Below are positions 1 to 64,000 of a DNA stretch of 64,000 bases, piece after piece. Source of the stretch: Octopus vulgaris (lineage: Eukaryota); the NCBI GenBank assembly GCA_951406725.2, contig OX597830.1, positions 2,790,001 through 2,854,000 on the forward strand. Direction: 5' to 3'. A program made the position numbers and the translations under genes. Each line of letters opens with the position of its first letter. Position 1 is the stretch's first letter. A model generated the notes under the pieces. That model saw only the letters and a list, made by a program, of their open reading frames with translations. It was not told the DNA's origin and did not search any database.

Positions 1-227
1 AGATAAGCGGGAGGGAAGCTGTATTGCCGTTCCTTTTGTCATATCTGAAATCATGACAGCATGCAAGAAAAAAAAAATGAAAAGAAAAATTCAGATTTGA
101 TGATGTTGTTGATGATAATGATGATGACAACTGTGGTGGCAGTGATGCTAAAAGTGATGATGATGATGATGACAACCTCTCTTCCTACCAACATCATCAT
201 CAGTGACTTGATAGTTTTTAAATACTA

Positions 228-462
228 GTGATGGTGGTGGTGGTGGTGGTGGTGGTGGTGGTGGTGGTGGTGGTGGTGGTGATGGAGATAGTGGCACTGA
301 GATGATGTGGAGGATGCTGGTGACGATGTAGTAGAGGTTGAAGATAACGGCAGTGGTAGTGGAAATGGTGGTGGTGGTGGTGGTGGAGGTTGCAGTGGTG
401 GGGAGGATGGTAATAGTGACAATGGTGGTGATGGTGGTGGTGGGAATGCTGATGGCAGTGAT
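228..462. repeat. (GGT)n-rich trinucleotide low-complexity tract
   Basis: Pure (GGT)n at 232-280 decaying into GGT/GAT mixtures; explains the poly-His/Thr/Gly ORFs. Confidence 0.95.
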
Positions 463-537
463 AACAGCAAATCTTCCTCAGCAGTTTATGTTCTGCACGC
501 ATGTGGATTTAGATCAATGTCTATTTTGTTAACTCAG

Positions 538-603
538 CAGAAAGTGTTTGCAGAGTTTCATGCAAGAAGGATTCCAACCGATATATCCAACCTTTTGCTG
601 CCA
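538..603 (+). CDS. Candidate 66-nt internal host exon, product unknown
   Basis: ttttgttaactcag| acceptor and |gtaagt donor; unique sequence between repeats; all three frames open (phase-1 reading ESVCRVSCKKDSNRYIQPFAA). Confidence 0.3.
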
Positions 604-1096
604 GTAAGTCAAACACCAAAATTATAATCTAACAAAGATGATCTCAAAAATAAAAATAAAAGAAAAATTAAATTAAAGAATAAACTAAAAATGCAATAAA
701 AAAATAAAAATGAAAAAAATTAAATAAAATTGAAATAAAAGTAAAATAAAAATAAAACAATAAAAATTAAAATAGAATGAAAATAAAATAAATCTTGTTG
801 CAGTTTTGTTGTTTGCGCAAAGAAATGTCCAGAAGTGTTTATGAATAAATTTTGCTTTAATTAAGATTACTGTTATATTATTACATTAACATTTTTTGCG
901 ATGTAACTCTTTATTTCCTTCAAGTTATTTATGTTTTTCATTTTAACGATCTACATTTATTTTTATCCCGACCCTATCTCTGTCCTTCCCTCAAACAGAC
1001 GTATCTTTTATCTATTTAGCTTCTTTCTTTCTTTCTTTCTTTCCTTCTTTCTCTCCTTTCCTAAATGTTAGAACTATTTTACAATATGGTGAATGG

Positions 1097-1805
<709 letters not shown>

Positions 1806-3094
1806 TGTATATTTGGGGTAGAAGTAACATTTGATTTACAACAACGAAACAACAAAAACAAAAAACAGCAGAAAATTTCAGTGAGAATTTGATGAAAGAT
1901 AAAAAGATAAATAAAATAAAATGAAACACCAACGCAAAGACACACCCACACATGCACACACATACACACACACATATTCACATTGTCACTTACACACATA
2001 CACATTTATTCTTGCATCTCTCTGTCTCCCTCTCACCCTTCCTCTCTCTCTCCCTTTCACACACACACATGCGCGCACACACAGAGTTTTAACTGTTGAT
2101 GCATGAATTAAAGTAATGTAAAGTTTCACTGCAATCTTTAATCCACAGATCACATCTCAAAGCTATATTGAAAGTTGCTGAAGCATTATATTCTTTCAGT
2201 ATGATAATCTGACCAAAATCGCTGTTTGATAATTTATCACGCTAGACATAAGCTTCCATCACTACCTTTTACTGGCTCAGCAGTGCTTCTTATGTTACAT
2301 AGAGTTTAGAAAATGATAACAACAACAACAGCAACAACAATAGCAACAATAATAACAATAACAATAACGACAACGATGATGACGACGACGATGATGATGA
2401 AAGAAAAAGGACTGATGAAATAGGGGAAAGAATGAACGGTGGATATTGGTTCTATTTTGAACAGGTTTCCATTTAGTATTTAGTCACTTCCAAATGTCCA
2501 ATATTTGTAGAGGATAGAACAAAATAGGTAAGAATTAAAAGTATATGCATATTAAATGGTTTACAGGGGATAAGATTAGTCTATTATAAATTGATAATGT
2601 TGCCTTGATATGACAGCAAATTATAAACATCCATTGTGGTTTCTCATTCCAGTTTGGTTTACATTTTCCTGATTAACATCCAATTTTTCACAGCTGCCAT
2701 TCCCGGTTGCATATGGCTGCAGCAAATTACCAATTCCTGTTTCAGCTGGATTACCTCTCTGCTGCTAACCACTCATCCGTGAAATATGGATTGGAGTTGC
2801 TTGTCAACAAGACAGACTAGCATCAAGGCGAGTTCAGTGTGTCTTGCCCAGAGGTACAATACATATTGTCCAGAGTAATAAGTAAGGTTCACCCGAGCAG
2901 CTTTAATGTCTAACACTGATTGATTCCACAACCCCGCTTATGTATATATGCATGTGTGTGTGTGTGCCCGTTAGTGTGCCTCTGTGTGTGTGTGTTTGTG
3001 TGTGTGTGTGTATGCATACCCACACACACATTTATATGAATATGTGAGAGTGTATATGGAAGTGCCTGTGTATGTAGAATTGTGTATATATAAT

Positions 3095-3384
3095 GGCCCA
3101 GTGCAGCGGACTTGTGGTCGTAGGATCATGGTTTCAATTCCCAGACCGGGCGTTGTGAGTGTTCATTGAGTGAAAACACCTAAAGCTCCATGAGGCTCCA
3201 GCAGGGGGCGTTGGCGATCCCTGCTGTACTCTTTTGTCATAACTTTCTCGCACTCTTTCTTTTGTTGGCCTGCTTGCTTAGCCAGCGGGGTAGCGACATT
3301 TGAAGGCTAAAACAATGCAAAGCGCATTGTGACCAGCGATGTGTAACAACATCTGATAGCCTGGTCGGTCACGTGATCACGTGA
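3095..3384 (+). mobile_element. tRNA-derived SINE (family B), tail ...ggtcacgtgatcacgtga
   Basis: Degenerate tRNA head (ggtttcaattccc B-box-like); 3' half recurs inverted at 22298-22416. Confidence 0.75.
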
Positions 3385-3471
3385 TATATATATATATCTA
3401 TATATATATATATGTATACATCTGTTTATTTGGGTATACATGCATGTCATCATTATCAGCAGCATATTTAT

Positions 3472-3629
3472 CAGGTGTGGCTGTGTGGTAAGTAGCTTGC
3501 TTCCCAACCGCATAGTACCAGGTTCAGTCCCACTGCATGGCACCTTGGGCAAGTGTCTTCTACTATAGCCTCAGGCCAATCAAAGCCTTGTGAGTAGATT
3601 TGGTAGATGGAAACTGAAAGAAGCCCATC

Positions 3630-3662
<33 letters not shown>

Positions 3663-3985
3663 CATGCATATATCATCATCATCATCATCATCATCATCGT
3701 TTAACATGGAGAACGGACGTTAAACGATGATGATGATGATGATGATGATGATATATGCATGTATGTATTTGTGTGTCTATGTCTGTCCACCCACCATTAC
3801 TTGACAACCAATGCTGGTGCGTTTACGTCCCTGTAACTTAGCAGTTCAGCAAAAAGAACCAAAATAATAAGCACTAGGCTTACAAAGAATAAATTCTGGG
3901 GTTACTTTGTTCGACTAAAAGGAAGTGCTCCAGTATGGCAACAGGCAAAATCACTGAAACATGTAAAAAAATAAAAGAAAAGAAA
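3472..3985 (+). mobile_element. tRNA/CORE-type SINE (family A) with internal microsatellite
   Basis: tggctgtgtggtaag A-box, ggttcagtccc B-box, ccttgggcaagtg CORE-like motif; matches the copy at 43980-44437. Confidence 0.85.
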
Positions 3986-4854
3986 AATCATCACCATCAC
4001 CATCATCATCATCATCATCATCATTAACATCATCCTGAGGTTTTATATCTGTTCTTCTATGTTGGCATGGATGAGTAGTCTTAACATTTTTGAAATTGTT
4101 TGTCATCTTCTTTGGGATCCTAAAATCATCCCCCACCACTTCTCATCCCATCATCTTTGATCTCTTCCTTCTATGAACTTCTTCCCTCAGCCTTATTTGA
4201 CCCTTTTCCATGCATTTGTTACTCCTCATACACATCAAATACCTGTACCAACACAGCCTTTCTTCTTATTAACTATGAGAGATATCTCTGATGGCTGCTA
4301 TTCGGCTGCTCTTTCTAGCAGATCGTCTAACCATACAGAGGTATTCTCTCCAATAAATCATTGAGATCTATATCTGTTCACCAATCAAAATAATCTAAGC
4401 AGTTCTCAGTTGCAGCACTCAAGCACCTTTGCAGCAGTAGCCCCTGACAGTCTGAACTCTATTAAAATAATAAATTTTTCTTAATTGTCTTGTGTTTTAT
4501 TTTTTTTATTTTTTTGGTACAGCCTCCTAAAAAAATCTAGGTTTTGAATCTGTCCTTGATATTAAAAATGTTGATAACCACTCTAACATTTGCTACTTGG
4601 CTGCTCTTTCTAGCAGATTGACTGACCACATAGAGACACTCCTTCCAATACATCATTCAAACATATACCCATTCCCGAATTAAAGCGGTCAAAGTGATGT
4701 CCAGTTTTTATTTGTTAGACATTATTTGGTCCCCTCTGAGTTAGAAACTCTATTTTAGGGAACTACATTGAGATTTAGATGTCCTTACTATTATTTAACA
4801 ACCAAAAGATAAAATTAACTTCAGCCAGATTTGAACTCACGAGGAAGTTATTTG

Positions 4855-5070
4855 CATGATAACTTGACCTGCTAGAAATAGCAGTTAAATTTCTCTAAAG
4901 ATCTCACCATACTGCCATTAAATAAATTTGGCAACATTAAATAATGTTGTCTTATATATACTATGTCTCAAAAATACAGGATGGTCATGAGAGGAGCAAC
5001 TTTGATCATAGGTCTATTAGACCAGGGACAATAAACTGAAGCCAGACAACAGCAACACCAACAATAAATA
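4855..5070 (+). mobile_element. Old (AAC)n-tailed dispersed repeat, probable SINE (family E)
   Basis: gctagaaatagcag...ggatggtcat...ctttgatcataggt...acaac motifs shared with 51830-52040 (+), 50960-51140 (-) and 29890-30060 (-). Confidence 0.55.
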
Positions 5071-5104
5071 AACTGTAATCTCCTTCTTGCCAATCTTTAT
5101 AAAC

Positions 5105-5310
5105 ATTGGTTTCAAGTTTTGGCATAAAGCCAGAAATTTCAAAGGAGGGGATAAGTTGATTACATCGACCCCAGAGTTTAACTGGTACCTGTTTTATTGA
5201 CCTCCAAAAAGAGGAAAGGTAAAGATGACTTCAGAAGTTGAACCCAGAATGCAAAGATGGATGGAATGTTGCAAACCATGCTAATCATTCTACCAGCTCA
5301 GCACAGCCTT
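5105..5310 (-). mobile_element. tRNA-derived SINE (family C), diverged
   Basis: Similar to the copies at 55347-56082 (catcgacccca...actggtac...gaacccagaa). Confidence 0.7.
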
Positions 5311-6243
5311 ACTCTATAAATATTGGTTAGGGAAAAATTCTTAGGAAATATTTTGATTTCCATTATTAATAAGCAGTTTAATCAGGGATAATTCTTAAAC
5401 ACGAATTTATTTTCTATCTTGTCGCAGAAAAACAAAACTAGTTTCTCATTAAATTCATTAAAATCTATTTAATTCTGTTTACTAAATCGAAGAAAAAAGA
5501 AAAACACTTCAAAATCACTTAAAAAAGACAAAAAAAATTATCCTCTCCAATTTGTTGTTAATGAAGATTTTAATTGTGAAGCAAAACTATAATTGCAAGG
5601 ATCCATACATATCCAAGATGAAGCAAGAAAATAAAACAGAATTTATGTGTCACACATCAGAACCGTGTTTTGTGATAAAAGCAATAAAGTTTGGTAAATT
5701 TAAGTCTCACAGAAATCACATTTGTTTTCATTTGTAAGTTGGATTTAGTATTGAGATAACAACAGAACATATATTGACATCAGTAAATCACTGGCGTCTC
5801 AGTTTGCTATTAAATGGAATAATATGAGTTTTAGATCACTGAATATAAACATATTGGCTGATGAACCAACATGGTAAGTTTTGTGTGGTTGTTCGATTTG
5901 CTAAAAATAGCAGCAAAATACCTCTAAAATCATAACTTAATAAGGAATGGACATATTAGTTAATGTTGTCCTAGATACACTTAAAGAGTGAAATTGTGAA
6001 GACTAGAATATAAGCCATGGGGCCAAAGGGTTACTTTACTAGGTCTGACTTGAGTTTTAAGAACAAAATCTCTCACAAAATTGGATTTGGGCCAATCCAA
6101 GATTGGTCTAGAGGTCACTATTTGAAGGTAGCACACACTAATAATTGAACATGCTGCCTCATGATAGTGAAGCAAACGTCTTAAATATACAGTTATGTTT
6201 GTACTTTGTGTCAACACACACACACACACAACACAAACACATG

Positions 6244-6326
6244 CAAATGTAACAGGGGCCATCATGATGACACCAAATGTAACAAGGGCCATCATGATGA
6301 CACTAAATGTAAGAAGGGCCATCATG
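6244..6326. repeat. 30-bp minisatellite, ~2.8 copies
   Basis: Unit caaatgtaacaagggccatcatgatgacac. Confidence 0.85.
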
Positions 6327-6339
6327 TTTATGCTTCTTC

Positions 6340-6625
6340 TCAGATATACTCCATGCTTCAGACACTTCCCCACAGTTACATTATTTCATCTCTTTTAAGC
6401 GTCTGTTTCTCAAAGTGGCAGGTGTAGAGTCTTCCCTCTTCTCATCACCTTGTCTCCTCTACATCCAGTCCTTTTCTAGAACCATATTCCTCTGGAATTT
6501 TCTTCCTACTCAGCTCATTCCTACGAGTGTTGACCCATAATAGTTTAAATAAAATATTAACAGCATAAACCTCACTAGTTTTAAAGGGCTCATGGGGCTC
6601 TGCCCCTTCCTCAAGACCCAACAAT
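6340..6625 (+). mobile_element. CR1/L2/jockey-type LINE 3' fragment
   Basis: Translates QSF-SRTIFLWNFLP...FK*NIN..L, the typical ORF2 C-terminal motif. Confidence 0.65.
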
Positions 6626-6910
6626 AATATAATATGTTTCTTTATTAGCCACACAGGGCTGGACACAGATGGGACAAATTACAATGTAGAACTTTTCTTT
6701 TTGGGGAGAAAAAAAAAGTGGGGTAGATTTTCGATCAAAAGGGATCGTAGAAAGGAAAAAACAAGAAAAGAAAAAACGATCAATAGGGATCATGTATCAC
6801 AGAAATGTAATGATGTAAAGTGTAAAGGGGAAGCAGATAAGGTTTATCCATGGAAAGAAAAGCCAACGGAAAATACCACGGTAACCTCGGTCATTAATGT
6901 CGCATGTTAA
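6626..6910 (-). mobile_element. LINE 3' UTR (L1/Tx1-like)
   Basis: Minus strand is a T-rich UTR ending ...ccctgtgtggctAATAAAgaaa; family assignment from recall. Confidence 0.45.
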
Positions 6911-7845
6911 CACATTTTTTTGCAAGTAAGTAAAAGTTTAACCAGTTTGTAATGACCTACAAATGCTAAAGATCAACGGTTTCTTTCTGGAAGGTTCTAC
7001 ATAGACTAAGGACTTTTCTCTTCTTCTCTTCACCAATATCAAAATATAGAAGCAATTCAAAAAGTTCCTGCAATATACGACAAGGTGGAATTAACCCCTT
7101 TCCTTAACAGAATTCCCTTAATTCTTCTCTTTTGGCCTGATTAGATTCTGGATCAGTTACAGTTTAAGTCTTTTAGAAATTATTTCACTCCAACTTCTAA
7201 CAAACAAATTTCAATGGAGGAATTTTCTTGTTTGGTAAAGAAGGGAGAGAAAAAAAAAGACAATTAGCTTTTATCTGTAGAATTTTAGTTTGTAAAAAAT
7301 ATTTTTGAAAAAAAAAAAAGAAAAATTGAAAGGAAAAATGATTGAAAATTTGAGAAAGAAGATGAAAACAAAAATGCACAACAGAGATGAAAATATTAAT
7401 CATTGACGTCACTAAGCTGCAGAATGTGAACCTTTACCGAAAATGTTGGAGATAAGAAGCATGGTAATCCCTGAAAATAGAACATAAATAAAATTAAAGT
7501 ATTTTTGCTACCCTCTTCCTGCCACACTTTAAGAGCTTAAAAACAAAAAGTGACATATTTTACTGTTTTTGGGGTGTTTTGTGTTGTTTTATTCTATATC
7601 TTGTATTTTACTTTCAATTTTCCAGCAAATCAACCAGTTTGTTTTTTGCAGAGTTACCAAATATTTGCCAATCCCTAAAAGTAAGCTTTTCAAAATTCAT
7701 AATAAAAAAAATAACTTATAAAGGACTCCAAAAGATGAAATATTTGGATTATCTTTTGTAGTGCAAAAACTTTTATCTCCAACAAGTTAGTCCTAAAGAA
7801 CTGAGGAAATAAAATAATTAAAGAGAGAAATATCTGGCATAAAGA

Positions 7846-7863
7846 AGTGTGTGTGTGTGTACG

Positions 7864-7918
<55 letters not shown>

Positions 7919-7996
7919 GTATGCGTGTATATATGTATAGTATGTGTGCATACACATACATCAACATATATATATATATACACACACACACAGACT

Positions 7997-8093
<97 letters not shown>

Positions 8094-8130
8094 AGAGAAA
8101 GAGAGAAAGCAAGAGAGCGAGAAAGAGATA
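7846..8130. repeat. Compound (TG)/(TA)/(CA)/(GA) microsatellite
   Basis: Direct reading. Confidence 0.95.
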
Positions 8131-8251
8131 TAAAAAACACACACACCACACAAACACATTTTGATTGAAAGATTGAAAACTCCATGAAATATAGCAAACA
8201 TTCTCAACCTGCAATGTACTGAAACATGTGTCAGATAATCTTCAGTTGTCT

Positions 8252-8346
8252 GATAACAATAATGATAACAACAACAACAACGACGACGACGACGACGGCA
8301 ACAACAACAACAACAGCAACAGCAACAACAACAACAACAACAACAA

Positions 8347-8422
<76 letters not shown>

Positions 8423-8474
8423 AATAATAATGATAATAATAATAATAATAATAATAATAGTAATAGCAGTAATA
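8252..8474. repeat. Compound (AAC)/(GAC)/(AGC)/(AAT) tract
   Basis: Direct reading. Confidence 0.97.
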
Positions 8475-8999
8475 GACTGAAAGCTACAAAGAGAATTACA
8501 CTGTCATCGTCTTTCTTTTTCAATATTTCTCAAAGACTTAAAAATATTCTTCACAGAGATTCTGCTGACAATCTGCCAACCCCTTTTGATAGGTTTTTTC
8601 TACAGGTCTTAACAAGTTTACTTCTCAAAGCAGATGAACAGGAGTTCAATCTCACTTTGTACCACCTTGAGCAAGTATCTTCTACTATAAGTTTGTGAAT
8701 GAAGTTTGGTTGACAGAACCTATTCCCTATTATGTCTACTGCTGTATTACTAATTATGGTATACATAGCAAGTGTAGGAGAGAAAATATGACAAACGCAG
8801 GTTTATATCATTTGCTGCTACGTATTCTTCACCATTGGCGTTGATTTGAAATCTGCTTTGGATGTTTCAAGTGCAACAGATCACCAGAAGAACAATTTAT
8901 GGCATTCGGTTACACAGATCAAATGCCTATGTATATGTGTATATGTGTGTGCGTGTGTTTGTGTACGTGTATCTATCTATCTGTCTGTCTGTCTGTCTA

Positions 9000-9178
9000 T
9001 TGACCGCTCGCCACTAAAGCTTTTTATTCTCTCTGTTTATTTCCTCGTGTTCCTTTCTGTTGAAGAGCACAGGCTTGAAACATAAAATACTTTCTTACCT
9101 TCCCAAGCATTAAACTAATACACCTGTTTCTTGTTTACACACCTGTCATTGCCTTTTTTTATTGTAAATTCCAACTAG
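9000..9178 (+). mobile_element. Short Penelope-like pLTR remnant with decayed hammerhead (9053-9087)
   Basis: Homologous to 17250-17432; ctgttga-a-gagc-acag-gctt-gaaa-cata. Confidence 0.65.
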
Positions 9179-9658
9179 ACAAATAGATAGATAGATGGAT
9201 GGATGGATGGATATGTGTGTGTGTGTGTGTGAATACATGAACACACACACACACATGCATCTACATTCACCAGAGAGGAAACATTTAGTCTTAATTACAC
9301 AATTGCATATCTTGTATATGATTTTCTCGATCGAAATGTCATTAGTGCATAGACCTGCAAATTCAGGTGTTAGCATTAGAAATAGTTAAAGCTTGTACTT
9401 TACTGTTTGACATACTTCTTAACAATGTGTGAATGTGTGTAGAACAACTAAGCAAAAAAAAAAAAAAAAAGAGAGAATATTTAAACAACTATCTGCTATT
9501 TTGCTTTTTGTTTTCTCTTTTTCTTTTTACCTGATAGTAATTCACTCACAATAAATATCAATATATTATGGAGTTAATCTTAGATAAGTAAATATGGCTT
9601 GACTGCAACATAAGAGAATTAGGTCTCGCATTGAGTTTTATCTCTGCTTTTATGACAG

Positions 9659-9718
9659 CCAGTTCAAGATTCAAGAACAAACTTAAGATGCACAACACAT
9701 TTCATTGGATGCAGTTTC
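9659..9718 (+). CDS. Candidate 60-nt internal host exon, product unknown
   Basis: tctctgcttttatgacag| acceptor and |gtatgt donor; phase-1 reading SSRFKNKLKMHNTFHWMQF. Confidence 0.3.
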
Positions 9719-12702
9719 GTATGTATTAGTTATCACCCAATACCTACAGGATAAAACGTATGTTCAATGGTCCAGAAAATAATACCAGAATGTAGTTAAT
9801 TCATAAAGTTAGACAATTTTGTGGATAATCTGCAGGCTGTTGAACAAATCCAATGTTTTATTTCTCATCCTTGCAAGGTTAATAAAATATATGGCATTGG
9901 GGTTGATATAATTGAAGGTTTCCTTCCCTGAAAAGGGGCAGTCTTGTGTCTAATGTAGATATTGGTTTGAGAAGAAAGCGGAAGACAAACAAAATAATTT
10001 TCCTTCAGACAATAACAAAGTAGTTTGATTACTCTTAGAGAATATAGCGAGGTGAAGTAATCAATAAGTCATTGGTAGATTGTTTCCTAATGCTGATTAT
10101 GGTCTTGGAATCCACAGACAAACAGAACTGATGTGAAAACAGTGAAATCTACATAATAGACAGAGAAACAGCATTAGAGAGTCAAATGAAGTCATTAGAC
10201 ATTCAAGTGAATAAATAAGGTGGAAAATGAAGAATCTAAGATTGTTTGATCAGTGAGAAATAATAGATAAGATTCTTTCTGTTCAGTCTTTTAAAGTTGT
10301 TTTAAATGTTTATTAATTGGACATTATGGGAACTTGTTGCTATAAAAATATCTGAAACTAATATTGATCATCCTAGGCTGATTGACTTAATCTGTCAGGC
10401 CTGTGTGCTTCCTGGTTCTTACTTATACATACATTGTATCTGTACATTTTAGCACAAACTGTGTGCCCTTAAAGGCAATTAAAAGGGTTGGTATCAAGAA
10501 GGGTATCCAACCATAAAGCACCACCTTAAAAGCTTCGTTCAGTCTTTGCCAGAACAGAGAAGTAGAAATATAAAGAAAGAAATGGCAAGGAACCCTTAAC
10601 TCCCTGCTGATGCAACACTATCCTCTGACACCTGGATACATTTAACAGAATTAGAGCACCACTGGGATAAGTATAAAGGTAAGACCGGGATCTGCTACCT
10701 TCCTGCCTTCCTTTCACCAGTTTTTCAGATTGTAAAAACTGTTTCACACTCCATTTCAAAAATAGAACTTCAAATTCATATGTCTTCTGTCTGTGGCTTG
10801 TTCAAAGGAGGAAATAGAGTGTATGGGTGTCTAGAGCAGGTGCCTTGAAGGGGTACCTTGAATGGCTGCATGCCATTGTAAACATGACTTTGGGTTATCT
10901 AATTTGATGCTAACTTGATCCTGAAGTACAGCTTTCTATTGTAGAGATTCATGAATTGCCTCCATCAAACACCACCAGTTATTAAAACACTACAAAACAT
11001 CATGAGTGATTTTTGAGCAAAGACATATTTAAAAAATATTAAAATATTTGAAGTTTTTAATCAGTATATCCAGATTTTTCTGTAATTTTTGCTAATGATT
11101 CTTCAGTCACTCTTTAAATCAACCATTAACATGGAACCAAGTTGCTTAACATTTGATCAAACATCTACAATAATTCTTAAACAACAAACTGTTGTTTTAT
11201 TTGAAGCACATGAAATAAGAAATTTGCATTTATCATAAAAACAGCGAAAAGAAACGAAGCACTTTTGGGGAAAATAGGACTCTGCTGATATATATTTGGT
11301 TGACATTTTTGGTTGCATATATATCGAAGACTTACTGTCATATATTTTAAGAATATTTCTAAGAACATATCTCCATAGGCATTCTGTCTGTTCCAAATGA
11401 TTTTAGGAAAACAAAATATGCTGAGAAATCCTGAAAACAACGATGTTTTCGGCCCCTCAAAGAATATGTAAAATAATGTTATTTCTAAACATATTCTAGT
11501 AAAAGTGGAACAAATTATGTCTGAAAGAACTGGCTATATTTTTAGCACATTTTTGTTTGTTTTGTTTCTTAAACAAATACAGCAAAACATGTCTACTTAA
11601 GTGTACTGAGCAGAAAAGACAGGAGGTTTGAAAAAACAAAAAGAAACAAAAGAAATCGATATACTAACGATAAAGATTGTTCCCTCTGTCACTCTCATTA
11701 AAAACTAGGAAGTTATTTGGAAAGTTAGAACAAAGTAGAACATGTTCAGGGCCTTTAGATATAACAGGTATTTTGGTTTGATCATATTTCTGCTTCACAA
11801 GAATTAAATATCTTAGCCAGCTTCTACCCAGTTTAGTATAATATTTTATATATTTTACAGTTTGTACAGTGAAACGTTTCCTTCTTCAGCTGTCAACAGG
11901 AAATTAAAGCAATTTGGGTGTCTTCTAACAGTATTGCTTTCTCTAGCAATGCCTAGCAGCACTGAACTGGTGCTAGCAGGGAGCATTCAAAGTTTTTTGG
12001 CCCACACTACAACATGTCTTTTTTCCCCTTCTTCCTTCAATCCTGCGATTATATCATCATACCAGAATGCCACCCACTCTGATCACACAGTAAATATTAT
12101 GTTTAATCTGCTCGATAAAGTTTTATTCTTTGCTCTCTGCTTTTGGCTTTCCCTCACATATCTTTACCATACATCCATGATAAATCATTCTTTGATTCCT
12201 TCACAAGACTGCGAACCACATTTCTCCCATTCTACCTGAGTGTAATACCATTCAGTAAGGACAGAAGAGATTGATTCACAAACCCATGACACCCCATCTC
12301 TGCTGCCATCATCATGATTCACGTAGCTCCCTAAACTTTCATATCTCAACACTTTCTTTCACGTATCCTCTTCCAGAGGGACTCGTAAACTCAATCAGCA
12401 TTCAGGGCATCTTTTTTATGTCAAGCCACTCCATGGCATTAATTTATTGACGGAGGATCATATTTTCAAAACCTGTTATATGTTTAATCTGCTTGATAAA
12501 GTTTTATTCTTTGCTTTCTGCTTTATGCTTACATGCATACATACACACATATGTATGGATGTATATAATATATATATATATATATATATGTACAAGCTTG
12601 TGTGCTTGTATATATGTGTGTGCATGTGTGTGTGTGCATGAGTGTGTGCACATTGTGCATATGTTTGTACATGATTATATATATACATATACATATATAT
12701 AT

Positions 12703-13941
12703 CAGGCTCTTCAAAAGTCCTGTTACACTCGGTTTTGATTTTTCAAGAGGTTAATGTGTGAGATAGAAAAAGTACTGACAAACACACTTCAAGTTCTACT
12801 TTTCCAGCACATGTCATTACAAAATCTTTACCATTGTGAGCAGGTGTATCAAGATGGAATTTTATAAAAAAAAAAACCCAGATCTTTGCACTCCTGTGCA
12901 TGGGCCACAACAAGCCTGACATCAGCAAGCAGCTCAACATCTGTCAGGTGACTCTCCATAGAGTCACGGAGAGGCTCAAGGACAAGAAACACCTCAAAGA
13001 TCGACCTCAATCAGTCAGACATCAAGTTGTCAACCATTTGGCTGTTGGAAAGGCTTTCAAAAGTGATCTGAAGCTCAAAATGACTGTGCTCGCAAAGAAC
13101 AACATCTTGGTGGCCACAGTGTACAGGGCTGTCAAGGAGGAGACAGGCAAGATCTTGAGATGTATGGAAAGGCCGCTGCTTACTGACCATATGTGAAAAC
13201 ACTGTCAAGAGTGCTGTCATTGCCTTCTCAATGACTTGAAGGGTCATGGCAATCGAATTCTCATTTTTTCTGATGAAAAATCTTTCAAGATCAATCCAAT
13301 CATCTGCATGGTCAACTTTGGACTGGATGTTTCTGAGGTCCACTACATGTCCACGATGAAGTATCCAACCCCCATGATGATGTTCAGTATCATGGCTTCA
13401 TATGGTGAGAAGATGTCGCAAGTGTGCTTCACAGCTAATTACAGGCTCACCGTAGCTGACTACAAGAACATCTTGGCCACAAAATCCTGCCCTGTGAGAG
13501 AAAGATCATGAAGAAGGTGGACTATGTCTTTCAGCAGGACAATGCCCTGGCCCACATGACCAAGACTGTACAAGAGTGGTTAGGATCGAAAATGAACTTC
13601 TGGTTGAAGGACTTTTAACCAATGCAGTCATCTGACCTCAACCCCTGGACTAGTGTGTGGGTGCATTTTGAGGACAAGGTCCACAAGGTCTGTCACATCA
13701 AAGTTGACAAGCTGAAGTCCTCCATCAATGGTTTGTGGGCCAGCATGAGGAAGGACTTCATCCACAACGTGTGTGTAGCTTTCAGATCTCGCCCAGAACA
13801 TGTGCTCACCAGTGAGGGTGGCTACATTACTTAATAATAACATTTAGAAACACATTTATATGTTAAACAATAAAAATGTGTTTAACTGCATCCTTTGTTC
13901 AGTGTTGTAACCAATGTAACTGGACTTTTGCAAAACCCGGG
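12703..13941 (+). mobile_element. Decayed Tc1/mariner-superfamily transposon (maT/DD37D-like)
   Basis: Imperfect ~30-bp TIRs (caggctcttcaaaagtcctgttacac / tgtaactggacttttgcaaaacccggg) in TA context; internal transposase remnant. Confidence 0.9.
12854..13834 (+). pseudogene. DDD transposase pseudogene
   Basis: ILIFSDEKSF, VFQQDNALAH and SSDLNP(L)D motifs, N-terminal HTH-like region; stops and frameshifts. Confidence 0.88.
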
Positions 13942-13999
13942 TATACATACATATATATAACTATATATACACATACATGTGTGTGTGTATGGGTGTGTA

Positions 14000-14838
14000 C
14001 TCCTATCCTTTTACTTGTTTCAGTCACTTGACTGTGGCCATGCTGGAGCACTACCTTGAAGGATTTTAGTGGAACAAATCCACCCCAGTACTTATTTTTA
14101 AAACTTAGTAATTATTCTGTCAGTCTCTTTAGCCAAACTGCTAAGTTATGGGAATGTAAAGATACCATCACCGGTTGTTAAGCAGTAATGGGTGGGGACA
14201 AACACAGAAACAAAGACACAAACATAAATATAAAGACACACAGATAGAAAACACATGCACACACAGATATATATATATATGAGTAATTTTAGAGACAGAA
14301 CCACCTTCAACTCAATCAAGACTAAATGATTATACACCGACCACTCCCAAAGATGTTAAAAATGAAATCTTATGCCAACTATTTCTATTCTGAATCCTGT
14401 ATTTTCCGTTTAAAAGACTACACGTGTTTCATGAAAGTATCTAATCGGTATTGATTAGATACGAGGTGTCTAGGTTCAATACTTCCTTGGGTCGACATAC
14501 TCCCTCAAATATATGAATTAAACATTGAGAGAGGTTCATTTTACTACAACTAATTTGAATGTCTTTTTCCTGTGTACTCAGAAGTAATATTCCCTAATAA
14601 TTATAATTATGATATATATATATATATATACACAGATGGGCTGTGTTTGTATATATATATACACAGCCCATATATATATAGGCTTCTTTTAGTTTCCGTC
14701 TACCAAATCCACTCACAAGGTACTGGACAGTCTGAAGCTATAGTAGAAGACACTTGCCTGGGCTACTATGCAGTAGGACTGACCCTAGAAACATGTAGTT
14801 GGGAAGCAGGCTTCTTACCATACAGCCATGCCAGCACC
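14000..14838 (-). mobile_element. SINE family A, split by an insert at ~14281-14612
   Basis: 3' half at 14000-14280 and head at 14680-14838 match 43980-44437 in reverse. Confidence 0.85.
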
Positions 14839-14860
14839 AATATACATACATATATATATG

Positions 14861-14921
<61 letters not shown>

Positions 14922-15209
14922 TCAGGGTGAATACTTGATAGTTGTAAGCACCTGTATATACCATTTAGTAGTATAGGTGATAGAGTATATTAATCAAAAT
15001 AATCATGTTTATATATATATATATATACACCTATATATATATATATATATATATCATCAAAATAAGCAACAAGGATATCCTTGTTGCTTATTTTTATTAT
15101 AATCACCCCATTTGATTTATATGGATAATACCATACCAAATTCTGGTGCTTTTAACTTCTGTACTATATTCATCTGAATCTAAATTTTGCTGAACTTATA
15201 TATATATAC

Positions 15210-15400
15210 TCAATGCAAATATGAACAAGCAAGAAAAAACAATAACGCGAGAACGTGGAATAAGTACAGTGTTATTAGACGCTCAGGAAAGAAAAGAAAG
15301 AGGATTTCATGTTTCAAGCGGAGCTCTTCATCAGAAATATAGAAAAAGTCCAAAGAAGTGAAGACGGAGAAAGAAAATCTCCAATGATACACATGCAGTC
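15210..15400 (-). mobile_element. Penelope-like remnant with hammerhead (15304-15338) in (TA)n
   Basis: Minus strand attt-CTGATGA-a-gagc-tcc-gctt-GAAA-catg-aaat. Confidence 0.65.
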
Positions 15401-15477
15401 ATATATATATATACATATATATAAGATACAAATAAGAAAATGGAGAAACAATTTAGTTGGTTCATCATCTTTCAGAT

Positions 15478-15792
<315 letters not shown>

Positions 15793-16114
15793 CGTTTAAA
15801 TATTTGTTGTGCAAGATTTTTTATATGAAGTCGTGTGTTGAAACAGATATTGTTATATTTCGGAATGGTCATATTGCCAGTTTAGCCAATAAATACAAAA
15901 TGGCTGACGGTTAGTAAGGAGAGACACAAGTAAGTGAGAAGAAAACAAAGGACCACTGATGCGGTCACAGGAGTGTGACGAAAGAACTTTGGCCGAAATA
16001 AGATTAAGATTAATGTAAAAAATAAATATCACTGAAGCAAAATAACACCAAATATATAGTGCGTGTGTTTTTATTGGCTAAACTGGCAAAATGACCATTC
16101 CGAAATATAACAAT
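15793..16114. mobile_element. Fold-back Penelope-like insert with hammerhead (15951-15994, +)
   Basis: ~46-bp inverted repeat 15848-15893/16069-16114; gacca-CTGATGC-g-gtcaca-ggag-tgtgac-GAAA-gaactt-tggcc; (TA)n on both sides. Confidence 0.7.
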
Positions 16115-16371
16115 ATATATATATACATATATATATATACATATACATATATATATATACATATACATATATATATATACATATATATATATATACATAC
16201 ATACATATATACATACATATATACAAACATACACACACACACATATATATATATATACACACAGGTTTGGTAATACTAACAATACATAAAACTCTTGACC
16301 CTTGAGTCACTTTGTGACTTCTGCTGATTAAATAATATATTTACACACACACACATTCTCTCTCCCCCTCC

Positions 16372-16403
<32 letters not shown>

Positions 16404-17305
16404 AATATACAGAGTATTTCTATATTTACATTGACGTAAGAAAGGCTGGAAAGCAAGGTTCTCTTGACAGCCGAAAATGCAATTGGTTTTTAAAACTAAA
16501 TAGCCAAGTCTATTGATAGGTTCGTGAAGGTCAGCTAAAATAATTAAATGTGTCGATGCATAGCATTACTAACAGAAGTGTCATGGCAATTTTGTAATAT
16601 TTCTGTCAGCTCCTGGGTTAATATGGAGATATTTTAAGACACACCAAATGAATACAGAAGTCAATTGAGTTAGCGCTTCAGTTTTTGCACAGCTTCTTAC
16701 TGATAAAACTAAAAAAAAATATTTAGACAAAGAAAGAAAGGCAGAAACTCAAACGGATATATATATATATATACATGCTGAATATTTGTCAGCCTGCATA
16801 TATGTAGATGGCTAGGCATGTGATTGTGTTCATCTGTGTGTGTGTGTACGTAAATAAGTAGAAGTTTTTGGGTTTCTTTTTCAGCAAGAAAAAGATGAAA
16901 TTTGAGGCAAATGGAAGCTAAATAGAAAACTGTCCATAGTAAATAAATAATATACATATTCACATACAAACTGGTATACGTGTGTGTCCATGTGTACGTG
17001 TGTATATACACATACACTCACACACATGTATATTTCATTAATATTTGGCAGAAGTAACCAAGTGACTCAAGGCCTGAGAGTTTCGTGCATTAACATTTAG
17101 TTAACTAGTTACAAATCCAGGGAGTATAAAATATAGCATTAATAAAAAAATGTATATATTTACTTGTGTTTTGACTTCTGTTCTTCTGTTAGCATCACCA
17201 AACTTGTGTGTGTGTGTGTGTACAGGTAAATACATATATACATACATGATTGACCGCTAGCTCCATAAGATTTTTTATTCTCTCTCTCTTTATTTCTTCG
17301 TGTTC

Positions 17306-17341
17306 CTTTCTGTCGAAGAGCGTAGGCTCGAAACGTAAAAG
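17306..17341 (+). ncRNA. Minimal type-I hammerhead motif (variant core) within element 17250-17432
   Basis: cttt-CTGTCGA-a-gagc-gtag-gctc-GAAA-c-GTA-aaag; stems I and II pair; ACGT palindromic stem III. Confidence 0.7.
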
Positions 17342-18239
17342 ATTTTCTCACCTTCCCGAGCATTAAACTAATACAGCTGTTTGTTGTCTATACACCTGTC
17401 TTCGTCTTTTGCTTTTCTGTAAATTTCAACTATATGTACATACATACATACACACACACACACAAACGGAGTGAGAAAGGGAAGAGACGAGCAATAAGGT
17501 TATGGATGCTAACAGCACGAGAATAAGAAGATGAAAGGGTATCATAGAAACTAAAAATGTAGCTTTGAGTTACTGTATATACACACACACACATACGCAC
17601 GCACACATACTATAGAAAGAAAGTTATTGAAATAATTTGGACCAAAATGTCATTTCATTCTTCATAGAATCTTTGAACAGTAGTGAACAAGAAGCAGACA
17701 GAGAACAGAAAATTGTAGAAAATTCAAAATTTACCAGTCAGAATTTGCCATCGATGGTAATTGTGAGTCAAAGTAACTTTATTTGTTCATTCGTATTTAT
17801 TTATCTTTATTTATTTGTCTACGTTGTCTGCTGATAATTTTATGAAATTGGTATTTCTTTTAAGAATGGTTCCTTTTCAAGAGAATTTTTATACAAAATA
17901 GTTCGCCAATATTCACTGTTAATTTATTTTTTGGTTGGGGGAATAGTACCAGCTTCACATCAGCAAAATTTTGAATTTCAAATTTTAAATTTTATCGTGA
18001 ATAATTTTGTCTTCCAACTTTCTTCGGCATGGAATGCTGAGGGTAGATTTGGCCAAGAATTTAAGCATGTTTTGGTTTGTGTTATTTAAATATTTTGTGT
18101 TGAAAAAAAAATATTAAACTTTATTTTGCCTTGCAAATATCTGTTGCTTTATGACACATCAAACATATATATTATGCATCACACACACACGCGTATATAT
18201 ATATATATATGTGTGTGTGTGTATACATACACACATAGA

Positions 18240-20044
18240 CTAGCATTATGACCCGTCGTTGCCGGGTCATAGGGCTAGTGCATGTATATATGTGTATATA
18301 TATGTGTGGACGCACACAGTTGTCGAGTGGTACCCGCGTGAGTGGAAAAGACCACCCGGAAGAGCTCTACGACGGTGGAGTGACGATTTCAGGAGGACGA
18401 TTGGGATCACGTGGATGAGAAAGGCACGATCCAGAGAGGTGTGGACAGCGTGCTGTGACCAGCGGTGTCAAATGGACGCCTGACGGACTGGTCGGTCAAA
18501 GTGATCAAAGTGATATATGTGTACATATTGCATGTACACCTATATATATACATCTACACATAAAATACAAAATACAAAGTTATATTCTGATATCGCTAGT
18601 GATAACAATACTCAAAATATATAACAGACTGGAATTGTAGGCCCGTCTCTTGCAATTTCGATCAATTGTATCTTGTCCTCCCTCTTGTATAGAAGTGTGG
18701 CTACAATCCAGCCTACCTCTACTTCTGGGGGGGGGGGGGCATTTTAAATTTTTATCCGGGACATCCTATGTCCCAGATATAAAGGTAAAAATAAAATATT
18801 TCCACTTTGCAAGGTTCGAGTTGAGTACTCCCTTGCATGCTCCGTTGACTCGAACCTTACTTCTATTGTGGCGAATTTACCGCCTCTGGTTAGATATCTT
18901 TCATAGTCGCACCAAGACACTTTTCGATGGTGCTTTCCTCCAGGTGCTCAAATCTTTTTTTTCTCTACATTGTATACTTTATAGACAATAGTATTTTCTC
19001 TAATTTAATTCTTTATTTCGTTCGATGGTGTTGTCCTAGATTCCCCGTCTTTGTCGGTGATCAATCCGAAATAGGTTTGTATTTCTTCCATTTAAATTTT
19101 AATGAGTTCGCGCCCGCTGATGGCTGCAGCGAAATTCATATTTGGACTTTCTTCTATCAAAGACATTTTAACAAAAATGCTTCCGTATAAACGGTGAAAA
19201 TATTGTCAATTTCCCCAGACAGGGACACAATTCAATTTTTAAACAATAACCAAAGCTACTTCTCCCAAAGGGGGAGGATTACGGTTTACAATTATTTAAC
19301 AAGTGCAACACAACAACTTTTCCCTTACGAGGAACCAACAAACGTGATAACAATAGTTAAACAGTGATAATAATAACAACAAACCTTACAGTGAATCAAA
19401 AAGCAGTATGCAGTTGAAGCTATAGTCCTTTATGTATAAGAAATAAACCATAGGTACTCAGTAGAAGTGGCTGTTCAAGAAAACAGACATTACATACAGT
19501 CAAACTTCATATAGATATTTAATGCTAGCTAATTAGCAGATAATCTCATGTAAAAGCCGTGGTAAAGTGTATGTGCACAGCTCCATCTGGACTATTCCAT
19601 TTCTGCACACTCATTTTATTTTTAATTGATTCTCATTCATGTGAAGCCACTTGTTCAAGTCATTGATGCAATTTTATACCAATTGCTATTTTTACTTTTG
19701 TTATGTTACGATTATATTATACTTTAGTTTGATTTTAATTATTACTTACTACATATAATTTAACTGTTATTATTATCTCTAATTTTTATTGTTAAAGTGA
19801 AAGTATCTGACATAAAATAGAGAAATGTTTTTGTTTCACTTTTAACACGTAATACTGAAATAGTGGAAAAGATATGATATTACTATGGCCTCGCCCTAGG
19901 CAAGAAGTTGAACACTTTTTTTGCCCATGAAAGTACATGGACCCTAAGTAAGGCATTTGTAAAATTTGAATGAAATTGGTTGTGCAGTTCTTAAGTTTTA
20001 GGGAAGCACACAGACAGACATTCTCACTTTTATATAGAGAGAGA
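18240..20044 (-). mobile_element. Non-autonomous Helitron-like element
   Basis: Minus strand starts A|TCtctctatataaaag...gtctgtctg and ends with hairpin gacccg-gcaacga-cgggtc then CTAG|T; that both ends belong to one element is inferred. Confidence 0.6.
18305..18514 (+). mobile_element. RTE-clade LINE 3' end
   Basis: EWYPREWKRPPGRALRRWSDD...W..AR.RE.W C-terminus and (caaagtgat)2 tail. Confidence 0.85.
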
Positions 20045-20106
20045 TATCTATACAGATATGTGTAAGTATATATATATATACACACACACACACACATACA
20101 CACACT

Positions 20107-20154
<48 letters not shown>

Positions 20155-20167
20155 GATATGTATATAA

Positions 20168-20204
<37 letters not shown>

Positions 20205-20212
<8 letters not shown>

Positions 20213-21373
20213 CAACAATTGAGGGTAAAATTAATTAATTATTAATCAATTTCACCAAGTATTCAGTATGTAAAGGGACCATTTTAGGCGAATTCAAAAT
20301 ATTACATTATATATAAGGGCTTAGTAAAATAAATTACTTTGCCACATACTGAACTCATTAGAAATAGCAGCTAAAGAAATTTCTTTAGCTATTTCTAATA
20401 CTTAAAGAAGATCTCTCTCATATAGTGTTTGCTCAAACCAACTCACAAAGGTATGGGGGAAAAAACATTAAAAAATCAAGTGCAAAGGTTATTTGAGAAC
20501 GTACGTTTCTAGATTAGTCAAATCGACATTTCTTTTGTCAGCTCAGAACTCCTTGATTCGGATTTGGGAACACTGAAAGTGGGAGCATACCCTTTTGGCT
20601 TCTTATCACCTCTAGAATCCCGCTCGAACTAAAAGTGCTATCAAATTCAAAATATGCAAGCGAAGAATTTCTGCTCTCCCCTTTCCACCAGCGTGGGTTA
20701 AAATTGACAAACACTATGTTTTATCGGTGAAAACCGAAGCATTAAACAGAGAGAAATGAATTATAATTTCAACAATTGAGGGTAAAATTAATTAATTATT
20801 AATCAATTTCACCAAGTATTCAATATGTAAAGGGACCATTTTAGGCGAATTCAAAATATTACATTATATATAAGGGCTTAGTAAAATAAATTACTTTGCT
20901 ACATACTGAACTCATTAGAAATAGCAGCTAAAGAAATTTCTTTAGCTATTTCTAATACTTCACCGATAAAACATAGTGTTTGTCAATTTTAACCCACGCT
21001 GGTGGAAAGGGGAGAGCAGAAATTCTTCGCTTGCATATTTTGAATTTGATAGCACTTTTAGTTTGAGCGGGATTCTAGAGGTGATAAGAAGCCAAAAGGG
21101 TATGCTCCCACTTTCAGTGTTCCCAAATCCGAATCAAGGAGTTCTGAGCTGACGAAAGAAATGTCGATTTGACTAATCTAGAAACGTACGTTCTCAAATA
21201 ACCTTTGCACTTGAGTTTTTAATGTTTTTCCCCCATACCTTTGTGAGTTGGTTTGAGCAAACACTATCTGAGAGAGATCTTCTTTAAGTATTAGAAATAG
21301 CTAAAGAAATTTCTTTAGCTGCTATTTCTAATGAGTTCAGTATGTGGCAAAGTAATTTATTTTACTAAGCCCT

Positions 21374-21382
<9 letters not shown>
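20205..21382. mobile_element. Non-coding Penelope-like element: partial tandem plus inverted copy
   Basis: Direct repeat 20205-20403/20762-20960; inverted arms ~20306-20731/20959-21382; hammerheads on both strands; embedded in (TA)n. Confidence 0.85.
21145..21196 (+). ncRNA. Type-I hammerhead motif (mirror copy 20494-20545, -)
   Basis: tgag-CTGACGA-[imperfect stem II aga..gtc/gac..tct]-GAAA-cgtac-GTT-ctca; palindromic ACGTACGT stem III. Confidence 0.75.
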
Positions 21383-21407
<25 letters not shown>

Positions 21408-21423
21408 GAAGATATGTATATAA

Positions 21424-21474
<51 letters not shown>

Positions 21475-21487
21475 GATATGTATATAA

Positions 21488-21522
<35 letters not shown>

Positions 21523-21707
21523 GATATGTATATAAAGATATATATATATATATATATATGAAGATATGTATATAAAGATATATATATGTATATATATATA
21601 TATATATATATACATATATATAAAAAAATATAAATATAAAAGATCTTGCACAACAATTATATAAACGTATATGTATATATATATATATATGTACTGACCC
21701 GGAGATG

Positions 21708-21996
21708 TATAATATATTTGTTTTAATCTTTTCTGCCCATTTTTTCAAATATTCTCATCATACTGTTGTACTTTCTTACGTCCTTAACATGTCCTTGTTA
21801 CCAAAGACTGTATATATACATGTAATGTGGCAATTTGCAATAACCAATAATTAACGCAACCAAACTTCCAATAATATATTTGTTTTATTCTTTTCTGCCC
21901 ATTTTTTCAAATATTCTCATCACACTGTTGTACTTCTTTATGTCCTTAACATGTCCCTGTTACCAAAGACTGTATACATACATGTAATGTGGCAAT
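21708..21996. repeat. ~127-bp direct duplication within a (TA)n-flanked insert (~21690-22160)
   Basis: 21708-21836 nearly identical to 21870-21996. Confidence 0.9.
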
Positions 21997-22158
21997 TATG
22001 TAAAAAACTTTTTTGAATTCATAATATTCTATGTTACTTTTCACAATCTTTTTCCAAAGAGTGAAACCAGTTAAGTAAATAAACATCTTTTAAATTGCAT
22101 TTTCAAACCTTCTTTCGTATATAATTCCACTCGTGCGATACCCCACAACTCAACTTTG

Positions 22159-22222
<64 letters not shown>

Positions 22223-22231
22223 ATATATATA

Positions 22232-22280
<49 letters not shown>

Positions 22281-22297
22281 GTATGTATATATATATA

Positions 22298-22416
22298 TCA
22301 CCGTGATCACCGTGACCGACCAGGCTATCAGATGTTGCTACACATCGTTGGTCACAATGCGCTTCGCATTGTTTTAGCATTCAAATGATGCCACCCCGCT
22401 TGCTAAGCGAGCAGGG
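22298..22416 (-). mobile_element. SINE family B 3' fragment
   Basis: Reverse complement of ~3266-3384. Confidence 0.85.
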
Positions 22417-22423
22417 CATATGC

Positions 22424-22510
<87 letters not shown>

Positions 22511-22521
<11 letters not shown>

Positions 22522-23128
22522 AAAAAAGAAGTTTGAAAACGCCACTATATTAGATAAATTTTAATTTTCTTATTAATTTTACATGTTTCGGTTCTTGAAA
22601 AAACGAACCTTATCAAAAATATTATAAAAAGTGAAAATTGAAAAGTTCATAATCGTTTCTTACTGTTCTCAATAGAATCCATGTGGTGGTGTTTTGTTGG
22701 TAGTTGGTATAAAAGCGGTTCCTTTTAATACCAGCAAGAAACAATAATGGACTTCTTCAATACAATCAACAGGAATATAGCGATTATACCAACTACCGAC
22801 AAAACACCACCACATGGATTCTATTGAGAACAGTAAGAAACGATTATGAACTTTTCAATTTTCACTGTTTATAATATTTTTGATCAGGTTCGTTTTTTCA
22901 AGAACATGGATTCTATTGAGACCAGTTAGAAACGATTATGAACGTCTCCATTACACTTTTCTTCTCCATTACACTTTTTATAATATTTTTGATAAGGTTC
23001 GTTTTTTCAAGAACCGAAACATGTAAAATTCATAAGAAAATTAAAATTTATCTAATATAGTGGCGGTTTCAAACTTCTTTTTTACAAATATATACCCACT
23101 CGTATACTATCTACTCTTATTATAAATA
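22511..23128. mobile_element. Fold-back Penelope-like element
   Basis: Arms 22511-22712 and 22784-23094 (the right arm has an internal ~90-bp duplication); unpaired ~33-bp tail; (TA)n flanks. Confidence 0.85.
22985..23029 (+). ncRNA. Type-I hammerhead motif with U3:A8 core (mirror copy 22576-22620, -)
   Basis: attt-TTGATAA-ggttc-gttttttcaa-gaacc-GAAA-cat-GTA-aaat; ACATGT palindromic stem III. Confidence 0.75.
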
Positions 23129-23342
23129 TATATATATATATACATAGACATCATTAATATATGTACATATAAATATATGCATATTAAATCACATATGTAT
23201 TTTAGATACGACTGCTATCAACATACTCTGGTTAAGCTTAAGAGCAAAACGTCAATTATCTAATGAGAAACCAAGTTATATCACCTGAAGAGATTCCCCT
23301 GCACTGGTGTGGTTTATTAGAATTCATTGTGTTGTTTCTCAC

Positions 23343-23584
23343 CTGCAAGAGTGTTAGGATGTGTGGAAACAACTGTTGTGATATATAGAGTTTCCAGTAT
23401 ATTCTCTCTTCCATACTAATTGTTTCTACTACACTCAACATGCACTGTGGAATTCCTAACATAGATCCAGCAATGACTGTGCAATTACTGTGGATGACAC
23501 CAGGGAGCCAAATGCAGTGAATGTGCTTTGCCAGCAGACTACTAGGGACATACCGAAAATGCAATTTGAACGTTAAATTTAAAC
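23343..23584 (-). CDS. Candidate 242-nt host coding exon, product unknown
   Basis: gtttag| acceptor and cag|gtgaga donor; only one frame open over 80 codons (LNLTFKLHFRYVPSS...QQLFPHILTLLQ); no transposon motif recognised. Confidence 0.45.
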
Positions 23585-23619
23585 CTAAACATTAATTATA
23601 GCAATACACATACACACAA

Positions 23620-23655
<36 letters not shown>

Positions 23656-25539
23656 GCCCACACATACATATATTCATGCATGCATACACACACACACATA
23701 TACATGCATACATACATGCAAACATGTTACTGCTTCCCACTGACACACTGCTCATTGCTATTACTGTTAAGCATACTCACATATGATACCTGTATCAATC
23801 AGTCAGTCAATAGATTGCAATATATTTATATCCAAACTCAGACAGAGAAATTCTATTATTTTCAAGGCCATTATATTTCTCCATTCTCTAATATTAATTT
23901 CTTCACCAAATTTCACATGAAACAAAATAATAATACTTTGATTAGAATTCTTCCCAATAAGCAATATACATTATACTGACTATACATTATGCAAACAAGT
24001 TATTTCCATACCTTCAAGGGACCCTGAATGATACAGTTTTTCTCCATATTAAAATTCAATTCTTTAATAAACTGCACTTGATGTTCTTTTATAAATATAT
24101 ATCTTTGTATATATAAATATATATACCTTTCTACATGTAAATATATATCTTTGTCACTTCCCACATCTGGGGAAAATCACAAAGGTATAGCTGCTTTTAA
24201 TGAAGGTTTGACATTGTATACGTTGTTCAACATTTCACGATAAACTAATTACTGTATTTTACTTTCAGTTTCAGTTTCATTAATGAATTTTTAGTGTTAG
24301 TTCAGAAAACTTCTGATATCTGAAACACTGACCCATCTCTCCTGACGAAATGTATTTTTATAAAAGAATAAAAATGTCAATGTGATTCTGTTGGAAGAGA
24401 TACATGGAAAGAAATGGTTAAGTAATAAAAATCTGTGCAGTTGTAGGGTTCCATAAAAGAAAAAATATGATGTGGATCATCTGCCATGTAGAAAACAGAA
24501 GTGTTGGGAAAATATTTTGTAGCATGTGTCAAAGAGATCAGTCAATATTGTTGTAATATAATCAGCCTTAAAATGGCAACGTGACCATGCTAAACTATAA
24601 TTTCTTATGGATTATAAGAATAAAATCATATTTAATCCAATAACTACTAACTCCATTTGGGATTAGATATTTTGCCTAAGAACCTGTATAATCCACGTAA
24701 GGAACATCAAAATAAAACAAAGAATAAACAGCATGAAAACAAACCACCAAACATTAAAAACAAGCAGACAACTATTCAATGAAATCTGGTTTATATATTG
24801 ATATTTATATAAGTTCAATAGGAAAAACTGAAATTTTTTCTTGTGGTGAATTGTAGTGAAAAATATAAAAAGAAGTGATATGTACAGAAATTTTATGCTG
24901 GACAACATATTCATATTCATATATTTGTATGAAATGAAATATTTACAGAGGCATGCTGCTTATGGGGGAAAGGGATCACTTTGAATTTTAATTGTACTAT
25001 GTTGAGAAATCAAAGAGTGACAAGAGCCAACGTATATTTCCACATAATTCTTTTATTTTTTCTTGAGATAAAATCCATAGAGTCACTTGTAACCATGGAT
25101 AGCACTATTTCATCCTCTTTACAGACGTTTTTGACCGACATAACTCAAAATTTTAAAATTTCATCTAAAATCTATTCCTTTCATTTCACCATTCTTCTGA
25201 CATTGGAGGAAATGAAGGGAACAGAGATAGAGACAGGACAGAGGGTGATTTATATATTTATATCACTTAGCAAATCCAACCTACACTGGATGTGTTGTTT
25301 TCAATGCCATAGTCTGTGGTGAATGTTTCTAAAATATCTTTTTTGTAGACAAGAAATCCTGAAAGGTGCCAACGCTTCGTCAAATGACTAATTTATACTC
25401 AACCCACCAGTTCTTCACAACATCCCTGTTTGGCCAATGTTGTTCGCAATCAGTTTGACTGATTTTCAGCCTGGTACATTTGGTGCTTGGGTTCCTGCTG
25501 CTGATCATTCACAATATGCTGAAATCACGTGGCACAGTG

Positions 25540-25553
25540 GTGCCATCTGCTGG
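25540..25553 (-). promoter_or_regulatory. CTCF-consensus-like site
   Basis: Minus strand CCAGCAGATGGCAC fits CCASYAGRKGGCRS; sequence match only. Confidence 0.25.
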
Positions 25554-26154
25554 TGCAGATGAAACTTAATCAACCGATGGAATTTTGATGCTTTTAGCAT
25601 TTGTCATCTACACAAGATGATTTCTTTTTTAGGACAACCACCACAACTGACAACATTATAAACAAAACATCCAAGACTGGTCAGATGGGCTAATTTATAT
25701 TCGTTTCAAAGACTGCTTCTTTTCAGCAATAGCTAATACACGCACACACACACATACACACACACACAAGCACATGTACACACACATTCACTCACACACA
25801 CAAATACACACACTCAAACAGAGACACACGGATATGTATATACATATACAGACGTTCACACATGCCCATACACACTCCCACACACACTCACACATACACA
25901 CACTTTCACATGCATATACACTTGCACTTATATGCACACACAAGCATAGACACACACCCAGGCATAAACACATGCCCACACGCACACACACATGTATGTA
26001 TAACAGAGCAGATACAGACATCATTTGACATTGTATTACCCACAATTTCTATAAGCGTGTGTTTGTGCTTACATGTGTGTGCTTGTGTTTGTGTATGTGT
26101 GTGTGTCTGTGTATGTATCAATCAGTGCGTCTGCACTGTTTACACCATTAATTT

Positions 26155-26360
26155 GATTCCAAATTTAGGCACAAGACCAGCAATTTCAGTGGGTGGGATA
26201 AGAGGATTTTATCAACCCCAGTGTCCAATGGGTATCTATTTTATCAACCCCTGTTAGAATGAAAAGCGAAGTCGATCTCAACTCAGAATGTAAAGTCAAA
26301 AGAAATACAGCCAAGCATTTTTCCTAACACAGTAGCCATTCTGATCACTTGCCACCTTAT
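26155..26360 (-). mobile_element. SINE family C, diverged
   Basis: ggcacaagaccag...atcaacccc...aactcagaatgtaaag. Confidence 0.7.
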
Positions 26361-26449
26361 TCACACCTGTAATTTAATGACGAAGTACACTTGTATCCAA
26401 TTATGATCATCATTTGTTGTTCTAATAATCATGAGGCTTTTTTGTATCT

Positions 26450-27063
26450 GTTATTTGGGAGATAGGGTGGATGTGTAAGTGGTGGATGTGAAGCAGCTGT
26501 GACAGCAAGAGTCAGACTTGGCTGGGTGAAGTTCAGGGAATGTGGGGCATTGGGAAAAGTTTCTCATTAAAACGAAAGGAAAGGTCTATGGGAGTTTTGT
26601 GAGAGCGGCAATGCTGTATGGGAGTGAGACATGGTGTTTGAGGGGGGAGAGAGGTGGCAATTTTGAGATGGACTGAGAGAGCAATGGTGAAAGAAATGTG
26701 TGGGGTGAAGCTGTTTGATAAGAGGAGGACTGAAGACTTGATGGGGATGCTGGGGTTGGAGGAATCGGTGGAATGGCTGGTAAGGGTGAATGGAGTGAGG
26801 TGGTATGGGCATGTGGTGAGGAAGGACAAGGAGCATGTTCTGAAGAGGGCACTGGAGTTTGAGGTAAATGGACTGAGAAAGCGAGGTAGACTGAGGAAAA
26901 TGTAGAGGGGACAGTTGGAGGGGGGGATTGGGAGAGTTGGCTTGAGAAGGGATGATGCCCAAAAGATGGTGAGATGGTGTAAGGGCGGCTGCTATGGCAC
27001 TGAGGTAGATCCAGCCACCCCCGTTAATGGGGACAAAACCCTGATTCAAAATGATGGATGGAT
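26450..27063 (+). mobile_element. RTE-clade LINE 3' fragment
   Basis: YLGD...GGCEAAVTARVRLGWVKFRE...MLYGSETW...RWYGHVVRK...KRGR; (gatg)n tail. Confidence 0.9.
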
Positions 27064-27299
27064 TTGTTGTTTTAATTAATTATTGCAAAAAGTAAATAAA
27101 AATAACACTGTAGCTATCTTAAATGAACAAGCGACCCAAGGGTGGGTATATGTCTTAATAACAGGGATGAGTTGTAAGTGCAGTGAACCTGAAATATGAC
27201 AGCATAGTTAAGAAGTTACCTTTGCAATTAAGGTGTTTCTATGTTCAGTCCCACTGCATGACACTTGGGGCAAATATTTCCTCAGCAGAAAATTTGAAT

Positions 27300-27825
27300 A
27301 TAAGGAAACATATTTCACTGCCATGTAGCATAGCTGTTTGCAAACAGGCATCAAACAATCAGCCTTTCCCTCTGAGGGAGAGGCCCTTTGTTACCAGCAG
27401 AAGTAAGAACTCTCTGAACTTTGCCCAGCTTATTCTTATTTTCACAGCTACGCTCTTGGAGCATCCACCTCCACTACAAACTTGGTCGCCCAGATAGGGA
27501 AAGCTATCTACTATCTCTGTCTTACCCACATGGCAGTTGATGAAGTCTATTTTCTGTACATTTTCAGAGTTTATTGTACCTGTGCACCTTCCACACACAA
27601 AATCTATCTTCCCAGTTTACCTTCCTCTGATATTGTTGCACCTCTTATGTGTCCATAGCTTATACTGTTTACATCCTTTGGAGTTTCTACCTACGCCTTT
27701 CCTAAGAAGCAAGCAAGGCCGTCTATCTGAAGGGACTTGTGATTTGTCTGCCTTCCTACTTACGAAGACTTTGGTTTTTGCTAGGTTAACTCTAAGGTCC
27801 TTTGATTCTCACCTTAACTGAAACT
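27300..27825 (-). mobile_element. RTE-clade LINE internal fragment
   Basis: VDSFPYLGDQVCSGGGCSKSVAVKIRISWAKFRE...LSLRGKG. Confidence 0.88.
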
Positions 27826-27861
27826 TCTGATAGTGATTCAGCTATAAAAACAAATGCAAAC

Positions 27862-27864
27862 ATG

Positions 27865-27896
<32 letters not shown>

Positions 27897-27960
27897 TGTA
27901 TGTATGTATGTATGTATGTATGTATGTATGTATGTATGTATGTATGTGTATGTATTATGT
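27862..27960. repeat. (TATG)n microsatellite
   Basis: Direct reading. Confidence 0.97.
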
Positions 27961-28601
27961 ATGCTTGCATGTGTGTGTATGCATATATATATATATCCGC
28001 AGTTATGTATATACATATGTGTGTATGTATGTATATATATATATATATCTATACATGCATACATATACACACATACATACATAATGGTTATCATGCTCCT
28101 AAGGTATTCAGTTCTATCTGTGATGTCAAAATTACCAGCAGTCCATGTTAGGCAGCTGAAGTGGGGTTCATTTCCAATTGTTCCACCTGTCAGGTGTCCT
28201 CGTTTCTATTTCTTATATGCACACAGGCACATTTTTCCACATGTTCTGCAATGTATATATGTATATGTATGCACATACGTGTATGAGTGTGTGACCATGT
28301 GTTTGCATGGTTGCAAATGTGTGTGTATGTGCGTATCTCACACAGAAGTATATTGGCATGGCATTGCGAAAAGAAATTGTGAAAATCTTGAGGCTTTACT
28401 AATGAAGTCCTTTGAGATATTTGTTCTGCCTTGACATTGACATTCTCTTGTCACTGTCACAATTACAAAATGTAGTGAATCATTAATTAACCCACTGGAA
28501 TATTGTAACAAGTGATCTTATTGTACATCAAAATGTAATAGAAAATACATAGGAATGAATAAACAACCTGGTAGAGCTGTGTCAATACTAGCGAGTATAT
28601 A

Positions 28602-28654
<53 letters not shown>

Positions 28655-29591
28655 GTGCAAGTATCTGTAACTGGCTGTATCTGTGCCGAAGGATGTGTAT
28701 GTAAAAGCCCATGAAGATGTGTACGGCCCTATGTATGTCAGCTCCTAAAACTACATTGTTTCAAATAATGCAACAACTCTATGGAGAAAGAGGAAGCAGT
28801 TAGAATCGCTTTTGTGATGCTGTTAGTTAAATATATATATTTACTTAAAGATTGGCTCTGATCAGATTGCAGAATCGATACTAATATTAGATTCTGGTTT
28901 ATAGCTGCCACACTCTTTCCTTTTTCTTCTATTTTTCTTACTATTTACAAGTAGTTGCAAGGCAATTACGTGTGCATGGAAATATTCTCTGACACATTCA
29001 TATGAACACATATATATGTGCATACACACACACATGCACATGCAGACGTAGATAGGAACACATGCGCACAGACTGACACACATATACAGATAACTACACA
29101 TATGCACATACACTCAGACATGCATATACACGTACACACACATTGTGTTTGCTTTACAAAACTGAAAGACATATATTGATGTGTACTTGTGTGTATGCTT
29201 CAGTTTGGGAATGTGCTTGCATGTGTGTACATGCATTTTTGCATGTGTATCAGTGTGTGTATGCATCAGTTTGTGTTTATGTGTCAGTGTGTTCGTGTAT
29301 GTGTCAGGGTGTGTGCATGTGTCTGTGTGTGTATGCATTAGTGTGTGTATGCGTCAGTTTGTAATTATGCGTCAGTGTGTGTGTATGCGTCGATGTGTGT
29401 GCATGTATCAGTGTGTGTCTATGCGTCAGTGCATGTGTGTTCTCACCAGTTCTCGACATATATATATATTCTCCACCAAAACAGCATCTGTCTCTCTCGC
29501 TCTCTCTCTCTCCCTCTGCAGAAACGGTGCTGACGTTCTGGCGTTAGTGTGGCTGTTGTGGAATTGTGCTTAGAAAACTTTTGCCTAGTTA

Positions 29592-29712
29592 ATGTCGGAG
29601 ACATTCACTTTCCATTATGACGAGGAGTTATCTTTATGGTGTCTGAGAATGTTATTGAAACGCGGGTGGAGAAGGGAGTTGCGGACAGGTGGGAGGAACC
29701 AAATTTCGGTGT
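29592..29712 (+). CDS. Candidate alternative first coding exon
   Basis: ATG-initiated 40 codons (MSETFTFHYDEELSLWCLRMLLKRGWRRELRTGGRNQISV) ending at |gtaagt in phase 1; locally CpG-retaining unique sequence. Confidence 0.3.
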
Positions 29713-30621
29713 GTAAGTGCTATGCAAAGCCGAGAGACAGTCTGAGAATATATTTATTGAGAATGTTCCAAAGACTTGCTGTTGGTTCCGTAATTGTACA
29801 GGATTTAACTGCTCTGTAAATGTGTGAATGTTGAAGAAAGCTAATACAACAAATGTCTACGGTGTTGCTGTTGTTATTGTTGCTGATGGTGGTGGTAATG
29901 TTGTTTAGCCCCAGTTCTGCCCTGATCATGAAGTACTATGATTAAAGGCAAGTAACGTAGACCTTCCAACGTTTTTATAGACATAGTTTATCTAGGAGTA
30001 CATTAACCATCATGGCCTTTCCTTCTTTAAGGAAAGCTGAAGAAAACTTGGTTTCTATTTCTTTTACTATTGTTATTCATGCGATTATGTTGGAGCTTAC
30101 ATTTGTTTGTCGCACCAGTTAACCATCACCCAGTAAATCTATACAAACAGTTCACACTATAATGATCCGTCTGACTCATGTCATTATGGAAAACAAATGT
30201 AAAATGATGATAATGTGTGTGTGTGTGTGTGTGTAAATCTGTATCCTACTCTCATTTGCCTTCTGGAAAGTTATAGGTCAGAAAGTTCATAGCTATTCTT
30301 GTTCGTCGAAGTCTTTAGGAAATCTTCATTTCCTGGTGAAAGATTCTACAATTTTTGTATACGATGTTGTCGAATGTGTAAACAAGTTTGTAATGAGGAC
30401 ACAGTGTCTGGTGAATACTTCGTTGCAAGACCTCATTGTTCCTATTCTTAACTGAACCATTTTTGAAGCGAAGCTTCACAACTCATCAATTACAGAAAAA
30501 CAATATAAAGGAATACAATACGTGAAAACACAACAAACATTGAATCTTTCTATGAAGTTCACTGGAATCAAATCTCTGTGAATGTGCATGTGTCTATTTG
30601 CAATAAGTTCTGATATGTATG

Positions 30622-30652
<31 letters not shown>

Positions 30653-30787
30653 TAAAATTACTAATCTCTCTAAAGGAGATTATGGCAGCATTACTGGAAA
30701 TTAATAGTTATTGCCATACTTATATGGCAGTCTTATAAATATAAGACTGCCATATAAGTATGGCGATAACTATTAATATATATATAT

Positions 30788-30998
30788 ACTCTTTACTCTC
30801 TTTTACTTGTTTCAGTCATTTGACTGTGGCCATGCTGGAGCACCACCTTTAGTCAAGCAAATCAACCCCTTATTCTTTGTAAGCCTAGTACTTATTCTAT
30901 CGGTCTCTTTTGCTGAACTGCTAAGTTATGGGGACATAAACACACCAGCATTGGTTGTCAAGCAATGTTGAGGCACAAACACAGACACACAAACATTT

Positions 30999-31033
<35 letters not shown>

Positions 31034-31110
31034 CACATATATATGACAGGCTTCTTTTAGTTTCTGTCTACCAAATCCACTCATGAGGCTTTGGTCGGCC
31101 CGAGGCTATA
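30788..31110 (-). mobile_element. SINE family A, 5'-truncated
   Basis: Matches ~44075-44437 in reverse. Confidence 0.9.
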
Positions 31111-31111
31111 T

Positions 31112-31415
31112 GCTGATAGCATGTAAAAAGCACTATCCAAATGTGGTAGATGTTACACCCCACCAACTGGCTCCTGTGCCAGCAGCACATAAAAAGCACC
31201 ATCCAAACATGGTTGATGCCAGTGCCACCTTGACTTGATCCCTTGCCGGTGGCACGTAAAAAGCACCCACTACACTCTTGGAGTGGTTGGTTTTAGGAAG
31301 GGCATCCAGCTGTAGAAACATTGCCAGATCAGATTGGTGCAGCCTCCTGACTTGCCAGTCCCCTAACCGATGCCAGCATGGAAAACGGACGTTAAACGAT
31401 GATGATGATGATGAT
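31112..31415 (+). mobile_element. (GAT)n-tailed SINE (family D), 3' part
   Basis: Internal repeats aaaagcacc...gtgcc, then aggaagggcatccagctgtagaaac and catggaaaacggacgttaaac(gat)n. Confidence 0.85.
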
Positions 31416-31742
31416 ATATACACATACATATTAATGTGTGTTTTTATGCTCAATTACAATAAAAGCAATTTTGCATTAATCTGATGGCTTACTCCATACT
31501 TTTGTAGAGTACAAATTTATTATTTTTATACAAGAATGTTCTTGATAGTGACTTCAAATTTTTGGCCAGCTAAGTCATCATCAGATGATTGCTTAGCTAG
31601 CCAAAACTTCGAAATCACTGTCATCAGCATTCTTGTTTAGAAACAGTACAGAAACGAGACCCCAAAACATTGAAAGGCGGTGCTCTAGCATGGCCCCAGC
31701 CTCTGGCTAAAATGAGTTGGAGAGTAAAAGAATAAAAGAATA

Positions 31743-32004
31743 TATCATCATCATCATCGTTTAACGTCTGCTTTCCAGGCTGGCATGGGTTGGACGTTTT
31801 GACTGAGGACTGGTGAGCTACAAGGCTGCACCAGGCTCCAATCTGATCTGGCAGAGTTTCTACAGCTGCAGCTGGATGTCCTTCCTAATGCCAACAACTC
31901 CGAGAGTGTAGTGGGTGCTTTTTACATGCCACCATCATGAGTGCCAGTCAGGCGGTACTGGCAACAGCCATGCTCAAATGGTGCTTTTTATGTGTCACCT
32001 GCAC
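31743..32004 (-). mobile_element. SINE family D
   Basis: Inverted homologue of 31112-31415. Confidence 0.85.
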
Positions 32005-32019
32005 ATAAATATATATACA

Positions 32020-32163
<144 letters not shown>

Positions 32164-32309
32164 TGGATATATTATTCCATAACGCCCACCTCTGATGAGC
32201 GCAGGTTTACATAATCGGATTGTTACCTAACACTTCTTTGAAACGCTAGTGTGAAACTGACTGGTAAGATCAGCCATAATGGATATGTAATACTGGGCTC
32301 TTCAAATAA

Positions 32310-32345
<36 letters not shown>

Positions 32346-33399
32346 CATACATATTACAGATAGATAGACAGGCAGACAGACGGACAGACAGATAGATAGA
32401 TAGTTTGATGTATTTTCATATTGTTCTGTAATTATAGATACAAAGGTAGACATTGAAAAAGATAGATAGTAGACACATTGACGAAAATCACTGAAAAAGT
32501 TAACATAAAATGAAGAGAATTGTAACTTAACAACTGCAACTACATCCAATTTAATAGAAAAGCTCGCTGCAACTTCAAACACGGTGAACCTGTGCTCCAA
32601 ACACTAACAAAAATAAAAAGCAGCTATCAATAAACTAAAGAGATAAGTGAATGAATCAACAACAGCCAAACAAAACGAAGGAAGGTAGCGAACATTCGTG
32701 TGTGTGCCTACTAACTTCACATGTTCACTAAATCACAAAAACAAAAGTTGGTAATCTCAACTGTAACAATGGCTACACATCATCGCATTCAACAATGGCA
32801 ACATCAAATAACACGGCTTTTATTCAAACAATAAGAAAACACCTTTAATATATATGTTTCTCAAATCCTGTATTCAAAAACCTATGATTGGAAAACTACC
32901 AATATCTCGGCCATATTGGGAAAGCAGAAAGGAAGGAGGAAAGAAAGAAAGAAAGAAAGAAGACAGTGAAGGACACACAGACAAAAACACTGATTCATTC
33001 CCCCTCCTCCACCTTCCTGAACCTTACAATTGTATTCACTGAAATATTTACGAAAATCAAATATATAATACGTAAAAATGAAGCAAAAATGAATACCATC
33101 ACAAGTCACACAATCTGATAAATACTATAAGTATTGTATAAACATGGAGGATTCGAAGGGATCATGGTTGTCACATGTATACACATCAACATACATGGAC
33201 ATGTATATGTATCTAGCCATACGTAATATGCACTTATATGGATCGCTTTATATTTATTTATAAATGTATGTTCATGTATATCTGCGTATGCATGTGCACG
33301 TGTGTGCATGTATGTATGTATGTATATGTACACACACACACATGTATGTATACATGCACACATACACACACATGTATGTATACATGCACACATACACAC

Positions 33400-33670
33400 A
33401 CATGCCTGACATGTGACTCCCCCAAGAAGTGGTTTTACAGTAAACTGGCAGAAGACAATTGCACACAGGGTTGACAGGAAAAGCAGTGCAAGGACACCGT
33501 TCAAAGCCTCGCTGAAGGACTGTGAGATCAAATCTGGCCCCTGGGAAAGGCAAGCACAAGGGTAACCCCTGGCTGACAAAGCTGTTCCAATAGAGGTGTC
33601 ACCTCCTACGAACGGAACAGGATTGTAAGGGTACAAAGAAAATGAGAACTACACAAGTTCAGAGCCAACG
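33400..33670 (+). mobile_element. RTE/BovB-like LINE C-terminal fragment
   Basis: LPKKWFYSKL...KD..KASLKDCEI...WE...A motif, frameshifted. Confidence 0.75.
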
Positions 33671-33707
33671 CTTTCCCTTCACAACAACAACAACAACAAC
33701 AACAACA

Positions 33708-33908
33708 ATCCTTTGTACTATAGGAGCAAGGCATGAAACTGTTGGGGGAAGGAGCTATTAAATGACATTGATTGCAGTATTTCTCTTTCTGGTACTTGTC
33801 TATTTTATGAACTCCAAAAAGAGGAAAGATAAAATTGGCAGAATTTGAACTCAGAACCCCTGAGCATTTTGTACTGTATGCTAAGAAGTCTGCCAGATCA
33901 CCACTTTA
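33708..33908 (-). mobile_element. SINE family C, diverged
   Basis: atcctttgtactatagg...gaatttgaactcagaac. Confidence 0.7.
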
Positions 33909-33932
33909 ATAATAATAATGATGATGATGACA

Positions 33933-34343
33933 AAATGCCCTGATACAGTACCAGGCAGTGGCTCTCATGGCTTCTGATCTTAACTGATTGGAAGTGATAT
34001 CATGTACATTGCTTTGTCTTGGTATAAAAGATGGGCTACAGCAAATATTCTGCTCCATACCACAGAATTGCATGTCAGCTGTTTGACCGTAACCAGTTGA
34101 GCATGTCCCTTAATGGCTGATGATATGTGCATCTCTGATAACGAGCAGAAGTAGTGGGGAGCATCATAGCCACGTGTTGAGAGGGATTCTTTGGGGTTTG
34201 AATAATTCACCTCAGGAAACATGGGTGGTTCGTTCAACATCCTCAAACAACCCTTATTTGAGTGGGATGGGCTACTCGACCTGAAGAAAATTCTACCTGG
34301 ACCCCCACCTACAAAGTCACGTGCTGTATATCTTGAGATGGGG
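33933..34343 (-). mobile_element. Probable SINE-like dispersed repeat
   Basis: GC-richer non-coding block ending in an (ATT/ATC)n tail on the minus strand; single copy here, recognised from recall only. Confidence 0.45.
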
Positions 34344-34627
34344 TCAGCATGTCATGCACTTATGAATTTGATGTGTGTGCCGACCTTCTAGGTATTCAAT
34401 CTTATGCTCTTCCACTCCCATTAATCCACCACTCTGATGTCTGACGTTTACCAATTCGTCACATGCATTTGAGCCACATGATACACGATGCCATTTGATA
34501 TGAGCTTCCATAAGTTCTGTAGTAGCAGGATCAATCAATAATTTCCGAATTGGATTTGTGTTGATTTCAGTATAAATCTCAATTGGATGAAAGTGCCAAT
34601 GAGAAGATGCTATATATACATATATTG

Positions 34628-34680
<53 letters not shown>

Positions 34681-35117
34681 GTATGAATGCTGTACATGTA
34701 TAAGGAATGGGGAATGTATGAGTGAGCAATGCTGAATAATCTTCAAGACCATTAAGTATGTAACTAATACAAGATGCCAACACAAGAGAAACAAATTGGA
34801 TCATCAACCTGCCTTGCTAATTGTTTGCTTTCACTCTATGGCTCTCGAAACCTTTCTGATACATATATATTGGCACTAAATTGATTTAAGGCCACTCATG
34901 GCTGTATACATTTATGTATTTATATTTATATGTTCACCAATATAATGCTCTTATATGACACATTTTAAACATAGATTTAATATTCATCCATGGTGTGGAT
35001 TTTAAAATTGTCGAGATAATGATACAATTGAAATATTCTTAAATGAATTAACTCTAAATGTTTCCAACATTAATATGATATCCAGATTAAGGCAGATAAA
35101 GGCCCACTGTTATCTCT

Positions 35118-35165
<48 letters not shown>

Positions 35166-35864
35166 GTCTATCAGTTTATTGTTTCATATATACATGTATG
35201 TATGTATGTATGTATGTATGTATGTATGTATGTATGTGTGTACAAACCATCCAAGGTTAAATATATTTACCTGCACCAAGGTAAGGTATAATTAAGCATT
35301 GGGCAAAATTAGTTCAAGGTGAAATTGCTAAGAATCTCTGAATTAATTGTTATGAATAACAGATAATGAGGTTGATATTAACTATTCTTCTTGTAATTTG
35401 ACCAGCAAAAACAAAAAAATATGTTCTGAAAGATGAGCTGAAGACAGTACCACTATGTGGACATTTCCTCTGCTAGAAGTAGTAAAAATTCTACCTCTGT
35501 CTTAAAAATAAAGAACATTTAATAACAATTCAGTTCTAAAGAAAGTAGAGGTGGGCATAGCAGGATTCTTTTAATTCTAATCTGCTTAATAAGGTATGGC
35601 TTAATGCTACAGGAGATAATCTTCCAAATATTTATTTTTATAACATCCAGTTTTTGAATAAAATTCAAACTTACAGTAAATCTGTGTACCACAACATTTA
35701 GAAATAGCAGCTAATTTCCCCTGAAATGCTTCCTTCTTTCCCTCTCTAGCTGCCACTAGAAATCCCAATTTTAGGTTATATAACAATGAGCAAGATTCTC
35801 TTAAAAGCCTAAAATTTCTGATCCTTACAAAGAGAACGAGAAGCAACAAACCTCATTGTATATT

Positions 35865-37127
35865 TTTAGGTTGTCCAGAAAGTTCTGAGTGTTTTTTAAT
35901 ATGGTAAAAGGGACATAAATAACTGACCTTTCAATAAATTTTATTGAATGAAATAATTTCCATTATTATTAATGACTTTTGTCCATCTATCAGGCAATTT
36001 CAATATTCCATCCACATAAAGTTTGACTGGTTTTGAAGAAAAGATGTTATATAGAAGCATTTTGACTCCATCTAAATCTTTAAATGTTTTTCCTTGCAAA
36101 GAGTTCTGTAGAGACAAGAACAAGTGGCAGTCGGATGATGCAATATGAGGAGAATATGGTGGATGGGGTAAGAGATCCCAGCCAAGGTCATGTGACTTTG
36201 TTCGGGTAACCAAAGACACATGTGGTTGGGCATTGTCTTGTCAGAACACTACTCCTTTCCTGTTGGCAATCTCCAGCCTCAGTTCTTTAATTTTTTGGTA
36301 CAAATTAGCCAGCTGACGAATTAATTGTCTGGATTAGTAGGAGAAGCTCATAATAAATAATGCCTTTATGATCCCACCAAACACAAAATATAGCTTTTTG
36401 GTAAGGATATTCTTCTTTGGTTGCTGCTTTGGAGGATCTTTATGCAAACTCCAGGATCTTTTTCTCCCTAAGTTTTTGTAAACAATCCATTTTACATCTC
36501 CAATCACAAGTTGTTTAAAAAAGGCAAGCTTTCATTCCATTTCAAAAGCATGTCACAAAAGGAATACTGGTTCAAGCAAATCTTTTCTGAGAGTCTTTGA
36601 GAGACCCACACATTATAGTGATAAATGTATCCTTGCTTCATTAGGTGTTCATGGGCCATACTTTTAGGAACTTCCAACTCCTCTGCAAGTTCCCTTGTGT
36701 TTTCTTTGATTTTTGACTTCAAAACATCTTCCTCCAATTTTGAAGGTCTTCCACTGTAACAGTCATCCTTCAAGCTAAACTCTCCAGCTTTAAATTTTGC
36801 AAACCATCTTTGAATAATTGATTCACCTACAGCATCATCATCACCAGAAACTTCACAAATGTTTTTGCAAGTCTTTGCAGCATTTTCTCCTTTTTGAAAA
36901 AAGAAAAACATCACAACACGAATATGAAATTTTTGCTTAGACATTTCAAATGTCAATAAAGGGTACCCAAAATGAAAGCTAAATCTATTTTCCGTCAGGA
37001 ACGAAGAGGAGATGCACCACCACTCCAAGCAATGCCAAAGGTTTTATTGTGTTACATTTCCAGTGTGTTCAATCAAGCATTAAAGATTTAGGTTTAAAAT
37101 GCTCAGAACTTTCTGAACCACCTAATA
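35865..37127 (-). mobile_element. Decayed mariner (DD34D) transposon
   Basis: TIRs ttaggttgtccagaaagttctgag / ctcagaactttctgaaccacctaa; ~1.26 kb. Confidence 0.93.
35941..36944 (-). pseudogene. Mariner transposase pseudogene
   Basis: HTH (IQRWFAKFKAG...SGRP), WVSQRL (WVPHEL-like), QDNAQPH, HPPYSPHIASSDCHLF, RW.KVI..NGNYF; stops and frameshifts. Confidence 0.93.
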
Positions 37128-37557
37128 TGTCACTTGAATGTTCCCTTTCCTATGCTTGCATGGGTCAGACAAAATTTGTTGAGGGAGATTTTCTTCAGCT
37201 GGATTCCTTTCCTGTTGCCAACCTTCAAGTTATTTCTAACAAAGGCAACATTTCCATTTCTTTGAACAGGAACAACTCAAAGCTAAATGAATGATGTGGT
37301 TTGTATGATGGAGAGGGTCCTTTGTGTCTAGTGCAGGTCAAGACAGGAAATATGAACACACACACGCACGTACACCCCCTCTCTTTCCTTCTCTCTCTCT
37401 ACACACACATATCTATGCATAAGGGAGCTCAGATGCTGCAAAACCCGAAACACCTGAGACCCCAGAAACACCCCTGACAATGCCTCCAAGAGCATGTGCA
37501 AGATGTGTCTTACCATTAAATGCATGGATCAATATATACAAACACACTCACACACAC

Positions 37558-37625
<68 letters not shown>

Positions 37626-39984
37626 TTTATTTCCGAATTTGTGTTAATGTGTATAGAATAATATATCAGTTAAAATGTTCAAACCTATTCTGAACAGAAA
37701 TAACAACAATAATATAACAACCAGTTAATGATGTGAATTAAATATCTTTAACCTATCAATATAAACAACTATGAAAACCAACTGAGTTTTCTCCCTCATA
37801 ACACCATTACATGTAAACCACAAACTAATTGGTTAAAATAAAGATGGGATGTATGCCAGTAATATCGGTACACCCAGCAAACCATGACTTCTAAGCTGCA
37901 TGTGGATTGGTCAAAACCGTATTCCAAAAGATTCAGCTTGTTGGAGCCTTCTGAGAGGTACAAAAAGGAAGAAAACATGGTCTGGTTTTGACGATTTTTT
38001 ATAATTGTGCTTTAAAAAATTTTTTTACAATGTTGAAGTATGTTAAACATTAAAAAATATTTTGTAATGTTCCTAAAGTTTAACCAATGCTTTCATATAT
38101 TCGTAGTAATCATCAGATTCCAAAATGCATTTAACTGACAGTCTGGGTCTTGACAACTGTAGTAAAATGACTGACTCCTTCCTTTTGGTACTTCTTGTCC
38201 CTTTCATTAGGAGTGAGGGAGTTATAATGTTGTAACATGATATTTCATCTTAAAACATTATAGCTCAACCAATTTGGAAGATTTTAGTGTTGGTCACATA
38301 TGGCTGGTTGCTGACATATTTTCCCACTTTGTATGGATATTTTATCCTGTCTCTGCAGTTCTATCAGTGTTTGTGTTTTTGAAAATAAATTCTTTTCTTA
38401 TTTGTATCTCACAAAACTCATTTCAGTGCTTTTACATTTAGCGCAATAAAATCTCACAATGTATTTTGTTCAATGATCTAATGATTCTTTTCTAATTAAG
38501 CCATTAATTCACAAATATTTTGCTTATACCCCGATTCCCACCACTTAATCTGTTCCTCAGTTTATTTCCACCATCTGTACCCTTAAATATATCAAAAAGA
38601 ACCAAATCTGTTCCAAGAATTTATCTTAGGTCTTCACTATCTTTGTACAGTGATTCCTACAGAAGTGGCAATGTGCAGACCATGGTTTCATCTTTTCTTT
38701 CCATCATTATTGATGTCTCTGATCAATGATAATGTTTTCCGTCCTTTCACTTCTGACGATGTCAAAAGAAAACATGTTAAACTATTGACACAAAGCAAAC
38801 TGTTCTTCCTCTAAACAAGAGCAATTCTCTCAAGAATATGCAGCCATTCCACCACCAATTCCCAGCCTGACTGTCTCTATTCTTCTTAACCTCACTAAAA
38901 ATGGTATTCCAAAGTAACCTACCCTTTCACCCTTAATGTATTCTCCCAGCCAAAAAGCCTCCAAATTTTCTCAACTTCCTCAATTTTGTCACTAATTTCT
39001 GATATTATTTCACCCATCAAATCTAAGAAATCTCCTAATCCACCCCCCCCACCTTCTCCTCCTCCTCCTCCTTTTCCTCCCTGCTGCTTCTGGTCATTTA
39101 CACTCACTTCTCAAATAAGTTGATAATTCTTAATTAAATCTCTGGATTTCAAGAAACACTTAGCAAAGAATCCATGGAAATGTTTAATCTAAAATTTGGC
39201 ACAGCATCTATTTTCTGCAGCATCTTAGAGAATGTTAGAGCATTCTTTGCTTCACTTGCACTCATCCAACCACAAACTAAAAACAACAAGAACACAAACC
39301 AAGCCATTGGAAGCCAGAAATTGCCCCCACCCCTCCTCCCTTCCTCCTCTCCCCTTTTCTCCTCCCCCCCCTCCTATTCATCAGCCAACATTAGAAACAG
39401 CAGTGTAGTTATTAAGACTGTTCGCATACTTTATCAATTTTTCATAAAAACTAAAACACAATTTACTATAATAAGCAATTGCTCTTTGCAAGACAGATAG
39501 GAATCGTACCATTGGGAGGAATTTGGCTCCGTTTGAGATATTTCTTGTTCAGAAATTAAGTGGAGATACATTATTCAGGTTCCATTTTATTGCGTCCTCA
39601 AGCAAGAGGAAGGAATAAAGATATGGATATATTTATTTCATAGTCTTGTGTGATAAATAGACAACTGCTTAATATTTTGTTACTACACACACACACACAC
39701 ACACACATGCACACACTCATGCACACACACATATATACATATATAAATATAATAAACACACAGATACATATGTATCCGTGTTTGTAGTATATGTGCATGC
39801 ATATCATCCCCATCATCATCCTCATCATTATAATATCCACTTTTCCATGCCTGCATGGGTTACACTGAGTCTGTTATGGCTGAATGCCTTTCCTGTCACT
39901 AACCCTCACCTATATTCCAAGCAAAGTAATATTTTCACACAGACAGACATTTTCACAGAATGTTGGAAATCTATGACTCTGTAT

Positions 39985-40392
39985 CTCTCTCTTTCTCTTT
40001 TACTTGTTTCAGTCATTTGACTGCGGCCATGCTGGAGCACCGCCTTTAATCGAGCATCTCGACCCTGGGACTTATTCTTTTGTAAGCTCAGTACTTATTC
40101 TATCGGTCTCTTTTGCCGAACCGCTAAGTAACGGGGACATAAACACACCAGCATCGGTTGTCAAGCAATGCTGGGGGTACAAACACAGACACACAAACAC
40201 ACACATACATATATATATATACATATATACGACAGGCTTCTTTCAGTTTCCGTCTACCAAATCCACTCACAAGGCATCGGTCGGCCCGGGGCTATAGCAG
40301 AAGACACTTGCCCAAGATGCCACACAGTGGGACTGAACCCGGGACCATTTGGTTGGTTAGCAAGCTACTTACCACACAGCCACTCTTGCGCC
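39985..40392 (-). mobile_element. SINE family A, full length, young
   Basis: CpG-retaining; highly similar to 43980-44437 in reverse. Confidence 0.93.
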
Positions 40393-40597
40393 TATGATGG
40401 GGATACTAATTTACAATCATCACATGATGTCAAGACAAGGACAAACAAATACACACACACAGAGGCACACACACACACACACACACATACACACACACAC
40501 AGAGGCGCGCACACACACACACACATTAAGCATGGGATATTGATAATGCTTACATCATTGAGCTGTTTCTGATGTTAAATTCAAATACACCTATAGC

Positions 40598-40710
40598 ATG
40601 GACTGCTTTCAATTCCATCTGCCAATTCCACTCACCAGATTTTGGTCAGACCAAGGCTATAGCAGAAGACATTGCACAGGGTTCCACATAATGGGACTGA
40701 ATCCCAACCA
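40598..40710 (-). mobile_element. SINE family A head fragment
   Basis: gctatagcagaagacattg...gggactgaatccc. Confidence 0.7.
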
Positions 40711-40755
40711 TATTTATATGTGTGTGTGTACATATGTGTGCCTACTTGTGTGTGT

Positions 40756-40786
<31 letters not shown>

Positions 40787-41656
40787 CATGTATGTGTGTT
40801 TCTACCCTTGCCTTCACTTCATTGGAGAGTTCTGAAAGGATGTAATCATCATGCAAGTTTTGTCTTTCATTTCCCGTCTTATTATGGAAGGGATGGCAAC
40901 TAGGAGGGCTTCTGGCAATAAAAATATTTGCCTCAACAAATCCTGTCCAATCCATGCTAACATGGAAAAGTGTATATTAAAACGATGATGATAAAGTATT
41001 TGCTTACATGCATTTTAAGCTAGTGTTTATACTCTGTGCCACCAGAACAGCAAGGCATATATTGGCCAAACTGCTCGTGGTTTTAGAGTTAGTTATTATT
41101 CATACACACATTCACTTAGAAACCAGGCTAGACCTGACAAGGAATTTTTTCCCCTTCTTTATCAAAATACAGAGAACTCAAAAACTAAAAACATTTCATA
41201 GCAACTAAAGTGGAACATTCTGATAAAATAATTGATCTTGCAACCTTTACATTAGTGATTCAGTCAAAATTCCTTTTTTCTTAACATCAGCTTTTCAACT
41301 GCAATTCAGGGATGGTTTCCTCTTGTGTACATTGTTTGTACTCTTCATATCCGCACTTTAAGCTTATCGTGTCTGCTTCAATGAACAGATTAGAGATATT
41401 CATCAAGTAAATACAGCCACACACCACACACACACACACACACTACATAATCCTTGGTCTGGCATGCATGCTTTGGTGTATGTGCTTCAATTACTTCAGA
41501 CTTCGCAAGACAAGAATTAATGAATGGTATTTCTCAGTGTTTGCTTGTTTCATCAGACCTGTGTACTTATGTATAACATCACACCACCAGATATATTATG
41601 GTAAATTACACTCTACCAATCTTCACTTCTCACGCATCTGATAATGACTGCTTTTT

Positions 41657-42045
41657 ATCATCATCATCGTTTAACGCCCGTTTTCCATGCTAGCATGAGT
41701 TGGACGATTTGACCGGGGTCTGGAAGCCAGGAGGCTGCACCAGGCTCCAGTCTGATCTGGCAGTGTTTCTACAGCTGGATGCCCTTCCTAACGCCAACCA
41801 CTCTGTGAGTGCAGTGGGTGCTTTTTACATGCCACCGGCACAGGTGTCAGGCGAGGCTGGCAACGGCCACGATCGGTTGGTGCTTTTTACATGCCACTAG
41901 CACAGAAGCCAGTCGAGATGTCACTGGCAACGGCCACGTTCGGATGGTGCTTTTAACATGCCACCGGCACTGGTATCACAGCTACAATTTCCATTGATTT
42001 TTTGATCGATTTTGATTTCACTTGCCTCAACAGGTCTTTGCAAAC
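41657..42045 (-). mobile_element. SINE family D with ~60-bp internal tandem units
   Basis: (atc)n-gtttaacgcccgttttccatgctagc; three ggtgctttttacatgccac units. Confidence 0.88.
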
Positions 42046-42179
42046 AGAGTTTTGTGTCCAATGGCTTCGTCCCATTATATTTATGTTTATGTATTTTCAG
42101 TTCATCAGTTTATTTAGTCTTCTATTACTTCAGGAATACAGACAAAAGTCTGCTTGCAAGACAAAGACTTCTTTAAAGA

Positions 42180-42422
42180 TCTTTATCTTGCAAGTTACTC
42201 GGTGACCTCACTGGTGCTGGTGCTCTGTTAAAAGTGCCCAGTACATTCTGTAATATGGTTGGCATTAAGAAAGACATTCGGCTGCAGAAAACATGCCAAA
42301 GCAAACAGTAGAACTTGGCACACACTTCTGGCTTGCCGCCTCCTCTCAAACCATCCAACCCATTCCAGCAGCATGGAAAACACACATTAAACGACAACGG
42401 CAACGATGATGATGATGATGAT
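42180..42422 (+). mobile_element. SINE family D, diverged
   Basis: ggttggcattaagaaagacattcggctg...catggaaaac...(gat)n. Confidence 0.75.
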
Positions 42423-42917
42423 ATATCTACTTATTTATTTATTTGCTGACCTACTAATGCTAACATAGGATCTTTATCTACTGATCCAGTGACAGAGAAT
42501 ACTTTGTAACTGAAATTCTATAAACGCTTCAAATATTAACAAAAATAATGAGTTGGCAATTATATTGATTCATTTATATATATAATATATACACACAAAC
42601 AGACAGACACACACACAAACAGACACACACACACAGACACACACAGACACACACATATCAACAGTTGCACATACATTCCTTATTTGTTTTTTTTAAACAC
42701 CAATTTGCTGCAGGGTAACATCCAGGAAAAGCTCCTTACATAATGCTTGGTATTAACGTACACAGTGTGTCCCAGACCAAGTGAGACAATTCACCCTGAG
42801 GGGAATGAGAATGGCAGGTACCGATATTTCTCAATTATTGCCATTATTTACATTTTGAGGACTGCTTTTAATTTGTGTATATGTGTATATATATATATTT
42901 ATGTTTATATACACACA

Positions 42918-43138
42918 CATGAAGGATTGTCAAAAAGTTCCTGGTTTCGAGGGTATTGTGAAAGGCCTGGCTTGAGACTCAACCCTCTGAGTTCTTTTCC
43001 AGGGCTTAGATAAACTGAATGACCACTACAATAACTGAGTGAATTTGAGAAGGGGATATGTTGAATGAAATCCTAATCAACTGATTCTCCTGTATTTTCT
43101 TTTACCCAAAGCAAGGAACCTTTCAGCACCTTCTTGTA
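42918..43138. mobile_element. Mariner-derived MITE
   Basis: Imperfect TIRs gaagg..gtcaaaaagttcctggttt / aaagcaaggaacctttcagcaccttc; TA at right end. Confidence 0.65.
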
Positions 43139-43979
43139 TATAAACCATAAAATGCTAGCATGTATGAGAGACGAATACATATATATTTAGCCACTTGATA
43201 TCTGCAGTTTTATGCCCCATTTTCCAGCCTTCATTATGTAATAGTAATTTCAGAGTTTAATGAATTATTTTACTATTCTGCACCAATATATATGCGACAC
43301 ATTGCACGATACAGATGCATATTTAGAGATGAGGGCAGATATGGAAGACGAACCTTTCAAGTGACCAAAACATCAAGGTTACATCAATGCTTCAACTCTA
43401 ATGGATATCAAATGGTTAAATAAATATATTCACCTTTCCTACCTCCTGATTCATCATGGAGTGTATACTTTGCATGAAACAATTTCATTAATCAGATCTC
43501 CTGCATTTCAACTGTGTGGGACTCTACATTATACCCCTTTTGTTTTGTATTACTATGTCATATGATAGATGGGTCCACTAGAGGGTCTTTGTGTGATAGC
43601 CAAAAGATTCTATGAAACTATATATTGCACTACAAATATACACACTCACACACACACACTCACACACACACACACACATACACACACACACATACACACA
43701 CACACATAACAAATGGATGTCTTATAAAACTGCTCCACACATACAACAATGGCCATACCAACAATCCAACACCTTTCCATGGATATCACGATATCACTAT
43801 GGTTTTGACACCTGGGCAGTATCATTCAATCCAGGGCTATCAACAGCACTAAAATAAGCATTGATTGGGAACAAACATACCTTGGATATCACCACATTCA
43901 TTCAATCTTAATTCTACGAAGGATTAAGCACTAACATTTTAAATTAAACTAATAATTCTATAAGTAAATCAAATTAATA

Positions 43980-44157
43980 GGTGTAGGAGTGGCTGTGTGG
44001 TAAGTAGCTTGCTTACCAACCACATGGTTTCCAGGTTCAGTCTCACTGCATGACACCTTGGGCAAGTGTCTTCTACTATAGCCACGGGCTGACCAAAGCC
44101 TTGTGAGTGGATTTGGCAGACGGAAACTGAAAGAAGCCCGTCGTATATATATATATG

Positions 44158-44212
<55 letters not shown>

Positions 44213-44437
44213 ATATGTTTTTGTTTCTGTGTTTGTCCCCACCAATATCGCTTGACAACCGATGCTGGTGTGTTTACGTCCCTGTAACTTAGCAGTTCGG
44301 CAAAAGAGACCGATTGAATAAGTACTAGACTTACAAAGAATAAGTCCTGGGGTCGATTTACTTGACTAAAGGCAGTGCTCCAGCATGGCCACAGTCAAAT
44401 GACTGAAACAAGTAAAAGAGTAAAAGAGTAAAGAGTA
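43980..44437 (+). mobile_element. SINE family A, full length
   Basis: tRNA head, CORE-like motif, internal (TA)(TG), (taaaagag)n tail; 19-bp flank duplication taataattctataagtaaa at 43950-43968 and 44436-44454. Confidence 0.95.
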
Positions 44438-45159
44438 ATAATTCTATAAGTAAACCTATAACTAACTCCCAACTTATCTAGTGAAATAGCAACCTAACCC
44501 TTGAAGTCCATACAAATAATCTTCTGTCCAGTCTTCCATAGTTATTAATATAAAAATGAAAGCTTTTATTTTCTATTCTTTCGAAAACAAAACAAACTCA
44601 ATTGAACTTAACTTAACTAATATTATAACTAACTCTATGTAAATTACAATATTTCATAGCCCAAAAGTTAATAATTAAAACACTCCAAACATATTAAATA
44701 TTCTTTATTCTTACAAGCTTTTATGTTAAACTTATACCAGTAAATTAATAGATAATACTAAGATATCCTTATTAAATCAGAAACTGATAAAAGAATACCT
44801 GTAATTAACAATTATTTTTTAAAAGCCCTGTTATGATTAAAGCTAGCTGGGTTAGAAAACAGAGAGATCTAATGGATACAAACTAATTTATTAATTAATA
44901 AATTAATTTGTATCCATTAGAACTCTGTTTTCTGACTCGACAATAATGTTTGATATTTTATATAATATATTCATTGAATGGTTATCTCTTCAAAATTTGA
45001 TATATTAAACTAGTGTATCTTGAATAAATACTTCTATAAGGGATTTAAATATTCTTGTTCTGACTATAAATGATATATATAATAGCACAAAGAGACAGTG
45101 CCAGTTATTCACACACTTTACCAATTAAGAATCTTCCTAGCACACCACCATTCAGTCCA

Positions 45160-45392
45160 ACATCATCATCATCATCATTTAACATCCATTCTTCATGCTT
45201 GCATGGGGTTGGATGGTTTGACCAGAGCTGGAAAGGTGGAGGTTGCACCAGGCTCCAATCTGATTTGGCATGCTTTCTCTGGCTGGATGCCCTTCCTAAC
45301 ACCAAACAAAGTGTGCACTGGGTGCTTTTACATGGCACTGCACGAGTTCTTTCCCATGGCACTTCCATGAGTGCATTTTATGTGGCACCAGT
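45160..45392 (-). mobile_element. SINE family D
   Basis: (cat)n-ttaacatcc...gctggatgcccttcctaac...gggtgctttta. Confidence 0.8.
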
Positions 45393-45790
45393 ACATGACT
45401 CTTGCAGGCCAATCCACTTCACCAGGAGGAGCAGCCTTAACATGTATGATCAATTGGATAAAGAGAGCAGAGAGATGGTTTACTGCTACCAGGATGCAAA
45501 CTGGAATTTGAATAACTTTGGCTGGGTCAACCGGGAGAGGAGGTCTGAGGTTGAAAGACCCACAATCTTCCAAGGCTTCTGTGATGTCACTGACGAGGCA
45601 TCCCAAAGCATTTGTGAGATACAGCTTGGAATCCTTGTTGTTCTACCATGGCAATCACTTATAGGAATCATTTGAACAAATCTTCACTTAACCTAATTGA
45701 ATAGTAGGTAGAAATTCTTTCCTATTTATCTCCAATAAACGGCAGAAATTAACTTCGTTTATTAAAAATAGACTTTGCAATATTTTAGCT

Positions 45791-46178
45791 ACATTATTTA
45801 CGTTATTTACATTTGACGGATATTTGTCCTCATCTTGTTTGTTGTTAACACAACATTTTGGTTGATATACTCTCCAGCCTTCATCAAACCTGGGTTCTCA
45901 TTCCTAAGGTATTTCTCGATGTTGTTGTTATTATATTACCATTATTATTATTCAGGTCACTGCCTGGGATCAGACTCGGAATCTTGGGGTTAGTAGCCCA
46001 TGCTCTTAACCTTAGGAACATGAACCCAGGTTCAAAATTTCCCCAAGGCACCTGATGAGGGCTGGAGGGTATATCAGCTGAAACGTTGTGTTAACAACAA
46101 ACAAGATGAGGACAAAAATCCGTCAAATGTAAATAATGTAAATAACATACACAATTGCTGATCTCTTAATTATAGAAC
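45791..46178. mobile_element. Fold-back element with tRNA-like head and hammerhead, flanked by a 15-bp TSD
   Basis: Arms 45790-45909/46010-46149; tRNA-like segment on the minus strand ~45953-46011; TSD tgcaatattttagct (45776-45790) / tgcaatgttttagtt (46179-46193). Confidence 0.85.
46047..46092 (+). ncRNA. Minimal type-I hammerhead motif
   Basis: ggcac-CTGATGA-g-ggctg-gagggtatat-cagct-GAAA-c-GTT-gtgtt; decayed mirror copy at ~45846-45887 (-). Confidence 0.8.
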
Positions 46179-46499
46179 TGCAATGTTTTAGTTGTTCACC
46201 ATTTAAAGTAAAGAAATTTGTAGCATACATTTTCGACACAACACCATCCAAGCCTTTTAGCTGAACACATGTAAAGGTAAAGGTTTTTCATTATTTTAAT
46301 GAGAATGTTTTATGCTTACCAACATATACATTCCATTTTCCACATATTTGATCGATGTGAAGTGTTTGCTAAACTGAAACCAAAGTGGTTAAATATATGG
46401 AATAAATGTTTGTATTTACCCATCTCCTGGGTACAGACAAAAGACTATGCAAACATCATTTCACACCAATGTACCTACAGGGAAATATAGAAATAGGGA

Positions 46500-46693
46500 C
46501 GTGTGGATGTGTGTGTATATGTGCATGCGTGCGTGTGTGTGTGTGTGTGTATGAATACATAAGTATATATGTATATGTGTATGAATGTATATATATATAT
46601 ATTTATATATATATACATATATATGTACACATACATATGTGCATACACACACATATGTATATGTATATATTTGTACATATATATATATGTATG

Positions 46694-46735
<42 letters not shown>

Positions 46736-46875
46736 TACATACATACATGCATACATACATGCATACATACATACATACATACATACATGTATTTAATCTT
46801 ATATGTATGAAACATTTATCTATATATATGTATACATATGTACACACCTAGTGTATATACATATGTGTGTGTGTT
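46500..46875. repeat. Compound (TG)/(TA)/(TACA) microsatellite
   Basis: Direct reading. Confidence 0.95.
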
Positions 46876-47059
46876 CTTAGAGTATATATTCCTTCTCTAC
46901 GATATTATGTCTTTGTCTCTATATCCACCAGTACATACACCAATACATGAGTTGCTTTATTGCATCTAACATCGTGACCGTGAAAAGCCAGACTGGTTAG
47001 GAAGACAGTGTGGTTTACTTGACATTATATAACTAATCACATTCTTATTTTTCCATAAA

Positions 47060-47276
47060 TACTGGGTGACCAAAAAGTAGGCTTACACTTATCACGCAGG
47101 CACTTTAAATTTCTTTTAAAACATTTGATTACATTCAAATTTCTATCTTACAATTAACGAAATTAGCAGAGAATAATGGTTTCATGTTCGTTTATAATTA
47201 AGATCTAAACTGTTAAAATAGGAATAAGAAAGAGAAAGTTGAATAACTGTAAAACCTAGTTTGGGGCCACCCTATA
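47060..47276. mobile_element. Tc1/mariner-type MITE
   Basis: TA-bounded imperfect TIRs ctgggtgaccaaaaagtaggcttacacttat / ataactgtaaaacctagtttggggccacccta. Confidence 0.7.
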
Positions 47277-47882
47277 TATATCCGTTGTTTAGACAATGAT
47301 CATATTAAACCTTTAAATAAAAACCTCATTTTAACAACCCTTATCAGAGACGAACCACCCAGGTATATATAGAATATACTTATAAAATGAGCAATACATT
47401 AATATACTAATTGTTTAATTTATTCACCCACCCCACGGGGTTTCGTTATATACCACATTGCAGCTAACATTTATCATCCTCACATCATCCTTAACCACTG
47501 ACAAGCCACAGAAAACACCACAAACATAAATGTTCTCAATATCTCTACAATTCCATTATCATCCTAACCGTTTCTCATCTAACTTTAACTGTCTCTGTTT
47601 TTTTTATTCTTGCTTTGTGACTTGTTTACATTTAGGTTTGCTTCACATCTTATAAAGATGTCAAATGAATAACTATGCTTCTGTCTATTTCATACATGTT
47701 ACGAGTTTTCTCATTTACAGTGCTTTATTATAATGTCATCAGTTGTCCTCCTCCTCCTCCTCATCGTCATCATTATTTTAATGTCCACTTTTCTATGCTT
47801 GCATGGGCTGGATGGTGTTTATTCAAGAATACATAAATATACATGCATATATGTGTGCATGTATATATAAATATCTACCTCT

Positions 47883-47936
<54 letters not shown>

Positions 47937-48508
47937 AAAATAAAATTTTTATATGTCTCAGCCACTCTATATATATATATATATGTCAAAATATGCAACA
48001 GAATATCCAGAGGTGATGCAGTATGACCGTTCCAAGCGGCTCCATTTAATTGAACAATGCAATCATTACATCAGTTTAAATGCAGAGCTATCCTCAGCTA
48101 CATAAATAAATAAATAGAATTAATTTAAACAGTTGGACACATTTGCATAATTTTATTTAAATTTTCTAAGAGGGTAAGAAGACAGAGAAAGTCCAGACTG
48201 CTCTCACTTCAGCTTAGAAGCTTGTTTGGGTCCTAGCTTGTCACAGATTTTTAGGGTCGGGTTTTAATTTATTGTCCTAGTTTATCAAATCTTTGTATAT
48301 CAAAATTCTCCGTGATTCTCCGTATAGAATACACTTAGTAGTGCTCAAAAGATTCAAACTGAGACTCTGATGTCTTTACAGGGGATCAATTCCATAAAGT
48401 AAAGAAAGGTGATAAGAGGGAGCAAATCAAGCTCGTATAGAGGCAATTATGGTGATAAACAAATGAGACACATCAAATATACCAAATACATAATATATAT
48501 ATATACAT

Positions 48509-48539
<31 letters not shown>

Positions 48540-49734
48540 CATGCAAAACAGGAGAAAGCAGAAGGTGGAAACTATCAGACGATGAATTTTTGAAGTGTAA
48601 ATATATAAATATAGATATTTATATAAATAGGTCCAACTTACACAGAGTACAAACGAAAGAGAAAATTGAAAGAGTGGATGAAAGGTATTATAAGTCCAAC
48701 AGCTGTTTCTGGGGGCTCAGTAATCCATAATAATATTGGTAGACTTAGTTCATCACAAAATAAGATCGTATGGATACACTTAATATTGGGTGAGACAAGC
48801 ATCTGTCATCAGAGCAGAGGAGACCTTACCTTTCAGACCTTAATGTAGAGAAGTTCAAAAATGAAACTTTTCTGTTCTACAAAGAAACGGTATAATAATA
48901 TTGAAGTAAAAGTATTTGTAATCACATCATGGTAAGAAAGGTAAATATTTTAAATGCATCACACAGCCATCGATTCACTTTCCACTTCTGGACATGTGAT
49001 ACATTCTGTTCCCTCAGTGGCTAATGTCACTAAGGTTTTCTCTCATATACCAGTGGCACAAAATTCTTTATGGGCCTTACTGAAAAATCCCTTTAAAATA
49101 TGAATTTAGTAACAAATTTATGCATTCAGACATGAATATATCTTGAGTTTAAAACTTAATATGTCCCTTAGAGATCACAATTGTCTGCTAAATTGTTGGT
49201 TCTAAGATAAAGCCTTGTGTCCCAAACAAATATAGCTTCCCACATCGGCAGTTTTAAAGAAACTTCCATCAATATTCATTAAGGAATTTTTAAATAACTT
49301 TGTAGAGTAGTTTATTTTTCACATAATAGATACCTTGAAATATGGCCACAATTTGAAAAAAAAAATGGCAGTAAACACTAAGACTGCACTAAAAAGAGCC
49401 ACATTCTTAGTCTTTGTGTATTTTACACATATGATACTAAAAACATGAAAATAATGCAACTTTCTGTATGTGAAGGATGATTATATCATGTGATCAGTAC
49501 ATGACAATTTAATAGATGATTATTGACACATTTTGTCACGCATTTCGTCATTTGCATATTTTTTATTTATTATCAGTTTTTGTTTTGCAACAACTCAAAT
49601 CTCGATTTCTAATGATGTTTTGATGTGTTTACGGATATTTTGGCTTACATATTGTCATGCTGCTTTCTTTTGTTAATTGTTTGAATAATCAGAAACATGA
49701 AACTTAGAATAATGATGCAAGAATATTTAGTTTC

Positions 49735-49777
49735 TCATTCTCACTCTCTCCCTCTCCCTCTCTCTTTCTTTCTGTCA

Positions 49778-49827
<50 letters not shown>

Positions 49828-49831
49828 CACT

Positions 49832-49865
<34 letters not shown>

Positions 49866-50112
49866 TGTATGTATGTGTTGTATTGAACACATACTTGTGT
49901 TCAAATACATACATATGTACATACACATATATGTATATTTATATACATATACATATATAAATATATGAGTGTGTATATATATGTGTTCATGTGTGTATAA
50001 GTATATATCCTTATCTATATGTATGTGTATATATATGTATGTGTATATATATATATATATATATATACATATATATATGATATACATATATGTATACACA
50101 TGTGTGTGTGTA

Positions 50113-50162
<50 letters not shown>

Positions 50163-50170
50163 TGTATACA

Positions 50171-50212
<42 letters not shown>

Positions 50213-50292
50213 CATACTTATGTATAAGATCATAGTTAAGCTTTTACTAACACGCACCTCTGCACACACGCATATATATATACCCATATATT
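49735..50292. repeat. Compound (CT)/(CA)/(TA)/(TG) microsatellite field
   Basis: Direct reading. Confidence 0.95.
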
Positions 50293-50792
50293 CATAATGT
50301 TTTTCAATATTGTGTCTATATAAATCTACATGATTAAAACTTGTTTGCTATTTCTTCTTCTCTCTCCTCCTGCTTCTGTTTATATTCAACTGTTATTTAC
50401 ATTATTCTTAATTTCATTATATTTTGCATTACTCTTTATATTCCTCCTGTTTGCTAAAAAAAAAAAAAACCAAACACCCACACCACCACTACGCTAGTCT
50501 AACCGTATGCAGACAGAAAACACACTTTTGCAACTCACTGCTTCGTTTTATTTTATTTCCACAAAAGAAAAAACCATTATGTAAGATGCAAGCTGGAAGA
50601 CGTTTATATTTATTTTTTTTATTTTATTCTTTTTTCTTGTTTTATATTTCGTTTTTCTTTTGGTTGCTTTTTTTTCAAGAAAAATTAATCAAATTCATTT
50701 CAGAGAATTAGAGATTAATTATGTTTCAGTTATTGATGTTATTTTATCTCTTTATTTAATTTTACATTTGTTGTTGTTGTTGTTGCTGTTGT

Positions 50793-50826
<34 letters not shown>

Positions 50827-51388
50827 AATGGTGATGATACTTCTTGTTGATGATTCGTTGATGTTTCTAAAGTTGTTGATGTTCTTGCTCATTGCTTATT
50901 GCTTTTTAGTTATTTTTTGTTCTAGTTGTTGTTGTTGTTGTTGTTGTTGCCACTGTAGTTGTTTGTTATTGTTTACCACCAGGTCATCCCTAATCAGAGC
51001 TGATCTTTGAACAAAAACATTGTAGCCACCCATGACCACTCCATTGTATGGACTACACCATCCACCATCCAATAGGTCCTTCTTTTATCTGAGATGGCAA
51101 TATTTAAACTGAGAAAGATTTTGGTGTTATTTCTAACAAATCAATCGTCTATATTGATTCACAATATAATTGTTGTGCTTAAAGATTTAATTCACAAGAT
51201 GAGTGCAATACATACGATTGTGGGATACACGAAATATTTCAATCTAGTTTATTTATTGCCCTAATGTTCTGAGTTCAAATCCTAGCAGAGTTAACTTTGT
51301 TTTGTCCATACAACAACAGCACATTTCATAAAATATTTTCTTATTCCCCAAAGAGGTCAAATTTCAGAAATTCCTCATGGCAGTGGAA

Positions 51389-51776
51389 TCTTATCTCTAT
51401 ATATAAAGCTGAAGTTGTCTGTGTGTGGCAGGTTTGGTAGCATTCAACTAACATTATCTCTTCTGAGACCCTGTGGCACAAGTTGACCAAAATTGAGAGT
51501 ATGATAGAAGAAGGCTTGCTCTTCTTTCCGTAAAAATTCAAATTGGACCATGTTAACACCAAAAATTATTTACATCAAAAAGGTGCTTTTTCTCTATAAA
51601 AATCCCTATTTTTTACGATTTTTGACTGTTGTGTCGTCATTTTTCGGTGTAATTCAACCAGAAAAATGTACACTTAAAGAGAATAACAAGCGACATAATG
51701 CAAAATTCTTACTTTTCAAAAATTCCCATTCTAAAGGGTTGAAACAAACCCAAGCAACACTGAGCGATATTGCTAG
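51389..51776 (+). mobile_element. Non-autonomous Helitron-like element
   Basis: A|TCttatctctatatataaagc...gtctgtgtg 5' end; decayed subterminal hairpin; CTAG|T 3' end. Confidence 0.7.
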
Positions 51777-52294
51777 TAGACTAATTATTTTTGGCAATCA
51801 ATGGATTTTATTCAGAATGATTTGGGTCTTCTATGTGGTCACTTGATTTGCTAGAAACAGCAGACAAATTTTCCTCAAATCACATCCCATCATTTTTCAG
51901 AAGAATATGCTGAATGACATGTACCATGAGTGTTCTATACACAGGAAACAGTTGAGATGGTCACAGATGGAATATCTTTGATCATTGGTTCACTTAATCA
52001 TGGCTAACCTGACCATATACAACAACAATAACAACAACACTCTGTTGTACCCTGACTATATTTCATGTGAACATATTTCAGTTTTAGGCTTAAAATAAAA
52101 TTGTTCTTGATAAAAATGCTTTGCTGTTTTCTAACATTGGTTTCAATGATGGCGTTAGTTTTGTGGCACTCATTATTCCTGTTGTGGGGAGGATCCTGTA
52201 GAATTGGCATTTTAGAAATACAGAAAAATAGAGAATTGATGCATTTTAGGAATTCTTTTATATATATATTTTTTTCAAAAGTGAGATAAAACAA

Positions 52295-52396
52295 ATATAT
52301 ACACACATATGCATATAGGTGTCTGTGTATGAGTGTGTATATGCGTGTGGGCATGTTTGTGAGTCTGTGTGTGTGTATGTATGTATGTTGTATGTG

Positions 52397-52427
<31 letters not shown>

Positions 52428-52527
52428 TTATGTGTGTATGTATAGGTATATATATATATATATATATGTGTGTATATACACACACACATATATGTATACA
52501 TACATATATGTGTGTATATGTATATAT

Positions 52528-52572
<45 letters not shown>

Positions 52573-52588
52573 CACACACACATACATA
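52295..52588. repeat. Compound (TG)/(TA)/(CA) microsatellite
   Basis: Direct reading. Confidence 0.93.
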
Positions 52589-53219
52589 GGAAAACAATAA
52601 TAACAAAGAAACAAATGTAATTTGATTTTTCTTTAATTTTTGTCATAAATCTGAAATTAATTGAAAAGTTTTCTTCAGTGTCTAATTAATAAAGCAATAA
52701 AACTGAAGTTAATGCTTTCTTATCTCGACACCCAACCTTGCTTTAAAAACAAAAAATACACAAAAAATATGTAACTTGATATAATTTCAATATTTGCTAC
52801 TCGAAATATTGTATTGACCATCAAAAGAAAAATAAATGTATTCTTTTAAATTTTTACATTTCATATTAATGAAATACAAAAGTTAATTCAAATAATTTCT
52901 TTGAAATTTTTGCTATTAAATGAATAACATTATAAAAAAAGAAATTTAAAATAATTTGTTTTCTGGTTGATTCTATCTGATGTTTTTTTTTCTTTTTTCA
53001 TATAATTTATCTGTGAATATGATGAGAATGGTAAGATTTGCAAAATATGTGTGACATTAAAGAATCGTACAAGAAATTCTTTAAAATTCTTATGACCAAA
53101 AAAAAAGATAATAATAATAACAATAATAAAATTTGAAAAAAATTTTAAATCTAACAAATTATTTTAACATGAGTACTTGAGGTACCTGAGAGAAATTTCG
53201 ATTTGTAATGGCCTACATT

Positions 53220-53542
53220 TTATATATATATATATATACTCCATATATATATATAATACACATACAAACATACATAGATACAGATATACATACATATATG
53301 CATACATACATGCATGCACACATAAATACATACATACATACATGCATACATACATACATGCATACATACATACATACATACATACATACATGCATACATA
53401 CATACATGCATACATACATACATACATACATGCATACATACATACATACATACATACATACATACATACATACATACATACACACACATACAGACATACG
53501 GACATACAGTCAGACATACAAACAGACAGACAGATAGATAGA
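53220..53542. repeat. (TACA)n microsatellite with TGCA variants
   Basis: Direct reading. Confidence 0.96.
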
Positions 53543-53824
53543 ATCCTTTGTTCATTTGATTATTTAGTGTCTGTTTGTCTCTGTTAGCATGACTCAGAAG
53601 GAATGGATTTTGGGGAAATATTTGTGAGGTAGATGCTCTTGTCACCAATTCCACCTTGGTTTTCCTGGTAAAGAATTTTTATATTCTACAGATCTGTAAA
53701 AATGCCAAGACTCTGGTCATATTATCAAGAAAGAATTTTAAAACTAGCCCCACTTCATTTAGATTTGCCATGGAATTCCCACTATTCATGCTCATTCACA
53801 GACATACAACAAATACATTTACAT

Positions 53825-53956
<132 letters not shown>

Positions 53957-55032
53957 CATAAATGTTTGTGTGAAGAGCCAGTGCTTATCCTATGGAAATG
54001 CCAGTGTCTCTCCATGGAATTCTGATGTTCTGCCCAAACATCTGATCAATATCTTCAAGCCAAAATGGTCTAAAAGAGAACCGATATCCCTTAGAAATAT
54101 CTGCAACAGACTATACACCACTGAAGGTGCTGAAATGGCAGAATTCTTGAAATATTATTGTCATGTAGTTCCAGCATTCTGCACTCTGAGTTCTAATTCC
54201 ACTGTGGCCAATTTTCCTTTTCAAGGTCAATAACGAAATATCTGTCCTGAGTGAATGATTGATGGGATTAGGAAATGGAATACCTGGTAGTGTTAGGTCT
54301 ACTTCTTTGAATTTTGTGTTTCAGGTGGTTTAATCTATCACATTGATTAACACCAACCCCTGGTCCTCTTTGGGTGACTGACTTTATTTAATTCATTCTA
54401 CTTGAAATATTCTGGTCACACATTCATAAACACTGCCTCTCTCCTCACGATTAAATTATCAAAACTGTGAAAGTAGTATCATTAAACTCATTCGATTGAC
54501 CACTTTCTTTTGGTCAAGATACTTTTGTTGAAAAGTTGACAAAATTTGTCTCAGTATATTAACTGATAGCCATGTAAGAGACTTTAGAGAGAGAAGAAAA
54601 CAAATTAAAGACCAGAATATTTATTAAACGTCATAAACCAGATTATTTTCCTGGACACAAATTAAATCTTGCAGAGAAAGAATAAAGATTATGGTAAACC
54701 TTCTACAGTATGTAACTGGAACTTTGATATCAGAATAATGTAAGTCAAACTCAGAGTTGTGGCACAATATACTAATTTCTCCATTTGTCTTGCATGTTAC
54801 CATTCTAGCAAATTCCAGTTTCCAGGAACCCAAAATATTGATTTTCTGCTGAAGGCACGAAGATATTGTATGAAGAGTAGAAAGAATGCAATGACTGCTG
54901 TATATAAAACTGCTGGGAGAAATGTCAGAAAGTATTTCTGTCCAACACTCTAACAACTCTGCCAGTTTGCCACTTCGTAATAATAATAGCAACAACAATG
55001 ACAATAAAAAAAAAAAGGAAAATAAAAAATAG

Positions 55033-55316
55033 TAAAGTACCAGGACCGAGCTATTGAATTACAGAGATTAGGGAAAGTGTGGGTAAAATGTATGGCAGTA
55101 GTTATAAGTGCATTGGTAACAATCCCTAAAGATTTGGACATATGGATAGAGGAAATAGGTATAAAACCAAGTTTAGTACAGCTGCCGAAAACCATGTTAT
55201 TAGGGAGAGCTAGGATACTTGGGAGGGTTTTTGGTATCTAAGGTTACTTGTTGTTGCCCATTGTTACGATTTTTTTCTTTTGCAACAGATTAATCTGTTG
55301 TGTGTATATGAATATA

Positions 55317-55345
<29 letters not shown>
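55033..55345 (+). mobile_element. R4/Dong LINE 3' end
   Basis: KYQDRAIELQRL...VVISALVTIPK.L...LVQL.K..LLG.ARIL..V* then a short UTR and (AAT)n. Confidence 0.85.
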
Positions 55346-55346
<1 letters not shown>

Positions 55347-55347
<1 letters not shown>

Positions 55348-56082
55348 GGTATCAAAGTTTGGCACAAGGCCAGCAAGTTCAGAGAAGGGGACAAGTTGAT
55401 AACATCGACTCCAACTGGTATTTATTTTATTGACATCGCACCCCTAAAAAAAGGCTAAAAGGCAGAGTTGATCTTGGTGGAATTTGAACTCAGAACGTAA
55501 AGATGGATAAAATACCACTAAGCATTTTGCCCAGCATACTAATGGCTCTGCCAGCTTGTCACATTGGTAGTAGTAATGATAATAATAAAGATAATAACAA
55601 TAATAATAATAATAATAATAATCCATTGTATTATAGATACAAGGCCTGAAATTTTGTGGGGAGGAGAGGAGTTGATTACATCGACCCCAGTGTGCAACTG
55701 GTACTTATTTTATCAACCCCATAAGATGTAAGGCAAAGCTGACCTCAGTGGAGTTTGAACTCTGAATGTTAGGATGGATGAAATACTGCTAAGCATTTTG
55801 CTCATTGTGCTAACGATTCTGCCAGCTTGCCACCTTAATGATAATAATAATAATAATAATCCTTTCTACTATAGGCACAAGGACCAACATTTTAGGGGAG
55901 GGGAGGGGGTGCCTGTCGATTAGATCAATTCCAGTGTGCAACTGGTACTTAATTTATCAACTCCAAAAAGATGAAAGGCAAAGTCGACCTCCGCAAATTT
56001 TGAACTCAGAATGGCGCGATGGGCTAAATGCCATAAAGCATTTCATCTAGCATGCTGATGATTCTGCCAGCTCGCTGCCCCA
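55347..56082 (-). mobile_element. Three tandem family C SINEs separated by (AAT)n
   Basis: Copies at 55347-55560, 55621-55836 and 55858-56082; tRNA head (gagttcaaattcc B-box) and gtcgactttgcctttcatc body on the minus strand. Confidence 0.9.
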
Positions 56083-56821
<739 letters not shown>

Positions 56822-56822
<1 letters not shown>

Positions 56823-58122
56823 AAGAGCACTCAGAGAGAGCGTAAACCTCTGCCAAGGCAACACCAACGTCCTCTCAATGATTAGCCAGAGATGATTCTT
56901 AAAATGAGAATATCTGAAATAAACTTGGCTGCTCTCAAAAACGAAAATACTAAAAACGAACCTGACAGCTCTCAAAAATTAAGTAAAAAAAAAAACGGAA
57001 CAATAATCCAGAATCCTTGTCCAGTACCTGATCGATCCCAATGGTAGTCATGGAATGACCAATGGGTGTGCGGGATGTGTTTGTAATGCTGTGTGTGTGC
57101 TGTCTGCAGTAGGAACAGGGGTAGTTTTCTCTATGAAGGCCTTTTTTAGTCTTTCCACTGATATAATGTCCTTACGACCATTAAGCTCTATAGTGAAAAC
57201 TTTATCCATGCATGAAAGAAAACGGAAAGGACCTGCATACAGTGCTATTAACAGAGGTTTAACAATATCGTTGCACACAAAAACGCGAGCCCAAGTAAAG
57301 CTTCTTTCAAGGCAGAGCTAGAAACGCAATTGTCAAGTAGGTCAGAGGTTTTAAACAGGAGCGATATATTCAAAATTGGTAAAACTAAAAATTGTCAAAG
57401 ATAAATTAAATTTCTGAACGGTTTTGCTGCCGTTTGTTTATGTGGTTTGATTTCTTTATCCATAACTCACGTGGAAGCCATGGGCATGATTTCAAGGAAG
57501 ATAATCAGAGAAAGACTTGAAAGTGAACGTAAGATCATAATACTTCATGTAAAGTAAATATAACAAATAATCCAGAATCTTTGTCCGGTAGTGGATCGAT
57601 CCCACAATCTAATCAGCTCATGCCAGTCACGAGGTCATACATCCCTGAAAGTTTCATCCGAATCCATCCAGCAGTTCTTGAGATATCTTGTCCACAGACA
57701 AACAAACATACAAACACAATTGAAAACACTATCTCTGCCTTCGCTAAGGCAGAGATAACAAGAGCATTCAGAGAGCTCAAACCTCTGCCAAAGCAACACC
57801 AACGTCCTTTCAATGATTAGCTGGAGGTGATTTTTAAAATGAGAATATCTGAAATAAACTCAACTGCTCTCACAAACGAGAATACTGAAAATGAACCTGA
57901 CTGCTCTCAAAAATTAAGTAAAAGAACCGGAAAAATAATCCAGAATCCTTGTCTGGTACCGGATCAATCCAAAAATCTAATCAGTTTGTGCTAGCCACGA
58001 GGCCAAACATCTCTGAAAGTTTCATTCGAATCCATCCAGCAGTTCTTGAGATATTTTGTCCATGGACAAGCAAACAAACTCGACTGGAAACAATACCTCC
58101 ATCTTCGCTAAGGCAGAGGTAA
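56822..58122 (+). mobile_element. Tandem Helentron/HINE (DINE-1-like) non-autonomous elements
   Basis: Units begin aagagca.tcagagag..aaacctctgccaa; (caaa)n; 3' hairpins at 57730-57757 and 58094-58121; head-to-tail junction at 57757. Confidence 0.75.
57048..57320 (-). pseudogene. Gypsy-type integrase C-terminal (GPY/F) fragment
   Basis: LYAGPFRFL...KVFTIELNGRKDIISVERLKKAF. Confidence 0.75.
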
Positions 58123-58129
58123 TGATAAT

Positions 58130-58349
58130 AATTCCTTCTATTATTGAGGAACAAGGCCCGAAATTTTGGGGGAAGGGATACATCGATTACATTGATCACA
58201 GCACCCAACTGATTCTTATTTTATCGACTGTGAAAGGATGAAAGGCAAAGTCGACTTTGGCTGAATTTAAACACTGAACGTAGTGACAGGCGAAATACTG
58301 CTAAGCATTTTACCCAGCATGCTAACAATTCTGTCAGCTCACCACCTTG
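58130..58349 (-). mobile_element. SINE family C
   Basis: Same body as 55858-56082. Confidence 0.88.
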
Positions 58350-58370
58350 ATAATAATAATAATAATGATG

Positions 58371-58434
<64 letters not shown>

Positions 58435-58439
58435 TTTTC

Positions 58440-58603
58440 TTATGGTTTCTTAAACATTCTCTAGAACAACACTATATACAAAACCAAATATATGGCACCC
58501 TAGGCATAACACCAACATGAACTTCCAACTTGTTGTCTCTTGAGGTCTCTGGGTGAGACTTGGAGCCAACTTGTACAAATTCAAAGCAAAAGTCAAACAT
58601 AAA

Positions 58604-58640
<37 letters not shown>
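58440..58640 (+). mobile_element. Probable R4/Dong-related 3' end between (AAT)n tracts
   Basis: ttgaggtctctgggtgagactt resembles ttgaggtccttgttgggactt in the UTR of 58641-59190; (AAT)n tail. Confidence 0.5.
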
Positions 58641-58641
<1 letters not shown>

Positions 58642-59135
58642 CAACATACACCAGAAAAGGTAATGGAGGATAAGGCAAAAATCCTCTGGGACCTTGACTT
58701 CCAGATCGACAAGGTATTAGAGCACCAAAGGCCAGATATAATAACCTTTAGGAGGGACAAACAAGAGTGCCTAATAATCGATGAGGAAGTGCCAGGAGAT
58801 CAATATATTATCATGAAAGAAAGTGAAAAGACTGATAAATATGGAGAGGTGAGAATTGAGATTGCAAAGATGTGGCAGCTACGAGAGTCAAACATAAAGG
58901 TTGACTCTATTGTCATCGGAGCATTGGTTCCAGTACCACCAAAACTGATGAGAAACATCTGGGCACATTAGAAATACCCTACAATTGGCAGAAATTGGCT
59001 CTACTCGGAACTGCAAGCATACTGTGTGAAGGATTTTGTGTTTGAGGTCCTTGTTGGGACTTCACCCCCGATACACACAATATTTTCCATCAACATCATG
59101 ATATCAGATACTGTGCAGTGTCTTCAATAATGATG

Positions 59136-59187
<52 letters not shown>

Positions 59188-59190
59188 TAA
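58641..59190 (+). mobile_element. R4/Dong LINE 3' fragment (restriction-like endonuclease)
   Basis: KILWDLDFQIDKVLEHQRPDI...CLIID..VP.D.....KE.EK..KY...IVIGAL; (AAT)n on both sides. Confidence 0.92.
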
Positions 59191-59528
59191 ATAAAAATGA
59201 AGTATGGTAGTGCCCCACCCAGCTCCATGTTCATATTACATCGTTGCCAATAGATTAAGTAATTTAGGATTGTTTAAACAATGAGAATGATTGAATCTCA
59301 CATTGATTATTAGCAATTCTACTGCAATATGATAATGTTATCTCCCTGTAGTTGTAATTATTGTTGTTGTTGTTGTGATGGTGGTGGTGCTAATTGTTGT
59401 TACTGCTGCTGCTGCTGTTGTTGTTTTAATTTGTTCATCTTTTGCAAATATCTTCTCTTGTTTGCTTGGTTTTCTTTCAACCAGTTGTGAAGTTCCCACA
59501 GAAATACCCACAGATGATGCTCTCCTTC

Positions 59529-59559
<31 letters not shown>

Positions 59560-60603
59560 CTATATGTGCGTATGTGTGTATGTTGAATCTATTCTTAAAT
59601 AACATACACACCCACATATATAGACATACATATATACAGACTTATATGCATATATATATATAAGCACACACACATACATATATATACACATATACATATA
59701 AGTATATATGTATGTATATCTTCCTGATTTTGTTGCTTGATGTTATCAAATGAGATAAAAGTCTAAAAGATACAACATGAAACCAGATTCAGTAGATACT
59801 GCAAAGAAATCATATTAGCAGCAGAAAAAAATTAGTTTTCCAGGAGGAAAAAAATGTTTCTAAAAAATATAAATATAAAAATATTTTTGTCTTTTTGTTT
59901 CTCTTTCTTTTAGCTTTTTTTGAGCTAATTTCATTTTTTTTTTCTTTATTCTATTTGTGTAAACTTATAAAGCAAATCTTCATTTGTTCAACGCACATGC
60001 AAAAACCTGTTCAGCATATATGAAGATATATGTGTGTGTGTGCATGTGTGTGTGCATGCATGTGTGTGTATATATATATATGCATGTGTGTGTGTGTATA
60101 TGTACATACACACGTGCTAAAATGCCTATATATATAAAATAATTAGTCATACGTATATATACATACATTGGCACATGCATAGGGACACATTTTCATGCAT
60201 ACACATGCACATATAAATGCATAGAGGCATACATGCATGCTTAAGTACATATATACATACATACACATATGTATACATACGTACACGTACACACACACAG
60301 GTGGATACATGCATGCATGCTTAAATGCGTACATGTAGATGTACACGCAATATACATACATTATCTGATGTACACAAACAGATACATCAAAATGCAAAGA
60401 AAAGACACAATATTTTAAAAAAAACAGACAAAATCCTCAAAACACACAGATAGAAATGTATGCACAAGTGTATAACCTGCATGGTATACTTGTACTTCTG
60501 CAAAAGCACATTCGCACAGACTCACTTTCTATGAATATTTTGACACAAATATACACACATATTTATGAGACTCTTCAAATATGTCACTATTTATCTACAT
60601 TAT

Positions 60604-60617
60604 CATATATATATATT

Positions 60618-60710
<93 letters not shown>

Positions 60711-60774
60711 GCATACATAAACACACATATATAAATGTGTGTGCGTGTGTGTATGAATATACACAAACACATGC

Positions 60775-60806
<32 letters not shown>

Positions 60807-60815
60807 GCACACATA
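60604..60815. repeat. (TA)n compound microsatellite
   Basis: Direct reading. Confidence 0.95.
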
Positions 60816-61629
60816 GAGGCATTTTTGTGGCCTAGACATATTTCTGTACAAATTTAGAAATTCCCCATATACACGCACACAATAACTGGCCAATCATTTC
60901 TGCACAAACACACACACACACACAGTAGCAGATAGAACACACAGCACACACATCACATCTCTCTCTCTCTCTCTCACACAGACAGCTTATCAAACACAAA
61001 ACCACAATCTCTCTCACTCACACTCCCGTGTTGCACCAAATCACATACTTTATTCTTTATCCAGTTTTTTTCTCTCTGTTTGTTTCCTGGTCTTCCTATC
61101 AGATATATTTTCTTTAATTAACACTTTATTCCCAGACTTGTTTTCCAAGTCTGTCACCTAATACATTTTCTTTTATTAATCTAAACTCTCTCACCCTCTA
61201 CTTTCACTTATATATCTAACAACCTTTCACATACTTAAATATCATGTCGTTCCTAACCATTTCTGGTGGCTTTAAAATTGTTCCTGCCATTCTCCAGCGT
61301 TAAGTCTGTTTATCAAATGTTCGAAGATTCAGTACATGTCACTTGGTTATTTAGAATTAAATAACAAGTATTTCTCATAGATACAGCTTCCCATCTCTTC
61401 TGCTGTATTCACATACATCTTTCTTGTTATGCAACTGTAACAGAGAAAGAGAGATAGTACGGAAAAGAAAGAAATGTAGAGATATATATCTCTATGTTGT
61501 TTGTAAGAAAAGCAATTTTGTTAATAAACCTGTTGAGAGCCATAGTCACCTGGGACCACAGGATTAAATAAAACCAGGCACCTAGTCTTCTTAATATTAC
61601 AAAGGATAAATGTTAAGGAATATTCTAAA

Positions 61630-62044
61630 CTTTTCTTTTATCTTTTATCTTTTGCTTGTTTCAGTCATTAGACTGTGGCCATGCTGGGGCACCACTGGGG
61701 AATTTTAGTGGAACAAATCAACCCCAAAATTTATTTTTATTTTAAAATCCAGTACTTATTTTATTGTTCTCTTTTTCTGAACCACTAAGTTACAGGGGCA
61801 TAAATACAGAAATACCAGTTGTGAAGCAGTGGTGGGAGTCAAACACAGACACAAAGACACACATACATAGATATATACAATGGGCTTCTTTCAGTTTCCA
61901 TCTACCAAATGTACTCACAAATTTTTGGTCAGCATGAGGTTATTGTAGAAGACACTTGCCCAAGCCAAGGTGCTACAGAGTGGGACTGAACTCAGAACCA
62001 TGTGGCTGGGGAACCAATTTCTTACCACACAACCATGCCTGCAC
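61630..62044 (-). mobile_element. SINE family A, full length, diverged
   Basis: Matches 43980-44437 in reverse. Confidence 0.88.
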
Positions 62045-62649
62045 TTTATATACACACACAAACCATCAGCAACAGCATCATTTAACATCTGTGTCCATAC
62101 TGGATGTATATATATCTACGAATTAAATAATATAATATAAATATGTGTGTGTGTGTGTATACACCTATGTACTTAAAAACATACAGACACACATATTCAT
62201 TAGTTTGTGTGTGTGAATGAACGCAGGGCTTCTTAAAATGTGACCAGAACAATGCATACATTTTGAGTTCAATGTCCTCTTCCTCACTGCTTTAACCAAT
62301 TAAACCAAATTTAATTATTACACATCTGTGATTAAGAAAGTCTCCCAATGACTAAAATGGTACTTCCTACATTTTATTTGCTTCCTTTTTGGGAAATTCT
62401 TCCCATCTAATCAAGCAGAAGAAACTCTTTGCATCATATAACCACTGAAGTGGATTCTTGGAGACTTAATGTAGTGACGCTAGGAACTGCAGCAATTAGA
62501 GTTACTGCTTTAATAAAGAGATCATCATTACATAAATAATTACTTCTGGTTAAAAAGAGGCTGATGGGGGTGGGGAGACATTATTAATTAAAGAATAATA
62601 TAATGGTATGTGAGTGTGATTTCTTGCAGTTAAACCTTTAATAATATTT

Positions 62650-62862
62650 TCTAATTTTAGTGCAAAGTCAGCACATTTGTGGGGTGAGGGATTAGTCTTT
62701 TACAATGACCCCAGTATTTGACTGGTACTATATTTTCAAGAGCACAGATGGAGGAAAGGTAAAGCTGACCTCAGCAGGATTTGAACTCGGTGTGTAAAGA
62801 ACTGGAAAAACGTTGCAATACATTTTGTTTAACTTCCTAATGGTTTTGCTAGTTTGCAGTCT
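62650..62862 (-). mobile_element. SINE family C, diverged
   Basis: gaccccagta...actggtac...ggatttgaactc. Confidence 0.7.
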
Positions 62863-62885
62863 TAATTTTTGTAATAATAATTCGG

Positions 62886-62953
62886 TCTCTCTTTCTCTTT
62901 TCTCTTTTACTTGTTTCAGTCATTTGACTGTGGCCATGCTGGAGCACTGCCTT
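62886..62953 (-). mobile_element. SINE family A 3' tail only
   Basis: cttttacttgtttcagtcatttgactgtggccatgctggagcac. Confidence 0.85.
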
Positions 62954-64000
62954 AGTCTATCATTATATAACTAATTATTTATGGAAAAAAGCAGGTAGGG
63001 TGGGGGGAGAGAATTAATTAAATATTGAGTACAGTGGTGAGTGCGATTTTAGGCAACATGGTGACAGATGTGGATATTTCGTTTCCTTTCCATTCTGCCT
63101 CCTCAGTGAAACGCAATTACTTTAAACTAGTGGACAAGTGCAAAGGCTTTTGTAAAGGAAAATACAGTGGGACTATTACTTGGGGGCAGCTTGCCGTATG
63201 ATATTCAAATGGTAAAGTGAGAACTAATGTGATGGAGTAAACCAAGTAATTTCATTACAGCCTCACTGATGGGAACAATAACTCTAAAAACGCATGATTA
63301 TTATAAAAGGAAAACAGGCAGAGAGGACAACCCTGGAGTTTTAATTAATTAAAATTAATCAGTTTTATTCCCCACTGCATTTGATATCTAATTAATTTAA
63401 TTAATTAACATTTGGAAGTTGTCTTCTTTACCTTTTTATGATCAAAATTTGTCATTTAAGTAATTTGGCTCTAATTACCAAAGGTGTAAATTTAATTTAG
63501 ATTTATTTGCATACTGCATTAAATATACTAGCATCTACATTACTGTTAAGTTTCCATACTGCAGGAGTCCCTGAGTATTGTTTCCCTGGTCATTCTTTAC
63601 ATCATCTGACCTATTGTACTGTAATATACAACATGACAGTTTGAAGTACAAGAAACATTCATCACTCTAACTGATCTTTATCAAGGGCTAATTGTCATTA
63701 GATATTTACTTTGGTTTCAGGGCAGAGGTCACCAACGAAGCAAGAATTAGAATAATTAAGACAATGTTTTCTAAACTCTCCACATTATTCTAGTGATTCT
63801 TCTATCAATAGAAGCAATTCTTTTGAAGCCTAGAATTACAATCTTTTTGAAGTAAGAGATTATTGATGTGCCGTCTCTTAAGGGACTATCAATATATTTG
63901 TTCTGATAAATTGAATTCTTTTCACAAACAAAATATTGTAAAGAATGAATTATGCTCCAAGATAGCAATTTTATCTTCTTCAAAGTGTAAATATTAAAAT

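What the first reader, a model, noticed from the sequence alone, without database searches (positions are those of the whole stretch)
20205..21382. A-B-x-A-B'-A' element: partial tandem plus ~425-bp fold-back, with hammerheads on both strands
Seen: a 199-bp direct repeat (20205-20403/20762-20960) and near-identical ~425-bp inverted arms. On the minus strand this reads as about 1.4 tandem units of a ~557-bp monomer, followed by a switch to an inverted copy. The switch (20959-20960) lies right after an internal palindrome, agctaaagaaa|tttctttagct, extended by tagaaatagc/gctatttcta. The + strand HHR core is intact (CTGACGA); the - strand copy has G8>A. Inference: reverse transcription of a circular or multimeric ~0.56-kb RNA (retrozyme-like), with a hairpin-promoted template switch. 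Arm identity suggests a recent event.
Basis: partly seen in the sequence, partly recalled or inferred. Interest (0 to 1): 0.72.

Follow-up and report, generated by a model that had tools for sequence, protein, structure and literature searches.

The report
Small Penelope-type insertion with hammerhead ribozyme
A 1.2-kb non-coding jumping-gene insertion in an animal genome shows the tandem-plus-inverted layout and minimal self-cleaving RNA motif already described for Penelope-like retroelements, so it looks like an ordinary member of a known kind.

Summary
The geometry is real. A 557-bp unit (20205-20761) is followed by a 199-bp second round and a ~427-bp inverted copy, all inside a (TA)n tract. 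The 'hammerheads on both strands' are one motif in one RNA polarity, carried into the inverted copy. It fits the published minimal type I hammerhead of Penelope-like elements (PLEs); 0 of 20,000 shuffles gave an equal motif. Rfam misses it, and cleavage is untested. Partial tandem, inverted 5'-truncated copy, one-sided tail and (TA)n target are the described PLE insertion signature (Craig 2021), and opposite-strand hammerhead pairs were noted in 2014. Best reading: a recent insertion of a non-autonomous, retrozyme-like PLE. Most likely both target strands primed reverse transcription at TA microhomologies, and the two cDNA ends then annealed. A hairpin snap-back does not fit, because the inverted arm starts 229 nt from the hairpin. 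A circular template is possible but not shown. A second, unrelated hammerhead-bearing inverted element sits at 45794-46145. No other copies or RNA data were available.

The parts
20110..20208 (.). Left flank: (TA)n tract holding one copy of a 19-bp spacer (20152-20170); inferred insertion target
20205..20761 (-). Full 557-bp unit U, 33.6% GC. Inferred RNA sense is the minus strand. Longest stop-free frame within the element is 60 aa, with no Pfam match at a curated cut-off
20205..20307 (-). One-sided 3' 'tail' (~100 nt): present at the left end, absent from the outer end of the inverted copy
20762..20960 (-). Second, 5'-truncated round (U1-199): the pseudo-LTR-like partial tandem; it holds no hammerhead
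20959..21385 (+). Inverted 5'-truncated copy (U527 back to ~U102). Right boundary is ambiguous between 21373 and 21385 because of shared TA
21145..21196 (+). Minimal type I hammerhead-like motif with intact core. CUGACGA at 21149; palindromic helix III; predicted cut after GUU at 21192; helix I extendable to 21136-21205
20494..20545 (-). Same motif with G8>A (CpG-type change at 20536); predicted inactive
20914..20956 (.). 19-bp-stem hairpin (22-bp perfect palindrome plus extension), ending ~4 nt before the inversion junction; other copies at 20357-20399 and 21290-21332
   Evidence: (z -3.2, 0 of 200 shuffles, measured on the 21280-21345 copy)
20959..20960 (.). Inversion junction: 2-nt TT microhomology; alternatively a 7-of-8-nt match 7 nt further along, followed by a 7-nt skip
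21374..21638 (.). Right flank: (TA)n with four more copies of the 19-bp spacer, in the same orientation as on the left

Best explanation
This is one recent insertion of a ~557-nt non-coding, hammerhead-bearing retroelement (a non-autonomous PLE or non-LTR retrozyme-like unit), placed in trans by a Penelope-like RT/GIY-YIG protein. SHOWN: the layout; the (TA)n site; both outer ends falling in TA runs of the unit; one hammerhead motif per unit in one polarity; no ORF. INFERRED: (1) the RNA is the minus strand of U and was longer than one unit, or was circular, or was re-used by template jumping. (2) The endonuclease cut both strands of the (TA)n tract. (3) The left target end primed at the TATA at U1 and gave 756 nt of cDNA (1.36 rounds). 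(4) The right target end primed at the TATATATA near U104 and gave ~427 nt. (5) The two cDNA 3' ends annealed through a short microhomology and were filled in, leaving the element's 3' ends pointing outwards on both sides. (6) The copies then diverged, and G8>A hit one hammerhead. The locus has only one hammerhead per strand, so it cannot cut out a unit-length RNA and is probably a dead end. My probabilities: PLE-mobilised non-autonomous insertion ~0.85; two-ended priming as the route ~0.55-0.6.
For: The layout matches the published PLE description: partial tandem forming a pLTR, an adjacent inverted 5'-truncated copy, a one-sided tail and (TA)n targets (PMC8557442 passages; PMC8969392 passages). 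The motif fits the PLE min-HHR consensus CUGANGAH-helix II-GAAA-palindrome-UH (PMC4209133 text and Fig. S3). By my count from that PDF text, 24 of 56 listed motifs have U17, at least 3 of 56 close helix II with A-U, and 1 of 56 has an extra A before GAAA, all as here. In 20,000 shuffles of the arm, 6 gave any descriptor hit and 0 gave one with a palindrome of 6 nt or more. Only 30 of 557 unit positions lie in or at TA runs of 4 nt or more, yet both ends do (p~0.003, post hoc). A PLE protein cleaves and extends both target strands in vitro and is predicted to be a dimer (PMC11167929). The three copies are distinct: a private change in copy 2 at U139, 4 of 6 substitutions are transitions, and 2 are at CpG. 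A second hammerhead-bearing inverted element with unrelated sequence lies at 45794-46145.
Against: No autonomous partner or second copy could be examined, so kinship to a PLE rests on layout and motif, not homology. Rfam gives no hammerhead hit. The motif lacks the conserved G10.1-C11.1 pair, and its active fold (-5.4 kcal/mol) is not the minimum-energy fold (-9.8). The descriptor was written after seeing the motif and did not require helix II pairing. The tail (~100 nt) is longer than the 30-40 bp reported, and the hammerhead is not inside the 199-bp duplication. In vitro, the anole PLE starts RT at RNA sites not homologous to the cut DNA, which argues against TA microhomology being needed. 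The two cDNAs overlap by ~100 nt of unit sequence, which needs two RNAs or strand displacement.
Confidence: 0.75

Rival explanations
1. Single-primed cDNA with intramolecular loop-back. After 1.36 rounds the cDNA 3' end was released, perhaps by the hairpin forming in the new strand. It annealed to its own first round ~229 nt upstream, was extended to ~U104 and was then joined to the right target end at TA. This is the repaired form of the first reader's model.
For: The junction lies ~4 nt past a 19-bp hairpin. There is a 7-of-8-nt match 7 nt from the junction. It needs only one RNA and explains the 100-nt overlap.
Against: Three other sites in the unit match 7 of 8 equally well. The hairpin was passed twice without a switch. 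It does not explain why PLE inverted copies in general expose the element's 3' end. The final sequence cannot be told from two-ended priming.
Confidence: 0.22
2. No circle and no true 557-nt element: three separately 5'-truncated pieces of the 3' end of a long autonomous PLE were inserted together.
For: 5' truncation and partial tandems are the norm for PLEs. No circle or multimer evidence was available.
Against: Two independent passes end within 30 nt of each other (U557 and U527), as expected if the template ends or repeats there. No ORF remnant was found in the ~210 nt upstream of the hammerhead. The predicted fold pairs the unit's first ~60 nt with positions ~325-350.
Confidence: 0.12
3. 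Assembly or library artefact (fold-back chimera or mis-joined repeat).
For: Inverted repeats beside long (TA)n tracts are hard to assemble, as PMC8557442 notes. Reads were not available.
Against: The copies differ by substitutions with a CpG/transition bias. The inverted arm stops at the element edge and returns to same-orientation flank instead of running into mirrored flank. The layout matches a known biological pattern.
Confidence: 0.05
4. A post-insertion DNA rearrangement (replication fork template switching) turned a simple insertion into duplication plus inversion.
For: Hairpins, palindromes and TA tracts are fork obstacles (general knowledge), and the junction has microhomology.
Against: The rearranged DNA is confined to the element and includes no unique flank. 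Direct and inverted copies have the same divergence (2/199 and 4/425).
Confidence: 0.04

Closest known systems
Penelope-like elements (EN+ clades Penelope/Poseidon, Neptune, Hydra), insertion architecture as in Craig et al. 2021 (PMC8557442)
   Same: Partial tandem (pLTR), adjacent inverted 5'-truncated copy, one-sided tail, (TA)n site with no discernible target duplication, minimal type I hammerhead.
   Different: No RT/GIY-YIG ORF; unit 557 bp instead of several kb; tail ~100 nt instead of 30-40; hammerhead ~290 nt from the 3' end and outside the duplicated pLTR.
Metazoan non-LTR retrozymes (Cervera and de la Pena 2020, PMC7229834; Li et al. bioRxiv 10.64898/2026.07.22.740005)
   Same: Short non-coding head-to-tail unit with a type I hammerhead; GC below 45%; length inside the 51-972 bp range reported; thought to be PLE-derived and PLE-mobilised.
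   Different: Only 1.36 direct units and one same-strand hammerhead, so it fails the two-unit 'active' criterion. The motif is of the minimal PLE type, not the canonical loop-loop type. It carries an inverted arm, which the passages I saw of these two papers do not describe. circRNA is untested.
Dual opposite-strand min-HHRs of Schistosoma and Cotesia bracovirus PLEs (Cervera and de la Pena 2014, PMC4209133)
   Same: Two minimal hammerheads ~100-700 bp apart on opposite strands (here 608 bp core to core).
   Different: Here the complete tandem-plus-inversion anatomy is resolved and the unit is non-coding.
Hydra-1_Obim (Octopus bimaculoides Hydra-clade PLE; supplement of PMC8557442)
   Same: (TA)n preference; hammerhead with an A-U closing pair in helix II and U at the cleavage site.
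   Different: Its listed hammerhead sequence differs from this one, and it is a 2.5-kb coding element. It is a candidate kind of helper only; the host species of this window was not established.
Non-autonomous Chlamys PLEs (MRC1, Chlamys-N4) of Chlamydomonas
   Same: Non-coding PLE partners with pLTRs, head-to-tail copies and microsatellite targets.
   Different: Green-algal elements, mostly without a hammerhead; Chlamys targets are (C)n/(CA)n.
LINE-1 twin priming (recalled, not read here)
   Same: 5' inversion formed by priming from both target strands and joined by microhomology.
   Different: The L1 template is a linear single unit with poly(A) and a target duplication; here there is a partial tandem and ~100 nt of overlap between the two cDNAs.

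Membership tests
Autonomous Penelope-like element | ORF with telomerase-like RT and GIY-YIG endonuclease | tested here: not met
   Longest stop-free frame inside the element is 60 aa; 9 frames scanned, none reached a Pfam cut-off
PLE-type insertion (non-autonomous) | Partial tandem: full copy preceded by a 5'-truncated copy (pLTR) | tested here: met
   557 + 199 bp, 99% identical
PLE-type insertion (non-autonomous) | Inverted 5'-truncated copy adjacent to the upstream pLTR | tested here: met
   20959-21385
PLE-type insertion (non-autonomous) | 30-40 bp tail at one end only | tested here: inconclusive
   A one-sided extension is present but ~100 nt long
PLE-type insertion (non-autonomous) | Minimal type I hammerhead with palindromic helix III | tested here: met
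   Descriptor hit, 0 of 20,000 shuffles equal; matches the Fig. S3 consensus except G10.1-C11.1; no Rfam hit
PLE-type insertion (non-autonomous) | Microsatellite target, target duplication often not discernible | tested here: met
   (TA)n on both sides; a duplication cannot be read because the flank is a minisatellite
PLE-type insertion (non-autonomous) | 3'-end similarity to an autonomous PLE of the same genome | not testable with these tools
   No eukaryotic genome collection; a 10-nt motif of the hammerhead had 0 hits in the Craig 2021 supplement text, a weak test
Non-LTR retrozyme | Short non-coding, low-GC head-to-tail unit with a type I hammerhead | tested here: met
   557 bp, 33.6% GC, one motif per unit
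Non-LTR retrozyme | [quoted passage not shown] | tested here: not met
   1.36 direct units, one same-strand motif, and that one has G8>A
Non-LTR retrozyme | Self-cleavage and accumulation of circular RNA | not testable with these tools
   No RNA data or assay
Non-LTR retrozyme | Stable self-paired monomer circle | tested here: inconclusive
   Circular fold z -5.2 for the sense strand but -5.5 for the antisense strand; hammerhead domain z -1.8 against -2.7; 2 of 18 control stretches reached z below -4.5
Viroid-like RNA with ribozymes in both polarities | A ribozyme on each polarity of the monomer | tested here: not met
   Both motifs map to the same polarity of the unit; a scan allowing one core mismatch found none on the other

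The most novel reading that the evidence does not exclude
The locus records one event in which a PLE enzyme primed from both strands of a cut (TA)n tract, at TA microhomologies, on a hammerhead-circularised 557-nt RNA. It rolled past the ligation site and joined the two cDNA ends. That would give one mechanism for the tandem, inverted and tail features of PLE insertions, and a family in which to test it from breakpoint statistics.
Probability: 0.2. Interest if true: 0.55.

Novelty: new member of a known kind. Interest (0 to 1): 0.25.

Why it matters
As a single locus it matters little: it is a probably dead insertion of a known class. Its use is as a clean, young example. PMC8557442 names the formation of tandem/inverted PLE structures and their microsatellite bias as still unexplained, and the circle model for animal retrozymes is a proposal. 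A family of short non-coding copies like this one would allow a direct test, by mapping start points, junctions and permutations across the genome. The family itself may be unannotated; I could not check Repbase or Dfam.

Tried and rejected
Rfam: no hammerhead or other ribozyme, at gathering score or E<=10. The best hits were microsatellite noise in the flanks; the few inside the element were weak (E 0.39 or worse). Two-polarity (viroid-like) ribozymes: rejected. Hairpin snap-back: the predicted continuation is not seen. A CTAATGA-containing second motif near the hairpin was seen by eye but not recovered by the relaxed scan. Folding as evidence for RNA polarity or a circle: no strand asymmetry, and the hammerhead segments fold no better than shuffles. 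Coding remnant: none. Similarity between this unit and the 45794-46145 element: none above shuffles (48 and 141 of 200 reached the score). Host identification through a protein fragment at 58645-58968: no hits in two searches, so the cephalopod-like impression is unverified. Literature: a search for Penelope-like + inverted + twin priming listed 2 papers, neither about PLE mechanism by title and abstract start; hammerhead ribozyme + octopus listed 4, none describing such a family by title or abstract start. Lunse et al. 2017 was not held. Supplements of the 2026 bioRxiv preprint were closed and may list related families.

Full report
Observation. The repeats are as described. Calling 20205-20761 the unit U (557 bp, 33.6% GC), the + strand reads U1-557, then U1-199 (20762-20960), then the reverse complement of U527 down to about U102 (20959 to ~21385). 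The direct copies differ at 2 of 199 positions. The inverted arms differ by 4 substitutions in ~425 bp and one base in an A run. The last segment is only the inner half of A, so about 100 nt present at the left end are missing at the right. No other copy lies in the window. The window looks like animal DNA: mostly 27-43% GC, dense microsatellites, CpG observed/expected 0.38, and a mariner remnant. It resembles cephalopod sequence from recall only; two protein searches meant to test this found nothing.

Site. The element sits in a (TA)n tract interrupted by a 19-bp spacer, which occurs once on the left and four times on the right, all in one orientation and nowhere else in the window. A target duplication cannot be read. 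Both outer ends share TA with the target: TATA at U1 and TATATATA at U104-111. Only 30 of 557 positions of the unit lie in or at such runs, so two ends there by chance is about 0.003 (post hoc, and the right boundary is ambiguous by ~12 nt).

Hammerhead. Rfam finds none. A hand-written descriptor required CUGANGA, a 7-40 nt spacer, GAAA, a palindromic helix III, UH and a helix I of at least 4 bp. It finds + 21149 and, with G8 relaxed, - 20541. In 20,000 dinucleotide shuffles of the arm, 6 gave any hit and 0 had a palindrome of 6 nt or more; 30 shuffled windows gave 0.033 hits each against 2 observed. The descriptor was made after seeing the motif. The motif has a 4-bp helix I extendable to about 11 bp, an interrupted 3+3(4)-bp helix II, a self-complementary helix III (duplex -11.6 kcal/mol) and a GUU cut site. 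Its active fold is weaker than the free fold (-5.4 against -9.8 kcal/mol), and the segments fold no better than shuffles. It matches the minimal PLE hammerhead of Cervera and de la Pena 2014 (PMC4209133; main text parts 1-2 of 4 and supplement parts 1-2 of 3 read): extra base after A9, short helix I, palindromic helix III. It lacks the conserved G10.1-C11.1 pair. By my count of their Fig. S3 text, U17 occurs in 24 of 56 motifs, an A-U closing pair in at least 3 and an extra A before GAAA in 1. Both copies lie in the same polarity of the unit, so the RNA is inferred to be the minus strand of U. G8 changes abolish cleavage in the anole PLE ribozyme (PMC11167929, parts 1-2 of 4 read), so the 20541 copy is predicted dead. 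Activity of the other is untested.

What it is. Read in RNA sense, the insertion is an inverted truncated copy, a 199-bp truncated copy, a full unit, then (TA)n. Craig et al. 2021 (PMC8557442, passages) describe PLE insertions in these terms: partial tandems forming a pLTR, an inverted 5'-truncated copy adjacent to it, a 30-40 bp tail often at one end only, and (TA)n targets. Goubert et al. 2022 say the same (passages). The 2014 paper already reports pairs of minimal hammerheads ~100-700 bp apart on opposite strands; here they are 608 bp apart. There is no ORF, so the unit is non-autonomous. That places it beside non-LTR retrozymes (PMC7229834, passages; bioRxiv 10.64898/2026.07.22.740005, parts 1-3 of 5), which these papers link to PLEs. 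It fails the preprint's criterion for an active retrozyme (two consecutive units with complete hammerheads). An unrelated element at 45794-46145 repeats the pattern: a well-formed minimal hammerhead at + 46052 inside a 93-bp inverted repeat (91% identity), with a decayed copy on the other arm. Two cases in 64 kb suggest the layout is common in this genome.

Mechanism. Most likely a PLE protein cut both strands of the TA tract. The left end primed at U1 and copied 756 nt, the right end primed near U104 and copied about 427 nt, and the two cDNA ends annealed. The junction has 2 nt of shared TT. Alternatively it used a 7-of-8 match 7 nt further on, with a 7-nt skip; three other sites in the unit match as well. 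In vitro, the anole PLE protein cleaves and extends both target strands. The same study found RT starting at RNA sites without homology to the cut DNA, and uncleaved RNA as the main template. So reading through the hammerhead site is no evidence for a circle, and the TA ends could instead reflect endonuclease preference. A true hairpin snap-back is excluded: it predicts the complement of the bases next to the hairpin, while the arm begins 229 nt away. A looser form, release at the hairpin followed by loop-back onto the first round, gives the same final sequence and stays open (0.22). The template must supply more than one unit. Two passes end at U557 and U527, which suggests a real unit of this size, but circle, linear multimer and template jump cannot be separated here. 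Folding does not help: both strands score z about -5, and 2 of 18 control stretches do as well.

Age and artefact. Six substitutions in 624 aligned bp, four of them transitions and two at CpG, with a change private to copy 2, point to real post-insertion divergence of about 0.5% per copy. The inverted arm ends at the element edge and returns to same-orientation flank, unlike a fold-back chimera. Reads were not available.

Novelty. It is a new, possibly unannotated member of a known kind. My searches listed no paper on this family or on two-ended priming in PLEs. The library lacks most subscription papers, and Repbase and Dfam could not be checked. Interest 0.25. The boldest open reading, two-ended priming on a circular ribozyme RNA, has probability about 0.2 and would deserve about 0.55.

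Noticed in passing
window 45794-46145: Second, unrelated PLE-like relic: 93-bp inverted repeat (91%) with a well-formed minimal hammerhead at + 46052 (extra base after A9, 5-6-bp helix II, 2-nt palindrome, GUU site, 5-bp helix I) and a decayed copy on the other arm.
   Followed up: partly
window 20152-20170, 21408-21578: A 19-bp spacer in (TA)n occurs once left and four times right of the element and nowhere else in the window; it is either a pre-existing minisatellite or an amplified target duplication.
   Followed up: partly
window 22424-23184: Large imperfect palindromic element beside a (TA)n tract, with arms 22424-22684 / 22904-23184 and an inner palindrome 22591-22905; no similarity to the finding.
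   Followed up: no
window 31186-31994, 30700-30777, 3656-3768, 44851-44936: Further palindromic or fold-back repeats.
   Followed up: no
window 39972-40395, 43977-44440, 30787-31110, 61644-62035, 3473-3991, 14008-14850: Dispersed ~450-bp repeat family at 67-87% identity, SINE-like by impression.
   Followed up: no
window 36504-37043 (-): Mariner transposase remnant, Pfam HTH_48 at E 4.5e-16. A Tc1-like remnant at 12840-13511 was judged by eye and had no Pfam hit.
   Followed up: partly
window 58603-58971 (+): Frame next to an AAT-type repeat resembling the restriction-like endonuclease end of a non-LTR retrotransposon (recalled motif); no Pfam or protein hits.
   Followed up: partly
window 20718-20738 and 20224-20256: Within the unit, a small 5-bp hairpin contains the inner end of the inverted arm in its loop, and a 15-bp AT-rich hairpin lies in the tail (fold; coordinates approximate).
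   Followed up: no
window 20299-21387: Any transcript across the locus would form a ~425-bp double-stranded stem that sequesters the intact hammerhead and could be an editing or small-RNA substrate (inference).
   Followed up: no
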